Virus record (IMG/VR): IMGVR_UViG_3300020469_000014
Location: 1 to 64,000 of that record
Reading direction: 5' to 3' (one strand)
Source of the DNA: an uncultured virus (IMG/VR IMGVR_UViG_3300020469_000014)
Lineage: Duplodnaviria > Heunggongvirae > Uroviricota > Caudoviricetes
Length of the DNA: 64,000 bases
Shown here: positions 1 through 64,000 of the stretch, piece after piece
How the letters are laid out: every line of letters begins with the position of its first letter
How positions within the stretch are numbered: position 1 is the first letter of the stretch
Program-made: the position numbers and the translations under genes
The notes under the pieces: model-generated
What the model was told of the DNA's origin: nothing
The model's input: the letters and a program-made list of their open reading frames with translations, nothing else
Database searches by the model: none

Positions 1-188
1 CCATCACCGAATTCTGGTATAGCAGTTCCATCGTTACGATAGAATTCTCCTAATTCTGTTGAAGCAGCACTAACTTTAGAAAAAAGTAGCATCCCTTCTG
101 CATCTCTTCTGAGTGCATACACGAAAAAACCCGACGATTCGGAGGGGTCAAACTGTCCAGAAATAGAATTACTTAGCGTAAGTGCCAT
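1..188 (-). CDS. Virion structural protein, 5' part (runs off window start)
   Basis: Manual translation from ATG at 188: MALTLSNSISGQFDPSESSGFFVYALRRDAEGMLLF..., open to position 1; directly follows the 191..649 gene in the late operon. Confidence 0.7.
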   Translation of the reverse strand, partial: MALTLSNSISGQFDPSESSGFFVYALRRDAEGMLLFSKVSAASTELGEFYRNDGTAIPEFGD

Positions 189-190
189 TT

Positions 191-649
191 TTAACTAGCC
201 CTATTGTTGAATACTTTCCAAAGGGATCCATTCCAAATAAAAGTCACTGACGCACCCGAAACGTCCATGATGAAAGGAGAAGATTCTTTAACTAAATGTC
301 CGTTTTCAAAACTGTATATTGATGTAACGTTAATAGGATGAATGCTAAAGAAGTTAGCAAAATCTTCGATCCATACCCAGTCACCAACCGCACGAGGAGT
401 TGGCATGGCAAGATCAAATCCATCAGGACTATTTTGGGAATCAACAGTATATTTTTGGTTTGTACTCAATGGATAAGTTCCAGATACAAACGTCCATCTT
501 GCTCTAGCAAGTTCAAATCCGCCAGGAGTAGCCCCGTCGTGTACAACAGCCGTATTCTTATCTGTGTCTACTGTTATCTCGGCTAGAGCTCCAGTAAAGT
601 TAAAGTGTTCAGCTGTAGTTCCTTTTCTAAATTGAACCTGCTTGGTCAT
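191..649 (-). CDS. Tail-fibre-associated virion protein with Mtd-N/hyaluronidase-like N-terminal anchor
   Basis: N-terminus VQFRKGTTAEH..FTGALAEITVDTD...VVHDG.TPGG matches the common phage fibre anchor motif; perfect TATAAATA upstream. Confidence 0.75.
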   Translation of the reverse strand: MTKQVQFRKGTTAEHFNFTGALAEITVDTDKNTAVVHDGATPGGFELARARWTFVSGTYPLSTNQKYTVDSQNSPDGFDLAMPTPRAVGDWVWIEDFANFFSIHPINVTSIYSFENGHLVKESSPFIMDVSGASVTFIWNGSLWKVFNNRAS

Positions 650-682
650 GAATCAGATGTCCAATAGTTATGCTTCTCCATT

Positions 683-690
683 TATTTATA
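683..690 (-). promoter_or_regulatory. T4-type late promoter TATAAATA
   Basis: Exact gp55 late consensus 34 nt upstream of ATG 649. Confidence 0.8.
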
Positions 691-694
691 GGAT

Positions 695-3600
695 TTAGAT
701 TATGACAACATAAGTTCTACCTTCTTCGATGACCGCATACTCTGTTTCGGCATTACCAAAGGTGTTAACTTGACCAATTCCAACGTAAGTTGCCCGAGCG
801 AGAGATTCCTTAGATCCAGCAAGTCCTTTGAATCTTCCTTGACTCTCGTACCCAGCAAAGGTAAAGGATTCGACAGCTGATCCACTTGTCTGGTAAAGAA
901 CTGCAACACCAATACCAATCGAAGGTGTGAAATCGACAAATGGGTGTACAAGAGGTGTATTGGAGAATGTAAATGTTCCAGATGTGCCTGGATCTTTGTC
1001 GTCTCCGTAGTATCCAAATACTTGGATTTGTTTTGTAGCACCAACACCAGAGATTGTAGTAATGCCAGATGTGCCTGGATCTCTGTCGTCTCCATAGTAT
1101 CCGTAAACCTGATTGATTTCGGTAAGTGCAGATGCACCCTTGAGATCGAAGAGGACTGTGCCTTCCAGATCGTCCGCTGTAAATCTGACAATAGATGAAC
1201 CAGAGAAGGTAGCAGTACCAACACCAATTTCTCTGAAGAATCCTTGTTCTCTTGCACTTCCAGAGAATGTAACAATACCAGAACCAGTGAAAGCTGGAGT
1301 GTAATCGATGTCTGGATGTGTAAGTTCTCCAGATAATGTGAATGTACCAGATGGAACGAAGTCTTGGAATACTTGGAAGTATCTTGTTTCTGCAACACCT
1401 GTGATATCTGTAAGAATTGATCTTGCAGCAGATGGTTCGACGGTTGCCTCTGCAGCACCACCAAGAATACTGAATGTACCAGAACCTGTTGGAGACAGTC
1501 TGATACCAGTAACAACTCTTTGATCGTTGCTGAGTGTAAGAGTTCCAGATCCGTTGAACTGGCGTTGACGGAAGGCAACACTTTCTCCAGACAGTGTAAT
1601 TGTTGCAGTATCTTCTGGAGTCTGAGCAGAGAAGGATTCTTCTGCCGTTCCGTTGAATATAGAAGTTCCAGCGACAAGTTCTGCAGCAGCTGTTGCTTCT
1701 GCAATACCACCAACTGCGAATAGAGAACCAGAACCAACTTCGACGGATGATGTTGCTTCGTCTTGACCAGAACCACTGTAAGTAAATGTGCCGCCGCCAG
1801 ATGCTTGAACAGATGTTCTCTCGATTGTGAGAATACCACCTTCCTGACGAATAGTGATACCACCAGATGTGCCTGGATCTTTGTCGTCTCCATAGTATCC
1901 AAATACAGAAATTGGTCTTGCTTCTGCACCAGATGTCTGGAAGTCGAATAGGAGAGATCCAGCACCAAATTCTGTTGCAGGGATAAATCTCTCTTTTGCA
2001 CCAAACTCAACACCGTTAAGATCGCCAATTCCATCATCACCAATTTGACCATTGGCCTCAGTACCAATACCGAGAATGTAGATCGTACCATCAGTAAGAA
2101 TAGGAGCGTTGGTACGACCGATTGCCTTACCGTTAAGACTGATAATACCAGAGGTAGGATATTTGGGTACGAACCTTGTGGTAACAATGCCAGGATCTCC
2201 GTACTCTCCTCCAGTACCGCCAGGCAAGAAGGTAAAACCTGTTTCGATACCAATGTTCCTTTCGATACCATAATGAGGTGTGAAGTCGATTTGTGGGTGA
2301 TTGAGTTCTCCACTGAGTCGTAGAGTTGCCTTCTGAGATTGAGAAGCAAAGGCTGCACTGAGATCTGTATATCCACCACCAAAGATGTGTAGGTAAGTTC
2401 CTTCTGGAGGATCGAAGCTCGATCTCTCGATAGATGCTCCAGAGAATGTAGTAATACCAGAAGCGGGTGGAACGATAATCCTTCTGTAGGTTGTAAACCC
2501 AACAGCTTGAGTTTGTTGAAGGGTGATATTTCCAGATCCAACAAAGTCTTTGGTGACACTCTCGTTTGCAGTATCGTAGATATCGAATAGAACAGTTCCT
2601 TCTGGAGTCTGAGCAATGTATCTTTCTTCTGCACCACTAACGAAGTCGAATAGAGATGTTGTACTACTTGCAACTGCAACTCTCTCGACTCCAGTACCAG
2701 ATACGATAAGTGAACCAGAACCAACCCAACTTGGGATGAACTGAGTAATCGTGTCCGAGATCTGTGGGAATACAAGTTTTCCGTATGGGAAACGAGATTC
2801 TGTTGGTGCTGGCTCTGTAATGAATCCAGCATCTTCGTAACCCTGATTGATTTCTTGTGAATTGAAACCAGTGTAGTGTGGATATAAGAATTGATCGTAT
2901 GCAGGTCCGCCAACAGAACTGATGCCAAGTTCACCGTAGTCTTGAGACACAGTGTTGTCATCAAATCCGATACCATATTGACTAGTCTTATCGAAGGAAG
3001 GTAATATCTCAACACCACCAGATCCTTGGTCGTATGTGAGACCACCGTTACTAAAGAGAACGTCTTGAGAGTATCTGTTGAGTTCGTCATCAAATGTTTC
3101 AGTACCAGAAGCCTGTCCAAGTATGTTGAGTCCGAATCCAAAGCTTGGGTCTCCAAGAATACCACCGTAGTTTTCGTTCTCAGTACCAAAGAGTATAGAA
3201 GACTCATTGTAAGAATCTGTATTCTTCTCACCAGATGCCGCACCATTGACGAATAATGTTCCGCCAAACTCGTTTTCTTTGTGTTGTATAACTCTTGCGT
3301 ATGTCTGATTCTCTTCTCTACCCTGACTGAAGGTTCCTGTACCAACACCAGAGATATGTGGTGCAAATACCTGACCAGCAGTACCACCAAGATATGAGTA
3401 GTCTCCCTGTAAGTATGCCTTGGTACTGGATTCAACTGCACCACCGATACTGAATAATGTACCAGATCCTTCTGGTATGACTGGTGTAATAGACTCGTTA
3501 CCAGTACCATTAATTGTAAATTGACCTTCTTCACCAAATACTGTATGTTGTGGAGCCTGTGATAACCATAGTTCTCCAGATATGAATATACCAGCATTGT

Positions 3601-5356
3601 GTGTAGCAATACCAGATTTTCCAGAACTCTCGTATTGAATTGCAGATGCAACGTCGAGATCTTCTGAAAGTAAGAAGGTTGCTGTTCCTGTAAATCCAAC
3701 AGTCTGTCTGGAAAGTGAAGTTTCTCCAAGAGAGAATGTAACTTCTCTGTTGGGGTAGTGTTGACCACCAATCTGAACGTAGTTGAAGTCTGGAAGTAGG
3801 AATCCCCAGTTTTCTGCCGACTTGGGAATAGTCTCGTCGTTTGTATTGATTGGTCCCCAATCTTCGTAAGATTGAGTTGGAGTAGCAGTAATAAGACCCC
3901 AATCGAGCTCTTCTGTTTTTTGATCTCCAAGAGGCGATATCCAAGAAGGAGTGTAAACAGGTGTACCCTGTTGCATCCCTCCAGAGAAATCAAACAGATT
4001 TGTATTCTCGTAGTCCTTGACAAGTACAACATCTGTTGCCGAACCAGAAGTATTGAAGAGGACTGTTCCTTCGTCTCCCTGTTTAACAAGTTTGATACCA
4101 GAAACAGATCCAGTAAGTCTAACAAGTGCCTTTTTAGTATCGGGAAGTAAGACTCTACTTTCAGCACCAGTTCCAGAGATATCAAAGAGAACTGTGTTAT
4201 CAACAGTTGCAGGGACAAATGCCTCATCTGCACTACCAGATATGGCGACTTCACCCTCAAGACCGAAGATTGTACTTTGTGGAGCCTGACTGAAGAAGTT
4301 GGTTCCAGAGAATGTTCCTGTACCAGATCCAGAGTATGCAAAGAGTGATCCTTCTGCAGCAATTCCTTCTTTCTTGAACGTACCAGAACCGTGGTATCCC
4401 CTGACAAATAGATCGTGGCCCCTGACAAAGGTTGACTGATACTCGTCGAAGAAGATCCCACCTTGTAATTTTTGTAATATTACACCGTAATCTTCAGCAG
4501 ATGTAGGTGTATCTAATATACCTCCGTAACTCTCGAATGCTACCTGATCTTCGTCAGAGAATGATCTCTCCTTCGCAAGAGAATCTGTGATAACCTCGTC
4601 AAATGTGACATTGAGATCATCGAAGGATGCTCCTTCTCTAACTGTAATTGTGCCGTTATCTTCTTTCTCGAATACGTCAGACTCTGATCTGGCGTAGTTG
4701 TATATGACTTTCTCAACATCAAATAGTCGGGTATCTCCACCCTTCGCCCTAAAGGCGTTTTTGATAATTGGTAAGTAGGCTTCGTTGTATGGAGTCTGTT
4801 GTTCTCCAGTTACGGATACAGAGCCACTACCATTATAAGAATAAACTTGGTCTAGGTCGTTTGCAGACAGCCCTGACTTGGCAATCGCACCAACACCTAT
4901 GTAATTTCCTCTAGATATAGATTCTTCTGCTGTCCCAGATGGGATGAAGATGACAGCTCCCGCTGCTCCAAGATCTGGTATGACGACTCTTTCGAGACCG
5001 TTACCAAATTCATGAACAGTACCAGTACCAACCCAAGGCACTGCTGCAGATACTAGTGCAGAATCATTAACATCGAATAGGACTGTATTTGCGTTCTCTG
5101 GAATCCACTGAGTTCTTGATCTACCAAACTCGTCTCTTCCGTCTACTACATTTATTGGACCAAACGGTAGCACATCTGATGTATCGTTGATGAGTCCGTG
5201 GTCATTTACAAAGAAGAAATTCTCGTCTCTTTCGGGTTCTACATGTTGATTTATGTCGCCATAGTCAATATTCTCCACTGACGCGACGGTGATATTACCA
5301 CCGTCAAATGTAGTGAATAAATCTATCTTCGTATTGTCGTAGACAAATACTGTCAA
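695..5356 (-). CDS. Large virion structural protein (1553 aa) with internal repeats
   Basis: Long G/S/T/F-rich ORF in the late module; TTG start with GGGGGA upstream; repeats VxGYYGDDxDPGTSG (x3), HPxIDxTP, SQAPQ. Confidence 0.85.
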   Translation of the reverse strand: MTVFVYDNTKIDLFTTFDGGNITVASVENIDYGDINQHVEPERDENFFFVNDHGLINDTSDVLPFGPINVVDGRDEFGRSRTQWIPENANTVLFDVNDSALVSAAVPWVGTGTVHEFGNGLERVVIPDLGAAGAVIFIPSGTAEESISRGNYIGVGAIAKSGLSANDLDQVYSYNGSGSVSVTGEQQTPYNEAYLPIIKNAFRAKGGDTRLFDVEKVIYNYARSESDVFEKEDNGTITVREGASFDDLNVTFDEVITDSLAKERSFSDEDQVAFESYGGILDTPTSAEDYGVILQKLQGGIFFDEYQSTFVRGHDLFVRGYHGSGTFKKEGIAAEGSLFAYSGSGTGTFSGTNFFSQAPQSTIFGLEGEVAISGSADEAFVPATVDNTVLFDISGTGAESRVLLPDTKKALVRLTGSVSGIKLVKQGDEGTVLFNTSGSATDVVLVKDYENTNLFDFSGGMQQGTPVYTPSWISPLGDQKTEELDWGLITATPTQSYEDWGPINTNDETIPKSAENWGFLLPDFNYVQIGGQHYPNREVTFSLGETSLSRQTVGFTGTATFLLSEDLDVASAIQYESSGKSGIATHNAGIFISGELWLSQAPQHTVFGEEGQFTINGTGNESITPVIPEGSGTLFSIGGAVESSTKAYLQGDYSYLGGTAGQVFAPHISGVGTGTFSQGREENQTYARVIQHKENEFGGTLFVNGAASGEKNTDSYNESSILFGTENENYGGILGDPSFGFGLNILGQASGTETFDDELNRYSQDVLFSNGGLTYDQGSGGVEILPSFDKTSQYGIGFDDNTVSQDYGELGISSVGGPAYDQFLYPHYTGFNSQEINQGYEDAGFITEPAPTESRFPYGKLVFPQISDTITQFIPSWVGSGSLIVSGTGVERVAVASSTTSLFDFVSGAEERYIAQTPEGTVLFDIYDTANESVTKDFVGSGNITLQQTQAVGFTTYRRIIVPPASGITTFSGASIERSSFDPPEGTYLHIFGGGYTDLSAAFASQSQKATLRLSGELNHPQIDFTPHYGIERNIGIETGFTFLPGGTGGEYGDPGIVTTRFVPKYPTSGIISLNGKAIGRTNAPILTDGTIYILGIGTEANGQIGDDGIGDLNGVEFGAKERFIPATEFGAGSLLFDFQTSGAEARPISVFGYYGDDKDPGTSGGITIRQEGGILTIERTSVQASGGGTFTYSGSGQDEATSSVEVGSGSLFAVGGIAEATAAAELVAGTSIFNGTAEESFSAQTPEDTATITLSGESVAFRQRQFNGSGTLTLSNDQRVVTGIRLSPTGSGTFSILGGAAEATVEPSAARSILTDITGVAETRYFQVFQDFVPSGTFTLSGELTHPDIDYTPAFTGSGIVTFSGSAREQGFFREIGVGTATFSGSSIVRFTADDLEGTVLFDLKGASALTEINQVYGYYGDDRDPGTSGITTISGVGATKQIQVFGYYGDDKDPGTSGTFTFSNTPLVHPFVDFTPSIGIGVAVLYQTSGSAVESFTFAGYESQGRFKGLAGSKESLARATYVGIGQVNTFGNAETEYAVIEEGRTYVVII
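700..4461 (-). CDS. Putative overprinted ORF in the +1 frame of the 1553-aa gene (1253 aa)
   Basis: No stop for 1253 codons despite 38 TAY codons in that frame; ends 5 nt before the host gene stop; translation unproven. Confidence 0.4.
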   Translation of the reverse strand: MGSSSTSISQPLSGATIYLSGDTTVLVRSRKKELLQKDHSLHTLDLVQEHSLEPTSSVRLHKVQSSVLRVKSPYLVVQMRHLSLQLLITQFSLISLELVLKVESYFPILKRHLLDLLDLFLVSNLLNRETKEQSSSILLVRQQMLYLSRTTRIQICLISLEGCNRVHLFTLLLGYRLLEIKKQKSSIGVLLLLLQLNLTKIGDQSIQTTRLFPSRQKTGDSYFQTSTTFRLVVNTTPTEKLHSLLEKLHFPDRLLDLQEQQPSYFQKISTLHLQFNTRVLENLVLLHTMLVYSYLENYGYHRLHNIQYLVKKVNLQLMVLVTSLLHQSYQKDLVHYSVSVVQLNPVPRHTYRETTHILVVLLVRYLHHISLVLVQEPSVRVEKRIRHTQELYNTKKTSLAEHYSSMVRHLVRRIQILTMSLLYSLVLRTKTTVVFLETQALDSDSTYLDRLLVLKHLMTNSTDTLKTFSLVTVVSHTTKDLVVLRYYLPSIRLVNMVSDLMTTLCLKTTVNLASVLLADLHTINSYIHTTLVSIHKKSIRVTKMLDSLQSQHQQNLVSHTENLYSHRSRTRLLSSSQVGLVLVHLSYLVLESRELQLQVVQHLYSTSLVVQKKDTLLRLQKELFYSISTILQTRVSPKTLLDLEISPFNKLKLLGLQPTEGLSFHPLLVLLHSLEHLSRDRASILQKELTYTSLVVDIQISVQPLLLNLRRQLYDSVENSITHKSTSHLIMVSKGTLVSKQVLPSCLAVLEESTEILALLPQGSYPNILPLVLSVLTVRQSVVPTLLFLLMVRSTFSVLVLRPMVKLVMMELAILTVLSLVQKRDLSLQQNLVLDLSYSTSRHLVQKQDQFLYLDTMETTKIQAHLVVSLFVRKVVFSQSREHLFKHLAAAHLLTVVLVKTKQHHPSKLVLVLYSQLVVLQKQQLLQNLSLELLYSTERQKNPSLLRLQKILQQLHCLEKVLPSVNASSTDLELLHSATIKELLLVSDCLQQVLVHSVFLVVLQRQPSNHLLQDQFLQISQVLQKQDTSKYSKTSFHLVHSHYLENLHIQTSITLQLSLVLVLLHSLEVQENKDSSEKLVLVLLPSLVHLLSDLQRTIWKAQSSSISRVHLHLPKSIRFTDTMETTEIQAHLALLQSLVLVLQNKSKYLDTTETTKIQAHLEHLHSPIHLLYTHLSISHLRLVLVLQFFTRQVDQLSNPLPLLGTRVKEDSKDLLDLRNLSLGQLTLELVKLTPLVMPKQSMRSSKKVELMLS
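978..1906. repeat. Three near-identical ~40-bp coding repeats (about 978-1021, 1065-1105, 1864-1906)
   Basis: ccagatgtgcctggatct(t/c)tgtcgtctcc(a/g)tagtatcc occurs three times; encodes GYYGDDxDPGTSG. Confidence 0.85.
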
Positions 5357-5370
5357 AGGTTTCCCCCGAA

Positions 5371-5406
5371 ATAAAAAGACCCTGCCTTAATTATAAAGCA
5401 GAGTCC
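5371..5406 (-). terminator. Rho-independent terminator-like hairpin
   Basis: Minus strand GACTCTGCTTT-ataatt-AAGGCAGGGTC followed by TTTTATTT. Confidence 0.6.
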
Positions 5407-5415
5407 ACATATTGA

Positions 5416-5422
5416 TATTTAG
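5416..5422 (-). promoter_or_regulatory. Late promoter CTAAATA
   Basis: Cyanophage late-promoter variant in intergenic gap. Confidence 0.55.
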
Positions 5423-5430
5423 TGTTTCTA

Positions 5431-6438
5431 TTAGTCGAGTGCGACGTTTAGAGTAATCTTAATCTGGTCTCCGTTGTTTTGGATGTTGTAAGGACCGTTT
5501 GTGAATCTCTCAGCGTACATGATTGAACTATAGAGAGTTGCAGTATTTAATCCCAACACACCGTTAGATGTAGCACTCATAGATGGAGTTGTTACAAACT
5601 CATCTGCGTTTGGTACTTCAAATACAGTGTAAACATTAGACTCAAGAGTTGTGTTACCAGCACCAGCGTTAACGTAGAGGATATCACCCGCTCTAAGTCC
5701 GTGGTTGGCGAACGTAATCTTACCGAAACTGAATGTGACTGATGGGTCAGTAGCAACCTGAATGTTATCAACCAGAGGTTTGTCTAGGTAGATCGTTCTG
5801 TAAGCTCTATCAATACCGATAATCTTAGTATTAGTTGCGACACCAGAGTTACCAGCAACGAACTGTCCAAGTGTTAAGTCGTCAATACTAACTTGTGGGT
5901 CGATTGTAAGGTAAGAGTTACCGACAACACCGATAGTTGGGTCTGTGTTGTTACCCTTAGTAACAGTAGTTCCGATACCAACACCAGCACCATGAACAAC
6001 ACCCTGTACTGCGACAGGCATGTTATTTGCTCTAGTGACGTAGTAACCGTAGATGTTACCAGCAGGTCCAGTGAAAGTAAATGTTTGTTCTGGATATGTA
6101 GCGGTTGTACCACTACCAACGTTCTTGATAACCCACCTAGATCCATTTAACAGGATACCATACTGCTGGTTATAATCCTGATCTCCTCTGTTGTTTACAC
6201 AGACTGGATAACCAGTATTTGCAGTAGTACCATAACCGTTAACGTTTCCGTCAATGTAGGGTTCAAAGTACGAAGTTGCAGAAGGAACATCGCCCTCAGC
6301 AGGGGTCGTGTTACTTGTAAAAAGTTTTAATACAAGATTTCGGGGTGATGTATCTTCTAAATCTGCGACAAAGTTATTCTGAGCAATCAGATAACGCAGC
6401 GACTCAATTTCACCAATATTAGGAACGAGTAATGCCAT
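5431..6438 (-). CDS. Cyanophage virion structural protein
   Basis: 335-aa ORF (MALLVPNIGE..., AERFTNGPY.IQNNGDQIKIT) typical of this module; TATAAATA at 6482-6489. Confidence 0.8.
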   Translation of the reverse strand: MALLVPNIGEIESLRYLIAQNNFVADLEDTSPRNLVLKLFTSNTTPAEGDVPSATSYFEPYIDGNVNGYGTTANTGYPVCVNNRGDQDYNQQYGILLNGSRWVIKNVGSGTTATYPEQTFTFTGPAGNIYGYYVTRANNMPVAVQGVVHGAGVGIGTTVTKGNNTDPTIGVVGNSYLTIDPQVSIDDLTLGQFVAGNSGVATNTKIIGIDRAYRTIYLDKPLVDNIQVATDPSVTFSFGKITFANHGLRAGDILYVNAGAGNTTLESNVYTVFEVPNADEFVTTPSMSATSNGVLGLNTATLYSSIMYAERFTNGPYNIQNNGDQIKITLNVALD

Positions 6439-6481
6439 TGAAAAACTACCTCTAGGGTCTTAGAACGTTAAGAACTATACT

Positions 6482-6489
6482 TATTTATA
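6482..6489 (-). promoter_or_regulatory. Late promoter TATAAATA
   Basis: Exact consensus overlapping the stop of 6485..7159. Confidence 0.75.
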
Positions 6490-7159
6490 ATTTTAATTTT
6501 AGAGAGATTAGTAACCTTCTAATATTGTTCACGCTTACCACAGTGAAACGGAGAATATCCCCTGCTCCAATAGTAGTCGTCCAATTATTTAGGACATCAT
6601 CAAAGTATTTATCCGAATTGGATAATTGCACTCTCGAACCACCAGTAATACTGGTGAAATTCGGATAATCTGCGAAAGTACATTTTTCTAGTTCAATAAC
6701 AATATCACCAGTCTGATCGGATAAGACTCTGATGTTTTCAATAAGTCCAGTGACATCTATTGTGATTTTGCCTTTGTCACCAGGCTGCATTGGAAGACTG
6801 CCGCTATCAATAACATAGTTTACGGTTCGTGTTAAATCAGCTGCTGCAGCAAGAGCAATAATTACTACATCGTCGTTTGCTGCTGGTGGAGTTGTAAATA
6901 CAACTTGGTCACCAGAAATATTATAATCATTTGCTGGATCTAAGAACAAACCATTTTTAGTAACAATAAGTTGTTGATTATTGTTAGGAGTATATGGTGC
7001 TCCTTGATCATTTAAGTTAAATGTGGTTTCAGTACCATCTTGTACTGGTGTTTTACCAATAATGATGTTACCATATTGGATCGACTTTGAGGGAACCTCA
7101 TAGTCTACACCGACATTATAACTGCCAGGATCGTTAAGAGTGACTAAGTAATCTGCCAT
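6485..7159 (-). CDS. Virion structural protein
   Basis: 224-aa ORF; DGTETTF...NG....P..DY.ISG..V.F..PP fibre/baseplate-type module; coupled to upstream gene. Confidence 0.75.
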   Translation of the reverse strand: MADYLVTLNDPGSYNVGVDYEVPSKSIQYGNIIIGKTPVQDGTETTFNLNDQGAPYTPNNNQQLIVTKNGLFLDPANDYNISGDQVVFTTPPAANDDVVIIALAAAADLTRTVNYVIDSGSLPMQPGDKGKITIDVTGLIENIRVLSDQTGDIVIELEKCTFADYPNFTSITGGSRVQLSNSDKYFDDVLNNWTTTIGAGDILRFTVVSVNNIRRLLISLKLKL

Positions 7160-7494
7160 TATCGTGTTACGCCTGGGATTACAAGAAGGTTTCCTTGTAT
7201 TGGTCTAGTCTTATACGCATTGGGCGATTCTAAAACAAGATCATACACATATCTCCCTCCTTCTATTACAGAAGTAATAGTAGATGCCATTGCAACTTTG
7301 ATCTGTCCATTGACCCTATTGGGGAAAGATACCACAAAAGGAGTGGACTTAGATGCCTCAGGGTGCTTTCTTAGTTGAGCAGATCCACTATATCCTGTTA
7401 GATTTAAAGCGGAAGCATTTTCATTTCTGATAGTAAATGTTGCTTCAAAATCTACACCTTGATCTAAAACTAAGTTGATGTTCCTTGCTGTCAT
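7159..7494 (-). CDS. Small virion protein (Ig-like baseplate/fibre adaptor)
   Basis: NL.LDQG.DF...F...LNLTGY....QLRK...GRYVYD motif common in cyanophage virion genes; ATAAATA at 7516-7522. Confidence 0.75.
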   Translation of the reverse strand: MTARNINLVLDQGVDFEATFTIRNENASALNLTGYSGSAQLRKHPEASKSTPFVVSFPNRVNGQIKVAMASTITSVIEGGRYVYDLVLESPNAYKTRPIQGNLLVIPGVTR

Positions 7495-7514
7495 CTGTCA
7501 AAGGGAGGTTTTAG

Positions 7515-7724
7515 TTATTTATCTAATTTACTCAAAATGAGTTTCATCATATCTTTTAGTTCATCAACATCATCCTTTAGTTTATCCATTTCCTCTGCTT
7601 CTACTAACTTTCTCTCTTTTAATTTGAGGTAGTTATTGTATGCAGTATCATTGCAATTAAGAATTGCACCACTATCTTCATCTCGATAAAGAGAATTACT
7701 ATCTTTCACTTTTACTTTATTCAT
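7515..7724 (-). CDS. Conserved small coiled-coil protein
   Basis: 69 aa, LYRD..SGAILN motif; coupled to the VrlC-like gene. Confidence 0.7.
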   Translation of the reverse strand: MNKVKVKDSNSLYRDEDSGAILNCNDTAYNNYLKLKERKLVEAEEMDKLKDDVDELKDMMKLILSKLDK

Positions 7725-10700
7725 TAGATAGATGCAATAGTTCTTAGATCACGAATCTTGGGAACAAAAGCGAAGTTAGTTCCTGACATGATAATTTTAA
7801 TTTGGAATCCATTGAACTGTGGAAGATTCTTCACGTTAAATTCATACTCTTTGTAGTCATCTTCTGTCTGAGATGCAAGGATTCTTCTATCGGGTTTACC
7901 GTTATTTTTTGCCTGATCTATCACATTTCCATTGGAATCCAAGTTTTCAAAGCCTGGGAATAGTTCAAACAACTGATACTCAGGTGGAGCATCGATTCTG
8001 AATATCCTGTATAGAACTCTGATGTCATTTGTTGAATGTTTGTACGCATCAAACATAACCTTCAATCCATCAGCTGACTTCTCAAGATTCACAACCTTAG
8101 ATAAGTAAACTGCGGCACTAGGATCATTATTAAGTGAATTGACTCTTCTATCAGTTGCATAATTATCAATCTTAGAGTTGAGTCTATCCATGATTGTGAT
8201 CATGTTAACTCTATCTAAGTCAATCATAGGACTGACTTTAGAATCATCTGTAGATAGATTTGCTTGTAATGTAAATGACTTTCTGCCTGGGAAGTCAGTA
8301 AGTTTTGCAAGTTCGTTATTCTTAGATGCAACAATTCTAGGAGTAGATAATACGTTATTACTCTGTAGTGAAACAGACTCGTAACCTTGATCCACAAATG
8401 ATTTCAAGTTGCCATCGGGACTATTTCCAGAGAATGTTCGGATCTTAGCATCGATATCAGTTCCTTCTGGTAAGAGAGTTGCAACATTAGGTCTGACAAT
8501 ATTAAATGCAATGTTCTGTGTTGCCATAGGTCCATCAAAGTTACCGACCTGTACATACTGTTGGTCGTAACTACCACCAGACTTATTCTCTTTAAAGAAT
8601 AGTTCTGGGAATCCGTTTGCATTTCCAGTTGCTCTATCCACACCTCTACTTGAGAGACCAACCTTAATCCAGTAATGATCAACGTCAATAGGATACTTGG
8701 TATTGTCAGTAGGAATGAAACTATGAGATGTGTTTACTCTTCTAAGAGAGACACCATTCAATTCATACTTGTAAATCTTATCATTGATGTTGTAATCACC
8801 AGCCTTACTATCATCAATAGATCTAGTGATGTTATTAAGAGTTGAGGTTGTAGTTGTTACACCAGTGTATTTGATAATCTCATTTCCGACCTTAACATAG
8901 CCTGGGTTAGAACTGTTGACTTCAATGTTCTCAAATGACGTGAAGATTCCAACAGCAGTGACAGTCATATCTTCTGTACTTGAAGAATTAACGGTAGATG
9001 TCAATTTCTCTGGTTTTACATCTGCTTCAACACCACTCAAGATTACATTGTCTTCTTGTGAGTACATACCATGATTGGAATGTCTAACACGGAAGTGTAA
9101 TCCATCAGTTACATTTTGTAAGTATTGGATAGAACCACCATTTACAACACTGGTTCCACTGCCGCCAACATATACGATAGCAGATGAGGAGTCAACTTTA
9201 GGTATACCTTGAATATTATCAAGAACTAAAGTATTGAACGCACTAATTACACCAACGTTATTTGGAATTGATAATCTCAAGTCTTTTCCGAATCCACCAG
9301 TATTTGTGGCAGACACAGTAAGAACATCACCAGCAGAGTATCCTGTTCCACCAATGGCAACCGTTGCAGCAACAGCAACTCTGTTATCGACTGTCAAGTT
9401 GACAGTTGCACCAGTTCCTTTACCAAATTGTGAAACGACAGGCACATTAGAGTAAACAACAGGTGTAGCAGAAAATCCACTACCACCACTTGTAATTGTT
9501 AGATCACTACCAACACCGATTGCACCAAGAACTTTGTTTAGATTTGCACTAAAGTTTGGATTTGCCTGTTGGTAAATTGTAGTTCCTTCTGTCAATCCAG
9601 CCTGTTCTGAAGCAGTTAAACTCTTACCTAAACCAATCACTGCATTGTATGAAAGCATATCAATAGGGTTGTTAGCAAGAGAAACAATCTGTCTGTTTCC
9701 TACTTCAAGATCTGGATTATAGAAGTTGACTCTACCCGATGTTGAAGTGAAGTTTGCTCTGAATAGATTGAACTTAAGATCTTCTAACTGACTTGGATCC
9801 CATGTAGCACCGTTCTGTGATTTGAACAATGAACCAAGTAGAGGTTGTTGGGAAACAATAATTTTTTCAGAGTCATCAGCATTGAGCGTAGTTATGTCTT
9901 CCTCACCCATCCTAGAGATGAATACAAAATATTCATTAGATGCAGATAGAAGAACAATTGCAAACTCTCCTCCACCTTCACAATACACAGGTGCAGGGAA
10001 GGTAAATGTTGTTGCTTTAGATCCATCCTCAGAGATAACAACTTCATCGGGATCAAGAATAGACTCACCAAATGGTAAAATCTCTTGAGTGGGCAAACCA
10101 GTTTGAAGTGTTCTTACTTGTAAGGTAACAGGTAGTTGATTCGTATCTTTTGCTCGGAAGTAAACTTCGCATTTAGTGAGGAATACACCGTTAACATCAG
10201 GAACTTCAAACGATTGTGCAAGAGGGTCAACCCATCTAGTCTGAGATGTAGATCTGTTTTTGAAGGTATTCTTAACGACAAGTCTACTACTTGTACTACT
10301 AAGAGTTCTATCGGATGATTGAGGTATTCTCTGAACATCTGCATTTCTCATTCTGAGAGTAGATGCCTCTACAGTTTGAAGTGTACCAGATGATGTGAAG
10401 TTTGCTTCACCAGAACTATCTGTGAATCCAGAGATAGTAGAGTTAGTAAGACTTGAAGATAATGTAAATGTCTTTGTACCAGTGTTAAATGAAGGTGCAG
10501 AAGGAACTGTAGGATCAGGTAAGAACAACGATCCAAGTAATGCTCCTGCCTTATCAGTAATCAATCTGATTGAATTTACACTTGCGATAGCACCACTAGA
10601 TTGTCCAATCAACTTCATACCAGTAGTGATGTATCCATAGAAACCAGACGCAGCTTGAAGTTCTAAGGATGCAGTATCAACGTTTAATAATGTTGTGGTA

Positions 10701-13700
10701 GAAGAGTATGTAGATGAAATACTAGAAGCAGGGTCATATGGATTCTGTTTGTAAACCTGTGAAGGATTGTTGTAAGGACCATATTTGTGGTTCTGATTTG
10801 CAAGTCTAAACCTAATTGCATCGTTGTTAGTATTAGGACGACTTCCCTCAATAACTTCGCCAGCACCAAATGTACCACTTATCATTGTAATTTCGATAAG
10901 TTTAGGTATGACATACTTCTGCATGTCGATACTATCGAAGAATGGATATAATCTTGTGTTTGGTTTAAGTCTTCTACAGATAAACTCAATGTTTCTTGAT
11001 CGCATTGTAGCAAGCACTTCTGTGTTTACAACCTTGTCACCAAGACTTGTAGTATCAAATCTTTCACCAACACGGAACTGAATACCTTGTCTTGTTTGAT
11101 TTGTAGTAGTTGTGGTTGTCCTTTCTTTAAATTTTGTAATTGTATCTCTAAAGTTTGTAGTTGTAGTGACGGGAATACCACGACCTCTTCTGAATTTACC
11201 TCTTCTTCTTTTTTTGCCAGTTTTCTTAGACTTCTTAGACCTGAAAAGAGTAGGTCCAGTTGATGAACTTTGTCCAGTCCATGTTGTTTCCCATGAACCC
11301 CAATCAACAGGTGATAGTCCAGTATTACTATCCGCACCAGTGATTCCCATTGTAGAATTGAAACTACCTTCAATATCGTAGGTAGCAGCAGTTCTTCTAG
11401 TTTCAATCCATGTATCAGTGCCTGGATTTAATTCAACCTGACCAATCCAGTTAACAACAGCAAATGGGTTTACATTCTCGATACGAGTTGCAAATTTGTT
11501 CTCCAAGAAAACTGTGTCACTGTAATTTAAACATACAACGTCACCGATTCTCTTGACGTTTGAATCTCCAAGATCTTCAACAAACCTATAGTCAGCAGTA
11601 GGATTAGAAGATGTTGCAGCACCAACAATCGCCTCTGATCCAAGTAGTAAGTCAATAGATGTTGTATAGTGTTGAGGTCTTAATCTTCCCTCTGCCGCAT
11701 CAACAGATGCCTTGTATGCTGAGTTACCTACATCACCACCAGTTACAGATTTAAAGTTATCAACAAAGAATCCTGATTTGAATCTATCAAGATTTGTTTG
11801 TGGATCACGAAGAGACATGTTTGTAGTCTCAACTTCTAGGAGTGAAAGTGAAGTATAGTATTCAATATTTTTAATTCTGTTCTCAATACTTGCGATATCC
11901 TTCATTTGGAATCGCTTGTGTCTAGCAATAGTGATTTCTGCTTCTGCTGGATCGTAAAGATATGGAGGAAGTTCAATAGTTGCAACTTCTAAAGCATTAT
12001 CAATGGTGTTTGGAAGTTTTGGCAACTCAGATGGAACACCTTGAGATAGAGTGAAGAAACCCTCTTTACTTAAGAATAACTTATCAATTCTTCCAAGATA
12101 ATATTCGTAAGATAAATTCAATGATTTATCTTTGGCAAGAACATGAGAAGAAGACGATGTGCCTGGATTAAACTGTCTAGCGTCAAACTCCCAAGGAGCC
12201 TTACCAGCAACAGTAGATACAACTCTAGGTCTTAAATCAATAATATCAGAAATTGGAGTTGTTCCAATAAAAGGTAGTGCGCCTTTGTAATACTTTTTCT
12301 CGTAAGAGTTTACAGTTACAAAGTCGCCTGGATCTGAAGCATCAATAACAAAGTTGTTATAGACAATAGTAATTCTTCTAGTAGGTGCTTCCGTACCAGA
12401 TTTCTTTACAAGTGCAGAGAAGTCAACATAGTCCAATCTTTGGCCTGGATCGAACTCATAGTTATTCTTGATGTCTCTGTCGCCTGGAATAAAGGTCTGA
12501 ACTACACCAGAAACTTTAGTTTCTTCAAATACGATCTCTTCACCAATCTCAAAAGCGTTTTCGTTTTGAGATACAAAACTTACTTCATTAGATCCATTAG
12601 TTGTAACAAATACGGCAGATGCACCAGATGTCTTACCAACAATATTCTCACCAACTACAGCATTGAGAATATTGGAGTTTAGATTAGTAAGTTGTAAGAT
12701 TGGGAACTGAGGATCAGAAGCTGATGAAGATTCTAATACAGCAAGAACTTCTGCAACATCACAAACTCCAAGAGAAATTCTTTCATCTTGAACTCTATTA
12801 CCAAATGTTGTGTCATAAGTAAGACCATCATTTAACTTCATTAATCCAGTGCCTGACTGGGTTTTTGAGGAGTTGGTTAAAGTATATGTTGTTGCTCTCT
12901 TGAATACCTTTGATTTTGGTTTGACATTTACTTTCTTCCAAGTTACGGTCAATACAGCAGGACCAGAAGCATTGTCTAATCCAGATAAAGTAGCAGTTCT
13001 ACCACTAACTGTAAGTTTTTGATCTGTTAATGATTCAACTTTACCCGTTGTTTTAAATGTGAGGTTGTAGTCCTCTTCATCGAATGGTTCGAGAGTCAAA
13101 TCAGCATCAGTTTCTAGAGTTCCACTGAAAGCATTACTTGAAACTGTAACGTTATAAGATTTCTTGAATATGATGTCTGCACCATTCAAGTCAACAGATG
13201 CAATATTAGGTTTGCTTAGTTCACTGAATAAAAATGCACTAGAGTTGTTTTGAACTTCTAAAGTGACCTTAAATAGATCATTTGCAGATACAGCTGACGT
13301 AGGTAGTGTACCAGAACATACGTTCTCAACATCTGTAGTCGCTTCAAGACTGATAGCAACAGCAGTTGCAGCAGTAACTCTGCTGAATGTAGGAACGGAG
13401 TTGCCTGAAATACTATACTGAATAATATCTCCAGTCTTAATACCAGAGTTTACAAAACTGGCACTAGGAGATGTGATTGTAGATGCAGCACCAGACTTTG
13501 CACTAACAGTAAACTGTGTTGCAACTGGAGCAATCAAATGACCTAATCCCAAAACAGGATCAGCTGTGAATGGATAGTTTGTAGGATCGTTACTAACAAG
13601 TTGTTTGATATCCTCCACACCATAGTCTTCTACTTCAGTAACACTTCTATTTGCAGTAAAACCATTGAAGAATAATTCTTCACCAACTTGGAATTGTCCG

Positions 13701-15241
13701 TTTACTTGATATAAAGTTAATTGTGTCGAATTACTTGAAGAAGTATATGCGTATCCTATAGCGTTACTATTTTGACCTGTAACATAGGTTGGGCATTGTA
13801 CGCTTGTCCCAGTATTTAATTGTAGGTATGTGAATGTCTGAATGTCATATAGAGATGTCTCAAACACGGTAGAAGAGTCTGCATATCCAACATTCTTCAA
13901 CTTCATGTCATAAACTCTAGCAACACCTATCTGTTCACCATTTGATGTACCAACAGTAGAAGTTCTTTCATTGAATAGTTTTACATAAGAACTTGTACTG
14001 ATACCAATTAGAGGAGAACCATAAACGTTGTTTACTTCAATTTGTCTACCAACACTAAACGGTAAAGACTCATTGATAATCCTTGCAGTATCTCTTGGTT
14101 TAGGAACATCAACAGTAGTTGTGTTGAGTGTTTCAATCTCATATCCTTTGACGTATGCCTTGCCAGGTCCGATAGACAAGCACATTAAATCCTCAGTAGG
14201 AACATTACCCTGCTGAGTTAATTGGTTTGGATAAAATGCACCATCATTTCCTACTCTGTCATTAAGACACTCCTTAGCTGCGAGAGGGAATGGGTTCACA
14301 TAGTAGTGACCAGATTCATCATATGTTCTTCTTGCAAGTTCGTCACGAAGCAAGTTGTAGTTATCAGCGCCAGGTTTTACGAATTTTTGTAGAACGCCAT
14401 CTACAACTCTCATCAATTCTACGAAATTCTCATCATTCAAATCTGTGAGAGACTTCTTGATTAAGGTTGTTGATAGTTTGAATCTATCTGCACCAGGCGC
14501 TGCAAAGTTTGAGAAACCTCTTGCATTGTCATACAAGTCGTTATCTGATGCAGATGCAGTTACAAGTTCTTCCTTGATTAAAAGACCAATTCTATATGAT
14601 GGTTGATTGCTATATTGGTCTAAGACTACTGTAGCATCACCAACGGTAACAAAGAAACCTCTGAGGAAATAGACACCTTGGGCAATCTTTGCTGCAGCAC
14701 CTGTAGCAACTGCATTTGATATAAGTGTTGTTGCAAAACTAGCTCCCTGTCTGATACTAGACAGAGAATAATTCATATCCTCTTCTAATATAAGATTTTC
14801 ACCATCCGCAAAAGTTTTTCTTGAAAAATCAGTATCACTAGAACTGTTATACTTGATATAAAGAGTATATGATCCTTTGACTGACGTTCTATTTGTAATA
14901 TATGTTTCTACTTTAGCGGTAACACCACTAGTCTCACCTTTAATTTTTTTACCTACCAAGTTGTCTAGGTAGACAGAAACAGGGATACCTAAGTGACTGT
15001 CATCGATCTGAACACAAGTGTATTCGTTATCGTATGCAATCTGGCCTGGTATAACAACAGAACCTTCTTTGAAGAAGTGCTTACCAAATTTTTCAACCTG
15101 ATTCTGTAGAATAGATTGAAGTGTTGTGAGTTCCCTAGACTGTACAGGTAAGCCTGGTTTGAATAGTACCCTTTGATAATTTTTTAAATCATTAAAATCA
15201 TCGAAGTATGGAGATGAATTTAAGTTGGTATTTTGTGGCAT
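7724..15241 (-). CDS. VrlC-like / DUF4815 large virion structural protein (2505 aa)
   Basis: N-terminus TNLN.SPYFDDF....NY.RVLFKPG.PVQSRELTTLQSILQNQ; APGADR, RFKSGFFVDNF, DPLAQSF motifs; position next to gp8. Confidence 0.9.
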   Translation of the reverse strand: MPQNTNLNSSPYFDDFNDLKNYQRVLFKPGLPVQSRELTTLQSILQNQVEKFGKHFFKEGSVVIPGQIAYDNEYTCVQIDDSHLGIPVSVYLDNLVGKKIKGETSGVTAKVETYITNRTSVKGSYTLYIKYNSSSDTDFSRKTFADGENLILEEDMNYSLSSIRQGASFATTLISNAVATGAAAKIAQGVYFLRGFFVTVGDATVVLDQYSNQPSYRIGLLIKEELVTASASDNDLYDNARGFSNFAAPGADRFKLSTTLIKKSLTDLNDENFVELMRVVDGVLQKFVKPGADNYNLLRDELARRTYDESGHYYVNPFPLAAKECLNDRVGNDGAFYPNQLTQQGNVPTEDLMCLSIGPGKAYVKGYEIETLNTTTVDVPKPRDTARIINESLPFSVGRQIEVNNVYGSPLIGISTSSYVKLFNERTSTVGTSNGEQIGVARVYDMKLKNVGYADSSTVFETSLYDIQTFTYLQLNTGTSVQCPTYVTGQNSNAIGYAYTSSSNSTQLTLYQVNGQFQVGEELFFNGFTANRSVTEVEDYGVEDIKQLVSNDPTNYPFTADPVLGLGHLIAPVATQFTVSAKSGAASTITSPSASFVNSGIKTGDIIQYSISGNSVPTFSRVTAATAVAISLEATTDVENVCSGTLPTSAVSANDLFKVTLEVQNNSSAFLFSELSKPNIASVDLNGADIIFKKSYNVTVSSNAFSGTLETDADLTLEPFDEEDYNLTFKTTGKVESLTDQKLTVSGRTATLSGLDNASGPAVLTVTWKKVNVKPKSKVFKRATTYTLTNSSKTQSGTGLMKLNDGLTYDTTFGNRVQDERISLGVCDVAEVLAVLESSSASDPQFPILQLTNLNSNILNAVVGENIVGKTSGASAVFVTTNGSNEVSFVSQNENAFEIGEEIVFEETKVSGVVQTFIPGDRDIKNNYEFDPGQRLDYVDFSALVKKSGTEAPTRRITIVYNNFVIDASDPGDFVTVNSYEKKYYKGALPFIGTTPISDIIDLRPRVVSTVAGKAPWEFDARQFNPGTSSSSHVLAKDKSLNLSYEYYLGRIDKLFLSKEGFFTLSQGVPSELPKLPNTIDNALEVATIELPPYLYDPAEAEITIARHKRFQMKDIASIENRIKNIEYYTSLSLLEVETTNMSLRDPQTNLDRFKSGFFVDNFKSVTGGDVGNSAYKASVDAAEGRLRPQHYTTSIDLLLGSEAIVGAATSSNPTADYRFVEDLGDSNVKRIGDVVCLNYSDTVFLENKFATRIENVNPFAVVNWIGQVELNPGTDTWIETRRTAATYDIEGSFNSTMGITGADSNTGLSPVDWGSWETTWTGQSSSTGPTLFRSKKSKKTGKKRRRGKFRRGRGIPVTTTTNFRDTITKFKERTTTTTTNQTRQGIQFRVGERFDTTSLGDKVVNTEVLATMRSRNIEFICRRLKPNTRLYPFFDSIDMQKYVIPKLIEITMISGTFGAGEVIEGSRPNTNNDAIRFRLANQNHKYGPYNNPSQVYKQNPYDPASSISSTYSSTTTLLNVDTASLELQAASGFYGYITTGMKLIGQSSGAIASVNSIRLITDKAGALLGSLFLPDPTVPSAPSFNTGTKTFTLSSSLTNSTISGFTDSSGEANFTSSGTLQTVEASTLRMRNADVQRIPQSSDRTLSSTSSRLVVKNTFKNRSTSQTRWVDPLAQSFEVPDVNGVFLTKCEVYFRAKDTNQLPVTLQVRTLQTGLPTQEILPFGESILDPDEVVISEDGSKATTFTFPAPVYCEGGGEFAIVLLSASNEYFVFISRMGEEDITTLNADDSEKIIVSQQPLLGSLFKSQNGATWDPSQLEDLKFNLFRANFTSTSGRVNFYNPDLEVGNRQIVSLANNPIDMLSYNAVIGLGKSLTASEQAGLTEGTTIYQQANPNFSANLNKVLGAIGVGSDLTITSGGSGFSATPVVYSNVPVVSQFGKGTGATVNLTVDNRVAVAATVAIGGTGYSAGDVLTVSATNTGGFGKDLRLSIPNNVGVISAFNTLVLDNIQGIPKVDSSSAIVYVGGSGTSVVNGGSIQYLQNVTDGLHFRVRHSNHGMYSQEDNVILSGVEADVKPEKLTSTVNSSSTEDMTVTAVGIFTSFENIEVNSSNPGYVKVGNEIIKYTGVTTTTSTLNNITRSIDDSKAGDYNINDKIYKYELNGVSLRRVNTSHSFIPTDNTKYPIDVDHYWIKVGLSSRGVDRATGNANGFPELFFKENKSGGSYDQQYVQVGNFDGPMATQNIAFNIVRPNVATLLPEGTDIDAKIRTFSGNSPDGNLKSFVDQGYESVSLQSNNVLSTPRIVASKNNELAKLTDFPGRKSFTLQANLSTDDSKVSPMIDLDRVNMITIMDRLNSKIDNYATDRRVNSLNNDPSAAVYLSKVVNLEKSADGLKVMFDAYKHSTNDIRVLYRIFRIDAPPEYQLFELFPGFENLDSNGNVIDQAKNNGKPDRRILASQTEDDYKEYEFNVKNLPQFNGFQIKIIMSGTNFAFVPKIRDLRTIASI

Positions 15242-15247
15242 TTGTCT

Positions 15248-16843
15248 TTAGAACTCCAGTACTATCTTGATGTCTTCCTTCTGACTTGCAGATCTAGGAA
15301 TCGCAGTCCGATTATCAATATAGATAATTTCACCTGATTTGGTATTGAATTCCGCTGATGAAATACCAGAAGTAAAACTCATACCTAATTGGTAGGTCTT
15401 ATTATTTATTGAGGTACTGACACCGTTATATGAGGTGTCAACAGACAACAACGAACCGTTTACTGATGATCCATTAATCGTTACACCGTACCCTGTATCA
15501 GGAATAGAAGTAAATGGAACAATCTTGTATCCAGTTTCACTAGAAGCAAGACCCATTGGTTGATAATACTTCAACACTCCAGTAACTTTATCCCAAGAAG
15601 CAACATATCCAATCGCAGTAGAACCAACACCAACCGTCTGTGTGATTTCAGAGTCAACAGCATAGGTTGTTGCAGTAGTCATACCACCAAGTTTCAAAGC
15701 TTTTAATCCACTCACCATTGCAGTGTCTAGCAATTCTGTGCTACTGCCAAATACGGTGGGATTCTTTATTAGTCCAACCCTAGCAAAATCATTACCCTCA
15801 ATGATATCGGGGTTAGTTTCTAGAGTTTCAAATCTAGAATAGAGTAGTGCTCTGTACGCACCAAGTTCCCTGTAGATGTCATGTCCATGACCACCCTTCG
15901 GAGGAATGATGACACTAAAGTCTGCTACCGATGTCGTTCCGATACCTGTATTGGTAAGGTTAGCAAGTACTCCGCCAGACTGACTGCCTGGAGCGCCTGG
16001 GAAAAACTGGATGGATCCATGAGTGTATCCTTCTCCTCCATCAGTAACAAATACTTCAGATACTTTTCCGAAAGAGTCAATCGTAATAGTAGCCTTTCCT
16101 CCTGCCCCATCTCCCAGAATGGGAACATTTGCAAAGGATGTTGAGATCGGTTGGTAGTTAGAACCTCTATTATCAACCACAACCACTTCAATCTTTCCAT
16201 CTATAGAATTAGCTTTTGTTGCGACAGTCTCGCCTTGTTTGCCCCAGTCTTCGGGCACTGGTATGTATTCAATAGAGTCAAATTTAACAATTTCACTAGG
16301 TTTAATTGTGTAAAGATATTTCCAAACATAACCATCGCCACTAGTGCCAGCTGCTCTTGGCTCAAGGTCAACAAATGTGGGTTGGTCATATGAAGGCCTA
16401 CCCTTCGGGTTCTCTGGGTCTGATCCATTTTGTAGACAGATGTAAACTTTCAGGTCTTCGTTCACTATGTAGTAATTTGCATCGTACAGACTACCTTGAC
16501 TAGTAATAGGTGTCAGATTATAGATGTTATAATCATGTCTATACATTTCATATGTAGTACCCGCCACCCATGAAACTTTTCTGACAAGTCTGCGAACATC
16601 TTTATCAGTCACCTTTTTCATCGCAATGATAGATTCTTTGATGGAATACTCTTCCTCAAATCCATCCAACGGTGCTGGCGTATTTGTAGCCCATGTGGCA
16701 GTACCGCCCGCCTTCGATTCAACGGAATTGGGTAATCCCATGAACGCATAATATTTGTTAACAGTAGATCCTACTCCAACAAAACTTTTTACAAAAGTCT
16801 CGGCGTTCAGAATCCTAAACTGTTCGGATATAATAGCAGGCAT
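15248..16843 (-). CDS. gp8: Baseplate wedge subunit gp8
   Basis: W..GTTYEMYRHDY, VYICLQNG, DGYVWKYLYTI, SGEIIYIDNR..I.RS..QKEDIKIVLEF; late promoter CTAAATA at 16868-16874. Confidence 0.92.
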   Translation of the reverse strand: MPAIISEQFRILNAETFVKSFVGVGSTVNKYYAFMGLPNSVESKAGGTATWATNTPAPLDGFEEEYSIKESIIAMKKVTDKDVRRLVRKVSWVAGTTYEMYRHDYNIYNLTPITSQGSLYDANYYIVNEDLKVYICLQNGSDPENPKGRPSYDQPTFVDLEPRAAGTSGDGYVWKYLYTIKPSEIVKFDSIEYIPVPEDWGKQGETVATKANSIDGKIEVVVVDNRGSNYQPISTSFANVPILGDGAGGKATITIDSFGKVSEVFVTDGGEGYTHGSIQFFPGAPGSQSGGVLANLTNTGIGTTSVADFSVIIPPKGGHGHDIYRELGAYRALLYSRFETLETNPDIIEGNDFARVGLIKNPTVFGSSTELLDTAMVSGLKALKLGGMTTATTYAVDSEITQTVGVGSTAIGYVASWDKVTGVLKYYQPMGLASSETGYKIVPFTSIPDTGYGVTINGSSVNGSLLSVDTSYNGVSTSINNKTYQLGMSFTSGISSAEFNTKSGEIIYIDNRTAIPRSASQKEDIKIVLEF

Positions 16844-16877
16844 TTTAAAAAAACTAGTCTTTAGGTCTATTTAGTGG

Positions 16878-19800
16878 TTAAGTTAGTGGTTTCTTTCTGG
16901 AGACCACCGCAGCAGTGGATAATCCAACATTTCCATTCATAGGATTGACAAGGAAACTTGTAGGATTACCAGCACCACGATTCTGATATCCAAGTAATTT
17001 ACCCCAACTATATTTACCCCAGAAAGTATCAGTAGTTGCCGTTGTGCCAACACCAACTTGAATTGTATTATTTCCGTAAGGGGTAGGACCTGGTTGGAAA
17101 GCACATGTAACTGTGACCAAACCAGAGATCGCATCACCTGTTGTGATCTGTTCAACTCTGAACACACCACCAAGATAATCACCAGAAGTTACCATACCGA
17201 CAGGTTGATTTGCACCACTTGAGGTTGTTATACCAGTCAATGCGTGGCCAACAACTAATGAACTATCGTAGATAGTAAAGAAGTCTCCCTTCTCAAGTCC
17301 ACTGAAGTTAACTCCAAGAGAGTTGAGTGAGGAATATCCATAACCCAAATTAGTATTATCATTGAACTGAGACTTAAGAGTAAAAGCCAATCTTGGTAAT
17401 ACACTTGCAGAACCTGGCAACCATGTATTTATTCCTACAATGTCGCCAAAATCACCTTCCGCATCAACAGAGAATAAATCTTCTCTCTTAGTTGCATCTG
17501 ACTGTACAATAACTGGAGGACTACTTCCTACTCTGTAACCGAATCCACCATCAGTAATGTTGATAGATGTAATTACACCAGCGGTTACGGATGCAGTTGC
17601 AGTTGCTCTATTGATAACTGGGTCTGCATAGAAGTTTGTAGTTCCAGAACCAACAACGATAACTCTTGTACTTGCAAAATCACCATAAGGTGTTTGAACA
17701 AGATCACGAATTTCATTAGGTTGAGTAACAACTCTCTTGTTCCAGTTTGCAAGGTCAAAGGAATAATAAAGATCACCAACTGTGGAAATACCAACATAGA
17801 AGTTATCAAAGAACTTAATCTTAGCAAAGTCAAAGGTAGCAGGGTGAACTGTTCCAGCAGGCAACTGTTGACTCCAAGGTTGCCAGAAGTTCTTATCGGT
17901 TGAAATACCAATAGTACCATTGTCACCTACAACGATGAATTTATTACCATCATAGATGATGTCATTTAAGTCAAAGACAGTATTACTTGTCTTATCTCCC
18001 CATCCTGTTCCATCATTAGATGCAAGAATTACACCACCATTACCAACGGCAACATATTCTGACTGTCCATAACAAACCGCATTTAGATTTTGTAATGTTC
18101 CTGAGAATTGACTGAACGCATCTGCGGTTGTAAGACCAACTGCACTAAAGATAGATCCAGCAGCACCAACAGCAACCCATGTGTTTCTACTTCCTTCCCA
18201 GATAACATCATTGAAATGTCCTGTGTAGGTACTGTCTAGTGTTTGAACTTGACCAATAGCAGGTATTTGTCTCTGTTCTAGTAGATTGATAGGAGTCCAT
18301 GAACCGATACTGTTACCGATTGAAACTCCTCTTGCCATAGATGCAAACTCACCCACAGCCATAACATTTACATTACCAGTTGCACTGTTACCAACAGACA
18401 CACCATTGAATGTGATAGTTCCACCAAATCCAATTCTACCTCTCTCCCAGAATGTTCCACTCTTAGTGTTCATGTAGTAACTACTTGCACCAACAGCGAC
18501 ATATGGATCTTCTTTGGTGATCGATTTAAACTCAATAGATGATGTAATACCAGTAATCGAATCAAACTCCCAAGCAAAGATAGGATCTTTACGTTCAATC
18601 AATGCACTGGAAATTGCAACGGTTGGATTTGAGATTTTATATCCAGTTCCTTCATCAACTATATTTAAAGAAGATATACTAGATGATGTAGAAACAATAG
18701 ATGTAACAACGCCTGGAGAGATCTCACTATCCTCAAAGATTTGAACATCTCTCTCAGATTGAACTAACAAATCAATCGCATTGAATACAGGGAAAGCATT
18801 GTTGACATAAATTTTGTCATCCAACTCCCCAACGTTCTTAATAATTCTAGTTGTAGGAAGAACCTTACTCTTCAAGCCTGGTCTTGCTTTCGAGATTAGA
18901 ACACCAGAGAGAATTTGATCTTGTCTTTGCTTCTCCCAAGAAAGTGGTCTTTCTGCAGCGGTGTTAGTGTCAATACCGATACTATCGTAAGAGAATGTTT
19001 CAAGAACATCGGAAGCAACGATTCTCTTACCTGTTCTCGCAAACTGATCAATGTCAGCAGGGTTGAGTTTGTTCTCTTTGATTTGAACAATATCACCAGC
19101 CTTAACAGATGAAACTGGTTCAACAGTTTCAACGTCTCTCGCAGATCCTCTAAAGTAGAATACAGAACATTTAGAATTTGGTTTTGGTGCTTCAGAGAAG
19201 ATGACTCTACTACCCTTAAATGTATAAGAAGACTGTGGAGTCTGTAAAATATCATTGATGTAGATAAAGATATTGTTTGTGATATCCATATCACTACCAG
19301 GCAGAGTCTTAAGACTTAAGATTTCAGTAACACCACTGGTTGTAACAGATAATGTGAACTTTGTACGAGAACCATTGAAGAATGAAGCGATATCATCAAA
19401 CAGAATAAATTGGCCTGGATAGAATCCTGAGAATGTATCATTCTCAAGTTCTTGGACTGTTAATTGGAATTCAGTTAAAACACCAACTCTAGGGTTAGTT
19501 GCAATACCAGAAACAGTTAGAACCTCATCAACTTTGTATGCTGTACCTTCTTCACGAAGCTCAAATTCACCAATGTTTCCGTCTACATTAATACGGAAGT
19601 TAACAACTGCATTTGTTCCGAGTCCAGAATTACCAGAAATGTATTCTAAGTCTCTATTAAAGTATCCAGCTGGTTCTGTAATATCAAGGAATACTGGTTT
19701 GTCAATTCTACCGCCTCTCTTGAAGAGTGCGATTTCAGTTGTAAGTCCAGCATTCACTCTAAACTTACCAGCGTCAATTTTTTCAATGACATCAAATCCA

Positions 19801-22800
19801 GAGAATCCAATCTCATTAGAAGCAGCGACTCTCTTACCCTGTTGTGAAATACCACCTCTTGCATAGTTGTGATCTACTGTTGAGATACCAACATTTACAA
19901 CGTAAGTGTGATCGTCAATAATCTTATCAACAAATGTACCGCCAGCTGCGAAGTCCTCACTACTTGGAGAGTTGTTTCTAAGCCTAGGTGCAAGAATAAC
20001 ACCTTGAATCTTACCACCACCATTATAGAAACTAGGTGTTGTTGAAGGTCCTACTTGAATCTCAATATTTTGATTATCAATAACTCTATTAACGATTGAA
20101 CCATTGTAATAAGGATCACCACCTTTAGGATATACATGCGCTGTTGCATAACCGTCCTTAGAACATGTGAAGTATATCGACTCATTCTTCAACTTGACAT
20201 TTCTAGGAGCCCCAGCTGCGGTTGTAATACCATGAGCAGTAGGTAAGAACATAGTCATGATACCTACCACATCATTATAATCTGCATGGTTGATGTTGTA
20301 CTCTACTCTAGTAGAGACTCCAACGTTTACAGTTACGTTGTTTGCAGTTACAGCAGTTGGATATAGAGATGTATTGTGTGCAGGGTCAGTAACACGAGGA
20401 TATGCGTGTTCAGTAGAGTTCTGATCCATTGTGCATGTGTACACAAATCCATTTGTCGCCAAACCTACAGAAGTTGTAGTTGACAATCCATGAGACGAAT
20501 CAGTCGTCATAGTTACCAATCCACTATTAGGATCGTAAGTAGCGTTACTTATGTTGAACTTAACTCTTGATGTAATACCAACATTCATTGTGAATGTGTC
20601 AAGAGTTGAAGAAACAATACCAACCTCTACATCGTGAATAGGATCAGTGGTTCTAGGATATGTGTGATCAGTTGCATAGTTATCCTGAGCACATCTCCAT
20701 GTGTAAGAGTTAGTAGAAAGACCAACTGTATCTCTTGCAATCAACAGTGAATCTAAGTCTGCATTTTCAAAAGTATGAATATAATTACCGCCACTGATAA
20801 CTGAACTTGTACCAGCAGAAACAAAGATGTGTTCTGTTTGATTAGATGATTTACCTACATCCAGAGTGATAGTAGTATCTGTTGTAGAAGTAATCTTAAC
20901 AGAAGTGTTATAAGCAGGATCTGGACCAGATATACCACTTGCCCTTGGGTAGAAGTGATTTGTCGCATGATTATCTAAGGCACAAGTGAATTTGAATCCC
21001 CTTGTTTTGAGTTTTACACCAGTTCCTTTTTTCAGTGTATGAGACCCAATATCTACAGTCATCAACCCTGTAAATGGATCATAAGATCCACTTGTAGGAT
21101 CGTGATAAACAAGAGGTGATGTTCCTACATTGACACTAAAGTTAGTTTCATCAATACCTGTTACAGATAACCACTTTTGATCTGATGGATCTTTTGCTCT
21201 TGGGTAACTCTTGACGCTCTGTCTCTGATTCATCAGACATCTGAATCTGATAGAATCTCTCTTAAAGTTGACTCTATTACCAGTAATCATTCCATGAGAT
21301 TGATTAGTGGTGACTGTCATAATACCACTACCAGCATCGTAGGTTGCAAACTGAATTCTCTTATCGTCGTATGCACCATTAAGACCATGAACGTTGGAGA
21401 ACACAGTCATAATACCTGTGTTAGGTGTATATGCAGCAGTAGCAATACCGTAGTTTACGATTGTGGATACACCAACATTAATTGTGAGTGTGGTTGCTGA
21501 CGTAGAACCGATACCCACAGAAACGTTACCACCAATAGGATCGTAGGAACGAGGATAAGCATGTTCTGTAGCATGATCGTCTCTGTCACATGTGAATATA
21601 ATAGAACCTGTATTGATACCAACAGTGTTTCTAGCTTTCTTAAGACCACCAGTGGTTGCACTCTGGAACCAGTAAGCATTTACAATAGTAGATACACCAA
21701 CATTTACAGAGAATGTATTTACACCAACATGATAAATTGGTAACCACTCATTCAAGAATGGATCAGAGTATCTTGGATATGCCTTAGTTGCAGTATATCC
21801 ATCTTGATCACACTTGAATGAAATTGATTCCAAATCAAACTTGACATATTCACCAGCAACAAAACCATGATTAGATATGGTTGGTTCTAGTACACCAGTA
21901 CTAGAATTATACGTTGCCGTCGAAATTGTATGAGCCGAATCATTGATATAAGAGTGTCCAGCACCCACTGTCATTGTCAACTCACCTGTTGCAGGGTTGT
22001 AGACTGATGTGGAGATACCACGTTCTCTGATTGTAGATACACCGACTCTTATTTCAAAAGTGTCAGTTGTTACAGAAACGATACCAACATTAAGGTTGTT
22101 GATAGGGTCTGTAGGACGAGGATATGCGTGAACAGTTGCATAATTATCTTTAGCACACTTGAATGATATTCCACCAGTTACAACACTAACTTTTTGAGTA
22201 GGTCTTTGAATTGCACCAGTAGTAGAATTTTGATACCAGTATGGAGTGTAGTCACCACCACCAGTGATCATTGCATCTGTACCAATGCCAGACAAATTAT
22301 ATGGGTAGGCACCACCAGCAATAACAGCATCTACCGCAACACCCTGATTGGGAACAAAAGCGTACATCTGTGATGAAGTTGTAGGTCCTACATTCACAGT
22401 AAAGAGTGTTCCAGCAGCACCAACTAAGGTTACAGTTTTTTCGTAATATGGGTCACTTGGTCTTGGATAGAAGTGTTTTGTTTGATAAAAATCTTGGTCA
22501 CATTTGAATACGATAGATCCAGGCTTAAATTTGATTGACTCTCCAACTTGGAAGTCATGAAGTCTGTCAAGAGAGACAGTCATGATACCACTCTGAGGAG
22601 TGTATGCAGCAAATCTAATATTGTACTTAACCTCTGTGGTGATACCTACTTGAGTTGTAATTGTGGTTCCAGCAACACCCAAAATAGGAACAGCAGTATC
22701 GTAAGTAGGATCTTTGGATCTTGGATAGTATTTTACAAGACTGTTTCCGTCAGCATCACAAGTAAATCCTAGTGATTCTGGTTTGAATTTGAAAGTTTGT

Positions 22801-25800
22801 CCCGATATTAGATCATGAGATCCAATACTCATGGTCATAATACCTGTAGAGGGTGTGTAGTCCGCCCCAGACACGGTGTAATCTATTCTAGTTGTGATAC
22901 CAGCAAAGACTTCAAAAGTGTCTCCTGTGACGTTACTGATAGGAACCCAAGTATTGCTTAAAGTATCAGTAGTTCGTGGGTAATATTTGGTTGTTGTAAA
23001 TCCATCAAGTGAACATTTCCAACCTATAGAATCATTTGCAATTAAAACTTGATCACCATTTGAGAATCCATGAGTAGGAACAGTGATAGTCAAGATACCC
23101 ACAATCGGGTTGTAGTTAGCAGTTGTAAGTGAATGTTGACTAGGTCCTGATAAACCATGACCAGCCGATGTTACAATTAATGAACCAGTAGTGGGAGTGT
23201 AATCTGCATTAGTAGGAGTTAACGATCCACCACCAAGAATATTGACTGCATCAGTAACAGCACTATCAAAGATGTGTGCATAGTCTCCACCAGTCTTAAT
23301 AGTCTTATCATCAGAACTTACATATGTGTGTGCATAATCACCGCCTGCGAAGGTAGATGTTGCAGTTGCACCGATGAAGGAGTGTGTATAAGGTCCTCCA
23401 GTAAGTAATGCGCCATCTACTGCACGAATAAAAGTATGATCATAGTCACCACCGTAAACTAAAGCACCATTGATTGCTTCTGAGAATAGGTGAGTATATT
23501 GATCTTTAGGAGGTGCAGCACCAACATCTATTGAAAGTGCAGTACCAGCATAACCAGTAATAGGTAGAGATGTATCGTATGCAGTAGATCTACTTCTTGG
23601 ATAGTAATGGAATCTAGAACCATTGTCTAATGAACATGTAAATGCAAGACCAGATAATATAACATCCTTAGCCACTTTGTATCCATGAGGTGCAGCAGTA
23701 GTAACAGTCATAATTCCTGTTACGTTATTGTACTGAGCAGTTGATACACCTAATGAAGGGTCGTAGTCACAAGTAAATCCAATACCAGAAAGTATTACAC
23801 AATCATCCTCTGTAAGGTTGTGTCTATCTCTAGTAAAGATAGTTGCAATACCAGATGTTTGGTCGTATTCTGCACCACCAACACGAACAGATGGAGCACT
23901 TGCAAATGTGATTGCAATACCAGTTACGTTCACAAAATCATCAGTCTCCAATCCATGACCTTCGTAAGGTATGAATGAACCAATACCAGCACCTACATTC
24001 GCAGTATGGATACCAGTGGTTGTCATTGCAACACCGATATTTACTTGGAAATTAAGTGTACTTGTTACACCTACAACACCAAAGTATCTGTTTACATTTG
24101 AAGGGAATATAATATCACCAATTCCAGTACTAAATGCAATACCAGCTAACTTAACAACATTAGAAGTTGTCAATCCATGAGCAGATGCTGAGGTAATCGT
24201 AGCGATACCAGAAGTAACGTCATAATCGACTGCATTTATATTCTTTTCGTCGCCACTCTTGTTACCAAATGCAGTAACAGTTGTAATACCATTTACAGGA
24301 GTTCCTTCAAGGAATCCAACAGTCTTAGGAGCAAAGAATCCTGTTCCTCCTTCAACAATAGTGAAGTTGGTAACGATACCCGCTTCGGCTCTGTTTACAA
24401 CACCACCACCAAAATATTGATGTGGAAATGTAGAGACACCAACAAAAGCTCTGAATGTATTTGTAGTGTGGCCACTGAGAACATCAAAACCAATAACGTT
24501 TCTACCTTCCATGATTGCGGTATCAACGCCTGCTTGCACTAATCCTCCGCTAACATAGGTCAGTGGTTGCGTGCTGACACCACAATCTACCAATACATTA
24601 TTAGCATCAATTACTTCTACAATAGGATATGCGTCTTCTCTGAATAGAGTTGTAGTTATGCCATTTGTAATTTGAACTTGTTTTACAACTAAGCTTTTAC
24701 CACTGTTAGTTGCAGTTCCAATATAGTGACCACCTGATACGCTAACAGTTGCAATACCAGTTACATAATCATATCCAAACGTGTTAATATTTCTCAGTGC
24801 AGATATAGCAGTAAATGTAAATCCAGCACCTGTAATTCTAACTAAATCATTTTCAACAAATCCATGAGATGTGCCACCAGTAACAAATGTACAGATACCT
24901 GTAAACTGGTTGTAATCCGCTGTGGAGATGGCAACTGCCGATCCAGCAGATGTACCCATCTGTGCAGTAATACTTGCACCAAAACCTTGTGAAGCCCTTA
25001 CAGTGACCACTGGGGACTCTCTATATCCTTGACCCTTTCCTTCTAGTTGAATAAACTGAAGACTACCTGTTGATCCCACACCAACTCTTGCTGCAGCTTT
25101 CAGGGGTAAGTAATATCCTGAACCAGTTTGTAATCCAACTTTATTAATTCTTCCAGCTCTAGGAACTCCACTCAGGAAGTTAATCTTATTATCTGCATTG
25201 TCAACAACTTCAAAATCAAGACCAGGCGTTTGAACAACATTGTTAATCAAGATAAACGGATTGTTGTTAATGTCAACACCTGTGTTTACACTGTTGTATA
25301 AAGAAGTGACCACACCAAGGTTTTCAGACAAGTCAAACTGTGTGCCTGCAATACCTGTAAATTCTAGAGAAATATCATCAAGAATTACGTTCTTATCTTT
25401 AGGATTGAATGGATCTAATTTTCTAGAGAATAATCTACCAGAAAAAGAAGAACTAGTTTTTAATCCAATAGGTCCTGCTTGACCATATGGTGCATCAGTA
25501 AAGAAGATGTTATCATCAACGATGTTATAGTCACCAGTAAAAACAGAATATGCAGTACCAACACCATGAGAGGTAGAAATAGTACCAAAAGCACCCCTTT
25601 CCACAACAACCTGAGATTGTGTAGATGTACTGAACACTGGATAGTATCCTACTCCAGTATTAAAGATAATGACGGAGGATATTGTTCCAACACCACTAAT
25701 TACAGGAAAGAACACACCCTCTGTTAAAGGTGTGGTTGTTCCGTCGATTGTAATTTGTGGAGGATCTGTTGCAGCGTACCCTGCACCACCGTCTAAAACT

Positions 25801-25880
25801 TCAACTTGGACTACTCCATACAATGAGTTAAAAGACGGTCTTAGTAGAGCTCCTGCTCCTGGCGTGACTCTTGTTGACAT
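16878..25880 (-). CDS. Giant baseplate/fibre virion protein (3000 aa) with repeated domains and a C-terminal beta-propeller-like region
   Basis: More than 10 repeats of A.Y...TG..T.T...H...F.C..D...T.H.YPR..DP; VAVG..G.I..S.DG..W repeats at about 17640-18560; lies between gp9-like and gp8. Confidence 0.85.
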   Translation of the reverse strand: MSTRVTPGAGALLRPSFNSLYGVVQVEVLDGGAGYAATDPPQITIDGTTTPLTEGVFFPVISGVGTISSVIIFNTGVGYYPVFSTSTQSQVVVERGAFGTISTSHGVGTAYSVFTGDYNIVDDNIFFTDAPYGQAGPIGLKTSSSFSGRLFSRKLDPFNPKDKNVILDDISLEFTGIAGTQFDLSENLGVVTSLYNSVNTGVDINNNPFILINNVVQTPGLDFEVVDNADNKINFLSGVPRAGRINKVGLQTGSGYYLPLKAAARVGVGSTGSLQFIQLEGKGQGYRESPVVTVRASQGFGASITAQMGTSAGSAVAISTADYNQFTGICTFVTGGTSHGFVENDLVRITGAGFTFTAISALRNINTFGYDYVTGIATVSVSGGHYIGTATNSGKSLVVKQVQITNGITTTLFREDAYPIVEVIDANNVLVDCGVSTQPLTYVSGGLVQAGVDTAIMEGRNVIGFDVLSGHTTNTFRAFVGVSTFPHQYFGGGVVNRAEAGIVTNFTIVEGGTGFFAPKTVGFLEGTPVNGITTVTAFGNKSGDEKNINAVDYDVTSGIATITSASAHGLTTSNVVKLAGIAFSTGIGDIIFPSNVNRYFGVVGVTSTLNFQVNIGVAMTTTGIHTANVGAGIGSFIPYEGHGLETDDFVNVTGIAITFASAPSVRVGGAEYDQTSGIATIFTRDRHNLTEDDCVILSGIGFTCDYDPSLGVSTAQYNNVTGIMTVTTAAPHGYKVAKDVILSGLAFTCSLDNGSRFHYYPRSRSTAYDTSLPITGYAGTALSIDVGAAPPKDQYTHLFSEAINGALVYGGDYDHTFIRAVDGALLTGGPYTHSFIGATATSTFAGGDYAHTYVSSDDKTIKTGGDYAHIFDSAVTDAVNILGGGSLTPTNADYTPTTGSLIVTSAGHGLSGPSQHSLTTANYNPIVGILTITVPTHGFSNGDQVLIANDSIGWKCSLDGFTTTKYYPRTTDTLSNTWVPISNVTGDTFEVFAGITTRIDYTVSGADYTPSTGIMTMSIGSHDLISGQTFKFKPESLGFTCDADGNSLVKYYPRSKDPTYDTAVPILGVAGTTITTQVGITTEVKYNIRFAAYTPQSGIMTVSLDRLHDFQVGESIKFKPGSIVFKCDQDFYQTKHFYPRPSDPYYEKTVTLVGAAGTLFTVNVGPTTSSQMYAFVPNQGVAVDAVIAGGAYPYNLSGIGTDAMITGGGDYTPYWYQNSTTGAIQRPTQKVSVVTGGISFKCAKDNYATVHAYPRPTDPINNLNVGIVSVTTDTFEIRVGVSTIRERGISTSVYNPATGELTMTVGAGHSYINDSAHTISTATYNSSTGVLEPTISNHGFVAGEYVKFDLESISFKCDQDGYTATKAYPRYSDPFLNEWLPIYHVGVNTFSVNVGVSTIVNAYWFQSATTGGLKKARNTVGINTGSIIFTCDRDDHATEHAYPRSYDPIGGNVSVGIGSTSATTLTINVGVSTIVNYGIATAAYTPNTGIMTVFSNVHGLNGAYDDKRIQFATYDAGSGIMTVTTNQSHGMITGNRVNFKRDSIRFRCLMNQRQSVKSYPRAKDPSDQKWLSVTGIDETNFSVNVGTSPLVYHDPTSGSYDPFTGLMTVDIGSHTLKKGTGVKLKTRGFKFTCALDNHATNHFYPRASGISGPDPAYNTSVKITSTTDTTITLDVGKSSNQTEHIFVSAGTSSVISGGNYIHTFENADLDSLLIARDTVGLSTNSYTWRCAQDNYATDHTYPRTTDPIHDVEVGIVSSTLDTFTMNVGITSRVKFNISNATYDPNSGLVTMTTDSSHGLSTTTSVGLATNGFVYTCTMDQNSTEHAYPRVTDPAHNTSLYPTAVTANNVTVNVGVSTRVEYNINHADYNDVVGIMTMFLPTAHGITTAAGAPRNVKLKNESIYFTCSKDGYATAHVYPKGGDPYYNGSIVNRVIDNQNIEIQVGPSTTPSFYNGGGKIQGVILAPRLRNNSPSSEDFAAGGTFVDKIIDDHTYVVNVGISTVDHNYARGGISQQGKRVAASNEIGFSGFDVIEKIDAGKFRVNAGLTTEIALFKRGGRIDKPVFLDITEPAGYFNRDLEYISGNSGLGTNAVVNFRINVDGNIGEFELREEGTAYKVDEVLTVSGIATNPRVGVLTEFQLTVQELENDTFSGFYPGQFILFDDIASFFNGSRTKFTLSVTTSGVTEILSLKTLPGSDMDITNNIFIYINDILQTPQSSYTFKGSRVIFSEAPKPNSKCSVFYFRGSARDVETVEPVSSVKAGDIVQIKENKLNPADIDQFARTGKRIVASDVLETFSYDSIGIDTNTAAERPLSWEKQRQDQILSGVLISKARPGLKSKVLPTTRIIKNVGELDDKIYVNNAFPVFNAIDLLVQSERDVQIFEDSEISPGVVTSIVSTSSSISSLNIVDEGTGYKISNPTVAISSALIERKDPIFAWEFDSITGITSSIEFKSITKEDPYVAVGASSYYMNTKSGTFWERGRIGFGGTITFNGVSVGNSATGNVNVMAVGEFASMARGVSIGNSIGSWTPINLLEQRQIPAIGQVQTLDSTYTGHFNDVIWEGSRNTWVAVGAAGSIFSAVGLTTADAFSQFSGTLQNLNAVCYGQSEYVAVGNGGVILASNDGTGWGDKTSNTVFDLNDIIYDGNKFIVVGDNGTIGISTDKNFWQPWSQQLPAGTVHPATFDFAKIKFFDNFYVGISTVGDLYYSFDLANWNKRVVTQPNEIRDLVQTPYGDFASTRVIVVGSGTTNFYADPVINRATATASVTAGVITSINITDGGFGYRVGSSPPVIVQSDATKREDLFSVDAEGDFGDIVGINTWLPGSASVLPRLAFTLKSQFNDNTNLGYGYSSLNSLGVNFSGLEKGDFFTIYDSSLVVGHALTGITTSSGANQPVGMVTSGDYLGGVFRVEQITTGDAISGLVTVTCAFQPGPTPYGNNTIQVGVGTTATTDTFWGKYSWGKLLGYQNRGAGNPTSFLVNPMNGNVGLSTAAVVSRKKPLT

Positions 25881-25893
25881 TTAATCGTCTTCC

Positions 25894-26916
25894 TCAGATA
25901 ATGTTAATAGAACTGCTGCAATAGACTCTGGTAACACCAGTACTATCACGCACTATACTAAAGGTTAAAATATCATCATTTGCCGTAGACGGCGGAGGGT
26001 TGCCTCCAACCCATTTAATACCATTGGCGATTGATGCACCGTTTACTTTGCATGAGTCACCATATGTGTATCCAATTCCAGAGTTGTTGATGAGTGTAAC
26101 TGTTGATGCTTTACTATTATCAGAGTTGACATTAGTAAAGTTCCAAGAACTAACGGATGTAGTTATACCACCAAGAACAACTGTTCCTTGTGATAAGTCA
26201 AATGTGAAAGTACCGCCTGCACTTACAGTCAACTGATCACTAAAGTTTCCTACAACTTTCTCTGTAATATCAGAGTTAAAGTTGACCTGATCCATCAGTG
26301 TACTTGCACCACTTACTTGGATATCTCCTCGTACATCCAATCTACATCTGGGAGCAGTAGAACCAATACCAGTATATGCTTCATTAGTAACTACAAAAGA
26401 TTTGTTGTCAGATATATCTGCATCGGATACTCGCAATCCATGTCCATTGCCTTTTGCGACTGCCCAGATAGTTGGTCTTTGATTTGAGAATGATGCAACT
26501 TCTAGTTGTGATGTAGGTAATGAAGTTCCAATGCCGACCATACCGTCTGCTTTGATTCGGAACATCGTTGCAGCAAATCCAACTTCAATAGGACCATCTG
26601 TGATCGCACCAGGCTGTTGAATTGTTATCTTACCAATATCTGCATAACTTGACGTTACAACACCAGTTGTGTTGATATCAATATTACCAGTAACGCTCGA
26701 TGCCATACCAGCAAGAACAGATGTCGATGCAATACCAGCATTTGTGGAATACCCAGCGGTACTAGCGAAAGAAACAAAACTTACAAGGTTTGCACCATCT
26801 CCGAAAATATCGTATAGCTCGTTGAAGTTATCATTTATCTTAATAGTCCCTGCCAATAGGGTATCGCCCGTCCCATCATTAGGAGCCGAACCAGTACTAA
26901 TCCCTTGTTTAGACAT
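25894..26916 (-). CDS. gp9: Baseplate wedge tail-fibre connector, gp9/gp10 family
   Basis: N-terminus KQGI.TG..PNDGTGDTL..G.IKINDNF.ELY is the T4 gp9/gp10 signature; TATAAATA at 26938-26945. Confidence 0.7.
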   Translation of the reverse strand: MSKQGISTGSAPNDGTGDTLLAGTIKINDNFNELYDIFGDGANLVSFVSFASTAGYSTNAGIASTSVLAGMASSVTGNIDINTTGVVTSSYADIGKITIQQPGAITDGPIEVGFAATMFRIKADGMVGIGTSLPTSQLEVASFSNQRPTIWAVAKGNGHGLRVSDADISDNKSFVVTNEAYTGIGSTAPRCRLDVRGDIQVSGASTLMDQVNFNSDITEKVVGNFSDQLTVSAGGTFTFDLSQGTVVLGGITTSVSSWNFTNVNSDNSKASTVTLINNSGIGYTYGDSCKVNGASIANGIKWVGGNPPPSTANDDILTFSIVRDSTGVTRVYCSSSINII

Positions 26917-26937
26917 TACTTAAAAACGTTTTTTCTT

Positions 26938-26945
26938 TATTTATA
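26938..26945 (-). promoter_or_regulatory. Late promoter TATAAATA
   Basis: Exact consensus 22 nt upstream of ATG 26916. Confidence 0.8.
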
Positions 26946-26946
26946 G

Positions 26947-29900
26947 TTAATATGGAGGGTTATCATCGTGAGTAGCAAATGTGCTGCCACATTTAGTCAC
27001 GGTTGAGTTAACTCTCTTAGTATCATAATAGAAATCAGTATCGACTGTACTGTTTGCCAATGCAGATCTTGACTGCACAAATGTAGTGTCTCCAATTTGA
27101 TTAATTTTAATCAATTCATCATCCAGTCTGATGATGTCTCCTTTAGAAAGAGAACCAATACCAACACCGATTGCAATACCCTGATCAGTTGTTCCAACTG
27201 GGACAGAGACCTGTACTCCCAATTTCTTGTTCTTGATAGGAGTTTGAATAATATTATCAATCATAATCAAGGCCTGTTTGTTTGGATCAGCAACCTTGAG
27301 TAAGTGAGTTCCAGTTCCTAGACCTGTAAATTGGAATGGTAATGATGTAGATAAACCAGAGATTCTGAACTTAACATCATCAACCTTTTGAACAAACAAT
27401 TCATTAGGCATTACATCTGTTCCAAGTTCAACTGGACTTAAGAAGATATTATCAGTAGGTGTACTACCACCAACATATGTACCAGCAATAGAGATAACGT
27501 TAGTAGAGGCATACCCAGTACCGCCATTTATAACATCAATATTAGTAACATCCAAGTTACCATCTCTAGTGATACTGAATACGCCACCAGAACCAGTTCC
27601 ATCATTTGTCGATGGAACATTAAGATACGATGTCTGAACACCTGTTCTTGTACCAGTAACTTTTGTAACTGGGAATGTAAGATCATTAGCAGGGGTTGCA
27701 CCACCTAAATGAGTTCCAGCAATACTTACATTGTCTCCAACAAAGTATCCAGCACCACCAATAGTCAAAGTAACTGCTGTAGATATGCACAGTCCTGTAG
27801 TTTGATTAAAATCAAACTTAACTTGGAATCGTGCATCTTGACCTCTAGTGGAGATGCCAGGCAATCCACCATCAATATTTCCAAATCCATAGATCCTAAA
27901 CAAGTCGCCTGGTGGGTTAGCAGTGACTGCGGTTCCTGTAACAGGACCTGGGATCTGAACATTATATCCATTTTCAAACATTGCACTACCACCGATACCA
28001 GATGATCTGGCAGCCATGATGATGTCTTTAGTTCCTGTGGTATGAGATGTAGTTGCAATACCAATCTTAGAACCACCTTGAGTATCAAGAATTACAGTCT
28101 GTCCAGTTTGGAAGTTATGATTCTGGATACTAATGATATTTAATGCAAGATCAACATTAGCAGTTGCCGCAGAATTGTATGACTTCTTGAATACGGGTTC
28201 ACCCCCAACAGAGAGTGAGAACTGTTTACTACCAACTAGTGTTCCTGATCTATTATGAGTACCATTAAAACCAGCGGAGATATCATCTAAGTTCAAGACT
28301 TTGTTAGTCTTGTTCATAATGAAACTCTTAATTGGTCTGCCTTCTGGGAAGAAGATTCTCTGTATTGAACCATTATCCAACTGATCGTCCTCAGTTACCA
28401 TGGCAAAGTTGGTTCTCTTACCCAAGTAAATCTCATTATCAATGTTCAAGATGAGATCTACCTTTGTATCTACAGCCTTAACCTTCATATTGTTGGACTT
28501 AGCAATACCAACATTTACAAGATCTAGTGTAGTTGCATCTTTCTTAGAATCACTTTCAATAATCAAGTCCGAGAACTCTAAGAATCCTGATGGATGAACA
28601 ATAGATCTTACAGACTCTTTCCATGTGTTATATGGAAGTCTACTCTTGATTGAGTATGAGAACTTTTGGAAGTAGAAGTTATCCGATAATCTTTGACTGA
28701 AATCGTTGAGGATTCCAATGTTCATGTCATTCTTAGTAACCTTATCTCTAGTAACGCCGAGAGTTGTTCTAACACTAAATCTGTTTACATCTCTTACGTT
28801 ACCTTTTAGACCAGAAACTTCACCAACTAATGTGTCACCAGATCTGAGAGTTCCGATAGTGTCTCTCAATCTAAGTTGACTAATCTTACCTTGCCAACCA
28901 CCTTCTGCAACAAATCCCTCAAATCTATTGGATGTAACTTTTTCACCAGATAGGAACTTAGCATCGTCAATGATTGTCATGTTGAACTTCGCCATATCAT
29001 TGAAGTTCACAATAGATCCTAAAGTGAAGTCATCATCATAAGAACCAAGTGTGACCGTAGAAATGCCAGGAGCATTTCCCATGTCAAATGTAACAGTTGA
29101 ATTTGTGGTATTAATCCCAGTTACGGTATAGAACGCAAAGTCATAAACATCAGAGTTGAAGTTACCTTCTCCATTTGCAAGTGAAGCTGGTTTGATTCTA
29201 CAGTTCTCAACAAATACCTTATCACCAACATTAAATGGTAACTTGACATCTGTAGATCCATAGCCTGTTGTTACGGGAAGATTGAACTGTGGATCTAAAA
29301 GAAGTTCAACTGTAACACTTGTACCACTATGAGTGATAGCATCAATGTCATAACCATTGGAGTTGTTTGTTGTAATGACACTAAGTGGTTCAGTGAATTC
29401 AAAAGCATTTTCTAAGATGTCAACTTTATCAACTGATCCACCTTTAACAGTCGCAACAATTTTTACTCTGTTATTACCACGAACTGCAAGTGTGGGAGGT
29501 TGGTTGTATCTTGTACCACCGTCAACCACTTGAATCTCATCCATTCTTGCAATACCGCTGATATCAACGATTGCAGGGACGCTTAGGAAGGGAAGTAGAG
29601 TAGGATCAGTAGGATAGTCAAATCCATCTTTGATTCTTTCAATAATGTCAATTTGACCAATCTCAGGAGATGAAACTTTGACAATACCATCTTTACCTTG
29701 TGTACTAGCAAAACCAATGACTCTAGGAAGAATAGTGTATCCTTTGCCTGGAAAATTAATCTTGGTAGATTTAATAGGTCCTCTAGCATTACTAGAAGCA
29801 GTGCTATATGTGATTGTACTTACACCAACTCTGGATATGAGTCTTTGAGGTGCAGTTGGTTTTTCCTTCAAGTTAAAGGTAAATGCCTTATCATCTTTTC

Positions 29901-32900
29901 TGATAATTTCATGATCAGTCTTAAGAACGACATTTTTAAATGTTATGTTGTTTCTACCTGTAACATCCGTGTCAGAAGATCCATATGTCTTTCTAGCATC
30001 AGAAGGAACAACAGGAGTCAAGTCATAGAAGGTCTTTTTAGGCCAATCAGTGTTTGTTGTTATCTTAACTGTAGAACCGACGTTTCCAGAGATACCATCT
30101 CTTATGATGTTGAATCCATCATCATTAGTTCCACTAACATCAAGCCTTTGAGTGAAATTAAGATCTCCAAAGAAATCAAGTTTCATATCCAACAAACTTT
30201 GATCCGAAACATCAAAAGTGATGATGTTACCAGTTATGAACTCTAATGGAGGATTAACCTTAGCAATAAAACTTGGATTGGTTGAAGTTGGCGTTGTTAT
30301 AGTTGTAATCGCTACAGGATTAGATTCAGACACATCAGACTTGTATTTACAGAGTTTGATGTTATCAATATCTTCTCTAAGCACAAAGTAAGTCTCATTA
30401 TGTACTAATCCACCAATAGTGTTGCCATTATCGTAATAAACAACTTTATCACCACTTTGGAAGTCATCATCTGCGATATTGAAACTTCTTAAGTCCGCAG
30501 TGAAATCAGACTTGGAGAATCCAACTTTTGCAGTTGTAATCTTAGCAACAACTGGATCATACCTAAGTTCAACAGTTTCAGCAGATTGTGGAAGTGCATC
30601 CAGTGTAATAATGTCACCAGTCAATAATTCGTGTACAGAACTAACTCCAACTTCTCCAAAGAACCTTTCTACCTTACTTGTAACTTTAGGGAAGTTGGTG
30701 GTAAAGGAATGTGCAAATCCAGCGTTTGAAGCAACACCATAGAACCAAATTGCATTACCTGTGGTGGGAATACCAGTTGTAGATAATCCAATGTAGTCTT
30801 GTTCAAAGTTAATTACATAAACACTACTATCGTTAACTAGAACCTCGGTTCCGACACCAGATGTAGCACCAGCAGAAACTTTTGCCCATACAAGAGATGT
30901 TCCACCAATACCCATGTTGTAAGTCAACTCTTGACCTGTAAAGAACGTATGTCCCTTAATAAAGATTCGTTGTTGAGGCACAAACCTGTTTTCGATGGTT
31001 TGTGATACAGCTGTGGATAATCCTGTAAGAGGAATACTGTAATGTGTGCCTGTAGAGCCAACACCGACTGTTTCTCGTGGATTAAAGTATGTGGTGCTGT
31101 TCTCAAAGGTAAATCTAGTGACAGTTGAATTACCAACAGGGAAAGAGAACTTAGTTGGTTTTAAAACAATGTTATTAGTGCCAACTGCGTGGGTCATTGC
31201 AGCACCAACGTAGTTTTCTCTGTTTACGAACAATCTAGAGAACCTTGAGTCAATATTGGTAACTGTCATGTTCTCCGTACCAATACCAATCCTATCGCCA
31301 GGTTCAAACCCTCTTACATCAGTAACAAAGATGGCAGTGCTAACACCAGTGGTATTAACGTTATCTAAGAATTGAGAAAGACCAGATGTTCTAGTAATAA
31401 CGCTAACTTTGCGGATACCATTGAACTCAGTAAAGTCCGCAGTGCTAATACCACTTAAAATTACAGTTTCACCACTTGCAATCTCATGAGGTATAGTTGT
31501 TACACCAGTAATCGTTTCTTTGGTCTTAACTAACTCAGTTCCACGGAAAGTAGTAACTCCAATCTCCACTTTATCGACAGGTTTACCCAGAACTGATCCA
31601 ATAACAATATTTGCTCCAGTTCCGTTAGTTCCACTATTATCAAGTTCCAATACATCATTAACTTTGTATCCATCACCTCTAGAAAAGATAGTTACGGAAG
31701 AAATACCAGAACTCTTTGTTTTGGTGACTTCAAATTCTTGTTTTAGGGCATCCTTGACATCATCAATCAATTCGTAGTCAGAATTACCATAAGAGAGATA
31801 ATATGGTGCTACGTTTCTTGTAATTTCTCTAGATGCAATATCAATGTCTTGATTGAAGAAAGTTGTGAAGTTTTCTTCGATTGGACTGTCCTTAAATGAT
31901 GAACCAAGTAAATATGGGAATTTTGGTTTAGCAACTCCACTAGAATCAACATCTACACTGTAGAAGTAAGCATATGATCCATCGGGGTACTGTGGTGTCA
32001 CACAATAACGCCCACCATGCACGTCAAGGTCTCCAGAGTTGTCAAAGAGGTAATCATTGGTGAAATACCCAAAGGCAAAGCCAGGAGGTCTCAGACCCGA
32101 TCTCGGAGTGGTGTCAAGAATGTATCCTGACTGCAATCTTCTAACGGCTCCTCCAGTTGGGGTTTGATATCCATAAGGACCATAAATTGGATTACCGTCG
32201 TAAGCAAAACCGAGTATAGGGGAGTGAAAAGCATTGGGAGTCTCTAGATTACCAGAATCGATATTGTCTCCAAGCTGGAATCTAAGTTTTTGTGGTGGAT
32301 AGATGCCTATTGTCTGTAATTGGAAGGCAGGGTTTGTACTTGGTTTAGTAAGTAGCGAATCTTCATCACTAATAATGGCATCGTTCTTCTGAACTTGGTT
32401 AATCTTCCATTCACGAACATTTGCAATGAACTTTGCAGATTTACCTCTGTTTTGTAGATCAAGTGTAGTATCACCTGATTTATAACCGATACCACCGTCG
32501 AGAACTCTTACACCAGTAATCTTATCACCAGTGATGACTGGTCTGATGTCTGCAAAGTCGCCTGTAGGACTGTAGATGACGATATCAGAGTCTTTACGGT
32601 ATCCTTTACCAGAAGCAAGGATTTGAACGTCTACGATCGATCCTTCAATGATGATTGGTTTGAGAAGTGCTTGATAAACAACAGTGGAGATACCAACATC
32701 GGGTCTTCTGTGGAAATCCATGATGTTAGTACAACCATAACCAGTACCACCCTCTTCTAGGTAAACACTTTCGATTTCACCAAGAACCAAAGGTGAAAAC
32801 TCAGGTCGAATGGCAGTTGTACTACCGATAGCAGATAAACTTTCAACATTAACAATAATGGGAGGATATTTGAAGGTATGCTTACCAGAACCAAATCCAC

Positions 32901-35900
32901 GAATGACAGTTGGCTTGTTTTTGTTATAATTGGTAAGATTTCTTTGTGTAGTAACTCCAACATCACATAATCTAAATCTATTATTGTCAATTACCTTAAC
33001 TGCATATTGTGTGGTTGTAGAAAGACCACTTGCAATAATTCCATCCGAAGAATACTCAACAATTTCACCATTATTGAAGTTATGATTAAATGCAAGAACA
33101 TAATCGTCTGATGTGCTAATACCTGACTGTGCATCACCGTTAGTTGGTCTACCTTGAACGATGACTTTCTTGTTTGAGTAACCAGATCCAGAATTTTTTA
33201 CATAGATCCTAGTAATTGTGTTTTTCGCTTGCACCGTCGTAAGACTGTGGAAACCAAAACTAATATTTCCAATATTTACGGTATTAATGCCTGCCTTTGC
33301 ATCTTCAGGTGTTTTATGTAACTTAACCGTCTTCTCATCGATAACACCAGCATAATATGTTGAACCATCAACGATATTGACAATAGGAGTGTTACCTCTT
33401 GCATCATAAATGATGCCTTCTCCAGATTCAAAGTTATGTCTCTTTTGGAAGGTGATACTTTCGTCAAATGTATTAACAGATGTACCATCAGCCTTGAAGT
33501 TAGCTACAATACGACCTCTGACTAGGTTAGACTCAAGAACGGCACCAGTTCCGTTACCACCGATAACAGTAATCTTAGGTTTTTCCTGATATCCGATGCC
33601 AGGAGTAACTAGTTTAACCTCTCTGAATGATCCAGAGACATTAGCATGAGCAAAAGCACCACTTCCCTGTTGATCGTTGATGATGAGTGGAGGTCCTGTG
33701 ATAACATCATAATCTTTACCCGAATTAGTGACTTTAACTTCTGTGATGTCACCGTGGAAGATCTGTTCATCAAAAACAGTAGGAGGGAATAGTTCAACAC
33801 CGTTTGCTAACAGTCCAACTGCTCTGTTATTAATTTGTCTCTGGTTCTTATCGTCGAATAAAGTCTGTTGTTTGTAATTAGGATACTTTCTAAGAATTTT
33901 TTGGTTTTTAAGAGTTTTGTTCTCCCATCCCGACTTATAGATGAACTGTCCAGAAGTATCAGTCCTAACAGCAATGTATTTTTTAGCAAATACATCAGAA
34001 CCACTATATGACAAGTAGAAGTCAGTTTGGTTGATAGCAGTTACAAAGTAGATACCAGTGCTGATACCACTATTGGTTGAATTGTCCCAATAAACCTTAT
34101 CACCAGTTACATAGTTGTGATTTAGGAGTTGATTAGTGTTTGATCCTAGACTGAATGAGGAGTCGTAAGACTGTAGGGTATAAGTAAACCCACCACCAAG
34201 TAAAGGTGTCCCAAAACCGTCCACAACCTCCACTGAGGAACTTTTTGTAAAGACCTTATTATCAGTTGCAAAGATAGGATAGTTAGGTAGACCAGAAGAA
34301 GTGATATAGAAGAATTCTTCGTTCTTATCTAAGTAACTATTATGAACTCCAACAGGAAATTCATCTACGCCTGGGAAATAGTCTGAGTTGTGAGATGCTT
34401 TAGTAACTGTTTTTGTAATTACATTTGGATTGACTGGAATTGCTGTGGCAGTCTGAACAACAACAGTATTTGCATAGACCTTAGAAGTATTGCTTGCGTC
34501 ATACTCAATATCCTTAACTGTAATAAGAGAAGACTCTCCATTTTGATTTTTGATGACTAAAACTTCGTCAACGTAGAAAACAACAGAATCAAAGATACTA
34601 ATTCTGTAAGTATTGACGTTTACCTGACTAACTTTAGAAATATTATGACTGGAAGGAATATTATAGATCCAGTTATTGAATTGTGGCTTTTGCCCTAAGT
34701 CTGTACCGAATGAAAGCAACTTAAGACTGTCACCAATTTGCATATTGGTGGATTGACTTGCATCTGCATTATCAATGACGTTTACAAGTCTAAATTGCAT
34801 TATAGATGTTTGGCCAAAACCAGCATAAGCGTATGCAAGTTTATTTTCAAGAATATCTGCACCAAATATCAAGTCAGTAGAGATTCCAGAAACGCCTAGG
34901 AACTGATTAATAGTTTTATCGTTATAACTGACGTTTAGGAAGTTAGAACCCTTTGTAGGTCTTACAAGAAGAGTTCCTGACTGTCCGAATCCAACTGTAG
35001 AGTCAACTACAATCGTACTTGACGCAGCATTAATGATCTCAAGTGTTTTTGTCTTACCAGGCACTTGAAAATTGCCATCAAATGATGTAGAGTCCAATGA
35101 CAACTCGAAAAAGTCAGTCTGGTTGATCGGTCTATACTCTACATTGTAGATTGAAGCACTTACAGTACCAATTCCAGCAACATCTTGGAATAAGAAATTA
35201 CCAATAGATTCCAATGGTTGTCCACCGAAAAGGTTTTCAACTAAAACATGTTTGGTTTTGAAATATACGTTTGCAGACGGAGTTAGAGTACTATCAATCG
35301 GTTTGAGGAGTTCAATGTCCTCACCGTATAGAAGTTTGAAAAGAATCTGGTAGGAAGCGTCAGTTCCCTTCGACATGTAGAAGTCTTTTGCCCTAGTAAG
35401 GATGTTAGTAACAGATGTACCAGAGATAAAGTTTCTGTTTTCAAATCCAGGCAAAAATTCAGTCTTGAATTTTGAAAAGAATGTTTGTAGGAATAGATTG
35501 CTTAAATTTAAGACTACAGATCCACTTGGATGTGCAACTGACTCTGTTTCGTTGAACTGTAGGAACTCAGCATCATCGTCTTTTGATATTTGATCAATAC
35601 CACTGAATCCTCTAGCACATTCCACAAAGGATGTGGCAGTTTTAGACTTGTAAGTTATAATCTCGTTTTCAATCTTCAACAAACCATAAGTATCTGGCCA
35701 ACCAACTGTTGAAGCAACTTCAATTACGTCGTCACCAGCAAAACAAGATGCGGTAAGAGCGGTATTTGGTATTAAAGTCTCATTATTGAAGGCACTAATC
35801 TTTCTATACTCGGCAAGGTTGTTTGCCAAGTCAGTCATACCTGATTGATGTTCCTGAGACTGGTAATACAGATCTAGGAAAGACTGGAACAGTGCAGACT

Positions 35901-35970
35901 CTTCGTTAATGAACTCAGGAATCTGAGACTCAACTAAATGAGATATCTTTACTCTTTTAATATCTGTCAT
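26947..35970 (-). CDS. gp7: Baseplate wedge initiator gp7 (expanded cyanophage form, 3007 aa)
   Basis: ESQIPEFI, KDFY.SKGT..SY.ILFKLLYG, HSPILGFAYDGNPIYGPYG, YFQKFSYSIKS...HPSG; directly downstream of gp6. Confidence 0.88.
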   Translation of the reverse strand: MTDIKRVKISHLVESQIPEFINEESALFQSFLDLYYQSQEHQSGMTDLANNLAEYRKISAFNNETLIPNTALTASCFAGDDVIEVASTVGWPDTYGLLKIENEIITYKSKTATSFVECARGFSGIDQISKDDDAEFLQFNETESVAHPSGSVVLNLSNLFLQTFFSKFKTEFLPGFENRNFISGTSVTNILTRAKDFYMSKGTDASYQILFKLLYGEDIELLKPIDSTLTPSANVYFKTKHVLVENLFGGQPLESIGNFLFQDVAGIGTVSASIYNVEYRPINQTDFFELSLDSTSFDGNFQVPGKTKTLEIINAASSTIVVDSTVGFGQSGTLLVRPTKGSNFLNVSYNDKTINQFLGVSGISTDLIFGADILENKLAYAYAGFGQTSIMQFRLVNVIDNADASQSTNMQIGDSLKLLSFGTDLGQKPQFNNWIYNIPSSHNISKVSQVNVNTYRISIFDSVVFYVDEVLVIKNQNGESSLITVKDIEYDASNTSKVYANTVVVQTATAIPVNPNVITKTVTKASHNSDYFPGVDEFPVGVHNSYLDKNEEFFYITSSGLPNYPIFATDNKVFTKSSSVEVVDGFGTPLLGGGFTYTLQSYDSSFSLGSNTNQLLNHNYVTGDKVYWDNSTNSGISTGIYFVTAINQTDFYLSYSGSDVFAKKYIAVRTDTSGQFIYKSGWENKTLKNQKILRKYPNYKQQTLFDDKNQRQINNRAVGLLANGVELFPPTVFDEQIFHGDITEVKVTNSGKDYDVITGPPLIINDQQGSGAFAHANVSGSFREVKLVTPGIGYQEKPKITVIGGNGTGAVLESNLVRGRIVANFKADGTSVNTFDESITFQKRHNFESGEGIIYDARGNTPIVNIVDGSTYYAGVIDEKTVKLHKTPEDAKAGINTVNIGNISFGFHSLTTVQAKNTITRIYVKNSGSGYSNKKVIVQGRPTNGDAQSGISTSDDYVLAFNHNFNNGEIVEYSSDGIIASGLSTTTQYAVKVIDNNRFRLCDVGVTTQRNLTNYNKNKPTVIRGFGSGKHTFKYPPIIVNVESLSAIGSTTAIRPEFSPLVLGEIESVYLEEGGTGYGCTNIMDFHRRPDVGISTVVYQALLKPIIIEGSIVDVQILASGKGYRKDSDIVIYSPTGDFADIRPVITGDKITGVRVLDGGIGYKSGDTTLDLQNRGKSAKFIANVREWKINQVQKNDAIISDEDSLLTKPSTNPAFQLQTIGIYPPQKLRFQLGDNIDSGNLETPNAFHSPILGFAYDGNPIYGPYGYQTPTGGAVRRLQSGYILDTTPRSGLRPPGFAFGYFTNDYLFDNSGDLDVHGGRYCVTPQYPDGSYAYFYSVDVDSSGVAKPKFPYLLGSSFKDSPIEENFTTFFNQDIDIASREITRNVAPYYLSYGNSDYELIDDVKDALKQEFEVTKTKSSGISSVTIFSRGDGYKVNDVLELDNSGTNGTGANIVIGSVLGKPVDKVEIGVTTFRGTELVKTKETITGVTTIPHEIASGETVILSGISTADFTEFNGIRKVSVITRTSGLSQFLDNVNTTGVSTAIFVTDVRGFEPGDRIGIGTENMTVTNIDSRFSRLFVNRENYVGAAMTHAVGTNNIVLKPTKFSFPVGNSTVTRFTFENSTTYFNPRETVGVGSTGTHYSIPLTGLSTAVSQTIENRFVPQQRIFIKGHTFFTGQELTYNMGIGGTSLVWAKVSAGATSGVGTEVLVNDSSVYVINFEQDYIGLSTTGIPTTGNAIWFYGVASNAGFAHSFTTNFPKVTSKVERFFGEVGVSSVHELLTGDIITLDALPQSAETVELRYDPVVAKITTAKVGFSKSDFTADLRSFNIADDDFQSGDKVVYYDNGNTIGGLVHNETYFVLREDIDNIKLCKYKSDVSESNPVAITTITTPTSTNPSFIAKVNPPLEFITGNIITFDVSDQSLLDMKLDFFGDLNFTQRLDVSGTNDDGFNIIRDGISGNVGSTVKITTNTDWPKKTFYDLTPVVPSDARKTYGSSDTDVTGRNNITFKNVVLKTDHEIIRKDDKAFTFNLKEKPTAPQRLISRVGVSTITYSTASSNARGPIKSTKINFPGKGYTILPRVIGFASTQGKDGIVKVSSPEIGQIDIIERIKDGFDYPTDPTLLPFLSVPAIVDISGIARMDEIQVVDGGTRYNQPPTLAVRGNNRVKIVATVKGGSVDKVDILENAFEFTEPLSVITTNNSNGYDIDAITHSGTSVTVELLLDPQFNLPVTTGYGSTDVKLPFNVGDKVFVENCRIKPASLANGEGNFNSDVYDFAFYTVTGINTTNSTVTFDMGNAPGISTVTLGSYDDDFTLGSIVNFNDMAKFNMTIIDDAKFLSGEKVTSNRFEGFVAEGGWQGKISQLRLRDTIGTLRSGDTLVGEVSGLKGNVRDVNRFSVRTTLGVTRDKVTKNDMNIGILNDFSQRLSDNFYFQKFSYSIKSRLPYNTWKESVRSIVHPSGFLEFSDLIIESDSKKDATTLDLVNVGIAKSNNMKVKAVDTKVDLILNIDNEIYLGKRTNFAMVTEDDQLDNGSIQRIFFPEGRPIKSFIMNKTNKVLNLDDISAGFNGTHNRSGTLVGSKQFSLSVGGEPVFKKSYNSAATANVDLALNIISIQNHNFQTGQTVILDTQGGSKIGIATTSHTTGTKDIIMAARSSGIGGSAMFENGYNVQIPGPVTGTAVTANPPGDLFRIYGFGNIDGGLPGISTRGQDARFQVKFDFNQTTGLCISTAVTLTIGGAGYFVGDNVSIAGTHLGGATPANDLTFPVTKVTGTRTGVQTSYLNVPSTNDGTGSGGVFSITRDGNLDVTNIDVINGGTGYASTNVISIAGTYVGGSTPTDNIFLSPVELGTDVMPNELFVQKVDDVKFRISGLSTSLPFQFTGLGTGTHLLKVADPNKQALIMIDNIIQTPIKNKKLGVQVSVPVGTTDQGIAIGVGIGSLSKGDIIRLDDELIKINQIGDTTFVQSRSALANSTVDTDFYYDTKRVNSTVTKCGSTFATHDDNPPY

Positions 35971-37845
35971 TTATCTTGTGTAGATTGATTCGCTAGCGTA
36001 ACTAGATGTTGTGACGTAGGCAGTAGCAGATGTATTCTCACCAGAGGATACAACGTCAGGAAGTGCATTAACAGAACTGTTGGTAACGTCTAACTGTAGA
36101 TAAAGATCTTTAAGAGCGATAACATCATTAGACTGAGGAATTGCCTCAACCTGTATCTGACCATTCGCTAAAGAAGTACCTGTTATATTTACCACATCAA
36201 GATTGATCTCTCCGTGAACGTAATCAATTGTACCAGCATCATTTTTGACGACTAAAGGTAGGTTGTTTTCAAGTTTAAAGAAAATGATCTTACCTACATC
36301 AGTTCCAGCGATAGGAATATCTCCCATGTAAATGGTTCCAGAGATATTACTTACGTTAAATCCTGTGGAACGTATTCCATATCCATTACGTTGTTTAAAG
36401 AACGCATTTCCATAACAAAGTTCATAAGTTGCAAAAGTATTGATCTCAGGAGTGATGTCCCTTCTCATTTTTACCTTTGTAATGTTAGAAGTAACACCCC
36501 TTGCAGAGTTATCAACCAATCCAACAATTTTAGAGTACTTAAATCTTCCACCAAAAGCATTGATATCAGATGATCGTGAATATGATGTCAAAGCCTTTGT
36601 TACAGATGTAACTAATTCAGTGGCATCTGAAAGTGCGTTACTATTGTAGTAGACAGAAGTGTCAACTTCAACGTAAAGATATTTGAGGTCAATAATTTCT
36701 GGTTTGATACCAGCAATAGAATATTGTTTAAGTTGTCTGGAGATATCGTCCTTTGTAATCTGTGAAAGGAAAGAACCATTCTTTGGTTTGATGGAAATGA
36801 ACACTTTTCCATACTCAGGTGGATCAAGTTCCTCTCCACCGTAGGAGGTCACAGATTCAACGTTAGGATACACGAATGGAATTATACCTGTGTAGTCATT
36901 TGCCGTCACTGCACGGTATTGTGAGGAGTATATACGAGGTGCTAGGTATTTGATAGAACTAATGTCTTCAATATTGTCTCCATCAGCTGCTGCCTGTGAA
37001 GTTCTGACAACTGAGATGCCTGATGTTACCGATTGCCCTTGATCATCCTCCAAAACTCCGACAAATGAGAATTTTCTAGCTTCGTTTCCGTTCTTTCCAT
37101 TTGTGACAATGTAATTTACGGTAACTGTAGCTCCAGCTGGCGGTCTTTTTCCTAAAATACCGTCTCCAAAGAGAAGTTCATACTGTTCATCTTCAATTTC
37201 TTGAATTAGGAAGAGTTTTGACGTAGCATCGACTCTTAAAATGTTATCATAGAGTGTATAAATCTCTTTTGTCGTAGATTCGACAATAACACGAATAGAA
37301 GTTGAGTCAATATTTGCGTTTGGAAGAATAAAACGTTGATTTGGTTGAGAATAATCAACTTGGAAAGTTTTTTGAAGGTAAATTCCTTCGTAAATGTTTA
37401 AATTATTAAATCTAGCTACATTAGTTTCGTCTGTTGTTGCAACAAAGTCGTCTGGAATCGAAAAAATGTAAGATCCACCTTGTTGAGCACCTAAGGCAAC
37501 CTGTCCAGCCTTCAAAGTTACGATTCTAGTTTCATTGTCACCCATGTTTACTGAGAAATTGATGACTGCCCTAGCAGATCTAGTCGATCTAGGTACATAT
37601 CCAATGTTTCTAGCAAGTGAAACAACGTTTTCTCTTAGAGTTGCACTGTCAAGGAAGCACTCATTGACTGCCATGTTAGTATTGTAGGCAGTAATGTAAC
37701 TATTGTACGCTAAAAGATCAATTAGAATCGAAAAGTTAGATCCCTCAAAGTCAAAATCTGAGAAATCACTATTAGTTCTAAGGTAATCTTTGATTTGAGC
37801 TCGAAGATCAGCGAAGTCTAGGTTTGTGAATTGATTGAAGGACAT
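35971..37845 (-). CDS. gp6: Baseplate wedge subunit gp6
   Basis: LDFADLR.QIKDYL...DFDFEGSN, DSATLRENVVSLARNIGYVPRS, FGDGILGK, RAVTANDY. Confidence 0.96.
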   Translation of the reverse strand: MSFNQFTNLDFADLRAQIKDYLRTNSDFSDFDFEGSNFSILIDLLAYNSYITAYNTNMAVNECFLDSATLRENVVSLARNIGYVPRSTRSARAVINFSVNMGDNETRIVTLKAGQVALGAQQGGSYIFSIPDDFVATTDETNVARFNNLNIYEGIYLQKTFQVDYSQPNQRFILPNANIDSTSIRVIVESTTKEIYTLYDNILRVDATSKLFLIQEIEDEQYELLFGDGILGKRPPAGATVTVNYIVTNGKNGNEARKFSFVGVLEDDQGQSVTSGISVVRTSQAAADGDNIEDISSIKYLAPRIYSSQYRAVTANDYTGIIPFVYPNVESVTSYGGEELDPPEYGKVFISIKPKNGSFLSQITKDDISRQLKQYSIAGIKPEIIDLKYLYVEVDTSVYYNSNALSDATELVTSVTKALTSYSRSSDINAFGGRFKYSKIVGLVDNSARGVTSNITKVKMRRDITPEINTFATYELCYGNAFFKQRNGYGIRSTGFNVSNISGTIYMGDIPIAGTDVGKIIFFKLENNLPLVVKNDAGTIDYVHGEINLDVVNITGTSLANGQIQVEAIPQSNDVIALKDLYLQLDVTNSSVNALPDVVSSGENTSATAYVTTSSYASESIYTR

Positions 37846-38261
37846 TATATTCTAGTTGATTGAAGGATAAAGTCTACATTTTGTCTTGGAATAGTTAATC
37901 CAACGATATCGTAAGCAATAGTTATGTTTAAATTATTGGTATCAATAGGAACAGATATCTGACACTTAATATTATTGATTCTAGGTTCAAAGTTTTCTAG
38001 CAGAAGGTACAAATCATCCTCTAAACTGTAGGCCATAGCCTCATCAGCATTCTCAAATAGAGAATTTTCAATCTCACTTCCTAAACGTGGAGCATAAAAC
38101 CTCTCTCCAAGCTTAGTTCTTACCAAATTCTCAACAGATCGCTTGATTGCATCCTCATTTGTCAAAGATCCAATGTCATCTGTGACAGGATGCTTTGCAA
38201 AACTAAGACTAATATCCCGAAAATACCTTTTCTGGACTAACGCTCTATCGATTTTGGACAT
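37845..38261 (-). CDS. gp25: Baseplate wedge subunit gp25
   Basis: DISLSF..HP, AIKRSV.NLV.T..GERF..P.LGS, FEPRI; coupled to gp6. Confidence 0.93.
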   Translation of the reverse strand: MSKIDRALVQKRYFRDISLSFAKHPVTDDIGSLTNEDAIKRSVENLVRTKLGERFYAPRLGSEIENSLFENADEAMAYSLEDDLYLLLENFEPRINNIKCQISVPIDTNNLNITIAYDIVGLTIPRQNVDFILQSTRI

Positions 38262-38398
38262 TATTCACTCAGATTTTGTTTTCTTTTCTTATCATTAGTG
38301 TCATCGCCAACAACTTCACGCAACATATCGTCTGATTCTTCTGGTTTTTCGATAAAACCATCGTCAGGAATGGTGAATTGGGTGTTTTTTAACTTCAT
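38261..38398 (-). CDS. Small acidic hypothetical protein (45 aa)
   Basis: Manual ORF MKLKNTQFTIPDDGFIEKPEESDDMLREVVGD...; TAATG coupling to gp25; CTAAATA at 38424-38430. Confidence 0.65.
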   Translation of the reverse strand: MKLKNTQFTIPDDGFIEKPEESDDMLREVVGDDTNDKKRKQNLSE

Positions 38399-38434
38399 CT
38401 TGGACAAAATTATTATCATTATGTATTTAGACAC

Positions 38435-38460
38435 AAAAAAAGACCCTTTTTAGGGTCTTT
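38435..38460 (-). terminator. Rho-independent terminator
   Basis: Minus strand AAAGACCC-taaaaa-GGGTC followed by a T run; just upstream of the late promoter of the baseplate operon. Confidence 0.8.
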
Positions 38461-38480
38461 GAAAGAATTATAAGTTAATA

Positions 38481-38633
38481 TCAACCAGCAGATAGTGGAG
38501 ACTGTGATGAATTGGTGTTTGCGGCAGCCTTTTTGCGAGCTTGAGCGCTAACATCGTACTGACCTTTGACACTGCCGTCCTTAAAACCAGCGCTTTCTAC
38601 ATTCCTTGGTGACTTTGTAGGATCTGAATCCAT
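38481..38633 (-). CDS. Small hypothetical protein (50 aa)
   Basis: Manual ORF MDSDPTKSPRNVESAGF...GQYDVSAQARKKAAA; AAGGA upstream; ATAAATA at 38656-38662. Confidence 0.65.
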   Translation of the reverse strand: MDSDPTKSPRNVESAGFKDGSVKGQYDVSAQARKKAAANTNSSQSPLSAG

Positions 38634-38654
38634 AACTACTTTCCTTTTTTTCTT

Positions 38655-38819
38655 TTATTTATCAATTTGAGCCCGTAATCGGTCTGGAGAAATACCTTCT
38701 GAGAGGTAAAACTCCAGTCTGGATTGTGCTTCGTCCTTAGTAAGACCTGTATCTTGCTTAGGATTGTTTACACACCATCCAGAAGTACCCAATTCGACTA
38801 CTTTGTACTTAGTATCCAT
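38655..38819 (-). CDS. Small hypothetical protein (54 aa)
   Basis: Manual ORF MDTKYKVVELGTSGW...LTKDEAQSRLEFYLSEGISPDRLR; TAATG coupling. Confidence 0.7.
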   Translation of the reverse strand: MDTKYKVVELGTSGWCVNNPKQDTGLTKDEAQSRLEFYLSEGISPDRLRAQIDK

Positions 38820-39577
38820 TAGAGAATCCTTGTTTTTTCGTGTCCAACGCGAATCTTAGGATCAATCCAAATCTCCATACCAGCTTCTTTTGCATCTAAG
38901 CAGAAAGAAACGTCCTCTCCACACATATCTTGGACTTCTCCTGAGTCAAAGACTTGCATTTTAGGTGCAAACCAAGGATACTTCATCTCTGTATGTTCAA
39001 ATACACCGTTCTCGATGAGCAACCAACCAAATCCAGTGTAGTCAACTGTGAAAGGCTTGCGACGACGAGAGATAGATTCAATGGTTTCGTGATTCATAAC
39101 CCCACCATTCTTGGCAAAGTCCTCTTCTTCCAACCAATGTGCCACTGAAGTGGTCTTTCCATCCTCTGTGCAATACCAACCACCTGCAATCTGTTTCTGC
39201 ATCCAAACCAAACGGTAGAACTTCTCTGTATCAAAGACGATATCAGAGTCAATCCAGAGTTGCCAGTCGTACTTGAGTTTACCATCCCAAGGAACTTGAT
39301 CAGGTCCACGCAATACGTTTGCACCTAGGCACTTGCAACGTGCAAAGTTGACCATAGATGAGTAGTCTTGACTGATCTGAATAGAAGAACCATTCTGAAC
39401 TAGATCAAAACAAAGTTGAACGAAATTCTTGAGGAAGATATATGACACGCCTCTGCCTGGTAGACAGAATACGATCGCTTTTCCTTTTGCTAATGCCTTC
39501 GCTTCCTCAAGATTAAAATCATCCTCGACTTTCTTAGTCTTGGGAGCGTTTGCTTTTACTGTAAATCCTTTAGCCAT
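38819..39577 (-). CDS. GT-A fold glycosyltransferase-like protein
   Basis: WIDSDI (DxD), TGFGWLLI, GEDVSFC, W.DP.IRVGH motifs; upstream TGGACA-17-TATACT promoter. Confidence 0.8.
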   Translation of the reverse strand: MAKGFTVKANAPKTKKVEDDFNLEEAKALAKGKAIVFCLPGRGVSYIFLKNFVQLCFDLVQNGSSIQISQDYSSMVNFARCKCLGANVLRGPDQVPWDGKLKYDWQLWIDSDIVFDTEKFYRLVWMQKQIAGGWYCTEDGKTTSVAHWLEEEDFAKNGGVMNHETIESISRRRKPFTVDYTGFGWLLIENGVFEHTEMKYPWFAPKMQVFDSGEVQDMCGEDVSFCLDAKEAGMEIWIDPKIRVGHEKTRIL

Positions 39578-39654
39578 AACTTATTGTCAGTACATAGTAA
39601 GTATACCACGGTCAAATCAATTTGTCCATAGTGTTATATTATATAGTCACGAAA

Positions 39655-40305
39655 TCAAAGGAACTCCTGACTATTACAGGGACCTAGAGGCATATGTTGA
39701 TCATAGGCTTCTCCGTAAACCATGCTGTTGATTGTGATGTCGCCAGCAACGGATATTCTCTTTTCATCTGTTAACCAATGGGGGTAAACCGCATGATAAC
39801 AGTCACTTGGAAAGAGTAATAGATGTCCCTCATTGTATTGTTTTTCTAATTTCCAGTTGACCTTACGAGTCCTACCTACAATATCACTATAGGTAAGTAT
39901 AAAGTCCCCTGCCTCTGGGTGCATAGTATGTGGAACATGTTGTTCCTCTTGTGAATGATAAGGTATATTCAACCATGCCACAAAAGAAAACACTGAGTCA
40001 TGATTATGTAATGCTTGATATTGTCCCCTACCAGTTTTATTCACCCAGAACTTCTGAAAGGTAAGTTCATGTATATGAGTTGTTTTGAGTTTCTCAGGAA
40101 ACCCCCACTCTTCAATATACTCGTTTACTGCTTCGTTTAAAACTTCTTTCTGAAAGCGATTACCATCATCTATAAGCATCCACTGTTGATGTGATTGCTT
40201 TGGTTCATACTTCTCTATTAAAGAGTAGAGAAAATCTGTATGACTCTTTTCCAGTGTAACATCCAGAAACCCATAGTTGGGCGGATTAATCTTTTTGCTC
40301 TTCAT
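39655..40305 (-). CDS. 2OG-Fe(II) oxygenase, TIGR02466-like
   Basis: WVN...HNH...SFV, EG.LLLFPS..YHAV.P...RISVAG. Confidence 0.85.
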   Translation of the reverse strand: MKSKKINPPNYGFLDVTLEKSHTDFLYSLIEKYEPKQSHQQWMLIDDGNRFQKEVLNEAVNEYIEEWGFPEKLKTTHIHELTFQKFWVNKTGRGQYQALHNHDSVFSFVAWLNIPYHSQEEQHVPHTMHPEAGDFILTYSDIVGRTRKVNWKLEKQYNEGHLLLFPSDCYHAVYPHWLTDEKRISVAGDITINSMVYGEAYDQHMPLGPCNSQEFL

Positions 40306-40456
40306 TCTTAATCACTCGTATCTCTTCATGACGCAGAGAATCATCAGGATAGTGTTTAAAATATTCTGTTAAGTAATCCAGTTTATGTTTAATATCGCCT
40401 TCGGGAATATCTCTCATAATTTGAGACTCCCCAATATACACATTATAAGTATTCAT
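40286..40456 (-). CDS. Hypothetical protein
   Basis: ORF track 40286..40471; ATG at 40456 preferred. Confidence 0.6.
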   Translation of the reverse strand: MNTYNVYIGESQIMRDIPEGDIKHKLDYLTEYFKHYPDDSLRHEEIRVIKNEEQKD

Positions 40457-40610
40457 CTTCCCATTCAGCAAGCATATCCTCTAAGTCTTTGCGAATGTCT
40501 GGATGATACAATAAATGTGTGTCGTTCTCTAAGCGGAACTGAACCGATTCGTAGATGTACTCTAGTGCCTTGGCATCCAATTCGACATTCATTTCGTAAG
40601 TTTGTTTCAT
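40443..40610 (-). CDS. Hypothetical protein (55 aa)
   Basis: Manual ORF MKQTYEMNVELDAKALEYIYESVQFRLEND... fills the gap. Confidence 0.65.
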   Translation of the reverse strand: MKQTYEMNVELDAKALEYIYESVQFRLENDTHLLYHPDIRKDLEDMLAEWEDEYL

Positions 40611-40625
40611 TAAGTTATCTATACA

Positions 40626-41108
40626 TTATAATTTTTCACGATACCTTCTACGACCAGTGACTACTTTCTCCATTTGGTTATCACTATAGCGAGTCGTATA
40701 ATATCCCTTACTATCTAAGAGTTTCGCAGAGTCGTCCAACGCGGTAATTTTTTGAACCATAACGATTGTAAATAACTGATCAATCTTAGTGACTAACCAT
40801 AAGTCTTTCCTCTTACAGTTTAAGAAAGTATTCAGAGCATCAACGCCGCCGCCTATAGACTCTGTAGTAATATGATTCGCGTTACTATGTGCTGCAACAA
40901 TTACTACATCATGAGTGCCATCGAACTTATCACATTCATCTGACACTACTTCCCAGAAGTCATATGCAGAGAAATAGTCATATACCTTTCTAAGTCTGAG
41001 ATTAGCCTTCTTTGCATATGGACATCTACTCATGCCATTAGAAGTGGGTTCCTGTAGATGAGCAATCCAATCATCGGTAAAGTCCTCCAAGTTATCAAGA
41101 GGGTGCAT
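40626..41108 (-). CDS. Hypothetical protein with CPYA motif
   Basis: 160-aa ORF, W...L..P....SRCPYAK. Confidence 0.75.
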   Translation of the reverse strand: MHPLDNLEDFTDDWIAHLQEPTSNGMSRCPYAKKANLRLRKVYDYFSAYDFWEVVSDECDKFDGTHDVVIVAAHSNANHITTESIGGGVDALNTFLNCKRKDLWLVTKIDQLFTIVMVQKITALDDSAKLLDSKGYYTTRYSDNQMEKVVTGRRRYREKL

Positions 41109-41281
41109 TAGAAAGAACTCTCCTCTAAACTAGTATCTCCCATAATGAGAGAGTACGACAAACTATCTGTATGATAAGACTTATAGATCCTGCCCCAGAT
41201 AATATCAAACTCCTCCTCATCTAGATCCTTAAACAAACACTTGTCATCATAGTATATGTGATAGGTCTTTAATTGTTTCAA
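41108..41281 (-). CDS. Hypothetical protein (57 aa)
   Basis: Manual ORF, TTG start overlapping the previous TGA: KTYHIYYDDKCLFKDLDEEEFDIIW. Confidence 0.65.
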   Translation of the reverse strand: MKQLKTYHIYYDDKCLFKDLDEEEFDIIWGRIYKSYHTDSLSYSLIMGDTSLEESSF

Positions 41282-41421
41282 TTTCTTTTTACCAAGGTAA
41301 ACGATCCATCGTCATTCGGAATCCATTCTAGCGTATCTCCTTCCTTCCAACCAGTCTCTTCGAGAAGTTCATCGGGGAGATTTAGAATACCATCCTCATC
41401 AACTGTTAGGGTATACTTCAT
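41278..41421 (-). CDS. AbrB/MazE/SpoVT-family DNA-binding protein (47 aa)
   Basis: Manual ORF MKYTLTVDEDGILNLPDELLEETGWKEGDTLEWIPNDDGSFTLVKRN; LP..L....GW.EGD.L swapped-hairpin signature. Confidence 0.75.
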   Translation of the reverse strand: MKYTLTVDEDGILNLPDELLEETGWKEGDTLEWIPNDDGSFTLVKRN

Positions 41422-41423
41422 AT

Positions 41424-41708
41424 TCAATCAAAGGAGATTCCTTCCTCATCAGGGAGATTATGTAGTCTAGTCTCAACCCAGTGCTCCTTGTTATCAATCC
41501 TAGCTGCCTCAACATACCTCATGATATGTACATCCACTTGCTTATAGACATCATGCAAGTCAATATCCATCCGAATGTCATGTGCAATCTCTGCTACCTG
41601 CTTCTCTGTCAAACAATGATCTGGATGAAGAAGATCACAACAGGGGATACGCTTCTCAATTAACTGATTAATGTTAATGCGAATTTCGTAATCGTTGTAT
41701 ACGGCCAT
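41424..41708 (-). CDS. Hypothetical protein
   Basis: 94-aa ORF with AGGAG and a sigma70 promoter upstream. Confidence 0.75.
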   Translation of the reverse strand: MAVYNDYEIRININQLIEKRIPCCDLLHPDHCLTEKQVAEIAHDIRMDIDLHDVYKQVDVHIMRYVEAARIDNKEHWVETRLHNLPDEEGISFD

Positions 41709-41730
41709 AGTATATGTGTTGTACTCCTAT

Positions 41731-41759
41731 AGTATAACATGACCTATGCCAGTAGTCAA
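41731..41759 (-). promoter_or_regulatory. Sigma70-type promoter
   Basis: TTGACT-17-TATACT. Confidence 0.75.
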
Positions 41760-41875
41760 CCTATGAGGGCATTTTTATATACTGGAATTTTTTTAAATAC
41801 GAATAATATATAGCTCTCGATTCTGGCTCGTTGTAGGTTAGGGACTTATCGGTTTTTATAACCCGCTAATAATAT

Positions 41876-41919
41876 AAAGAAAACCCTGGCATATCCGCCA
41901 GCAGCAGGGGGTCTCCCCC
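41876..41919 (-). terminator. Terminator hairpin(s) after the last early gene
   Basis: Minus strand GGGGG-aga-CCCCC then CTGGC-ggatat-GCCAG-ggTTTTCTTT. Confidence 0.55.
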
Positions 41920-42129
41920 TTAGACTGCCTTTGCTGCTTTGTTACCTGTGCCGATGCTCGCAGCGTGTGTTGCCATTCCAGCGTGCATGAAACTGCCTTT
42001 GGGTGCTGCATTGCTCCAAGCACGCCTAGCGGCAGTGGCACCAGCGTTAGAGCGCTTGAGCACTGTATAGGTGATTACTCTGCCAGTGCTGGTCTTTAAG
42101 CGTGTCTGCTGTTTGATGTTGTTTGCCAT
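41920..42129 (-). CDS. Small basic early protein (69 aa)
   Basis: ATG at 42129 follows the AACAACAAACAAG leader; basic, Ala-rich. Confidence 0.7.
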   Translation of the reverse strand: MANNIKQQTRLKTSTGRVITYTVLKRSNAGATAARRAWSNAAPKGSFMHAGMATHAASIGTGNKAAKAV

Positions 42130-42201
42130 GTGTGCTTGTTTGTTGTTGGTCCTATTGTACATTAAAAAAGGGAGCATATCTGCCCCCTGTGTGCCAGTGT
42201 C

Positions 42202-42543
42202 TTAAGCGACTGCCAGTGATACTCCGTTAACGAAATCGGATGTAGCACCAGCACTAGTCACGAACCAGGACCAGTTCTTTTGAAAGACGCCATTCTGTCT
42301 GCCATCTGTGAACTCATTGATCAGAGCGTTTAAGCGTGATTTGGTTGTATTAGACTGCCAACCGCCATCGAAGAGGACCAGAGCATCGTTAGTGATAGTG
42401 GCGATATGATTGCCATGTAGTTTAACTACTGCCTCCATTTGATTTGTATCAGAGTTGAAAGCATTCTCTACAGTAGTATTAGAAGAGCGGAAGTCCTGGC
42501 GTGAACGGATTGCGGTGTTCATTTGAGTTTCGATCTTACGCAT
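42202..42543 (-). CDS. Conserved phage early protein
   Basis: MRKIE..M..AI, LHGNHIA, GGWQSNTTKSRLNAL; cassette upstream. Confidence 0.85.
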   Translation of the reverse strand: MRKIETQMNTAIRSRQDFRSSNTTVENAFNSDTNQMEAVVKLHGNHIATITNDALVLFDGGWQSNTTKSRLNALINEFTDGRQNGVFQKNWSWFVTSAGATSDFVNGVSLAVA

Positions 42544-42648
42544 GATTGTTTGTTTGTTTGTTATGTACTTATTATAATAGCATGGCGGGTCGCTGTCAGC
42601 CAGCTCTGTGCCAGTTCTTCTAGTGGCACACTGAGCGCTTCTGCTTGG

Positions 42649-42676
42649 TTGACATTCTCTGGCAGTGCCCTATAAT
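42649..42676 (+). promoter_or_regulatory. Plus-strand sigma70 promoter with no downstream ORF
   Basis: TTGACA-16-TATAAT. Confidence 0.65.
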
Positions 42677-42849
42677 GGACCTATAAGAGATTCGGGGTAG
42701 GATCTATAAACTATTCGACACTGGTGCTGCTCCGCATTAATTGTTACAGCGTGTTACGGAATACCTATGGCACACTTGACGGGCCTTGTCTACCCTTATG
42801 TTGAGCAATGTGTCTTATGTGTGGTTATGAGGATTCGGGGCATTCTCGG

Positions 42850-42878
42850 TTGACTTATGAGCGTTTCCGTGTTATAAT
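42850..42878 (+). promoter_or_regulatory. Plus-strand sigma70 promoter with no downstream ORF
   Basis: TTGACT-17-TATAAT with extended -10 TG. Confidence 0.65.
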
Positions 42879-43031
42879 GCCCGCTTAGATGTCTATAAGA
42901 TTCACCCTTATTTCGCTTTACTTAGTGATCTCTATACAAAACAGAAGTATATTTAATTAACCTTTTTTAATGATTCTCAAATGATACTTAAAAGAGACAA
43001 TTAGACCCACTAAGTGTAGCAAACTCTCTCC

Positions 43032-43253
43032 TTATAGTTCATCATTTAGTTCATATATCTTTCTCTGAATTTGCTTTAGTTTAGCATAGATACTTCCCTG
43101 TCTATTTGCTACTGGTAGAGCATTGTAATTAGCAAGACTTTCTAATACTAACAACTTGATAAGTGCCATTTCCTCATTATCAAATAGAGGGGCACTTAGC
43201 ATGAGGTTCGCTTCTTTAAGGGTCATACGATTCAACCTCGATTTCGATAGCAT
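43032..43253 (-). CDS. Hypothetical early protein
   Basis: ORF track; start may be 43226. Confidence 0.6.
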   Translation of the reverse strand: MLSKSRLNRMTLKEANLMLSAPLFDNEEMALIKLLVLESLANYNALPVANRQGSIYAKLKQIQRKIYELNDEL

Positions 43254-43362
43254 AGTCTGGGTAAGTTGTCTCTTCTACATTATCATTACTATCCGCTAAT
43301 CTCTGTAGAAATGCTTCACTTGATTCCCTTACAGTTTCTTCGATTGTTATTACTTTATCCAT
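43216..43362 (-). CDS. Small acidic hypothetical protein (48 aa)
   Basis: Manual ORF MDKVITIEETVRESSEAFLQRLADS...; GGAGG upstream. Confidence 0.6.
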   Translation of the reverse strand: MDKVITIEETVRESSEAFLQRLADSNDNVEETTYPDYAIEIEVESYDP

Positions 43363-43569
43363 CTAGACTGCCTCCTTAGTGTTATACTTACTAATGGCAA
43401 TTTGTCCCAGATTCTCAACATATAGAGTCTTAACTCTCTCTCCATTCTTATCATTCAACTCTAGTAGTTTGTTCCAGTTCCAGTTACTTGGCGAAACACA
43501 GTTTGCTTCACTTACTGTAAAGTCTAATGTAACACGATAGCGAGTTACTGATTGTGATTGAGAGTCCAT
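43363..43569 (-). CDS. Hypothetical early protein
   Basis: RYRVTLDF...P.NWNW..LL motif; TTGACA-17-TAGAAT promoter at about 43597-43625. Confidence 0.75.
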   Translation of the reverse strand: MDSQSQSVTRYRVTLDFTVSEANCVSPSNWNWNKLLELNDKNGERVKTLYVENLGQIAISKYNTKEAV

Positions 43570-43755
43570 AAGAATGAGAGTGGTGGATTACATTTAATTC
43601 TACCAGATATTGCACTAATTGTCAACCAGTGGACGATATTTCCTCTACTACATTGTTATTTAGTGGGGAAACATTGACGATGATTGTGATTACTTAAGCA
43701 CGCTTATATAAAAAAATTCGGGCGTTCGCCTCTAAGGGACTAGGAACTATGTAAT

Positions 43756-43863
43756 ACTAATAAAGACGAATTACTCTTATTAGTTTACAACTAGTGGTCT
43801 TACTAAGTGATTAACAAACAACTCACTTATGCCACTAAGTATAGCGATTAAAGACGATTAATC
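43756..43863. other. Non-coding triple-hairpin element
   Basis: ACTAATAA/TTATTAGT, TAGTGG..TAAGTGA/TCACTTA..CCACTA and GATTAA/TTAATC stems. Confidence 0.5.
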
Positions 43864-43881
43864 ACTCATTAGAACTGTCAT

Positions 43882-44016
43882 TCACCTCTTTTTCTTTTTG
43901 GACTGTTTAACCATCTTGTTAAACTTCTTTGATTGACTGGGTGACATACCACAAAAATAGTTCAGTAGATTGCCTTCATACTGGTCAGCAATGTTTGAAA
44001 GTTCGTTATCCATCAT
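43882..44016 (-). CDS. Small hypothetical protein (44 aa)
   Basis: Manual ORF MMDNELSNIADQYEGNLLNYFCG...; ATGA coupling. Confidence 0.6.
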   Translation of the reverse strand: MMDNELSNIADQYEGNLLNYFCGMSPSQSKKFNKMVKQSKKKKR

Positions 44017-44177
44017 TGTGCTAAACTCTCAAAACGCTTCATCGCAAGTTTAATTGCTTCCTCATCGATTTGATCAATAGTGACGATTTGTCCTTTATAA
44101 CGATAAAAGTTTTCAATTTCTTCTAGTGACTCCTCATAAAGTGTTTCAAGTAATTCATCATTAACAGCGCAACTCAT
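44013..44177 (-). CDS. Small hypothetical protein (54 aa)
   Basis: Manual ORF MSCAVNDELLETLYEE...AMKRFE. Confidence 0.65.
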   Translation of the reverse strand: MSCAVNDELLETLYEESLEEIENFYRYKGQIVTIDQIDEEAIKLAMKRFESLAQ

Positions 44178-44312
44178 TTAATTTTCCTCATAGATAGGGG
44201 CGAACAATTGATAGTAAAGGTCATTCATGAGACCGAATTCAAACGAAGTGGAAGCGTGCTCCTCATCAACACCTTCCCAACACTTCATAATTTCAGTGTA
44301 AGTATCTTCCAT
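44178..44312 (-). CDS. Small hypothetical protein (44 aa)
   Basis: Manual ORF MEDTYTEIMKCWEGVDE...; TAATG coupling. Confidence 0.6.
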   Translation of the reverse strand: MEDTYTEIMKCWEGVDEEHASTSFEFGLMNDLYYQLFAPIYEEN

Positions 44313-44530
44313 TATAGACACTCACTAGGTGCGAAACCGATAGAAGCGATAGCATTATCAAGCGCAACTCTATCAAGGTCAGGATCATCAAAATCAACGC
44401 CTGCAGCGTGATCTACACCCCACTCGAGCACCTCATCACAAAAATCTGAGAAATCTTTGCATACCCAAGCAACATTTTCAAAGTTTTCTACTTCTTTGAT
44501 TCTGTTAATTAATCTGTCTGTTTTAGTCAT
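44312..44530 (-). CDS. Hypothetical early protein
   Basis: ATG at 44530 directly after the AACAAAC leader; EWGVDHAAGVDFDD. Confidence 0.75.
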   Translation of the reverse strand: MTKTDRLINRIKEVENFENVAWVCKDFSDFCDEVLEWGVDHAAGVDFDDPDLDRVALDNAIASIGFAPSECL

Positions 44531-44616
44531 GTTTGTTTGTTTGTTTGTTATACTATTATTATAGGGCATTGAGATTGAATATCAACCCCACTTGTGCCAG
44601 TTTGATTAGTGGCACA

Positions 44617-44856
44617 CTATCGGTTGACTTTCTCCAAGTCACTTAGATAGCATTCCACTGTATGAAACTCATAGTCATTAATGTAAGTTTTAATAACAGC
44701 GTAGTCTCTACTTCTATCCAATAAAACTACATCACCTTCTAGATCATCATGTACGAGCGATTTAACACTAGTGCCTAGTTTGATGTTTGCTGTTACATCT
44801 TGACCAATTTTAAGAACATCTTTTTTACATAGTTCTTTGTATTCTTGAATTGTCAT
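44617..44856 (-). CDS. Hypothetical early protein
   Basis: ORF track; ATG at 44856 coupled to upstream TAA. Confidence 0.7.
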   Translation of the reverse strand: MTIQEYKELCKKDVLKIGQDVTANIKLGTSVKSLVHDDLEGDVVLLDRSRDYAVIKTYINDYEFHTVECYLSDLEKVNR

Positions 44857-45017
44857 TATAGTTGATTCTCCCATACTGTTGATTTAAAACGTCTCACTGC
44901 TTTGTCTAACAGTTTAATATCACCATCGCAGATATCAGCGGCAGACTCATCCTCTACATGAGAGAATGAATTGTTGATATCACCTATGAGAGTGAGTAAT
45001 GCTTCGTAATTAGTCAT
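44856..45017 (-). CDS. Small hypothetical protein (53 aa)
   Basis: Manual ORF MTNYEALLTLIGDINNSF... after the cassette leader. Confidence 0.7.
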   Translation of the reverse strand: MTNYEALLTLIGDINNSFSHVEDESAADICDGDIKLLDKAVRRFKSTVWENQL

Positions 45018-45056
45018 AGTTGTTTGTTTGTTATACTACTATTATAGTCGATCGAA

Positions 45057-45329
45057 CTAGAATTTAGTCCTTGATTGTGCCACTTTAGCGATTGTCCTAC
45101 TATTCATAAACTGAGCAGGTCTCTTTGTATTACATGTAACAGCATAATTCATATCAAGTAAAATATCAATTTCTTCCGCCATGTTAAACACGTTGATTGC
45201 TTCATTTTCGACTGTCTTACCTTTATAGGTAACCACCTTCAATCTAGTAAGGTTACTAACTTTATTTTGTCCATCTTTGACTTCATAATAGTCAACAACT
45301 GTGTTTAGGTTATCAGATTGAAATTGCAT
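45057..45329 (-). CDS. Hypothetical early protein
   Basis: 90-aa ORF after a cassette. Confidence 0.75.
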   Translation of the reverse strand: MQFQSDNLNTVVDYYEVKDGQNKVSNLTRLKVVTYKGKTVENEAINVFNMAEEIDILLDMNYAVTCNTKRPAQFMNSRTIAKVAQSRTKF

Positions 45330-45429
45330 GATGTTCTTTGTTTGTTATACTATCATTATAGGGCACTGATATGCAATAACAACACTTAGTGTGCCACTAA
45401 TCAAACTGGCACACTGTTGGTTGATTATA

Positions 45430-45678
45430 TCACCAATCTGGGGTAGGTTGCTTTGCCTGTGCTTTTTCGACCTTATCATAGTATTTGTCAACTGAACCCT
45501 CTAAGATTTCAAAGATAGTATCAACTTCATTTACATAATCATCAAATGGTTCTAATAATTGACCTTTAACTCTGTCCGCTCTGTAATGCTCACTCTTTTT
45601 AACACTATCCTCAAGTGAGCATAGGATAACACCTATTTGTGCTTCGGTTAGTGTGACTTTGTATAGTGTATTATTCAT
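45430..45678 (-). CDS. Hypothetical early protein
   Basis: ORF track; ATG at 45678 preferred. Confidence 0.7.
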   Translation of the reverse strand: MNNTLYKVTLTEAQIGVILCSLEDSVKKSEHYRADRVKGQLLEPFDDYVNEVDTIFEILEGSVDKYYDKVEKAQAKQPTPDW

Positions 45679-45943
45679 GGATCCAGTTTCCTTGCTCATC
45701 ATAATCTCCTTCAGTAATAGATTCTAATCCATATGGATCACTATCAATAACGACTGATTGTAAACCTTTATAATCACGTCCCTGTAAACGATAGACTTCT
45801 TTCTGTTGTCTCATATCTCGATCGAGTCTATAACATAATTCTGCATTTAGTGCCATTAATTGACGTTTATCATCACTATGTTCAGAATAATGAAAGTTCA
45901 TACACTCTAACATGTATTCAAGTTCAATAATAGTAAATTTCAT
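45671..45943 (-). CDS. Hypothetical early protein
   Basis: ORF track; ATG at 45943 with GGAGG. Confidence 0.7.
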   Translation of the reverse strand: MKFTIIELEYMLECMNFHYSEHSDDKRQLMALNAELCYRLDRDMRQQKEVYRLQGRDYKGLQSVVIDSDPYGLESITEGDYDEQGNWIHE

Positions 45944-45944
45944 T

Positions 45945-46121
45945 TTAGTAGTCTCCTCCATATATTTCTTCCATCAACTCATCATAAAGTTTCTTTAGTT
46001 TAGTTGCTGTAATACTCTTTGCTTTATCATTAATTTTCTCTTCTGTCTTATCATCAAAATTCTTAGCAAGATCTTTGATCTCTTTGATGTAATAACGACA
46101 GTCTGATCTTGTTATGGTCAT
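45945..46121 (-). CDS. Small hypothetical protein (58 aa)
   Basis: Manual ORF MTITRSDCRYYIKEIKDLAKNF... after the cassette leader. Confidence 0.7.
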   Translation of the reverse strand: MTITRSDCRYYIKEIKDLAKNFDDKTEEKINDKAKSITATKLKKLYDELMEEIYGGDY

Positions 46122-46192
46122 AGATTTGTTTGTTTGTTATACTACTATTATAGTAGCATGAGATTCAATAACAACCACGACTATGCCAGTAA

Positions 46193-46363
46193 TTAAACTG
46201 GCACATCATAGGTTGATTTATTTTTAAGAACATGCCAATATTCTTCATAAGATAGAGTTTCTTCTTTATCTGTATCGGTATTGAGTACAATATCAAAAGG
46301 ATAAAAAGCATAATATCTCATATGATCATCAACATACTCTTTGATTTGTTTATACTTAGTCAT
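46193..46363 (-). CDS. Hypothetical early protein
   Basis: ATG at 46363 (MTKYKQIKEYV...YAFYPFD). Confidence 0.7.
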   Translation of the reverse strand: MTKYKQIKEYVDDHMRYYAFYPFDIVLNTDTDKEETLSYEEYWHVLKNKSTYDVPV

Positions 46364-46589
46364 CAGAACACCCCTTGATAACGCTTTGTATAGTATCGGT
46401 AAAATCCTCATCAAAGAATTCTTCGATCTCTACCATAGCATCATTAAATGAATGGTCATCTATCCATTTTTGCATATCTTGAGCAACATATACAACTAAA
46501 TCCTCGACTGACATTCCATCAACGACTCGATCGATATAACGCTCTTTAAGAGCATTGAATTGTTTGTCTGTTAGTTTTGTTTTGTTCAT
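46356..46589 (-). CDS. Hypothetical early protein
   Basis: ATG at 46589; Y.DRVVDGMS.EDL motif. Confidence 0.7.
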   Translation of the reverse strand: MNKTKLTDKQFNALKERYIDRVVDGMSVEDLVVYVAQDMQKWIDDHSFNDAMVEIEEFFDEDFTDTIQSVIKGCSDD

Positions 46590-46593
46590 AGTG

Positions 46594-46797
46594 TTAATCA
46601 TGGATGATAGAATCAAAAATTGTGTCATCATTAGGGAACTCATTTACCTTAGCAATTGCTGCTGCGGCAACCATGTTCCAGACCTTTTGTCCTGACATTT
46701 TCTGATCTTGACAATGGAAAGCAACTGTATCCTCTAAGAGTTCAAGCACTTCCATTGACTCATTAAAGAGTTTTTCGTATTCTACAGGGTTCATCAT
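46594..46797 (-). CDS. Hypothetical early protein
   Basis: LEDTVAFHC.....SGQKVW motif. Confidence 0.7.
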   Translation of the reverse strand: MMNPVEYEKLFNESMEVLELLEDTVAFHCQDQKMSGQKVWNMVAAAAIAKVNEFPNDDTIFDSIIHD

Positions 46798-47027
46798 ACA
46801 GTCCTCACGAATAGTTTTGAAATGCGATCGTCAATTTCATTGACTCTCTCATAAACTGATCTGCCTTCGATCAATTCATCTTCTTGCATACTGTCATCAT
46901 CATAACAACGATAATCTTCAAGTGCATTTGAAATAGTGTCCCATTCTCCATCAGTGAAAAATGAGCGAATTGTTTGTAGTTGGTCAAAAGAGAAGTCTCT
47001 AACCAGTGATCCTTGACGATTCATCAT
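46794..47027 (-). CDS. Hypothetical early protein
   Basis: FFTD.EWD.I..AL motif; cassette upstream. Confidence 0.75.
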   Translation of the reverse strand: MMNRQGSLVRDFSFDQLQTIRSFFTDGEWDTISNALEDYRCYDDDSMQEDELIEGRSVYERVNEIDDRISKLFVRTV

Positions 47028-47101
47028 AAAGTTTGTTTGTTTGTTATACTATCATTATAGGGCAGTGACTCAAAGAATCAACCGCCCTTGTGCCAGTTTG
47101 T

Positions 47102-47404
47102 CTACTGGTCTAATGCCCATAGACTTCCACCATCAAAATCGGTAGGGTATCCATAGTTTCTAACTAACATATCTCTAACTCTTTCTCTGTCAAGTGAATC
47201 ACCATCGCCCCAAGTGAATCTATCATTATCCAAATCAGATATCACTTGTAAGTAATCTTCCGTAGCAAGTGTAATGTCACCTTTAGTAACATTCATTTGA
47301 TAAAGTGCATCATCAGCACCATAGAATGAAAAGACATAATCAATAAACTCATCAAGTTGATTGATGTCATATTTTGATTTTCCGATAGCAACGATAGAAG
47401 TCAT
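47102..47404 (-). CDS. Conserved phage early protein
   Basis: FIDYVFSFYG...GDSLDRERVRD; cassette upstream. Confidence 0.8.
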   Translation of the reverse strand: MTSIVAIGKSKYDINQLDEFIDYVFSFYGADDALYQMNVTKGDITLATEDYLQVISDLDNDRFTWGDGDSLDRERVRDMLVRNYGYPTDFDGGSLWALDQ

Positions 47405-47476
47405 AAACCTGTTTGTTTGTTATACTATCATTATAGGGCAGTGATATTGAATATCAACCGCCCTTGTGCCACTTAT

Positions 47477-47671
47477 TCAACTGTCACTAGGTACAACCAT
47501 TTGTGGGATTCCATCTTGAATATCCGCTAAGTGTCCTAGTTTATGACGAATTTTCCTAAAATTAACGTCAAAATCATCGCTCAACTTGTCAGTAACCCTA
47601 CAAGGCGTACCTAAGATAAGTTGAAGCAGAGCGTCACACTCTGCTGCGGTTAGATTTGGGTCATTCATCAT
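47477..47671 (-). CDS. Hypothetical early protein
   Basis: 64-aa ORF, ATGA coupling. Confidence 0.7.
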   Translation of the reverse strand: MMNDPNLTAAECDALLQLILGTPCRVTDKLSDDFDVNFRKIRHKLGHLADIQDGIPQMVVPSDS

Positions 47672-48150
47672 GCTACCTCGTATAATTCTTTTGGATAATC
47701 AGCAGGGATAGTTTCTTTGATAGGTTTGAATGTATCGTTGAAATCTTTAGTCTCTTTGTTCCAAAAACTGAGACCATAACACTCTAGAGTTCCGTCAAGT
47801 TCCTTGACGTAAGCATACTCTCCACAACACTTGTCAGTATCCTCAAAGAAGTGAGAGATAGTTTTGTGAAGTTTAGGAGCATTATCATCCATAGACTCAC
47901 CTCGCTCTGTATAATAGCAAGGTTTGTACTCTCTACCTTCTAACTCTTCGGGTTCCTTAAGATCCCAACCTGAGTTAGTATAGCAACAACTCATGTTACC
48001 ACCATCAATAAGTTCAGCGAATTGGTCTCTAGTATCATAGTGCTTGTTGAGAGTAACTCCCAACCACTGTGGATAACCATCCCAGTGATGATATACTGAA
48101 AGGATTGAACCATCAGCAAGGCGAAGTCCGATTCTTGAATTTGTTGACAT
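47668..48150 (-). CDS. Conserved phage early protein (YxHWDGYP family)
   Basis: MSTNSRIG...SVYHHWDGYP.WLG..L...ELIDGG.MS, EYAY. Confidence 0.85.
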   Translation of the reverse strand: MSTNSRIGLRLADGSILSVYHHWDGYPQWLGVTLNKHYDTRDQFAELIDGGNMSCCYTNSGWDLKEPEELEGREYKPCYYTERGESMDDNAPKLHKTISHFFEDTDKCCGEYAYVKELDGTLECYGLSFWNKETKDFNDTFKPIKETIPADYPKELYEVA

Positions 48151-48231
48151 AGTGTGTTGTTTGTTTGTTATGTACTTATTATAGTGTGGTGGGAATGGAA
48201 ATCAACCACCTGTGTGCCACTAATCTAAGTG

Positions 48232-48489
48232 TCACAGGTCTGCTGGGTCTGAAGGCATCACCTGTGGTACGATCATCAGTTGTAACCTATCAACGACAGC
48301 GGGCACTAGATAACTACCATCAAAAGAGCAAGTTCCGTCATCATTCTTGTTACCTAACTTCTCACAAATTGCATCACTAACTAACTCATATAAAACGTTA
48401 TGTTTCCTTGGGTTCTGATAAATGTGTTCAATAACTTCCAATACCAAAGCATCAGCAAGTTTGTTTAATGTCTCTTTAGATAGAGTCAT
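48232..48489 (-). CDS. Hypothetical early protein
   Basis: LS.ETL.KLADAL..EVIE.I; AGGAGG RBS. Confidence 0.75.
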   Translation of the reverse strand: MTLSKETLNKLADALVLEVIEHIYQNPRKHNVLYELVSDAICEKLGNKNDDGTCSFDGSYLVPAVVDRLQLMIVPQVMPSDPADL

Positions 48490-48514
48490 TTAGTCCTCCT
48501 TTTTGTTTGTGTGG

Positions 48515-48901
48515 TCATTTTCCAATTCCCATAGGGTCATCTGATTCGCTCTCTAATTGAGAGACAATTGCACTATCAATTTTGTCTAGTTCTTCTTGAT
48601 GAAACTTTCTTGTCCATCCATCATTGTATGATGAATTTGCATTTACCAAATGGTGTGCTCGGTTTCCAATCAAAACATCATTTTCTTCTCTATAATATTC
48701 ATAAACAAGTTGTTGATATATGTCAAACAACTCTTGCAATACTACTCCTTCGAGATCAGTCCATGAACCAACGTAGTCAACTTGTGTCTCATCATATCCG
48801 CCCTTCTTGAAACTAGGAGCACTAAAAAAGTGCATATCTGTGTCTATCATGAAGTGATGACCATACTTCTCACTCTCGTAAGTTTTTACATATGTCCTCA
48901 T
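48515..48901 (-). CDS. Hypothetical early protein
   Basis: 128 aa; ANSSYNDGWT motif. Confidence 0.75.
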   Translation of the reverse strand: MRTYVKTYESEKYGHHFMIDTDMHFFSAPSFKKGGYDETQVDYVGSWTDLEGVVLQELFDIYQQLVYEYYREENDVLIGNRAHHLVNANSSYNDGWTRKFHQEELDKIDSAIVSQLESESDDPMGIGK

Positions 48902-49083
48902 TTTGTACCTCCATCAACTGCTATCATTTTGTGGTATATGTCATATGAAATATAATCTCTAATATCATTTGAGAGATCAGGGTCATGCTTTGTTTCTACT
49001 CTCTCTTTGAGTGAGAAATAAGTCGGTTCAAATATCTCAAAGAGTCTATTGAACTCGGTATCTGTTAGGTTTAATGTTTTCAT
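48898..49083 (-). CDS. Hypothetical early protein
   Basis: 61 aa, ATGA coupling. Confidence 0.7.
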   Translation of the reverse strand: MKTLNLTDTEFNRLFEIFEPTYFSLKERVETKHDPDLSNDIRDYISYDIYHKMIAVDGGTK

Positions 49084-49295
49084 AGGTCAATAGTATGCTC
49101 AAGTTTTAGACGTAATAGTGAGTCAACAACCGATTCCATAGTTGTCTTAGAGTAACCAACTGCATAGGGATAATCCTTCTTGTAGTCAGCGGCACTCTGT
49201 TCCGAAGCACCATAACATACCTCAATTGATTCATTGAGTGACATAATTATTGCATCAATAACGTAGGTCGGGATTTCAAGTTTGGGATCTGGCAT
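49080..49295 (-). CDS. Hypothetical early protein
   Basis: YPYAVGYS motif; cassette upstream. Confidence 0.75.
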   Translation of the reverse strand: MPDPKLEIPTYVIDAIIMSLNESIEVCYGASEQSAADYKKDYPYAVGYSKTTMESVVDSLLRLKLEHTIDL

Positions 49296-49388
49296 TGAAT
49301 TACCTTATATGTTTATATTATAGTATAATAAAATAGGATTGCAACCACTCATGTGACATTTATTCAACTGGCACACCCGATGAAGTGA

Positions 49389-50360
49389 TTAAGAGTTGGT
49401 AATCACTTCATCTGGTACGCCCCATGTCTTTTTCATGTTAAAGTTTGCATAACTGAAGCGTTGACGTTTGACAAGTTTGTATGTACCATATTTGTTAGTC
49501 ATCACATAACCCTCATGTTCATAGGGTTGACCATCAATAAGACACTCTACATCTTGTGACGTAGTGATGCCTTGCATCAATAGTTCTTTAACTTCGATAA
49601 TCATATTGTACAAGTGGAATAGGTTTTTTGAATATCCTGTATCACTTGCAAGTTGATCTGGGTTAAGTTTCTTGCCTTCCCTCACATAACTGTTGACGAT
49701 TACCTTTAGTGTTTTCCCTTCCTTGAGCGTGGGGAACTCGGTGAATCGTACCAACGTGCGAATAAGAATGAGCAAAAATTCGATCTTTGCATTTAAGCGG
49801 TTTGATCGGGCGCCCATACTAGCATGAGTATCAACTTGATAGTGTCTCAAGTTGGTACAGTCGAGATTCCCATAGTTATTAGTCCTATAATGGAATACTG
49901 CATCTAATTCTTGAATAGTTGCACCAACATATTCAGTATGAGTCGCTACAACCACTGATTGTTTGATTACTTTATCAAATTTGTAGGTGATTGTGTTAGG
50001 TTTGTAAGTATCATTACCACCATAACCAATGAAGTCGCACTGATATACCCCATGCTCTGTGGGCAGGGTCTCAAGACAAGTGTGTAGAATACTTGCTACG
50101 TTTGGGATGTTCCCATGATTAGTTTCAATGTCATCATGAGTATAGTTTATCTTGATCTTTTTCTTATTGAATACTGATTTAGTACCAACAAAGAATCTAC
50201 CATTCTCAGGGTTGACTCCATAGACGACAGCGGGGGCACCATCATATTTGACTGATATTTGATTTCTCTTGCTCTTCAGAAACTTGATCACATCAACAGC
50301 ACCCTCCTTACCAAGGGTCAGGATGCTGTCCTCTGGGTGTTCTAGGTGTTTGTTCTTCAT
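49389..50360 (-). CDS. Ligase/capping-enzyme-superfamily nucleotidyltransferase-like protein (DUF6267-like)
   Basis: KHLEHPED N-terminus; SVKYDGAP (KxDG), YQCDF, HEGYV, YKLVKR resemble motifs I, III, IV and V. Confidence 0.7.
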   Translation of the reverse strand: MKNKHLEHPEDSILTLGKEGAVDVIKFLKSKRNQISVKYDGAPAVVYGVNPENGRFFVGTKSVFNKKKIKINYTHDDIETNHGNIPNVASILHTCLETLPTEHGVYQCDFIGYGGNDTYKPNTITYKFDKVIKQSVVVATHTEYVGATIQELDAVFHYRTNNYGNLDCTNLRHYQVDTHASMGARSNRLNAKIEFLLILIRTLVRFTEFPTLKEGKTLKVIVNSYVREGKKLNPDQLASDTGYSKNLFHLYNMIIEVKELLMQGITTSQDVECLIDGQPYEHEGYVMTNKYGTYKLVKRQRFSYANFNMKKTWGVPDEVITNS

Positions 50361-50420
50361 ACTACCATTATACACCATGCCAACAGGAAAACAACCCTCT
50401 CTGTACCAGTTTGTAGACTG

Positions 50421-50729
50421 TCACACAAAGAATTGTTCTAGTGGGGTCAAGTTAAGTTTCATTGCAGTATAGGGCGAAGTGTCCTCTATTGAGACTTCTT
50501 TACCTATTCTATTTGAATTGATGGGGGCGTAGTAAGCGTGCGTACTGCTTCTCTTTGTTCTCTTATGCTTGACGAATCCCCAGATACAACGAGATTCATC
50601 ACCATCATTATAGAGAAACCTATAGTCAGATACAGTCCAGATAGCATCCACATTAGTTTTAAATTGTATCGACTCATAGCGGTATCCTTTAGGTGGTTGG
50701 TGAATAAAATCGTCTGGAAGTGCGGTCAC
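50421..50729 (-). CDS. Conserved cyanophage early protein
   Basis: F.HQPPKGYRYE...IWGFVK...APIN....GK.V....TSPYTAM; GTG start. Confidence 0.8.
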   Translation of the reverse strand: MTALPDDFIHQPPKGYRYESIQFKTNVDAIWTVSDYRFLYNDGDESRCIWGFVKHKRTKRSSTHAYYAPINSNRIGKEVSIEDTSPYTAMKLNLTPLEQFFV

Positions 50730-50747
50730 AATTTATCAGTTAAAAGA

Positions 50748-50812
50748 TTGTGGGAGAGATTCGACTTAAAGAGCATTTTCCACTGGGGTCGCTCACTCTT
50801 GCCTCCCACATT
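50748..50812 (-). ncRNA. Candidate structured leader or small RNA
   Basis: Begins at the predicted TSS; UGUGGGAG/CUCCCACA closing stem, AAGAGU/GCUCUU inner stem. Confidence 0.4.
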
Positions 50813-50862
50813 TATATAATAATCCATTGGGATAGGATTACAACCAGTAGTGTGCCAGTTTA

Positions 50863-51054
50863 TTATATGTCACATTCGGGGTTGAGAAATTGTCTATTTC
50901 GCTTTACCTTAGTAGTTGAAATATCAATTAGGTCTTCTAACTCTTCAATAGAATTAGATAGGTTATCATCATCTTTCTCTTCAGAATAGAAAAATAATGC
51001 TTCACTTAACAAGTTGAATTGCTTGTCAGTTAGTGTTACATCGATCTTATACAT
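50863..51054 (-). CDS. Hypothetical protein
   Basis: 63-aa ORF. Confidence 0.7.
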   Translation of the reverse strand: MYKIDVTLTDKQFNLLSEALFFYSEEKDDDNLSNSIEELEDLIDISTTKVKRNRQFLNPECDI

Positions 51055-51055
51055 C

Positions 51056-51667
51056 TTACCTCATAGGTATGTTAAATGACATGATTGTCCTCTGTTTATC
51101 TGATTTAGATACTGGCGATTCATGTAACAATACAGAGGGGAAAGTTAGAATCTCACCTTCATTTACTGAAGGCGCAACCTTATCTATTGTACCATAAAAA
51201 GGGTTAGGATTAGGACTATAAAATGTAGTGGGAAAGTGCTCTTCTGCATCAAATTCAACATATAATACACATGATATATTCATTAAACCATGATTGTGGG
51301 CACCATGATATTGTCCTCTGTCATATCTCTGTGACCATAGTTGCCAATCCTCAATACCTTTGAAAGGGCAATCTCCTCTATATCTATCATTCAATATCTG
51401 TGTGTATTCATTAACTAACCTATCTAAATCAGTTTCCAATATCTCATAAAACTCCATAAGATATGGTGCTGAAGTCTGATACTTATAGTAATCAGTCTGG
51501 CACTCATAATCTTGTTTAAAGTAATCAAACTCTTGAAGATCATCACCAGTAAAATCCATTAGATTTAAGAGTTTAGATTTCTTGTCACTCCAATCATCTA
51601 CCACAAACTTAGTGATAGGGAACCCAAATAGATTTAGAGATTGACCGTTCATTTCTTGTGATTTCAT
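51056..51667 (-). CDS. 2OG-Fe(II) oxygenase, TIGR02466-like
   Basis: W.Q.Y..GQYH.AHNH...SCVLY, EG.I..FPS.LLHE....RT..SFN. Confidence 0.85.
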   Translation of the reverse strand: MKSQEMNGQSLNLFGFPITKFVVDDWSDKKSKLLNLMDFTGDDLQEFDYFKQDYECQTDYYKYQTSAPYLMEFYEILETDLDRLVNEYTQILNDRYRGDCPFKGIEDWQLWSQRYDRGQYHGAHNHGLMNISCVLYVEFDAEEHFPTTFYSPNPNPFYGTIDKVAPSVNEGEILTFPSVLLHESPVSKSDKQRTIMSFNIPMR

Positions 51668-51797
51668 TTTCTGTCTTGAGAACCCTTGCCACCACTAGAC
51701 CAAAGACCTGTTTTTTCCATAATTCTGTCCGTCAGGTGTGTTTGGTCATCCATCCCACTCTCGTTATGGAAAAAAGACTAAGTGTCATCCTAGAAGT

Positions 51798-51968
51798 TCA
51801 TTTGTGCTTATAGTTCTTTCTTGATTTGCGCCTTGGTTTTATACCCTTGTCTCTCTTCAACTCTGCTTTAAGTTTCTTTAGAAATTTCAAGTGATCAGGA
51901 TACACCAATCTCATCAGATCCTTTTTAGTCTGTCTCGATTCTTTACTAATCTCTGTCCACCTCAACAT
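51798..51968 (-). CDS. Small basic hypothetical protein (56 aa)
   Basis: Manual ORF MLRWTEISKESRQTKKDLMRLVYPDHLKFLKKLK... Confidence 0.6.
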   Translation of the reverse strand: MLRWTEISKESRQTKKDLMRLVYPDHLKFLKKLKAELKRDKGIKPRRKSRKNYKHK

Positions 51969-52212
51969 CATTTATGTCCTGAAATGTAATGTTTGCGATG
52001 TCCGAATCAGTCCAATCTGTGATATCATCAAGGAATAAGTCGGTATCATCAAAATCATCTGCCTCGATCATCATTTCCTGTACTAATGCCTCAGCGTCCT
52101 CAAGTCGAACTTTATCCACCAAACTACTCATCTGTGTGGCGAATTGCTCTTCCATGACTGAAAGGCATTGTGCTCTGATCTTGTCAATTTGTGCCATTGG
52201 TTTAATTACCAT
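51946..52212 (-). CDS. Acidic hypothetical protein
   Basis: 88 aa; TTGCAA-17-TATAAT promoter at about 52221-52249. Confidence 0.75.
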   Translation of the reverse strand: MVIKPMAQIDKIRAQCLSVMEEQFATQMSSLVDKVRLEDAEALVQEMMIEADDFDDTDLFLDDITDWTDSDIANITFQDINDVEVDRD

Positions 52213-52249
52213 GTAGTTTAATTATACTATAATGTTAAGTTATTTGCAA

Positions 52250-53467
52250 CTACCTTGTCGCTCTTGATACCTGTGACTCTCCTCTAGTAAAGATAGTGTC
52301 AACAACTGATTGAAGGCGACGTTCTGTACCAATACCCACATTGCTGTAAACTGGTACAAACATCTTGCCAAATGGTTTTACATAACCATTTCCATTGATG
52401 TTAGGTTTGAGAGCACCTGTACTAATCTTAAGTGCATCTTCCTTATGTAGTCGAATGACTCGACCAATAGTCTGTGCCATGGTGATTAGATCAAGATTCC
52501 TCAATAGAATACAAGCAGTCAATCCGCTCACATTCATACCCTCTGAGAGAATAGAATGATGAAACATGACAAACTTCTTGTCAGGGTCAGCACCCCACTT
52601 GTTCATCAAATTGAAGAATGTCTTGCGAGTGACCTTCTTACCATTGATGATAGCACCATACTTTGATGTAATCCACATTACATTGTATTTCATAGAGTGA
52701 CATACTGCCATGAAATCAGTTTGAGTAATCAACTTGTGAATGTTCTTACTAGACTTAGCAGTGACCAATACTTTGTCCATGTGATCTTCATTTTCAAGAG
52801 CATCAAGAATCATACACCTGTCAATCTGCTCGACTGATTCATAGAACCCGATAGGATACTTGACTGACTTGACTTGAGGCGGTACAATGTAACCCTTTTC
52901 AATCAACTCTGGAGCAGCGACTTCTGCAATAACATTACCATACACCTTGACATTGTTCATACCTCTCTCTTGTGATGTATGATGTTTAGGTGTGGCAGTG
53001 AAGTAAAACTTACGTCTGGTAATCTTAGAGCGATTCTTGACACTCTCAAAGAAGTTCCTTTGAACTGAATTGTGTGCCTCATCATAATATACTGTGTCTG
53101 CTTCAACATCTTCTCTGACTTTGTGAAGTGAGTGATATGTTGTAAAGATCAACTGGTTCCTTGTACTGTTATGATGCCACTCTTGAATCTCTTCTGGGTT
53201 AGTAGTAGTCTTATAGTTAGTCTCTCCACTATGAACATGAAGCACCTCGACATTATCAATGTGCTCTAAGAACTCCTCACACAACTGTTGTGCAAGTAAG
53301 ATTCTAGGAGCAACAACAATAATAGTCTGCGGAATAGGCATACTGAATCGCCACTTAGCGTCCATAATCATACATATTGTTTTACCGCCACCTGTGGGTA
53401 CAAGAACCTGCCCCCACTTGTGTTGCATGGTATCAATTATGTCTGTTTGATGGTCACGAAGTTGCAT
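52250..53467 (-). CDS. Superfamily 2 (DEAH/ResIII-like) helicase
   Basis: LRDHQ (Q motif), PTGGGKT (Walker A), YDEAH, FTATP, LSEGMN, QTIGRVIR. Confidence 0.9.
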   Translation of the reverse strand: MQLRDHQTDIIDTMQHKWGQVLVPTGGGKTICMIMDAKWRFSMPIPQTIIVVAPRILLAQQLCEEFLEHIDNVEVLHVHSGETNYKTTTNPEEIQEWHHNSTRNQLIFTTYHSLHKVREDVEADTVYYDEAHNSVQRNFFESVKNRSKITRRKFYFTATPKHHTSQERGMNNVKVYGNVIAEVAAPELIEKGYIVPPQVKSVKYPIGFYESVEQIDRCMILDALENEDHMDKVLVTAKSSKNIHKLITQTDFMAVCHSMKYNVMWITSKYGAIINGKKVTRKTFFNLMNKWGADPDKKFVMFHHSILSEGMNVSGLTACILLRNLDLITMAQTIGRVIRLHKEDALKISTGALKPNINGNGYVKPFGKMFVPVYSNVGIGTERRLQSVVDTIFTRGESQVSRATR

Positions 53468-53499
53468 AGTCAGTTGTCTCAATACTCATATTATAGGAT

Positions 53500-53525
53500 A
53501 AAAAAAGACCCCTGCATGGGGTCTT
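53500..53525 (-). terminator. Rho-independent terminator embedded in an early promoter cassette
   Basis: Minus strand AAGACCCC-atgca-GGGGTC-TTTTTTT, then TATAAT. Confidence 0.8.
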
Positions 53526-53534
53526 GTGACAGTT

Positions 53535-53705
53535 TCAGAACTGTGCCAATAGTTTTTGAGTCTCAGGATCGAACTCCTCTTTGACTCCATTGATGTCCAT
53601 CAACCAATCATCTGCCTCAAGTCGTTCAAACTCTTCGGTTCCAAGTGTCCATTCGGGATCGCCCGAGAACATTTGGGCATTTTCTTCAAACTCTTGTGGG
53701 GTCAT
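53535..53705 (-). CDS. Small acidic hypothetical protein
   Basis: ATG at 53705 preferred (MTPQEFEE...). Confidence 0.65.
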   Translation of the reverse strand: MTPQEFEENAQMFSGDPEWTLGTEEFERLEADDWLMDINGVKEEFDPETQKLLAQF

Positions 53706-53750
53706 TGTCTTAATAATCAAAATTTACAAAAAATAATAAACACATCAAAC

Positions 53751-53984
53751 TCAGCAACTTGCAGGCGAGTATTGTTGTGGTTCAGTCAGGAAATCTGTCA
53801 CCTGATAACCAAGATCGAGACGTGAATTGATTGTCTCAGTCATTTCTCTCTTGCTCATCAGTCGCATTGACATAGCATTAACTTCGCCTTGATTGTTCTT
53901 CAGTTTGAGAGTATAAACGAATTTCTCAGTCAAAATGTTGTGAGGGCGGAACTCTACTGACATTGAACCTGATGTGAGTTGCAT
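53751..53984 (-). CDS. Hypothetical early protein
   Basis: 77 aa; cassette upstream. Confidence 0.75.
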   Translation of the reverse strand: MQLTSGSMSVEFRPHNILTEKFVYTLKLKNNQGEVNAMSMRLMSKREMTETINSRLDLGYQVTDFLTEPQQYSPASC

Positions 53985-54051
53985 GGGGTCTCTTGTGTTT
54001 ACTCTCTTATTATAATGGGATCAGAGTCCCCTGCAACCACCTGTGTGCCAG

Positions 54052-54351
54052 TTATCCAACTGGTGGTGTGCCTGGTGCCTGAGCAGGCATTGATTCCATA
54101 TCAAACTTACTAGATGCCTTCTCTAGTTCTACCTTACCCTTGAGGGCATTGACCTCTGCAATAAGAGTCTTAATATCATCTTGTTGTTTATACAAGGCAG
54201 CATTAACCAATGACTCCAATGTAGTCAATCTCTCATCAAGATTACCAATGGTTCGCATTGATGCTTGTAATTGTTTCTTTAGTCTATCTACTTGTTGCAA
54301 CTTAGTTTTAGTAAGTGCTTCTGTGTCTGATGTTAGTGAATCGTATCCCAT
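54052..54351 (-). CDS. Coiled-coil protein with a late promoter
   Basis: Heptad pattern; CTAAATA at 54372-54378. Confidence 0.75.
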   Translation of the reverse strand: MGYDSLTSDTEALTKTKLQQVDRLKKQLQASMRTIGNLDERLTTLESLVNAALYKQQDDIKTLIAEVNALKGKVELEKASSKFDMESMPAQAPGTPPVG

Positions 54352-54391
54352 AATTTATGTTACTCTTTGATTATTTAGATAGGTGTGCGTA

Positions 54392-54817
54392 TTACCTGAT
54401 GTACAGATAACCACCTGCCCAGTCACAGTTTGATAGCATCCACTGACGTTGATTGATGTCTCTCATATCAAATCTAACGTGTTTAGCAGGTGCTTTCCAT
54501 GAAGCAGGTTTGTAAACCTCTCCTGTCATTTTGTCAACAAAAGCATGAACCCCTGCACTATCATATTTGCCTTGGTGGTAGTCATTCTGAATGATCTTAT
54601 GATACCTTTTGCCTGATGTTATAGTAAACCTCATGCACTCTTCATCATTCTCAATTTTGTTAATCCTATCCTGTAGGTATGGATTATTTTCCTCTGAATT
54701 ATTCTTGATGCAAGAGCGAACTGCGTAGTTCTTATACTGTTGTTCGAGAGCACGGCAAAGTGTCTCTGTCCATTGAAGTACTTCTACTTTTGTGAGTGAT
54801 TGTTCTAGTGTTGACAT
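54392..54817 (-). CDS. Conserved phage early protein
   Basis: GKRYHKI...VHAFVDK.TGEVYKPASWKAPAK.VR...DWAGGYLY. Confidence 0.85.
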   Translation of the reverse strand: MSTLEQSLTKVEVLQWTETLCRALEQQYKNYAVRSCIKNNSEENNPYLQDRINKIENDEECMRFTITSGKRYHKIIQNDYHQGKYDSAGVHAFVDKMTGEVYKPASWKAPAKHVRFDMRDINQRQWMLSNCDWAGGYLYIR

Positions 54818-54844
54818 AATCTTTGTTTGTATTGTTGTTTGTTA

Positions 54845-54893
54845 AAGAGAAAAGGGGGGAAAGGTAACAAACACAAAACCTTTCCCTCCACAT
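54845..54893 (-). ncRNA. Candidate ~50-nt small RNA or attenuator hairpin
   Basis: Begins at the predicted TSS; stem GGAGGGAAAGGU/ACCUUUCCCCCC, loop UUUGUGUUUGUU, U-rich tail. Confidence 0.5.
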
Positions 54894-54939
54894 TCATATA
54901 TTACTGCTTTATGGTGGTAATACAACCACCTATGTGCCA

Positions 54940-55116
54940 CTACTTCAACTGTCCACTCTTACCAAGTCTGTGTAGATAGTAACCTATGAGAGCACCAATA
55001 CCCATCTTAAACAAGGCACTGAAAGAATTGTCAATTCGATTCAAATTAATATCTGTGCCTGTACCATACTCACTATTCCTCAAATGATAGTGAACAGTTT
55101 TGGGTCTGGTTTTCAT
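54940..55116 (-). CDS. Small protein with a hydrophobic C-terminal segment
   Basis: ATG at 55116; FSALFKMGIGALIGYYL. Confidence 0.65.
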   Translation of the reverse strand: MKTRPKTVHYHLRNSEYGTGTDINLNRIDNSFSALFKMGIGALIGYYLHRLGKSGQLK

Positions 55117-55137
55117 GGCAATAATATAGTTGGGTGC

Positions 55138-55227
55138 GAGAAACAAAAACGTGGACTTAAACTCATTGACTTCTTTTTACGTTTAGGACTTGCACCTAAC
55201 CCAATGGATGCCAGTTTTGTTTCCCAT
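55138..55227 (-). ncRNA. Candidate structured RNA with a T-loop-like arm
   Basis: GGGAAACAAAAC/GUUUUUGUUUCUC closing stem, CAUUG/CAAUG, UUAGG-UGCAAGU-CCUAA. Confidence 0.45.
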
Positions 55228-55231
55228 TATC

Positions 55232-55260
55232 ATTATAGGTCATCTACCTGTCCTTGTCAA
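55232..55260 (-). promoter_or_regulatory. Consensus sigma70 promoter
   Basis: TTGACA-17-TATAAT. Confidence 0.85.
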
Positions 55261-55969
55261 GTTCTTGGTTCTCATTGTACTGAGGGTTGCACTCTTCTGT
55301 AAATGCTTTCCTTCTCTCTTGTGGTGTTAGTTGTACCACTCGCCAACCGTAGTCTCCATTAGTGACAATGGTGGGCATCATGTTCATTGATAATGTGACT
55401 CTGTTGTCTCCATTATTATGTTGATAACCATGTATGACTTGAGCAGGGAAAATCATCAGTTCGCCCTCTTTCACCTGTACTTGATTATCCTGATTGTGGT
55501 CTGTAAACTTCTTCCGCATCAATGTTAGACTAGGCATTACAGGATAGTATAAATTTTCTTCTCTTGTGAAGTGTGTATTTACATGATCTTTTGTAACATC
55601 AAAGTTCACATAATATATGCAACTTAGGTAAGAATTGCTATGAAAGTGTGGATGTTGGTATCCACCCTTGTCGCTTATGTTATACCAACTATCTGTAACT
55701 GCTACTGTCTCCTGTATATAATGACCTAGAACTTCCTTTGCATAATATTCTCCTTGTTGTTCACACCAATTTTTAAATCTACCATACTTCATATCCTCAT
55801 GGAGCACAGAGTAATGTCCAAGGTGCTTTAACGCCTTTGAGTTTGCATTGTAAGATAACTGATTGCTTTTCTGTTCTTCAATGTCATCTAACATATTTTG
55901 CTTTACCTTATCATGGAATGGGCACTCCACGATAAGAACTGGCGTTGGCAGAATGTTTACTACTTCCAT
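55244..55969 (-). CDS. 2OG-Fe(II) oxygenase, TIGR02466-like
   Basis: SWYN...GGYQHPHFH.NS.LS.IYY, EGEL.IFP..V.HG...RVTLS.N. Confidence 0.88.
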   Translation of the reverse strand: MEVVNILPTPVLIVECPFHDKVKQNMLDDIEEQKSNQLSYNANSKALKHLGHYSVLHEDMKYGRFKNWCEQQGEYYAKEVLGHYIQETVAVTDSWYNISDKGGYQHPHFHSNSYLSCIYYVNFDVTKDHVNTHFTREENLYYPVMPSLTLMRKKFTDHNQDNQVQVKEGELMIFPAQVIHGYQHNNGDNRVTLSMNMMPTIVTNGDYGWRVVQLTPQERRKAFTEECNPQYNENQELDKDR

Positions 55970-55970
55970 G

Positions 55971-56675
55971 TTATAAATTAGGATAATCCCATAGTTCGCC
56001 TGACCTTTGGTTAGTCATGGCATTGTGTCTCTCTTGTTTGGTCAGAGGTTCAATTCTCACCTCATTCACATATCTAGGCATCAAATTACTTGATACTGTA
56101 ATTCTATTGTTACTGTAATTAGTTGCATAACCATGGCAAGTATTAGCAGGCCACAGTAACAACGAACCCTCTAATCCTACCACTTCATTAACATAATTAT
56201 ACTTTGTTTTCTCGTAATTTGTCAACATATATGCAAAGTAGTCAGGATTTTTCTGACTATTGTTTGGTCTGTAAAAATATGTTGGAGCGTGGACTTCATC
56301 ATCAAAGTTGATATAATATAAGGCACATATAACGGCATTTATATGAAAATGCGGACTCTGACGACCACCTTCATCACACACATTTAACCAACTATCTGTC
56401 AATACAAAATCAGATGTATCATAGTTAAGTATATCTTTTGCGTATATTTCTGCCTGTAGTTCTATCCACTCCCTAAACTCCTTGTACTTATCTTGAGATA
56501 GAGGCGAGTAGTAATCAAGGTGTTCTAATCTTTTTGCGGGTGCGTCAACCTTTTTATGTTCATAGTCATTACCATGACTATTGATCTCATCAGTAATTAA
56601 TGACTTTAGTTTCTCATGCTCAGGGTATAATACTGCTCCTAACTGTAAAGGTAGTATATCAACCACTCTCATCAA
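55971..56675 (-). CDS. 2OG-Fe(II) oxygenase, TIGR02466-like
   Basis: SWLN...GG.Q.PHFH.N...ALYY, EG.LLLWP...HG...RITVS.N; paralogue of the neighbouring gene. Confidence 0.88.
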   Translation of the reverse strand: MMRVVDILPLQLGAVLYPEHEKLKSLITDEINSHGNDYEHKKVDAPAKRLEHLDYYSPLSQDKYKEFREWIELQAEIYAKDILNYDTSDFVLTDSWLNVCDEGGRQSPHFHINAVICALYYINFDDEVHAPTYFYRPNNSQKNPDYFAYMLTNYEKTKYNYVNEVVGLEGSLLLWPANTCHGYATNYSNNRITVSSNLMPRYVNEVRIEPLTKQERHNAMTNQRSGELWDYPNL

Positions 56676-57307
56676 CTTTCACCTACACTATTTGGGTGGT
56701 TTTCTCCCCAAACTTCCTTTAAAAATGATTCAGGCAACATATCTCTAGGAGCAGGCGAAGTGTTGAAACTTACAGTAATTCGTTCCTGATCTGTATTATT
56801 AACTCTGCTTCCATGTTCTAACCAAGAAGGAAATAGGTATAGATGATTTTCTTTAATTGGTATATCCATTTCATATACACCATAACGTGTAGGTTGTATG
56901 TTATGAATACACATCATATATGGTTTGAGTGGCGATACCACGAAAAACTGTCCAAAATCTCCCTCTGGTAACTCAAGATAGAAAGCACCACTTACAACAC
57001 TAGACTCATGGCGATGTTTATCTGTGTATCCACCTTTGGGCAGCATATTATACCATGCTCCACTAATAATTGCAGGGTAGTTTCCTATTTTAGCATTATA
57101 ATCATTCAAACACTCATGAAAAACATTTAATATATCATAACAACCCTCATCTTGTAACGGATCCCAACCACCATGAGAACTGACACCATTCACTGCTAAA
57201 GAATGTCCATGTGTTTTACCTTGTTCTTTTATATGTTTTTTAAAATAATCTAAACCAGGCGCCTCTGTTAGATCATATTCTTCCAATAGTGTGGGAAATA
57301 AATCCAT
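56672..57307 (-). CDS. 2OG-Fe(II) oxygenase, TIGR02466-like
   Basis: WYN..PKGG....HRH..S..SGAFY, LFPSWLEHG...RITVSFN. Confidence 0.88.
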   Translation of the reverse strand: MDLFPTLLEEYDLTEAPGLDYFKKHIKEQGKTHGHSLAVNGVSSHGGWDPLQDEGCYDILNVFHECLNDYNAKIGNYPAIISGAWYNMLPKGGYTDKHRHESSVVSGAFYLELPEGDFGQFFVVSPLKPYMMCIHNIQPTRYGVYEMDIPIKENHLYLFPSWLEHGSRVNNTDQERITVSFNTSPAPRDMLPESFLKEVWGENHPNSVGES

Positions 57308-57308
57308 A

Positions 57309-57833
57309 TCAATTCCATTTACAATAGTCTATGTTGAGAACAACTCTCAGGTCAGCATCAGTACATGACGTACCTGCGTGAAGCAAATCACCTGAGAATA
57401 TAACTGCCCTATTCTCTTTTGATACCACTTTCTGTCCGTCCTCAAAGTATGTATATCCATCATTGTCATTGAAGTATATCACACAAATATGATAGTCTGG
57501 TATGTCAGTAAAGTTGCCTTGACTATCTTGGGGACCTGATACATCAACGTGTAATGGTTTCTCTTTTATGTTTGTCGTTCTAGGTGTGGCATTGAACTTA
57601 ATCCTATGCAATGCAAATGGATTAATTGTAGCAAATATTGGTTTAATTATACCATAAAGATCTGATATTGGTTCAGAGTCTATGTAACAGGCATGAGTAA
57701 ATTGTGGGCAACCATCGCCTTCCATCACAGAGGTAGGAGAATAGTACCAAGGCATAACCCCACCAAAGATATACTCTTTGATAGGGTTAAAAACCTCAGT
57801 AGGTAGGAAGTTATCGTAAACTTCTATGCTCAT
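57309..57833 (-). CDS. 2OG-Fe(II) oxygenase (HxD type)
   Basis: LHVD, IYFNDNDGYTYF, ENRAVIF....HAG....RVVLN. Confidence 0.85.
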   Translation of the reverse strand: MSIEVYDNFLPTEVFNPIKEYIFGGVMPWYYSPTSVMEGDGCPQFTHACYIDSEPISDLYGIIKPIFATINPFALHRIKFNATPRTTNIKEKPLHVDVSGPQDSQGNFTDIPDYHICVIYFNDNDGYTYFEDGQKVVSKENRAVIFSGDLLHAGTSCTDADLRVVLNIDYCKWN

Positions 57834-59368
57834 ACACTATCGCTTTTTGCAAGGTTCTGATCTTTGAATACTACTTGAATGTTCTCCATTGTAGTTTTGC
57901 CTCCTAGTGAGTGTGGAGTGATATGATCTAGACTTGTGATATCTGGGTCTTTTGCTTCCTCACGACTAATGGGGCGACCAGATAGAGGACAAACTCTGTT
58001 CTGTCCTTCCCATAGAGGGATTCTCCAACGTGGATCTGCAAGTCTTACTTCATCTTTGACTACTGCAATACCTGCTTCAACTAACATAGGAATTAAATCC
58101 TCACGAATGTGCTCAACTCTGTGCTTTGCCTTGTACCAAGTGTTTGCACCATAGAGATCATAGAACTTAACCCATGTCTCACGATCTTGACCTGTATTGT
58201 ACTTAGGTGTTTTGTCCTGACACTTCTCGTCATACCACGCCATGTAGACATCAAATAGTCTCTTGTAGTTACTCTTAGCAACTGAACCATTGAGTCTCTC
58301 AATCTCAACAAACAACCAATAGAAATCATGTAAGATGTTTCTACCACCAGTTGCAGCAAGGTTCTTCCTCTTTTGAACAGTTTCCCTCATGAAAGGAAGG
58401 AAAATGTTATTAAGGAACTTGACAAAATTATCATAGTTCTTTGTTACCTTTGTGTTATTGGTACTTCCAACAACGTAGTCAGCATCAAGAGTAGATGTTG
58501 CATAAGGGTCAATCTGACCATACCATGTATAGTAGTTAGACCATGCTGCGAGGTAGGCACAGAATTTGTATCTGATAGAATTAGACTTTGTGATGAAGTC
58601 TGCAGCAAGGAACTCTTCCTTGAGTACGTCATTCAAGTCACGAATAGCACGACAATAGATCGAAGTATTGCAGTTACGGAACTCCTCAGTAGTCAAGTCC
58701 TCATTGTTGTTCAATTTGATGAACAAATCTTTCCTCTCTTCAGAGGTTAGAGAAGGATACTCAAACCAGTTGAACAAAGCAGAATCAACTGCCTCTACAA
58801 GTTTAGCATAGTCTTGACCCAAGTTCAAGAGAACTGACTTTGTGTAGTAGTCATCTTGATCTAAGATAACTGTGGTGTTCTTATAATCTCCAATGATGCC
58901 GTCCCACTCTCTAACTGTATAGTTACCAGACTCCAGAGGAACTAGATCATTGTCCCAATCTTCAATGGCATCACATCTGTTACCACCATCAATGTGTAGA
59001 TACTTATAACCTTGTTCTTGGAAAAAGATAAGTCTCTCTCTATATTCAACATCTAAAGGATCATTGTACACAGCAATCCTTGCGTTCATGGCATAAATTG
59101 TCTTTGCAATATTTACCATATGAAATGATGAAAGTTCAGCGTATCCTTGAATAACAGCACTAATATAAGATGACTGTTTGCCTGGAAGATGTCTCCACAC
59201 TGACTCTCGTTGTACGTCACGATCACGACCTGCTGCTTTCAGAATCTCCTTGAAAGCATGTCCAGTCACCTCATAAAAAGGTTCTTTCTCAAGGCACTTA
59301 TGTGACTTTAGATTCCTGATCGGAATTTTCTTTGATGATTTAGGCATAATAATGACCAATTGTGACAA
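57830..59368 (-). CDS. DUF262 (GmrS-like) domain plus C-terminal HNH endonuclease
   Basis: QR..VW, HIDGGNR (DGQQR-like), LFIKLN; C-terminal Q...CPLSG...DHITPHSLGGKT..ENIQ......N..KS. Confidence 0.75.
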   Translation of the reverse strand: MSQLVIIMPKSSKKIPIRNLKSHKCLEKEPFYEVTGHAFKEILKAAGRDRDVQRESVWRHLPGKQSSYISAVIQGYAELSSFHMVNIAKTIYAMNARIAVYNDPLDVEYRERLIFFQEQGYKYLHIDGGNRCDAIEDWDNDLVPLESGNYTVREWDGIIGDYKNTTVILDQDDYYTKSVLLNLGQDYAKLVEAVDSALFNWFEYPSLTSEERKDLFIKLNNNEDLTTEEFRNCNTSIYCRAIRDLNDVLKEEFLAADFITKSNSIRYKFCAYLAAWSNYYTWYGQIDPYATSTLDADYVVGSTNNTKVTKNYDNFVKFLNNIFLPFMRETVQKRKNLAATGGRNILHDFYWLFVEIERLNGSVAKSNYKRLFDVYMAWYDEKCQDKTPKYNTGQDRETWVKFYDLYGANTWYKAKHRVEHIREDLIPMLVEAGIAVVKDEVRLADPRWRIPLWEGQNRVCPLSGRPISREEAKDPDITSLDHITPHSLGGKTTMENIQVVFKDQNLAKSDSV

Positions 59369-59402
59369 TCTGGTACTGCGTACCTCATGTCTTTACATAT
59401 TC

Positions 59403-59431
59403 ACTATAACAGGTCCTCTTTGCCTTGTCAA
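59403..59431 (-). promoter_or_regulatory. Sigma70 promoter
   Basis: TTGACA-17-TATAGT upstream of the DUF262-HNH gene. Confidence 0.75.
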
Positions 59432-59434
59432 CCC

Positions 59435-59563
59435 CTAATCCACAAATATGTGAGAACACTTGGGACAACAGTGAACTTCCTTCTCCTTGTACATTTGTTT
59501 GTACTCTCTGGGGTTGGAACGTTTAAACATTAACTCATCAATCTTTTTTACTTGTTTTCTCAT
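59435..59563 (-). CDS. Small protein with a CxxC motif (42 aa)
   Basis: Manual ORF MRKQVKKIDELMFKRSNPREYKQMYKEKEVHCCPKCSHIFVD. Confidence 0.55.
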   Translation of the reverse strand: MRKQVKKIDELMFKRSNPREYKQMYKEKEVHCCPKCSHIFVD

Positions 59564-59702
59564 TTTCGATGATTTGCAACATTTCAAGAGCGCCTTGCAC
59601 TTTCAAAAATTCTTCTTTCTTGAGTTCAAAAGTTTTACTCAATTCTTGGATTTCTGCTTGAAGGTCTGTCGCCCTCTTTGTCAAATCTTCTTTGTGACTC
59701 AT
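59538..59702 (-). CDS. Small coiled-coil protein (54 aa)
   Basis: Manual ORF MSHKEDLTKRATDLQAEIQEL...FLKVQGALEML; TTGCCA-16-TATGAT upstream. Confidence 0.7.
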   Translation of the reverse strand: MSHKEDLTKRATDLQAEIQELSKTFELKKEEFLKVQGALEMLQIIENEKTSKKD

Positions 59703-59738
59703 AATAATCTTGCACTACATGATATATATCATACCATA

Positions 59739-59745
59739 ATAAATA
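59739..59745 (+). promoter_or_regulatory. Late promoter ATAAATA
   Basis: 26 nt upstream of ATG 59771. Confidence 0.7.
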
Positions 59746-59770
59746 GATTTGGCAAGATCTACCTAACAAT

Positions 59771-61363
59771 ATGAACGAGAATTATTCTTTAGAAGAAGAA
59801 CAAAAAGAATATGAGATAGAATCTAATCCCGAACTGCAAAGGAATGAGTTAAATCCCTCTGTAGCAACGGTCATGTATTCACATGAGAAGGTCTATAAGA
59901 CTCTTGCAACTGTTGGAGACTTTGTATGTCATATTTGGTACTATGATGATAACTATGACCCTCAGAGATCCACTGAGGGGTCTAAGAGAATCCATATTGT
60001 ACCTACTGACAATATTCTAAGGCATGATACTGACAGTGAACTGGTAAACTACTGGTTTAACATTGCCAATGACAAGTGGCCTCAAGGTGTAATCTTTGTC
60101 AACCCTATCATAAGGAGAAATGGGGTTAAGTTTGTAAGCAACAGTGACCTTAGAGACTGTGTGAAGTATATGTCAGGTGTTGCTGCACACTATGATGCAA
60201 ACTCTAGTGACATTGTGGCGATTGATGTTGAAGACGGCAATAAAATGTATGAGATGAGTTATGATGTGTCCGCTTCTAAGATATACTCTGACGTATCAAA
60301 CAACACCTATGATGACTTCACTTCAGGACCCCTTAGTGGTGGTAGTTTAAGTCTATCATACGATCAATCGTTTGGAAGTGGTCAGATCTCTATGAGTAGT
60401 CTTGCTGTTACACTAAGTGGTTCGTCTCCAGAAAATTTCAGTCAGTATTATAGAGGCAACAAAGTTGCAAATATATCTCAAAACAATAGTGTTCCCACTA
60501 GTGGCACTTTCTCATTCAGTCAGTTGAGAAACGTAACCACTGGTGTGACTGCTAATGCTAATGGAAATTGGATGCACCTACAAGCAAGATGGGAAGTATT
60601 TACTGGTGGAATATGGGAATCCAATTTAAATAAGAGATTGAATGTAACTGGTAGTGTTGGAGGAGCGACTGACAACCCTGCACTGCGATTTAATGGTTCT
60701 GGCGCAGGCAAAATTGATGTATCTATTTCGGGTGATGTGAGGGGAGTCTCTGGCACGCCTGGTTTGCAAGGTGTCGCAGGCCTTGGTAAACCTGGCGGAA
60801 CTGCAAATAAGGCAATGCACGTTGCAAGTCCAATCAGGATGTCTAGTGGTGACCTAAACAGCAGAATCCGTGGCGGTGGCGGCGGAGGCGGTGGTGGCGG
60901 TGGTGGAGGTAAAGGTGGTGGCGGAGGTCACGGCGGAGGTAGAAGATGTAGAGGTTGGTTCTGTAATAGTTCCGAAAGAGTATGCCACAATAATGGTGGT
61001 CAAGGTGGTGCTGGTGGTAATGGAGGAATTGGTGGAGTAGGTGCTGGATATGTTTGGGCTGGATCTTATTTCGCAGCGCACTCTGGTAGTGCTGGATATG
61101 GTGGCCAAGGCGGTTCAGGCGGTAGTTCTAGAGGAGGTGGCCAAGGCGGAAATGGTGGTGGCGGCGGTAGAGGCGGCGGACATGAACAAAATGGCACTGC
61201 TGGTAACCAAGGTTCAAAAGGCGATCGAGGCGAAAGAAACGAGGAAAGTTGCGGATATGCCGGCGATGGTAGACGTGGTGGACAAGGCAGTAATGGAGGC
61301 GCTGGAGGTGGTAATGCAGGTAAGTGGACAACTAGTGGTAGTGGAGGTATAACTAATATCTAA
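59771..61363 (+). CDS. Glycine-rich tail-fibre tip/adhesin-like protein
   Basis: ISMS.L....G..P..FSQYYRG...VPTSG..S.S module followed by polyglycine segments; own late promoter; the only convincing plus-strand gene. Confidence 0.75.
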   Translation: MNENYSLEEEQKEYEIESNPELQRNELNPSVATVMYSHEKVYKTLATVGDFVCHIWYYDDNYDPQRSTEGSKRIHIVPTDNILRHDTDSELVNYWFNIANDKWPQGVIFVNPIIRRNGVKFVSNSDLRDCVKYMSGVAAHYDANSSDIVAIDVEDGNKMYEMSYDVSASKIYSDVSNNTYDDFTSGPLSGGSLSLSYDQSFGSGQISMSSLAVTLSGSSPENFSQYYRGNKVANISQNNSVPTSGTFSFSQLRNVTTGVTANANGNWMHLQARWEVFTGGIWESNLNKRLNVTGSVGGATDNPALRFNGSGAGKIDVSISGDVRGVSGTPGLQGVAGLGKPGGTANKAMHVASPIRMSSGDLNSRIRGGGGGGGGGGGGGKGGGGGHGGGRRCRGWFCNSSERVCHNNGGQGGAGGNGGIGGVGAGYVWAGSYFAAHSGSAGYGGQGGSGGSSRGGGQGGNGGGGGRGGGHEQNGTAGNQGSKGDRGERNEESCGYAGDGRRGGQGSNGGAGGGNAGKWTTSGSGGITNI

Positions 61364-62331
61364 TCTAAACCATAAACTAATTCTAACTTAGTACCATCAT
61401 GTCCAGCAGTGATAATGGTGGCACCATGTACTGCTTTGGGTTGTTCTTCCCATGAAATTATCTCTTTCTGCCATTCTTCTGACATCCCATACCAATTGGT
61501 TGCACTAGTGGAAATGTTAGATACCGATGTTTTATGAGATTGATGTCTCTCCAAATAGACTCCAAAATTATCTTGGGCTGTTGTTCCCTCTGGAGCATCA
61601 TATGAAAATGTTGTAGATAAAGCATATCCTATCTCTTTAACCAATCCAGTTGAATTGAATTCAATAAGAATTTCAACATCACTGTCACTGTCTATTACGA
61701 GTTGGTCAACCAACTTACTCACACCTTCAATATTCTGATATATCTTAGTGTTTGATCTAGTACCATATAATTTTAATAGATCCTCTGATATAGAGGTAGA
61801 TTCTTTCAACAATCCTATTCTAATAGACTTATCTACTACACTAATATTCGCTGTAGATATTTCATAATCAAACTCATCAGGTTCTAACATCTTCAACACT
61901 TCTCTTAAAGATGATGTGTCAGTATTACCTGTGACCTCAGTTGCAAGCTGACATAAGGCATCAATGGTAGGATCAATTAGAGCAGGCGATTCAAATGATA
62001 GTATCTCATTTGTCATCACATTATTCTTAAAGTATAAGAACTTATATTTGTTCATATATTTGAACAATACATTGTTACCCAAGCGTCCATCGAAGTACTC
62101 ATACTGTTCAATACCTGTAGGAATACTGTACTTAAATCCATACTTTGAGACTTCACCCTCAGACTTGATAAGTCCGATAGAATCATGAGCACTAGAGATT
62201 ATCTCAGGATATATCTCTGACAGTTCTCTTATAGCATCAACATCCGCACTGTTAAACAGATTAGGGTATTTGGATATTGAACTTAAGTGTTCTAAATTAA
62301 CCATTCTTTTCCTTTTTGGTAACTGAACCAA
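61360..62331 (-). CDS. Hypothetical protein
   Basis: 323-aa ORF, probable start at 62304; no recognised motif. Confidence 0.75.
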   Translation of the reverse strand: MVQLPKRKRMVNLEHLSSISKYPNLFNSADVDAIRELSEIYPEIISSAHDSIGLIKSEGEVSKYGFKYSIPTGIEQYEYFDGRLGNNVLFKYMNKYKFLYFKNNVMTNEILSFESPALIDPTIDALCQLATEVTGNTDTSSLREVLKMLEPDEFDYEISTANISVVDKSIRIGLLKESTSISEDLLKLYGTRSNTKIYQNIEGVSKLVDQLVIDSDSDVEILIEFNSTGLVKEIGYALSTTFSYDAPEGTTAQDNFGVYLERHQSHKTSVSNISTSATNWYGMSEEWQKEIISWEEQPKAVHGATIITAGHDGTKLELVYGLD

Positions 62332-62873
62332 GTGATAACAGAATATCTTTCACCTTTTGTCACAGGTTTGACCTCGTGTATGAACAAGTGATTACTTGGA
62401 TATACATGAACAGAGTTGCTTTCAGATATCATATTATGATTACCCCAAAAACAAATATTGCCGCCCTCATAATCATCATTGATAGTATATGATGTGGTTA
62501 CTGAACCAGCATCAGCATCAACGTCTGTGTGAGGAGATAGATAACCGCCTTCTGGATACTTACATAACCAGTATCCTGAGTATTTATCGTATATTGGGTC
62601 TGTTGGTAATGTGCCTTTGTAATCATTGTATATTGCAGGCATCAATCTAATGTGTGCCTTGTGAATCAAATCAAATATCTTTCCATGCTCAGGTTCTATC
62701 AACATTTGTGACCTGTAACCTTTCAAGTTATAGTATGAAGTAGGAGGAGGATTGTCTGGTTCAGGCCAATCTAATCCTTTAACGAGTTCGAGCAATCGTC
62801 TATGATCGACTGTAGAAAGAACATTCCCATGATGAAAGATATAGTGAAGTAGTCCTTTTGTTTCATTCAGCAT
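62292..62873 (-). CDS. 2OG-Fe(II) oxygenase, prolyl-4-hydroxylase-like
   Basis: KY..GG...PHTD, INDDYEGG..F, YPSN..F.HEV.PVTKGERYSV.TW. Confidence 0.9.
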   Translation of the reverse strand: MLNETKGLLHYIFHHGNVLSTVDHRRLLELVKGLDWPEPDNPPPTSYYNLKGYRSQMLIEPEHGKIFDLIHKAHIRLMPAIYNDYKGTLPTDPIYDKYSGYWLCKYPEGGYLSPHTDVDADAGSVTTSYTINDDYEGGNICFWGNHNMISESNSVHVYPSNHLFIHEVKPVTKGERYSVITWFSYQKGKEWLI

Positions 62874-63630
62874 TGATATCTACGTTTAACGAGTCTGCAA
62901 ATATAAATCCCGACAACGATGTTCTAGGCGTATCCTTATACCACCCCTTCTTCATTATTGCACTGTGCCACATGTATGAAGGATATATTATCAACCTATT
63001 GAATTTCATGGGAACATGATATTCTTCTTCCCATACATCTTCAATGAGCATTGTATCATTATCTATCATATCAGTTGCTTTATCAGAAAAATCATAGAAC
63101 CACTCTTTCAAATTCCAATACTCTTCCGTTCTTTTAAATGGTTTATGTATGTTTTCAGTATTAGTTAGACCAGTTGCCTTGTGTTTAAAAAATGAGGTTC
63201 CACCTTGTCCATCATTCAAATATAATACTGTTGCATATACTGCTGGGTCAATGTGTGGTTGCACCGATACCCTAGGCACTTGTCTGTCACTAAACATTGA
63301 ATTGACCTGATATGACACTTTCGCATAATTAGTATCAATATTCTCAAATTCTGTACACTTCTCAATCATATGAAAAATAAGTTTACTCAACTCTGGCAGT
63401 TCAATGAATAACCTAGACTGATAGCCTGGGAATACCTCATCGGGTTCACCCCTGCTGTCTAGATCATTATATTGCATAGGCAATTTCTCCACCACCTCAC
63501 TAATGAAGTCATGGGGATTCTCCAGCACGTCATCAATTATGATTACTGGATGTGATTCTACTCTGGATACTTCATACTTTACTTCATCATTGACTCTGTG
63601 AGTCTCGTCATTAACAATGTTCAAATTCAT
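62863..63630 (-). CDS. DUF6445-like 2OG-Fe(II) oxygenase-fold protein
   Basis: IIIDD...NP, FPG, PHID, LYLN...GGTSFFKH, MKFNRL.IY.S..WHS. Confidence 0.75.
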   Translation of the reverse strand: MNLNIVNDETHRVNDEVKYEVSRVESHPVIIIDDVLENPHDFISEVVEKLPMQYNDLDSRGEPDEVFPGYQSRLFIELPELSKLIFHMIEKCTEFENIDTNYAKVSYQVNSMFSDRQVPRVSVQPHIDPAVYATVLYLNDGQGGTSFFKHKATGLTNTENIHKPFKRTEEYWNLKEWFYDFSDKATDMIDNDTMLIEDVWEEEYHVPMKFNRLIIYPSYMWHSAIMKKGWYKDTPRTSLSGFIFADSLNVDINAE

Positions 63631-63633
63631 GGT

Positions 63634-63849
63634 TTATAATTGTAGGTTGTATTCAGCAATCATGGCGAACATCTTACTTTGTATATGTTCTAGGTATGAT
63701 TTGTTGATTGGCGGTATATCCTCAAATGTATTAAGATAATCGGTGACAGTGTGATGAAGTATTCTTACCTCTTCAATTCCCATCACCGCCTCACAATGCC
63801 AATCACCATCATGAAACTCTTCTGGTAACCACTCTTCAGGACTTTCCAT
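63634..63849 (-). CDS. Hypothetical protein
   Basis: ATG at 63849 preferred (MESPEEW...GIEEVRILH). Confidence 0.7.
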   Translation of the reverse strand: MESPEEWLPEEFHDGDWHCEAVMGIEEVRILHHTVTDYLNTFEDIPPINKSYLEHIQSKMFAMIAEYNLQL

Positions 63850-64000
63850 ATCCACCAGTCTTAAGACTTTCAATTTCATCTTTGAGTTCTTTGATTGCCT
63901 CAATCAGTACTGGGACTAACTTCTCATATTTAACAGTTAAGTAATTGTCATTTTCTCGTTTAACAACTGCCTCTGGGAAGACCTTTTCTACCTCTTGTGC
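63836..64000 (-). CDS. Tail fibre, C-terminal intramolecular chaperone (peptidase S74) domain, 3' end only
   Basis: Manual translation AQEVEKVFPEAV......YLTVKYEKLVPVLIEAIKELKDEIESLK. Confidence 0.85.
   Translation of the reverse strand, partial: AQEVEKVFPEAVVKRENDNYLTVKYEKLVPVLIEAIKELKDEIESLKTGGYGKS

Follow-up and report, generated by a model that had tools for sequence, protein, structure and literature searches.

The question raised by this locus is why a reading frame other than the one used should remain free of stop codons over most of a long phage gene. The window, that is the whole stretch of 64,000 nucleotides analysed here, covers positions 1 to 64,000 of the IMG/VR record IMGVR_UViG_3300020469_000014 from an uncultured virus. 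On its minus strand lies a listed open reading frame of 1553 codons with a TTG start (positions 695..5356), here called the host gene, and nested in it in the +1 frame is a second ORF of 1253 codons with a GTG start and no internal stop (minus strand, 700..4461; open from stop to stop over 700..4479), whose stop is located 5 nt ahead of the host stop. The ORF listing confirms the length and end point given in the original prediction, and the translation has the composition claimed for it, with 38 Tyr, 6 Cys, 1 Trp and no stops; Leu, Val, Ser and Gln together make up 50% of its residues.

The host gene is an orthologue of S-SSM7 SSSM7_110 (annotated as "hypothetical protein", T4-like gene cluster 1333) and sits in the tail/fibre module of a marine cyanophage, a dsDNA myovirus. 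Its product is rich in Gly, Thr, Ser and Phe and consists of degenerate in-frame repeats with units 60–88% alike; no out-of-phase unit was detected, all 57 listed spacings being multiples of 3. Codons 293–1552 include a single Met and no Cys. The weak TTG start is preceded by a terminator-like hairpin, and the motif TATAAATA, which we take to be the T4 late-promoter consensus, has three matches in the window, no more than expected by chance, and none within the host gene. The protein evolves fast, with an amino-acid divergence from S-SSM7 of 0.22 compared to 0.02–0.05 in neighbouring genes at similar four-fold divergence, and dN/dS is ~0.3–0.4. No Pfam family matches the host-frame or the +1-frame protein, and the sole match in PHROGs is between the host N-terminus and phrog_11522, a family of unassigned function. 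Searches with the host protein gave no PDB sequence match below E 0.7 and no usable match in the ESM Atlas, and AlphaFold2, given the C-terminal 450 residues and 18 orthologues, reached a mean pLDDT of 27.5.

Stops in the +1 frame are distributed very unevenly along the host gene, with 15 in codons 1–292, none over the next 1259 codons, and then the stop of the ORF itself. None of the 38 NTA codons among host codons 298–1552 is followed by a purine, compared with 70 of 102 NAA, 92 of 155 NCA and 51 of 90 NGA codons in the same interval (57–69%), and with 14 of 30 NTA codons among the first 298 host codons. The significance of this deficit was assessed by 2000 permutations in which synonymous codons were shuffled within the region; the amino-acid sequence and codon usage are kept, and composition is therefore controlled. 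The permutations led us to expect 24.8 ± 3.1 stops in the +1 frame (minimum 15) compared to 0 observed (z = −8.4), and the longest +1 open run in any of them was at most 451 codons compared to the observed 1259. Under the codon usage of the neighbouring genes the expected number of stops is 37.6, and under that of the N-terminal part it is 61.3. Eight other genes of the window match their own +1 permutations and have longest +1 runs of 42–140 codons; the off-frame ORFs of the giant neighbours, originally put at about 130 aa, measure 134, 140 and 109 codons. The N-terminal part of the host gene (minus strand, 4480..5356, ~292 codons) provides an internal control, in which alternative-frame stops occur at the expected density (14 vs 18.4 expected in +1 and 22 vs 26.8 expected in +2). 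When all 64 off-frame triplets are ranked, TAA and TAG in the +1 frame and TGA, TAA and TAG in the +2 frame all fall within the six of strongest depletion, and the most enriched are pyrimidine or C-for-T counterparts of stops (TAT, CAA, CAG, CGA and TGG); TAT and TAC are enriched off-frame, not avoided. The +1 frame is kept open by selection: the shuffling test and the relatives, with 0–4 stops each, agree with the original prediction on this point.

That prediction missed three further features of the gene, namely a purge of stops from the +2 frame, a purge of in-frame start codons and a purge of U-runs. In the +2 frame the region contains 46 stops compared to 96.4 expected (z = −8.1), while the antisense frames are at expectation (32–103 stops, z between −0.5 and +0.5), and thirteen other genes of the window fit their permutations. 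The +2 pattern is blocky: some blocks of 50–100 codons stand at expectation (9, 10 and 8 stops vs 5.1, 7.0 and 8.4 expected), and codons 1151–1500 contain none (0 vs 25 expected). As a result, parts of the minus strand lack TAA, TAG and TGA in all three sense frames. The longest such tract (813..2008, about 1197 nt) includes a +2 ORF of about 398 codons (minus strand, 810..2006), and each of the three stop triplets occurs 0 times in it vs 14–25 expected. Further minus-strand tracts span 2136..2638 (504 nt), 2667..2932 (267 nt), 3534..3991 (459 nt) and, where the +1 frame opens, 4260..4481 (223 nt), and no stretch free of stop triplets exceeds 145 nt on either strand in the rest of the 134-kb contig. 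The +2 frame is almost without start codons (one ATG, no GTG, four TTG), hence only a ribosome that shifts into this frame could be affected by it.

Two other kinds of sequence are scarce in the host gene. In-frame GTG accounts for 1 of 75 Val codons vs 64 of 847 in the neighbouring genes, and in-frame TTG for 1 of 76 Leu codons vs 109 of 624; in-frame ATG is purged along with them, CTG is not depleted, and the shortage of GTG and TTG with CTG intact recurs in 12 orthologues. Runs of four or more T occur once vs 24.6 expected, with A-runs at normal frequency, and nine orthologues have 0–2 such T-runs vs 16–26 expected. In-frame slippery heptamers of the form X XXY YYZ number 1 vs 4.7 expected, and the single one, at codon 856, is away from any frame opening. 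A depletion of ATG in the longest tract (2 vs ~22) was considered as a signal and rejected; ATG in the +1 phase is at permutation expectation, and the shortage in the tract arises because the protein is almost without Met, Cys and Trp.

The same avoidance is found among the relatives. In 12 orthologues tested, the +1 frame has 0–4 stops vs 12.5–29.8 expected and the +2 frame 25–69 vs 88–115 expected, and +1 openness is kept as far as ~40% protein identity. All 24 distinct complete orthologues have 0–4 +1 stops past alignment column ~500. The +1 frame is fully open in 9 of the 24, over 1219–1267 codons and in some cases at 41–42% host identity, and the other 15 carry 1–4 inherited stops with both flanks still open, which fits a cost attached to each stop and not to one indivisible ORF. 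In every orthologue it is open as far as the 3' end, with at least the last 611 codons always stop-free; in several lineages stops occur down to codon 840–1020 and the upstream part is purged all the same. The +1 frame of S-CAM1 gp232, a distant positional homologue, has 15 stops vs 40 expected, and its +2 frame has 56 vs 166 expected. Stop-free sense tracts in the relatives reach 2136 nt, and those of the opposite strand never exceed 146 nt. A +1 stop could arise in the window gene through any of 174 host-synonymous single changes; by arithmetic from the four-fold divergence of 0.26, about 18 would be expected relative to S-SSM7, and none is present. The purge persists in relatives with synonymous sites near saturation. 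The stop avoidance is specific to stops, to strand and to region, and is upheld family-wide. A local codon-context bias, suggested earlier as a contributing cause, fails to explain an avoidance that is specific to stop-forming junctions, missing in the first 292 codons and in the neighbouring genes, and kept in near-saturated relatives.

What, then, does selection act on? One candidate is an overprinted gene, in which the +1 frame, perhaps together with blocks of the +2 frame, would be translated into a real protein so weakly constrained that composition or length, and not sequence, is what matters. The frame reaches the gene end and stays fully open in divergent orthologues, the +2 blocks look like discrete ORFs, and the +1 phase contains 142 ATG, GTG or TTG triplets. 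These triplets are, however, not enriched beyond the neighbouring genes (TTG 78/53 here, 632/460 there), the +2 frame has practically no starts at all, and no conserved +1 start or upstream motif was found among the orthologues, in which the first start past the opening varies. Reduced synonymous divergence in orthologues, proposed originally as a mark of the second frame, is not observed: four-fold-site divergence from S-SSM7 is 0.26 in the region vs 0.28 in the non-overlapped N-terminus, and synonymous variability has no local dip, no 30-codon window falling below 0.79 of expectation. Divergence of the +1 peptide is like that of the +2 peptide (0.374 vs 0.384), and an OLGenie-like dNN/dNS of 0.74 [0.69–0.79] in the region equals that of the stop-filled N-terminal control, 0.76 [0.64–0.91]. 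Neither the +1 nor the +2 frame encodes a sequence-constrained protein, and the L/V/Q/S-rich product of the original prediction is not supported by these comparisons. With inherited stops in most orthologues, and with an indel-ridden gene call as the one match of the +1 protein among the 8000 candidates scored in a protein-collection search, overprinting in its weakly constrained form is unlikely. The other reading offered originally, a programmed +1 frameshift, is considered here in the wider form of programmed ribosomal frameshifting or transcriptional slippage that adds alternative C-terminal parts from the +1 and/or −1 frame. It could draw on trans-frame ORFs that are open to the gene end, on an A-rich patch before a GTG at the +1 opening, and on GCA AAA GAG 4 codons into the +2 ORF of about 398 codons. 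Neither site is conserved: the A-rich patch is replaced by GAA CAA CAA TTA in S-SSM7 and differs elsewhere, the GTG behind it is not kept either, and GCA AAA GAR is GCG AAG GAA in 8 of 24 orthologues and missing in 7 others. The absence of any window of enhanced synonymous conservation also argues against a slip site or stimulator, as does the depletion, not retention, of slippery heptamers and U-runs. Lineages with +1 stops down to codon 840–1020 purge the part upstream regardless, and contigs that span the gene, from two RNA libraries and from two DNA runs, contain no inserted or deleted letters, with the qualification that contigs drop rare variants and that their presence in RNA libraries demonstrates neither transcription nor translation. 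Frameshifting is hardly probable as the cause. Of the original prediction, selection for openness stands and the protein or frameshift reading is not supported.

Other explanations dispense with a defined second product. In ambigrammatic narnaviruses a role has been proposed for the act of translating alternative frames, and in an analogous manner out-of-frame ribosomes might travel along the long mRNA as far as its end, protecting it from degradation or keeping it unfolded. Frames open to the 3' end in every orthologue without peptide constraint would agree with such a role, as would the purge of U-runs, which are possible RNase targets, and the weak TTG start behind a terminator-like hairpin. 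Against it, the mRNA is already covered by in-frame ribosomes, +1 starts are no more frequent than in the neighbours and the +2 frame has none to speak of, other long late genes lack the feature, and junk chains of up to 1250 residues are costly; we regard the shielding role as quite unlikely. Another scenario sees the open frames as a source of evolvability, with frameshifts and later compensating mutations giving novel full-length forms of a protein that recognises the host and is under diversifying selection. It gains some appeal from the fast evolution of the protein and from P0003, a gene call that reads ~700 codons through alternating host-frame and +1 pieces without meeting a stop. Comparison of +1 and +2 translations with host-frame proteins among the 24 orthologues gave no cross-frame similarity at E < 1e-3, the internal repeats are all in phase, and every internal indel in the nine closest pairs (79–98% nt identity) is a multiple of three; gaps of other lengths are limited to two divergent pairs, where they are nearby, compensating and possibly alignment noise, and to one 2-nt gap upstream of the start. 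Considering also that T-runs, the main source of indels, are strongly avoided and that more than 100 sites would have to be held by second-order selection, indel tolerance is very unlikely. The cause could also be non-translational, such as avoidance of U-purine-purine in RNA or single-stranded DNA owing to a nuclease or a binding protein, or an artefact of composition or of degenerate repeats that freeze codon contexts. The purge is strand-specific, it comes with avoidance of U-runs, and in stretches as long as 1.2 kb here and 2.1 kb in relatives it does not depend on frame. Yet phase matters, as the +1 frame is wholly purged and the +2 frame only in some blocks, the others standing at expectation; enrichment, not avoidance, is seen for TGG and TAT/TAC; the N-terminal 292 codons of the same transcript and all neighbouring genes are untouched; composition is controlled by the permutations; and the repeats are just 60–88% alike, with near-saturated orthologues still purged. 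A non-translational origin is highly improbable.

Known systems resemble this gene in part. Embedded same-strand phage genes, such as lambda Rz1 in the +1 frame of Rz and phiX174 E in D and B/K in A, are likewise long alternative sense-frame ORFs inside another gene that are open in relatives and detectable by codon permutation. They have their own starts and sequence constraint and span tens to ~150 codons, unlike the 1253 codons found here without peptide constraint or a conserved start and with a second frame purged too. Programmed frameshifting is known in phage structural genes, including the tail assembly chaperone G/GT (−1) and the capsid and tail proteins of Listeria phage PSA (+1), and here also an open trans-frame running to the end of a structural-module gene could give an alternative C-terminus, but without a conserved slip site or stimulator and with slippery sequences depleted. 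To our knowledge, the open stretch is 10–100 times longer than any known trans-frame extension. In narnaviruses, a reverse-frame ORF of ~1000 codons is kept open by avoiding CUA, UUA and UCA, which composition does not explain, and its authors argue that it is coding (Dinan et al. 2020, PMC7010960). The likeness lies in the specific avoidance of stop-forming codons or junctions beyond composition; the narnavirus case, in an RNA virus, concerns one frame on the opposite strand that spans almost the whole genome, whereas ours concerns two frames on the same strand in part of one gene of a dsDNA phage, with negative tests for coding constraint. The ambush hypothesis holds that off-frame ("hidden") stops are favoured because they abort frameshifted translation (Seligmann & Pollock 2004, summarised in PMC8410138); selection on off-frame stops via synonymous codon choice is shared, but its sign is opposite, as stops are removed here, and the relevant part of PMC8410138 reports enrichment or neutrality of off-frame stops, never gene-specific purging. 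In our literature search we found no publication that describes off-frame stops being purged from a phage gene, and a two-frame stop purge without a conserved second protein fits no described mechanism that we know of.

These results lead us to propose, tentatively and at somewhat less than an even chance, that the +1 ORF belongs, as its most conspicuous portion, to a termination-free zone: ribosomes out of frame must not terminate there, and selection disfavours incomplete products of a virion protein built from repeats. Synonymous codon choice would be the means by which purifying selection strips TAA, TAG and TGA from both unused sense frames over the C-terminal ~80% of the gene, completely in +1 and in long blocks in +2. 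We infer that the event visible to selection is termination by a ribosome that has slipped out of frame or has initiated internally in the wrong frame, and that the stop purge, together with the low numbers of U-runs and of in-frame internal starts, would minimise the release of clean partial products. Such products would comprise N-terminal pieces that carry a short tail of junk and C-terminal pieces from internal starts or re-initiation, and they could poison the assembly of a multimeric, repeat-built virion fibre; since a particle needs every one of its many chains to be intact, a small error rate per chain would be amplified. Both the occurrence of out-of-frame ribosomes in the host gene and the harm from fragments are presumed here from the sequence pattern.

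Several observations weigh against the termination-free zone. A frameshifted ribosome that runs on still yields a defective chain, and a costlier one, the opposite of what the ambush hypothesis would favour, hence the model needs long junk tails to be less harmful than clean truncations. The adjoining genes of 2505–3007 codons and the downstream gene annotated as "tail fiber protein" show no purge, so the model must assume that the host protein is special. The blocky +2 pattern resembles discrete open frames as much as general mitigation of errors.

Off-frame stops are usually held to be neutral or mildly useful, and here two frames of a single gene have lost them almost completely, throughout an entire family of abundant ocean viruses, with no second protein to account for the loss. 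It is possible, although we would not count on it, that cyanomyoviruses keep a kilobase-scale termination-free zone in one tail-module gene family as a new class of constraint that acts on out-of-frame ribosomes and not on a second protein; in the boldest form, frame-wandering would be frequent, and virions would contain deliberately heterogeneous fibre chains or be shielded from poisonous fragments. If the cause is translational, the gene would offer the clearest evidence from nature that kilobases of sequence can be shaped by what happens to frameshifted or mis-started ribosomes, and a test bed that can be engineered by inserting host-synonymous stops in S-SSM7, propagated on Synechococcus WH8109.

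The locus also shows that tests for overlapping genes based on permutation ORF length and conserved openness can yield a very strong false "dual-coding" call. A search of a collection of 5.8 billion proteins with the +1 protein returned one match, P0003, among 8000 candidates sharing most words. We rejected P0003 as a relative of the +1 protein and read it as an indel-ridden assembly that mixes host-frame and +1-frame pieces; assemblies of such genes with indel errors yield plausible-looking chimeric proteins.

The host gene (695..5356, minus strand), which runs for 1553 codons from a TTG start, contains a nested +1 ORF of 1253 codons (700..4461, minus strand; GTG start) that ends 5 nt ahead of the host stop. 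There are 15 +1 stops within host codons 1–292 and none across the next 1259. The composition reported for this frame in the original prediction (38 Tyr, 1 Trp, 6 Cys and no internal stop) is reproduced exactly by the +1 translation, in which Leu, Val, Ser and Gln make up 50% of the residues. The host gene is an orthologue of SSSM7_110 of the reference relative S-SSM7 (80% nucleotide identity; "hypothetical protein", T4-like gene cluster 1333), and the genes around it have virion structural, tail and tail-fibre annotations. Its product consists of degenerate repeats, every internal repeat being in phase, and structure prediction gave no usable fold for it. The protein evolves fast, with an amino-acid divergence from S-SSM7 of 0.22 compared to 0.02–0.05 for the neighbours, and a dN/dS of about 0.3–0.4. 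Residues 293–1552 (1260 residues; 695–4479), hereafter the region, include 1 Met, 0 Cys, 6 Trp and 13 His. They also include three copies of the motif VFGYYGDD[KR]DPGTSG, which is invariant across 18 orthologues.

Composition as the cause of the open frame was controlled for by permutations, in which synonymous codons were shuffled inside the region while both the encoded protein and the codon usage of the region, itself already biased, were preserved. In 2000 trials the permuted region had 24.8 ± 3.1 +1 stops and never fewer than 15, compared to none observed, and the longest open run was 451 codons. The expected number is 37.6 with the codon usage of neighbouring genes and 61.3 with that of the host gene's N-terminal part (the first ~292 codons). 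In eight other genes and in the N-terminal part the +1 stops agree with their own permutations, and open +1 runs in the giant neighbouring genes reach only 109–140 codons, so that neither shuffling nor the other genes tested produce equally long frames. In host codons 298–1552 a purine never follows NTA (0 of 38), compared to 69% after NAA, 59% after NCA and 57% after NGA; in the first 298 host codons it does so in 14 of 30 cases. The notion that the open frame is a relic was rejected: 174 host-synonymous single changes could create a +1 stop in this gene, about 18 such changes are expected relative to S-SSM7 (our arithmetic from the four-fold divergence), and none is present.

The expectation that the +1 frame stays open in relatives is borne out. 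S-SSM7 retains a +1 ORF of 1248 codons, and a scan of IMG/VR gave 60 loci with 38–100% identity. Among 62 loci compared, the longest open frame is a neighbouring gene in 15 and the orthologue itself in the other 47. Thirteen of those 15 neighbouring genes (1210–1489 codons each), used as controls, have 44–66 +1 stops; the 47 orthologue loci have dense +1 stops over the first ~300 codons and then almost none. Past the conserved boundary, 9 of 24 aligned distinct complete orthologues have no +1 stop and none has more than four, and at least the last 611 codons of the frame are open in all 24. Permutation of 12 orthologues gives 12.5–29.8 expected +1 stops compared to 0–4 observed. The few internal +1 stops occupy sites shared by several lineages, in the host motifs GN[IV][NS]LFDI and NGGLT[FY]DQGSGG, with the frame free of stops on either side. 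In four IMG/VR orthologues (L051, L056, L057 and L026) the N-terminal part is lengthened by an insertion of ~165 codons (alignment columns ~325–475), in which off-frame stops have normal density and which displaces the opening of the +1 frame.

The +2 frame of the region is also depleted, with 46 stops compared to 96.4 ± 6.2 expected by permutation, whereas the three antisense frames have stops as expected. All 12 orthologues tested have fewer +2 stops than expected (25–69 compared to 88–115); no such purge was found in their N-terminal parts or in 13 other genes of the window. In 50-codon bins the +2 stops form a mosaic, either at expectation (9 observed for 5.1 expected, 10 for 7.0) or empty (0 for 8.6 over codons 501–600, 0 for 25 over codons 1151–1500), and where other lineages have one of their rare +1 stops, it lies inside a "closed" +2 block. 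On the minus strand, a sense tract of 1197 nt (813-2008; 1196 nt by these coordinates) has no stop triplet in any frame, and further such tracts lie at 2136-2638, 2667-2932, 3534-3991 and 4260-4481. Elsewhere in the 134-kb contig stop-triplet-free stretches are at most 145 nt on either strand. In relatives the tracts extend up to 1.8–2.1 kb, compared to at most 146 nt on the opposite strand, and in gp232 of S-CAM1 (2130 codons), a distant positional homologue from another genus, all three frames stay open over the last ~1000 codons. It is specifically stop triplets that are avoided. TAA, TAG and TGA are each absent from the 1196-nt tract, where 14–25 are expected, and the remaining rare triplets are G+C-rich and scarce in the neighbours as well. 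In off-frame triplets pooled from nine orthologues, the six most depleted include the stops, and the most enriched are the one-letter alternatives TAT; CAA, CAG and CGA; and TGG. Because no frame has stops, gene callers read through indel-ridden assemblies of this gene, as seen in P0003, an ENA gene call of 722 aa matched by the +1 protein, in which host-frame and +1-frame pieces of an orthologue alternate.

The original prediction was thus right that selection keeps the +1 frame open, but the overprinted protein or frameshift product that it proposed found no support in peptide constraint, start or slip site. A sequence-constrained second protein was rejected, as no synonymous or peptide-level constraint was detected. 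The anticipated reduction in synonymous divergence is absent: at four-fold sites the region differs from S-SSM7 by 0.26, compared to 0.28 for the N-terminal control and 0.16–0.21 for three neighbouring genes, and synonymous variability in 30-codon windows is nowhere less than 0.79 of expectation. Divergence of the +1 peptide (0.374) keeps pace with that of the +2 peptide (0.384), the host-frame value being 0.214. An OLGenie-like estimate of +1 dNN/dNS is 0.74 [0.69–0.79] in the region and 0.76 [0.64–0.91] in the N-terminal part, where the +1 frame is full of stops. Divergence by codon position decreases from third to first to second, which identifies the annotated frame as the coding frame. 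A +1 gene with its own start was likewise rejected, since the frame opens without anything conserved among orthologues, the A-rich patch noted there not being retained. The +2 phase, with 1 ATG, 0 GTG and 4 TTG only, is closed to initiation. Selection targets stops, not peptides, and a cost seems to be attached to each individual stop.

Other signals are purged from the same gene. In-frame start codons in the region are limited to one ATG, one GTG among 75 Val codons and one TTG among 76 Leu codons, compared to 64 of 847 and 109 of 624 in six neighbouring genes. CTG is not depleted, so that the GTG and TTG purge is no side effect of TGA avoidance; the same pattern, with CTG spared, occurs in 12 orthologues and S-CAM1. 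Runs of four or more T occur once here compared to 24.6 expected, and 0–2 times compared to 16–26 in nine orthologues; the neighbours have 90 compared to 175 expected. Runs of A have normal frequency. The three giant structural genes (2505, 3000 and 3007 codons; 7724-35970, minus strand; orthologues of the first annotated DUF4815) avoid T-runs and SD-like motifs about two-fold, and their off-frame stop counts are normal.

We take the cause to be translational because only a machine that reads triplets distinguishes the +1, +2 and antisense frames; a non-translational motif effect appears very improbable. The purges of off-frame stops, in-frame starts and slippery U-runs would each reduce the release of partial host-protein products. 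Our preferred but tentative reading is that the region may be a termination-free zone, shielding a virion protein that is built of repeats and probably multimeric from fragments that would be poisonous. Against this reading, the remaining giant structural genes do not have the trait, and the +2 frame, open in blocks, resembles a set of discrete ORFs.

A real overprinted protein under hardly any constraint is unlikely, and selection for keeping the mRNA covered by ribosomes quite unlikely. Tolerance of indels, through frames that remain readable after a shift, is improbable: close relatives differ by indels whose lengths are multiples of three, the repeats are all in phase, and neither the +1 nor the +2 translations show similarity to host-frame proteins of the orthologues. 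Evolution by frame switching was rejected on the same three grounds. Programmed frameshifting seems the least probable reading, and a site-specific frameshift was rejected: candidate slip sites are not conserved, and slippery heptamers in the region number 1 compared to 4.7 expected.

A conserved long ORF exceeding permutation expectation is the kind of evidence by which overprinted genes such as lambda Rz1 and phiX174 E are found. The present frame shares with them a length beyond permutation and conservation in relatives, but two of their defining features, peptide constraint and an own start, were looked for here and not found. The nearest published analogue is a reverse-frame ORF of ~1000 codons in some narnaviruses, kept open because CUA, UUA and UCA are avoided, for which the authors argue for coding (PMC7010960); theirs is an antisense ORF of an RNA virus. 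The ambush hypothesis (PMC8410138) predicts the opposite sign to the off-frame stop loss seen here. The literature searched yielded no account of a phage in which off-frame stops are purged from particular genes.

The host gene most likely starts at TTG 5356 (5354-5356, minus strand), which sits ~8 nt past GGGGGA; ATG is absent from the first 302 codons. The annotated S-SSM7 start is a GTG 23 codons downstream, and those upstream 23 codons are nonetheless conserved. Directly upstream of the host start (5357-5430, minus strand), a GC-stem followed by a T-run is terminator-like for the upstream 335-codon gene. Exact matches to TATAAATA, the T4-type late-promoter consensus, occur on the minus strand at 683-690, 6482-6489 and 26938-26945, each just upstream of a coding-strand gene; their count is not above chance (3 compared to 4.4). 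One match lies 5 nt past the host stop, so that a late promoter of its own is probable for the 152-codon "tail protein" gene downstream.

Follow-up and report, generated by a model that had tools for sequence, protein, structure and literature searches.

A promoter-proximal RNA hairpin conserved in T4-like cyanomyoviruses, with a loop complementary to a shared early leader motif

The locus and its setting

The window considered here, meaning the whole 64,000-nucleotide stretch of DNA that was analysed (positions 1 to 64,000 of IMG/VR record IMGVR_UViG_3300020469_000014, a 134-kb viral contig from an uncultured virus), is that of a T4-like cyanomyovirus, with about 85% identity to Synechococcus phage S-SSM7 (Kyanoviridae, 232.9 kb) over 55% of a 14-kb query. 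A 99% complete relative of 230.7 kb also exists. The feature of interest is a hairpin in a short intergenic stretch, the flanking genes of which are on the minus strand (Table 1). The gene downstream, for a DUF7717 protein, is T4-like gene cluster 68 in the S-SSM7 record and phrog_818, with no function assigned, in PHROGs; a Foldseek search with its AlphaFold2 model (pLDDT 80) gave no fold match in the PDB at E <= 0.001. The small ORF upstream aligns with S-SSM7 gene SSSM7_040 and, being on the same strand as the hairpin and ahead of it, has transcripts that must traverse it.

In the S-SSM7 record the start assigned to SSSM7_041 is an ATG upstream of the hairpin, which would make the hairpin coding sequence. 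That reading was rejected, as indels of +1, -1 and +2 in the window break the frame. Since the indels relative to S-SSM7 are not multiples of 3, the hairpin region is treated as non-coding and, with the frame shifted by them, the annotated SSSM7_041 start, from which translation would proceed through the hairpin, is probably too far upstream.

Table 1. Features of the hairpin locus and of the early cassette region in the window
Feature	Coordinates	Strand	Remarks
Intergenic stretch with the hairpin unit	54939-54818	-	Between the small ORF and the DUF7717 gene
Downstream gene, DUF7717 (PF24835)	54392..54817	-	Pfam E-value 9.6e-39; ATG at 54817
Small upstream ORF, 58 aa	54940..55116	-	ATG at 55116; TTG extension to 55146
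Cassette upstream repeat, GTGGACA-N9-GTGGCACA	54933..54956	-	Overlaps the small-ORF stop codon, 54942-54940
Sigma-70-like early promoter	54898..54930	-	PeSL-like cassette type, from sequence
Small inverted repeat GGTGGT / ACCACC around the -35	54930-54925 / 54918-54913	-
-35-like TTGTAT	54925-54920	-	16-nt spacer to the -10
-10-like TAATAT	54903-54898	-	8 nt before the stem
Predicted start site	~54891	-	From sequence
Whole RNA hairpin, 36 nt	54854..54889	-	By folding
Stem 5' arm, GGAGGGAAAGGU	54889-54878	-	Polypurine
Loop, UUUGUGUUUGUU	54877-54866	-	12 nt
Stem 3' arm, ACCUUUCCCCCC	54865-54854	-	Polypyrimidine
U-rich tail, UUUUCUCUUU	54853-54844	-	With the hairpin, has the look of an intrinsic terminator
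Cis copy of the leader motif, UAACAAACA	54844-54836	-	10 nt after the hairpin
Array of 8 PeSL-like early cassettes	42555..48170	-	Predicted mRNAs begin AUAACAAACA; candidate trans targets
9-mer sites in the cassette leaders	42555, 44542, 45025, 45339, 46131, 47038, 47414, 48162	-
Second hairpin, UAAGUGA / UCACUUA, loop GUUGUUUGUUAA	43804..43829	-	In a decayed cassette

Anatomy of the hairpin unit

The repeat at the upstream edge of the unit has the layout of the GTGCCAC-N8-GTGGCACA repeats of eight early cassettes elsewhere in the window, and the promoter block, CAGTAATATATGAATGTG, is identical in S-SSM7. Downstream of the -10, and some 2 nt after the predicted start site (at about +3), begins the hairpin, which folds with a 12-bp stem containing one A.C mismatch; the isolated 48-nt RNA from 54891 to the end of the tail has a predicted energy of -16.8 kcal/mol. 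Loop nucleotides 5-12 together with the closing A are the exact complement of UAACAAACA, and the 8-nt seed in the loop is unpaired with a probability of 0.74 in the fold model. The original prediction had claimed a GC-rich stem with a U-rich tail at the start site of a cassette promoter, which sequence and folding confirm, and complementarity of the loop to early leaders and to a motif following the hairpin, which is exact over the 9-mer UAACAAACA.

A stable GC-rich hairpin with a 12-bp stem and a U tract directly 3' of it is what an intrinsic terminator requires, with the qualification that the loop, at 12 nt, is longer than the 3-8 nt admitted by a simple terminator scan, which is why that scan does not list it. 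The unit is short, non-coding and bounded by its own promoter and terminator, features that by sequence are those of a small RNA gene, and promoter, hairpin and U tail would yield a predicted RNA of about 47 nt. It lacks the form of a T4 RegA operator, as the loop is presented on a hairpin and is 48 nt upstream of the AUG. Comparison with Rfam 15 yielded 0 matches in the whole window at gathering score, and around the element only chance-level rows, with E of 2 or more and far below gathering scores.

Early cassettes and the leader motif

The motif TAACAAACA has 11 copies in the window against 1.87 expected, a number reached by 0 of 100 shuffles. On the minus strand the 9-mer UAACAAACA has 9 copies, comprising 8 in cassette mRNA 5' leaders and the one after the hairpin, so that the original figure of about 10 early mRNAs was close, the exact 9-mer being in eight cassette leaders plus the adjacent leader. 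Two copies of TAACAAACA are on the plus strand, one in the hairpin loop and the other at 43812 and, since the genes are on the minus strand, these read as the complement in RNA.

Each cassette has a GTGCCAC-N8-GTGGCACA inverted repeat and a second, variable one that encloses TTGATA or TTGTTA; a 16-nt spacer leads to TATAAT, and 6 nt further on is AUAACAAACAAAC, up to the ATG. The combination of a sigma-70-like promoter and a stem-loop between small genes that defines PeSL (promoter-early stem-loop) cassettes is present in these eight (42.5-48.2 kb) and not in the hairpin unit, where the stem-loop begins at about +3 and is transcribed. The hairpin follows the start site and has its own promoter for its transcription, and so is not a PeSL stem-loop.

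The loop GUUGUUUGUUAA of the second hairpin in the table has a 10-nt complement to the AUAACAAACAAAC leaders, and it had been proposed as a further part of an RNA-based circuit. The complementarity stands. Its use as independent support was abandoned, given that it is present only in close S-SSM7-like relatives (8 of 43 matched loci) and is at the -35 position of a decayed cassette; the likeness to the motif was also discounted, as TTGTTA-type -35 boxes themselves resemble it.

Conservation of stem and loop

Between the window and S-SSM7 the -10 block, loop and leader are identical and the changes in the stem keep pairing, among them a paired loss of one A from the 5' arm and one U from the 3' arm. 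An exact 18-mer containing the loop is found in 52 IMG/VR stretches, and in 44 the context is the same. As a search with that 18-mer fixes the loop, a second sampling was made via the DUF7717 protein, taking the best 80 of 565 loci, of which 74 had enough upstream DNA. The hairpin is within 160 nt upstream in 52 of the 74, and about 270-350 nt upstream, with another ORF between, in 4; no hairpin is upstream in the other 18 of these 74 loci from the best 80 of 565. Among isolates, Syn9, S-RSM4 and Syn19 have no intergenic region at the DUF7717 locus, while the loci of P-SSM5 and P-RSM3 have the cassette promoter and not the hairpin. A covariance model also detected no hairpin in the DUF7717 loci (1.3-1.4 kb each) of Syn9, P-SSM5, P-RSM3, S-RSM4, Syn19 and P-TIM68.

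In a second clade (clade B, as distinct from clade A), for which the flanking protein is 52-56% identical, the stem is wholly different and the loop the same. Stems there include GUGGAGAGAGG/CCUCUGCUCCAC and GUAAGAGAGAGG/CCUCUGCUCUUAC, besides others, and the clade B-type 18-mer is present in 48 stretches, 44 of which are family members. In total there are 61 distinct contexts, all in marine viral contigs, 29 of clade A and 32 of clade B. All 21 distinct hairpin segments fold, with 11-15 bp and -14.7 to -19.7 kcal/mol.

Within clade A, in an alignment in which one row (L262) is out of register from an extra loop U, 95.8% of pair cells are standard, versus 55-73% when partners are slid, and double-sided changes occupy 12 cells, versus 4.8 +/- 1.5 in shuffles (0 of 500 reach 12). 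Shuffles of purine and pyrimidine arms also pair well (91.6%), and for that reason the stronger argument is the replacement of the stem between clades, together with compensatory changes, e.g. GUGGAG/CUCCAC vs GUAAGAG/CUCUUAC within clade B. In scans with the stems held fixed and the loop allowed to vary, the only clade A loops among the matches listed are UUUGUGUUUGUU, UUUAUGUUUGUU and UUUUGUGUUUGUU, and in clade B the loop is unchanged in 13 of 13 family members among the matches listed. Both changes in the variants UUUAUGUUUGUU and UUUUGUGUUUGUU are in the 5' part of the loop, outside UGUUUGUU, which is without variation among the matches listed. (A loose loop-agnostic pattern was also tried and dropped; its matches were mostly due to chance, and only those with known loops belonged to the family.) The element is under selection as an RNA structure with a sequence-constrained loop, and the conservation of the loop looked for in relatives is seen across two clades with 52-56% identical flanking protein and covarying stems.

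With the clade A covariance model a single copy was detected in the window's record, as in the 99% complete 230-kb relative and in S-SSM7. A host origin was considered and rejected: two 18-mers match 31 and 14 genome contigs, none of them from Synechococcus or Prochlorococcus (one is a Sericytochromatia MAG), and with about 17 chance matches expected in 596 Gb these are ascribed to chance.

What accompanies the hairpin

A -10-like hexamer places the start site at the base of the stem in 24 of 29 clade A and 31 of 32 clade B contexts (55 of 61 in total), a count for which rows were partly read by eye and start sites are predicted; several clade B promoters are a perfect TTGACA-17-TATAAT. The five clade A contexts without an adjacent promoter include two sublineages with a structured insert of about 60 nt between the -10 and the hairpin, and one with another structured element upstream. 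Tails in clade B are runs of 6-10 U in most contexts, and the U tract is interrupted in three clade A sublineages (L009, L237 and L262). Where the U tract is broken or there is no adjacent promoter, the element can act only as part of a longer 5' UTR. The gene downstream is that for DUF7717 in clade A and one of at least six different genes in clade B. Promoter placement, U tract and varying downstream gene together identify promoter, hairpin and tail as a module of its own.

Complements of the loop in cis

Every clade A context (29 of 29) has a complement to the loop of at least 8 nt no more than 25 nt beyond the stem, as have 15 of 32 in clade B. In three other clade B contexts the nearest such complement is 39 nt or more downstream, and the remaining 14 of 32 have no complement of at least 8 nt in the 60 nt after the stem, with an identical loop. 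The cis complement comes in three registers, AACAAACA, CAAACACAA and ACAAACAC, the second with a G.U-compatible variant, CAGACACAA, and its distance to the AUG ranges from 2 to about 19 nt. The putative second helix, that of a pseudoknot, is invariant apart from one G.U to A-U change, where a G-to-A loop variant converts the G.U to an A-U pair with the AACAAACAU leader of those same loci. With 14 of 32 clade B contexts lacking a nearby complement, a cis pseudoknot alone cannot explain the conservation of the loop.

Complements of the loop in trans

In S-SSM7 there are 18 matches to AACAAACA at 42.0-51.8 kb (overlapping repeats counted), of which 17 are in 12 cassette leaders and one is inside a gene; AACAAACACA, with 10 nt of complement, has 6 sites there vs 1 in the control. 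Two clade B contigs, G006 and G007, also have cassette arrays starting AUAACAAACA. In the G006 array 4 of 12 continue CAG, giving 10 nt of complement, and CAAACACA has 6 sites in G006 and 8 in G007 vs 1 in the control. By contrast with that control comparison, in Syn9, P-SSM5, P-RSM3 and S-RSM4 AACAAACA is neither above control nor clustered. A parallel ‘anti-leader’ in P-SSM5 or P-RSM3 was considered and rejected, their cassette leaders being mixed and heterogeneous. As the lineages are related, the co-occurrence of hairpin and uniform leaders does not amount to independent events.

In the window's record a complement of at least 8 nt is present in 10 of 154 leaders vs 1 of 154 gene-internal windows. 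Shuffled loops have a mean of 2.8 leader matches and 33 of 1000 reach 10, the leaders being CA-repeats that U/G-rich shuffled loops often match. Loop and leader are both predicted to be unpaired, as are the target sites in the cassettes, with an opening cost of no more than 0.2 kcal/mol, and the sites in the window, S-SSM7, G006 and G007 have the combination expected of small RNA targets, in being complementary, accessible and near a start codon. The predicted net loop-leader pairing, over 8-9 A-U-rich pairs, is only -6.0 to -7.9 kcal/mol at 37 C. Covariation in trans would, for lineages with the UUUAUGUUUGUU loop, take the form of cassette leaders with AACAAACAU in place of AACAAACAC; seed and target are both invariant in the data, and the contigs with the G-to-A variant are too short for cassette arrays.

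Transcription data

Part of the stretch is contained in 13 RNA-annotated runs from five studies. The hairpin is bridged in 3 of the 4 runs examined, as Logan assembled contigs, a form in which RNA starts, RNA ends and small RNAs are invisible and in which no short transcript was seen, and the bridging metatranscriptome contigs run from the small upstream ORF across the hairpin. The hairpin is thus spanned by longer RNAs, or by DNA carry-over in the libraries. One run has a low-depth contig with its end at 54848, within the U tract, and the next contig starts at 54830; in another the contig graph stops at 55226, beside the predicted start site upstream of the small ORF, where the promoter is a perfect TTGACA-17-TATAAT. 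Breaks at 54882 and 54911 in run X1 were considered as RNA ends and dismissed, the 30-nt overlaps there being typical of assembly graphs.

Interpretation and alternatives

What is established is the existence of a single-copy element whose loop is the complement of a leader motif that the same genomes have in abundance. The start site, termination, build-up of a short RNA, pairing and the direction of any effect are inferred. Ranked first is an RNA that pairs by means of its loop, for which the unit has the promoter, the 5' hairpin with covarying stem and U tail, and an invariant, exposed loop with many accessible complements in the leaders of co-regulated mRNAs. The reading to which we incline, while giving it somewhat less than an even chance, is that a terminated RNA of about 47 nt, which doubles as a 5'-UTR element, pairs with early leaders. 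The hairpin, at the start site of a sigma-70-type cassette promoter and followed by a U tract, would belong to a self-contained early unit that makes the short RNA and, on read-through, supplies the mRNA 5' end. The exposed 12-nt loop of the hairpin would pair with (U)AACAAACA(CA) at the 5' ends of cassette-driven early mRNAs, that of the adjacent leader included, and once the small RNA had accumulated the translation or stability of early mRNAs would change. Action could be both as terminated small RNA and, on read-through transcripts, on the element's own leader. Pairing 10-20 nt upstream of an AUG is expected to impede ribosome loading, and a covered 5' end could guard against 5'-end-dependent RNases. 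A bolder version, which we consider possible and rather doubtful, is a global post-transcriptional switch acting in trans, in which the loop would cap the shared AUAACAAACA 5' ends, so silencing early mRNAs, in the manner of an RNA analogue of T4 RegA and RegB, or shielding them, and timing the early phase in widespread ocean cyanomyoviruses.

That the original suggestion of a trans-acting small RNA fits best is helped by the AUAACAAACA cassette arrays in both clades and tempered by the weakness of the predicted duplexes; an attenuator that senses early mRNAs, also suggested at that time, acquired no specific support. A device confined to cis, with the hairpin as protective stem-loop and/or attenuator and the loop forming an H-type pseudoknot with the adjacent leader that would adjust translation of the downstream gene, without trans action, is on balance unlikely. 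5'-terminal stem-loops stabilise bacterial mRNAs, and the bridging contigs place the hairpin in longer RNAs. Hairpin and leader are both retained in sublineages where the U tract is broken or the element is internal, and the G-to-A loop variant improves pairing with the AACAAACAU leader of its own locus. The nearby complement of 8-9 nt (29/29 in clade A, 15/32 in clade B, three registers) is also what such a device would have, though, as that complement is the common cassette leader, a high background of cis copies is to be expected; the distance of the complement from the AUG varies (2 to about 19 nt), and the 14 of 32 clade B contexts without 8 nt or more of it in 60 nt have retained an identical loop. 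The pseudoknot, likewise part of the original prediction, could apply in clade A and in 15 clade B contexts, and fails as the whole story, given also the varying downstream gene and the three clade B complements that are only at 39 nt or more.

Recognition of the loop by protein, whether an antiterminator, translational repressor or nuclease guide of phage or host origin, with the match to the leader incidental, is likewise improbable. The combination of covarying stem and invariant loop is typical of protein operators too, the predicted RNA-RNA energy is weak, and antitermination control would be a natural use of a terminator hairpin immediately downstream of a promoter. Such recognition would nevertheless leave to coincidence an exact complement of 8-11 nt to the most abundant leader motif, in three registers. 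No candidate protein was found: the DUF7717 model is without a known fold match, autoregulation by DUF7717 is disfavoured by the variation of the downstream gene in clade B, and a T4 RegA site is, in the parts of PMC3014915 consulted, unstructured, A+U-rich and overlapping the AUG, to which the hairpin is a misfit. The GC-rich 12-bp stem and U tract directly after a stop codon could also be just an ordinary intrinsic terminator for the small upstream ORF, its loop sequence having no function of its own, and PeSL cassettes elsewhere do pair promoters with terminator stem-loops (PMC2839356, in the sections drawn on). Terminator loops drift freely, whereas all of the loop bases (12 of 12) are constant in this family even with full replacement of the stem; the hairpin is also downstream of the promoter -10 and not upstream of it, and the 12-nt loop exceeds the 3-8 nt of the scan, all of which makes a plain terminator distinctly improbable. 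Least credible, with very little chance of being correct, is a DNA operator, by which TAACAAACA at +1 to +10 would be a repressor box of early promoters and the loop an inverted box. The fixed distance of the motif from the -10, TATAAT-N6-ATAACAAACA, would suit such a box, and T4 early-promoter shut-off is a mechanism described as incompletely understood in the consulted part of PMC3014915. Left unexplained by it are the setting of the box, in a covarying stem followed by a U tract, and the different cis leaders that match different parts of the loop, including the G.U-compatible CAGACACAA.

How the early gene programme ends in T4-like cyanophages is poorly understood. To our knowledge they are without the T4 regulators MotA and AsiA. 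If the pairing of the loop with early leaders is correct, a small RNA acting on a shared leader motif would be a simple and evolvable means of controlling shuffling genes of unknown function as one regulon, and these abundant marine viruses would have their first proposed trans-acting regulatory RNA. The clear sequence rules of the hairpin motif, with S-SSM7 on Synechococcus WH8109 as a cultured model, make it directly testable.

Comparison with known systems

The statements in this section about published systems pertain to the consulted parts of the sources cited. PeSL cassettes are known from the T4-type phages RB49/phi1, nt-1 and PST (PMC2839356; PMC4122927). The cassettes in the window resemble them in being repeated between genes in a plastic region of small unknown genes, in combining a strong sigma-70-like promoter with a stem-loop, and in ending at the start codon (PMC2839356). 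A stem-loop around the -35 and spacer, as in the eight cassettes, is a described PeSL position (PMC2839356). In PeSLs the stem-loop precedes the promoter, is part of it or immediately precedes the start site, and it terminates upstream transcription (PMC2839356), and no conserved loop sequence is described for them in those parts of the two papers (PMC2839356; PMC4122927). The hairpin differs in being transcribed from its own promoter, single-copy and with an invariant loop. (The word ‘cyanophage’ has 0 occurrences in the 2014 PeSL paper, PMC4122927.) The cassettes are, then, of an already described kind, and the hairpin element is, even on a conservative reading, a new conserved structured RNA motif. 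Such a hairpin is absent from the titles and abstracts of the literature searched, a scope in which most subscription journals are not included and outside which an earlier description is possible.

Non-coding RNAs known from cyanophages are CfrI, PhotoRC-II, wcaG, manA, glnA and abiF, and these are likewise structured and conserved in T4-like cyanophages (PMC9964418; PMC12197685); as described in the parts consulted, a promoter-proximal 36-nt hairpin with this loop is not among them.

From the functional perspective, T4 RegA and RegB offer a parallel, as early products that recognise a short motif common to many early initiation regions and end expression (PMC3014915). These are proteins, with RegA sites unstructured, A+U-rich and overlapping the AUG, and with RegB cutting GGAG (PMC3014915), whereas for the hairpin recognition would be by an RNA loop, of a motif at the mRNA 5' end. 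The T4 gene 32 pseudoknot and gene 43 operator are also pertinent, as conserved 5'-UTR structures upstream of an unstructured leader and, for the gp43 operator hairpin, with loop bases conserved across related phages (PMC3014915). Those structures are bound by the protein that they regulate (PMC3014915); for the window hairpin, the downstream gene varies and the partner of the loop appears to be RNA.

Short phage RNAs made from a promoter with a nearby terminator have precedent in lambda OOP (77 nt) and P22 sar (68/69 nt) (PMC12197685). The likeness is that of a small hairpin-dominated RNA with an intrinsic terminator end and base pairing on phage mRNAs (PMC12197685). OOP and sar are encoded opposite a single target and pair with it over tens of nucleotides (PMC12197685). 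The candidate RNA, unlike them, is encoded elsewhere than its putative targets, and would use a loop seed of 8-11 nt on many early mRNAs of a lytic phage.

Arm composition of the hairpin and the downstream gene

The hairpin whose loop is complementary to the cassette mRNA leaders has a 5′ arm made up entirely of purines (with GGAG or GAGG) and a 3′ arm made up entirely of pyrimidines, both at 54854-54889 (-) and in all 61 contexts from marine viral contigs, and this strand asymmetry is kept between the two groups of contexts, clades A and B, despite their differing arm sequences. DUF7717, encoded at 54392-54817 (-), is found in 343 phage records, nearly all of them cyanomyoviruses; its structure model (pLDDT 80) has a beta domain and a long N-terminal helix, and comparison with PDB folds gave no match at E <= 0.001. 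In Synechococcus phage S-SSM7, the annotated start codon of SSSM7_041 (L001, the S-SSM7 locus, 10297-10375) is 5′ of the hairpin, through which the frame runs. In an alignment with the window, that upstream frame is broken there, and the comparison suggests that translation really begins 78 nt further downstream than deposited, at another ATG.

Other structured and promoter-associated features

Features near promoters and leaders
Feature	Position	Strand	Description
TTGACA-17-TATAAT promoter, perfect	55232-55260	(-)	upstream of the small ORF
5′ UTR long-range helix of the small upstream ORF	55138-55225	(-)	complementary halves, predicted
Second promoter-proximal structured RNA	50745-50815	(-)	directly 3′ of a cassette promoter
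Hairpin with loop GUUGUUUGUUAA	43804-43829	(-)	loop a 10-nt complement to AUAACAAACAAAC leaders
Eight PeSL-like cassettes	42500-48250	(-)	two inverted repeats each, TTGATA/TTGTTA-16-TATAAT, then AUAACAAACA

For the small upstream ORF (58 aa), one metatranscriptome contig graph stops at 55226, adjoining the start site predicted for its promoter. The predicted mRNA 5′ end, GGGAAACAAAA (55225-55215, (-)), is complementary to UUUUGUUUCUC (55148-55138, (-)), just 5′ of the start codon, and so a long-range helix is predicted to close the 5′ UTR; both halves are kept in S-SSM7 and clade B contigs, with a variable intervening insert.

The second promoter-proximal RNA has an outer stem, GUGGGAG/CUCCCAC, around an interior of ~45 nt (CAAGAGUGAGCGACCCC...UUUAAGUCGAA), and is followed by AAUCUUUU. 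It has no Rfam match, and its fold z-score is only -0.26. Relatives are present 5′ of DUF7717 in three contigs lacking the leader-complementary hairpin (L450, L455 and L458), and after a promoter in P-SSM5 (L602). The hairpin with loop GUUGUUUGUUAA, embedded in a larger fold within ~300 nt of non-coding sequence, is kept in S-SSM7 with one compensatory change, its occurrence being limited to close relatives.

Relation to known cassettes

The 2014 paper on PeSLs, the promoter-early stem-loop cassettes of T4-type phages, has 0 occurrences of the word ‘cyanophage’ (PMC4122927). PeSLs are on record from enterobacterial, Vibrio and other T4-type phages (PMC2839356, PMC4122927).
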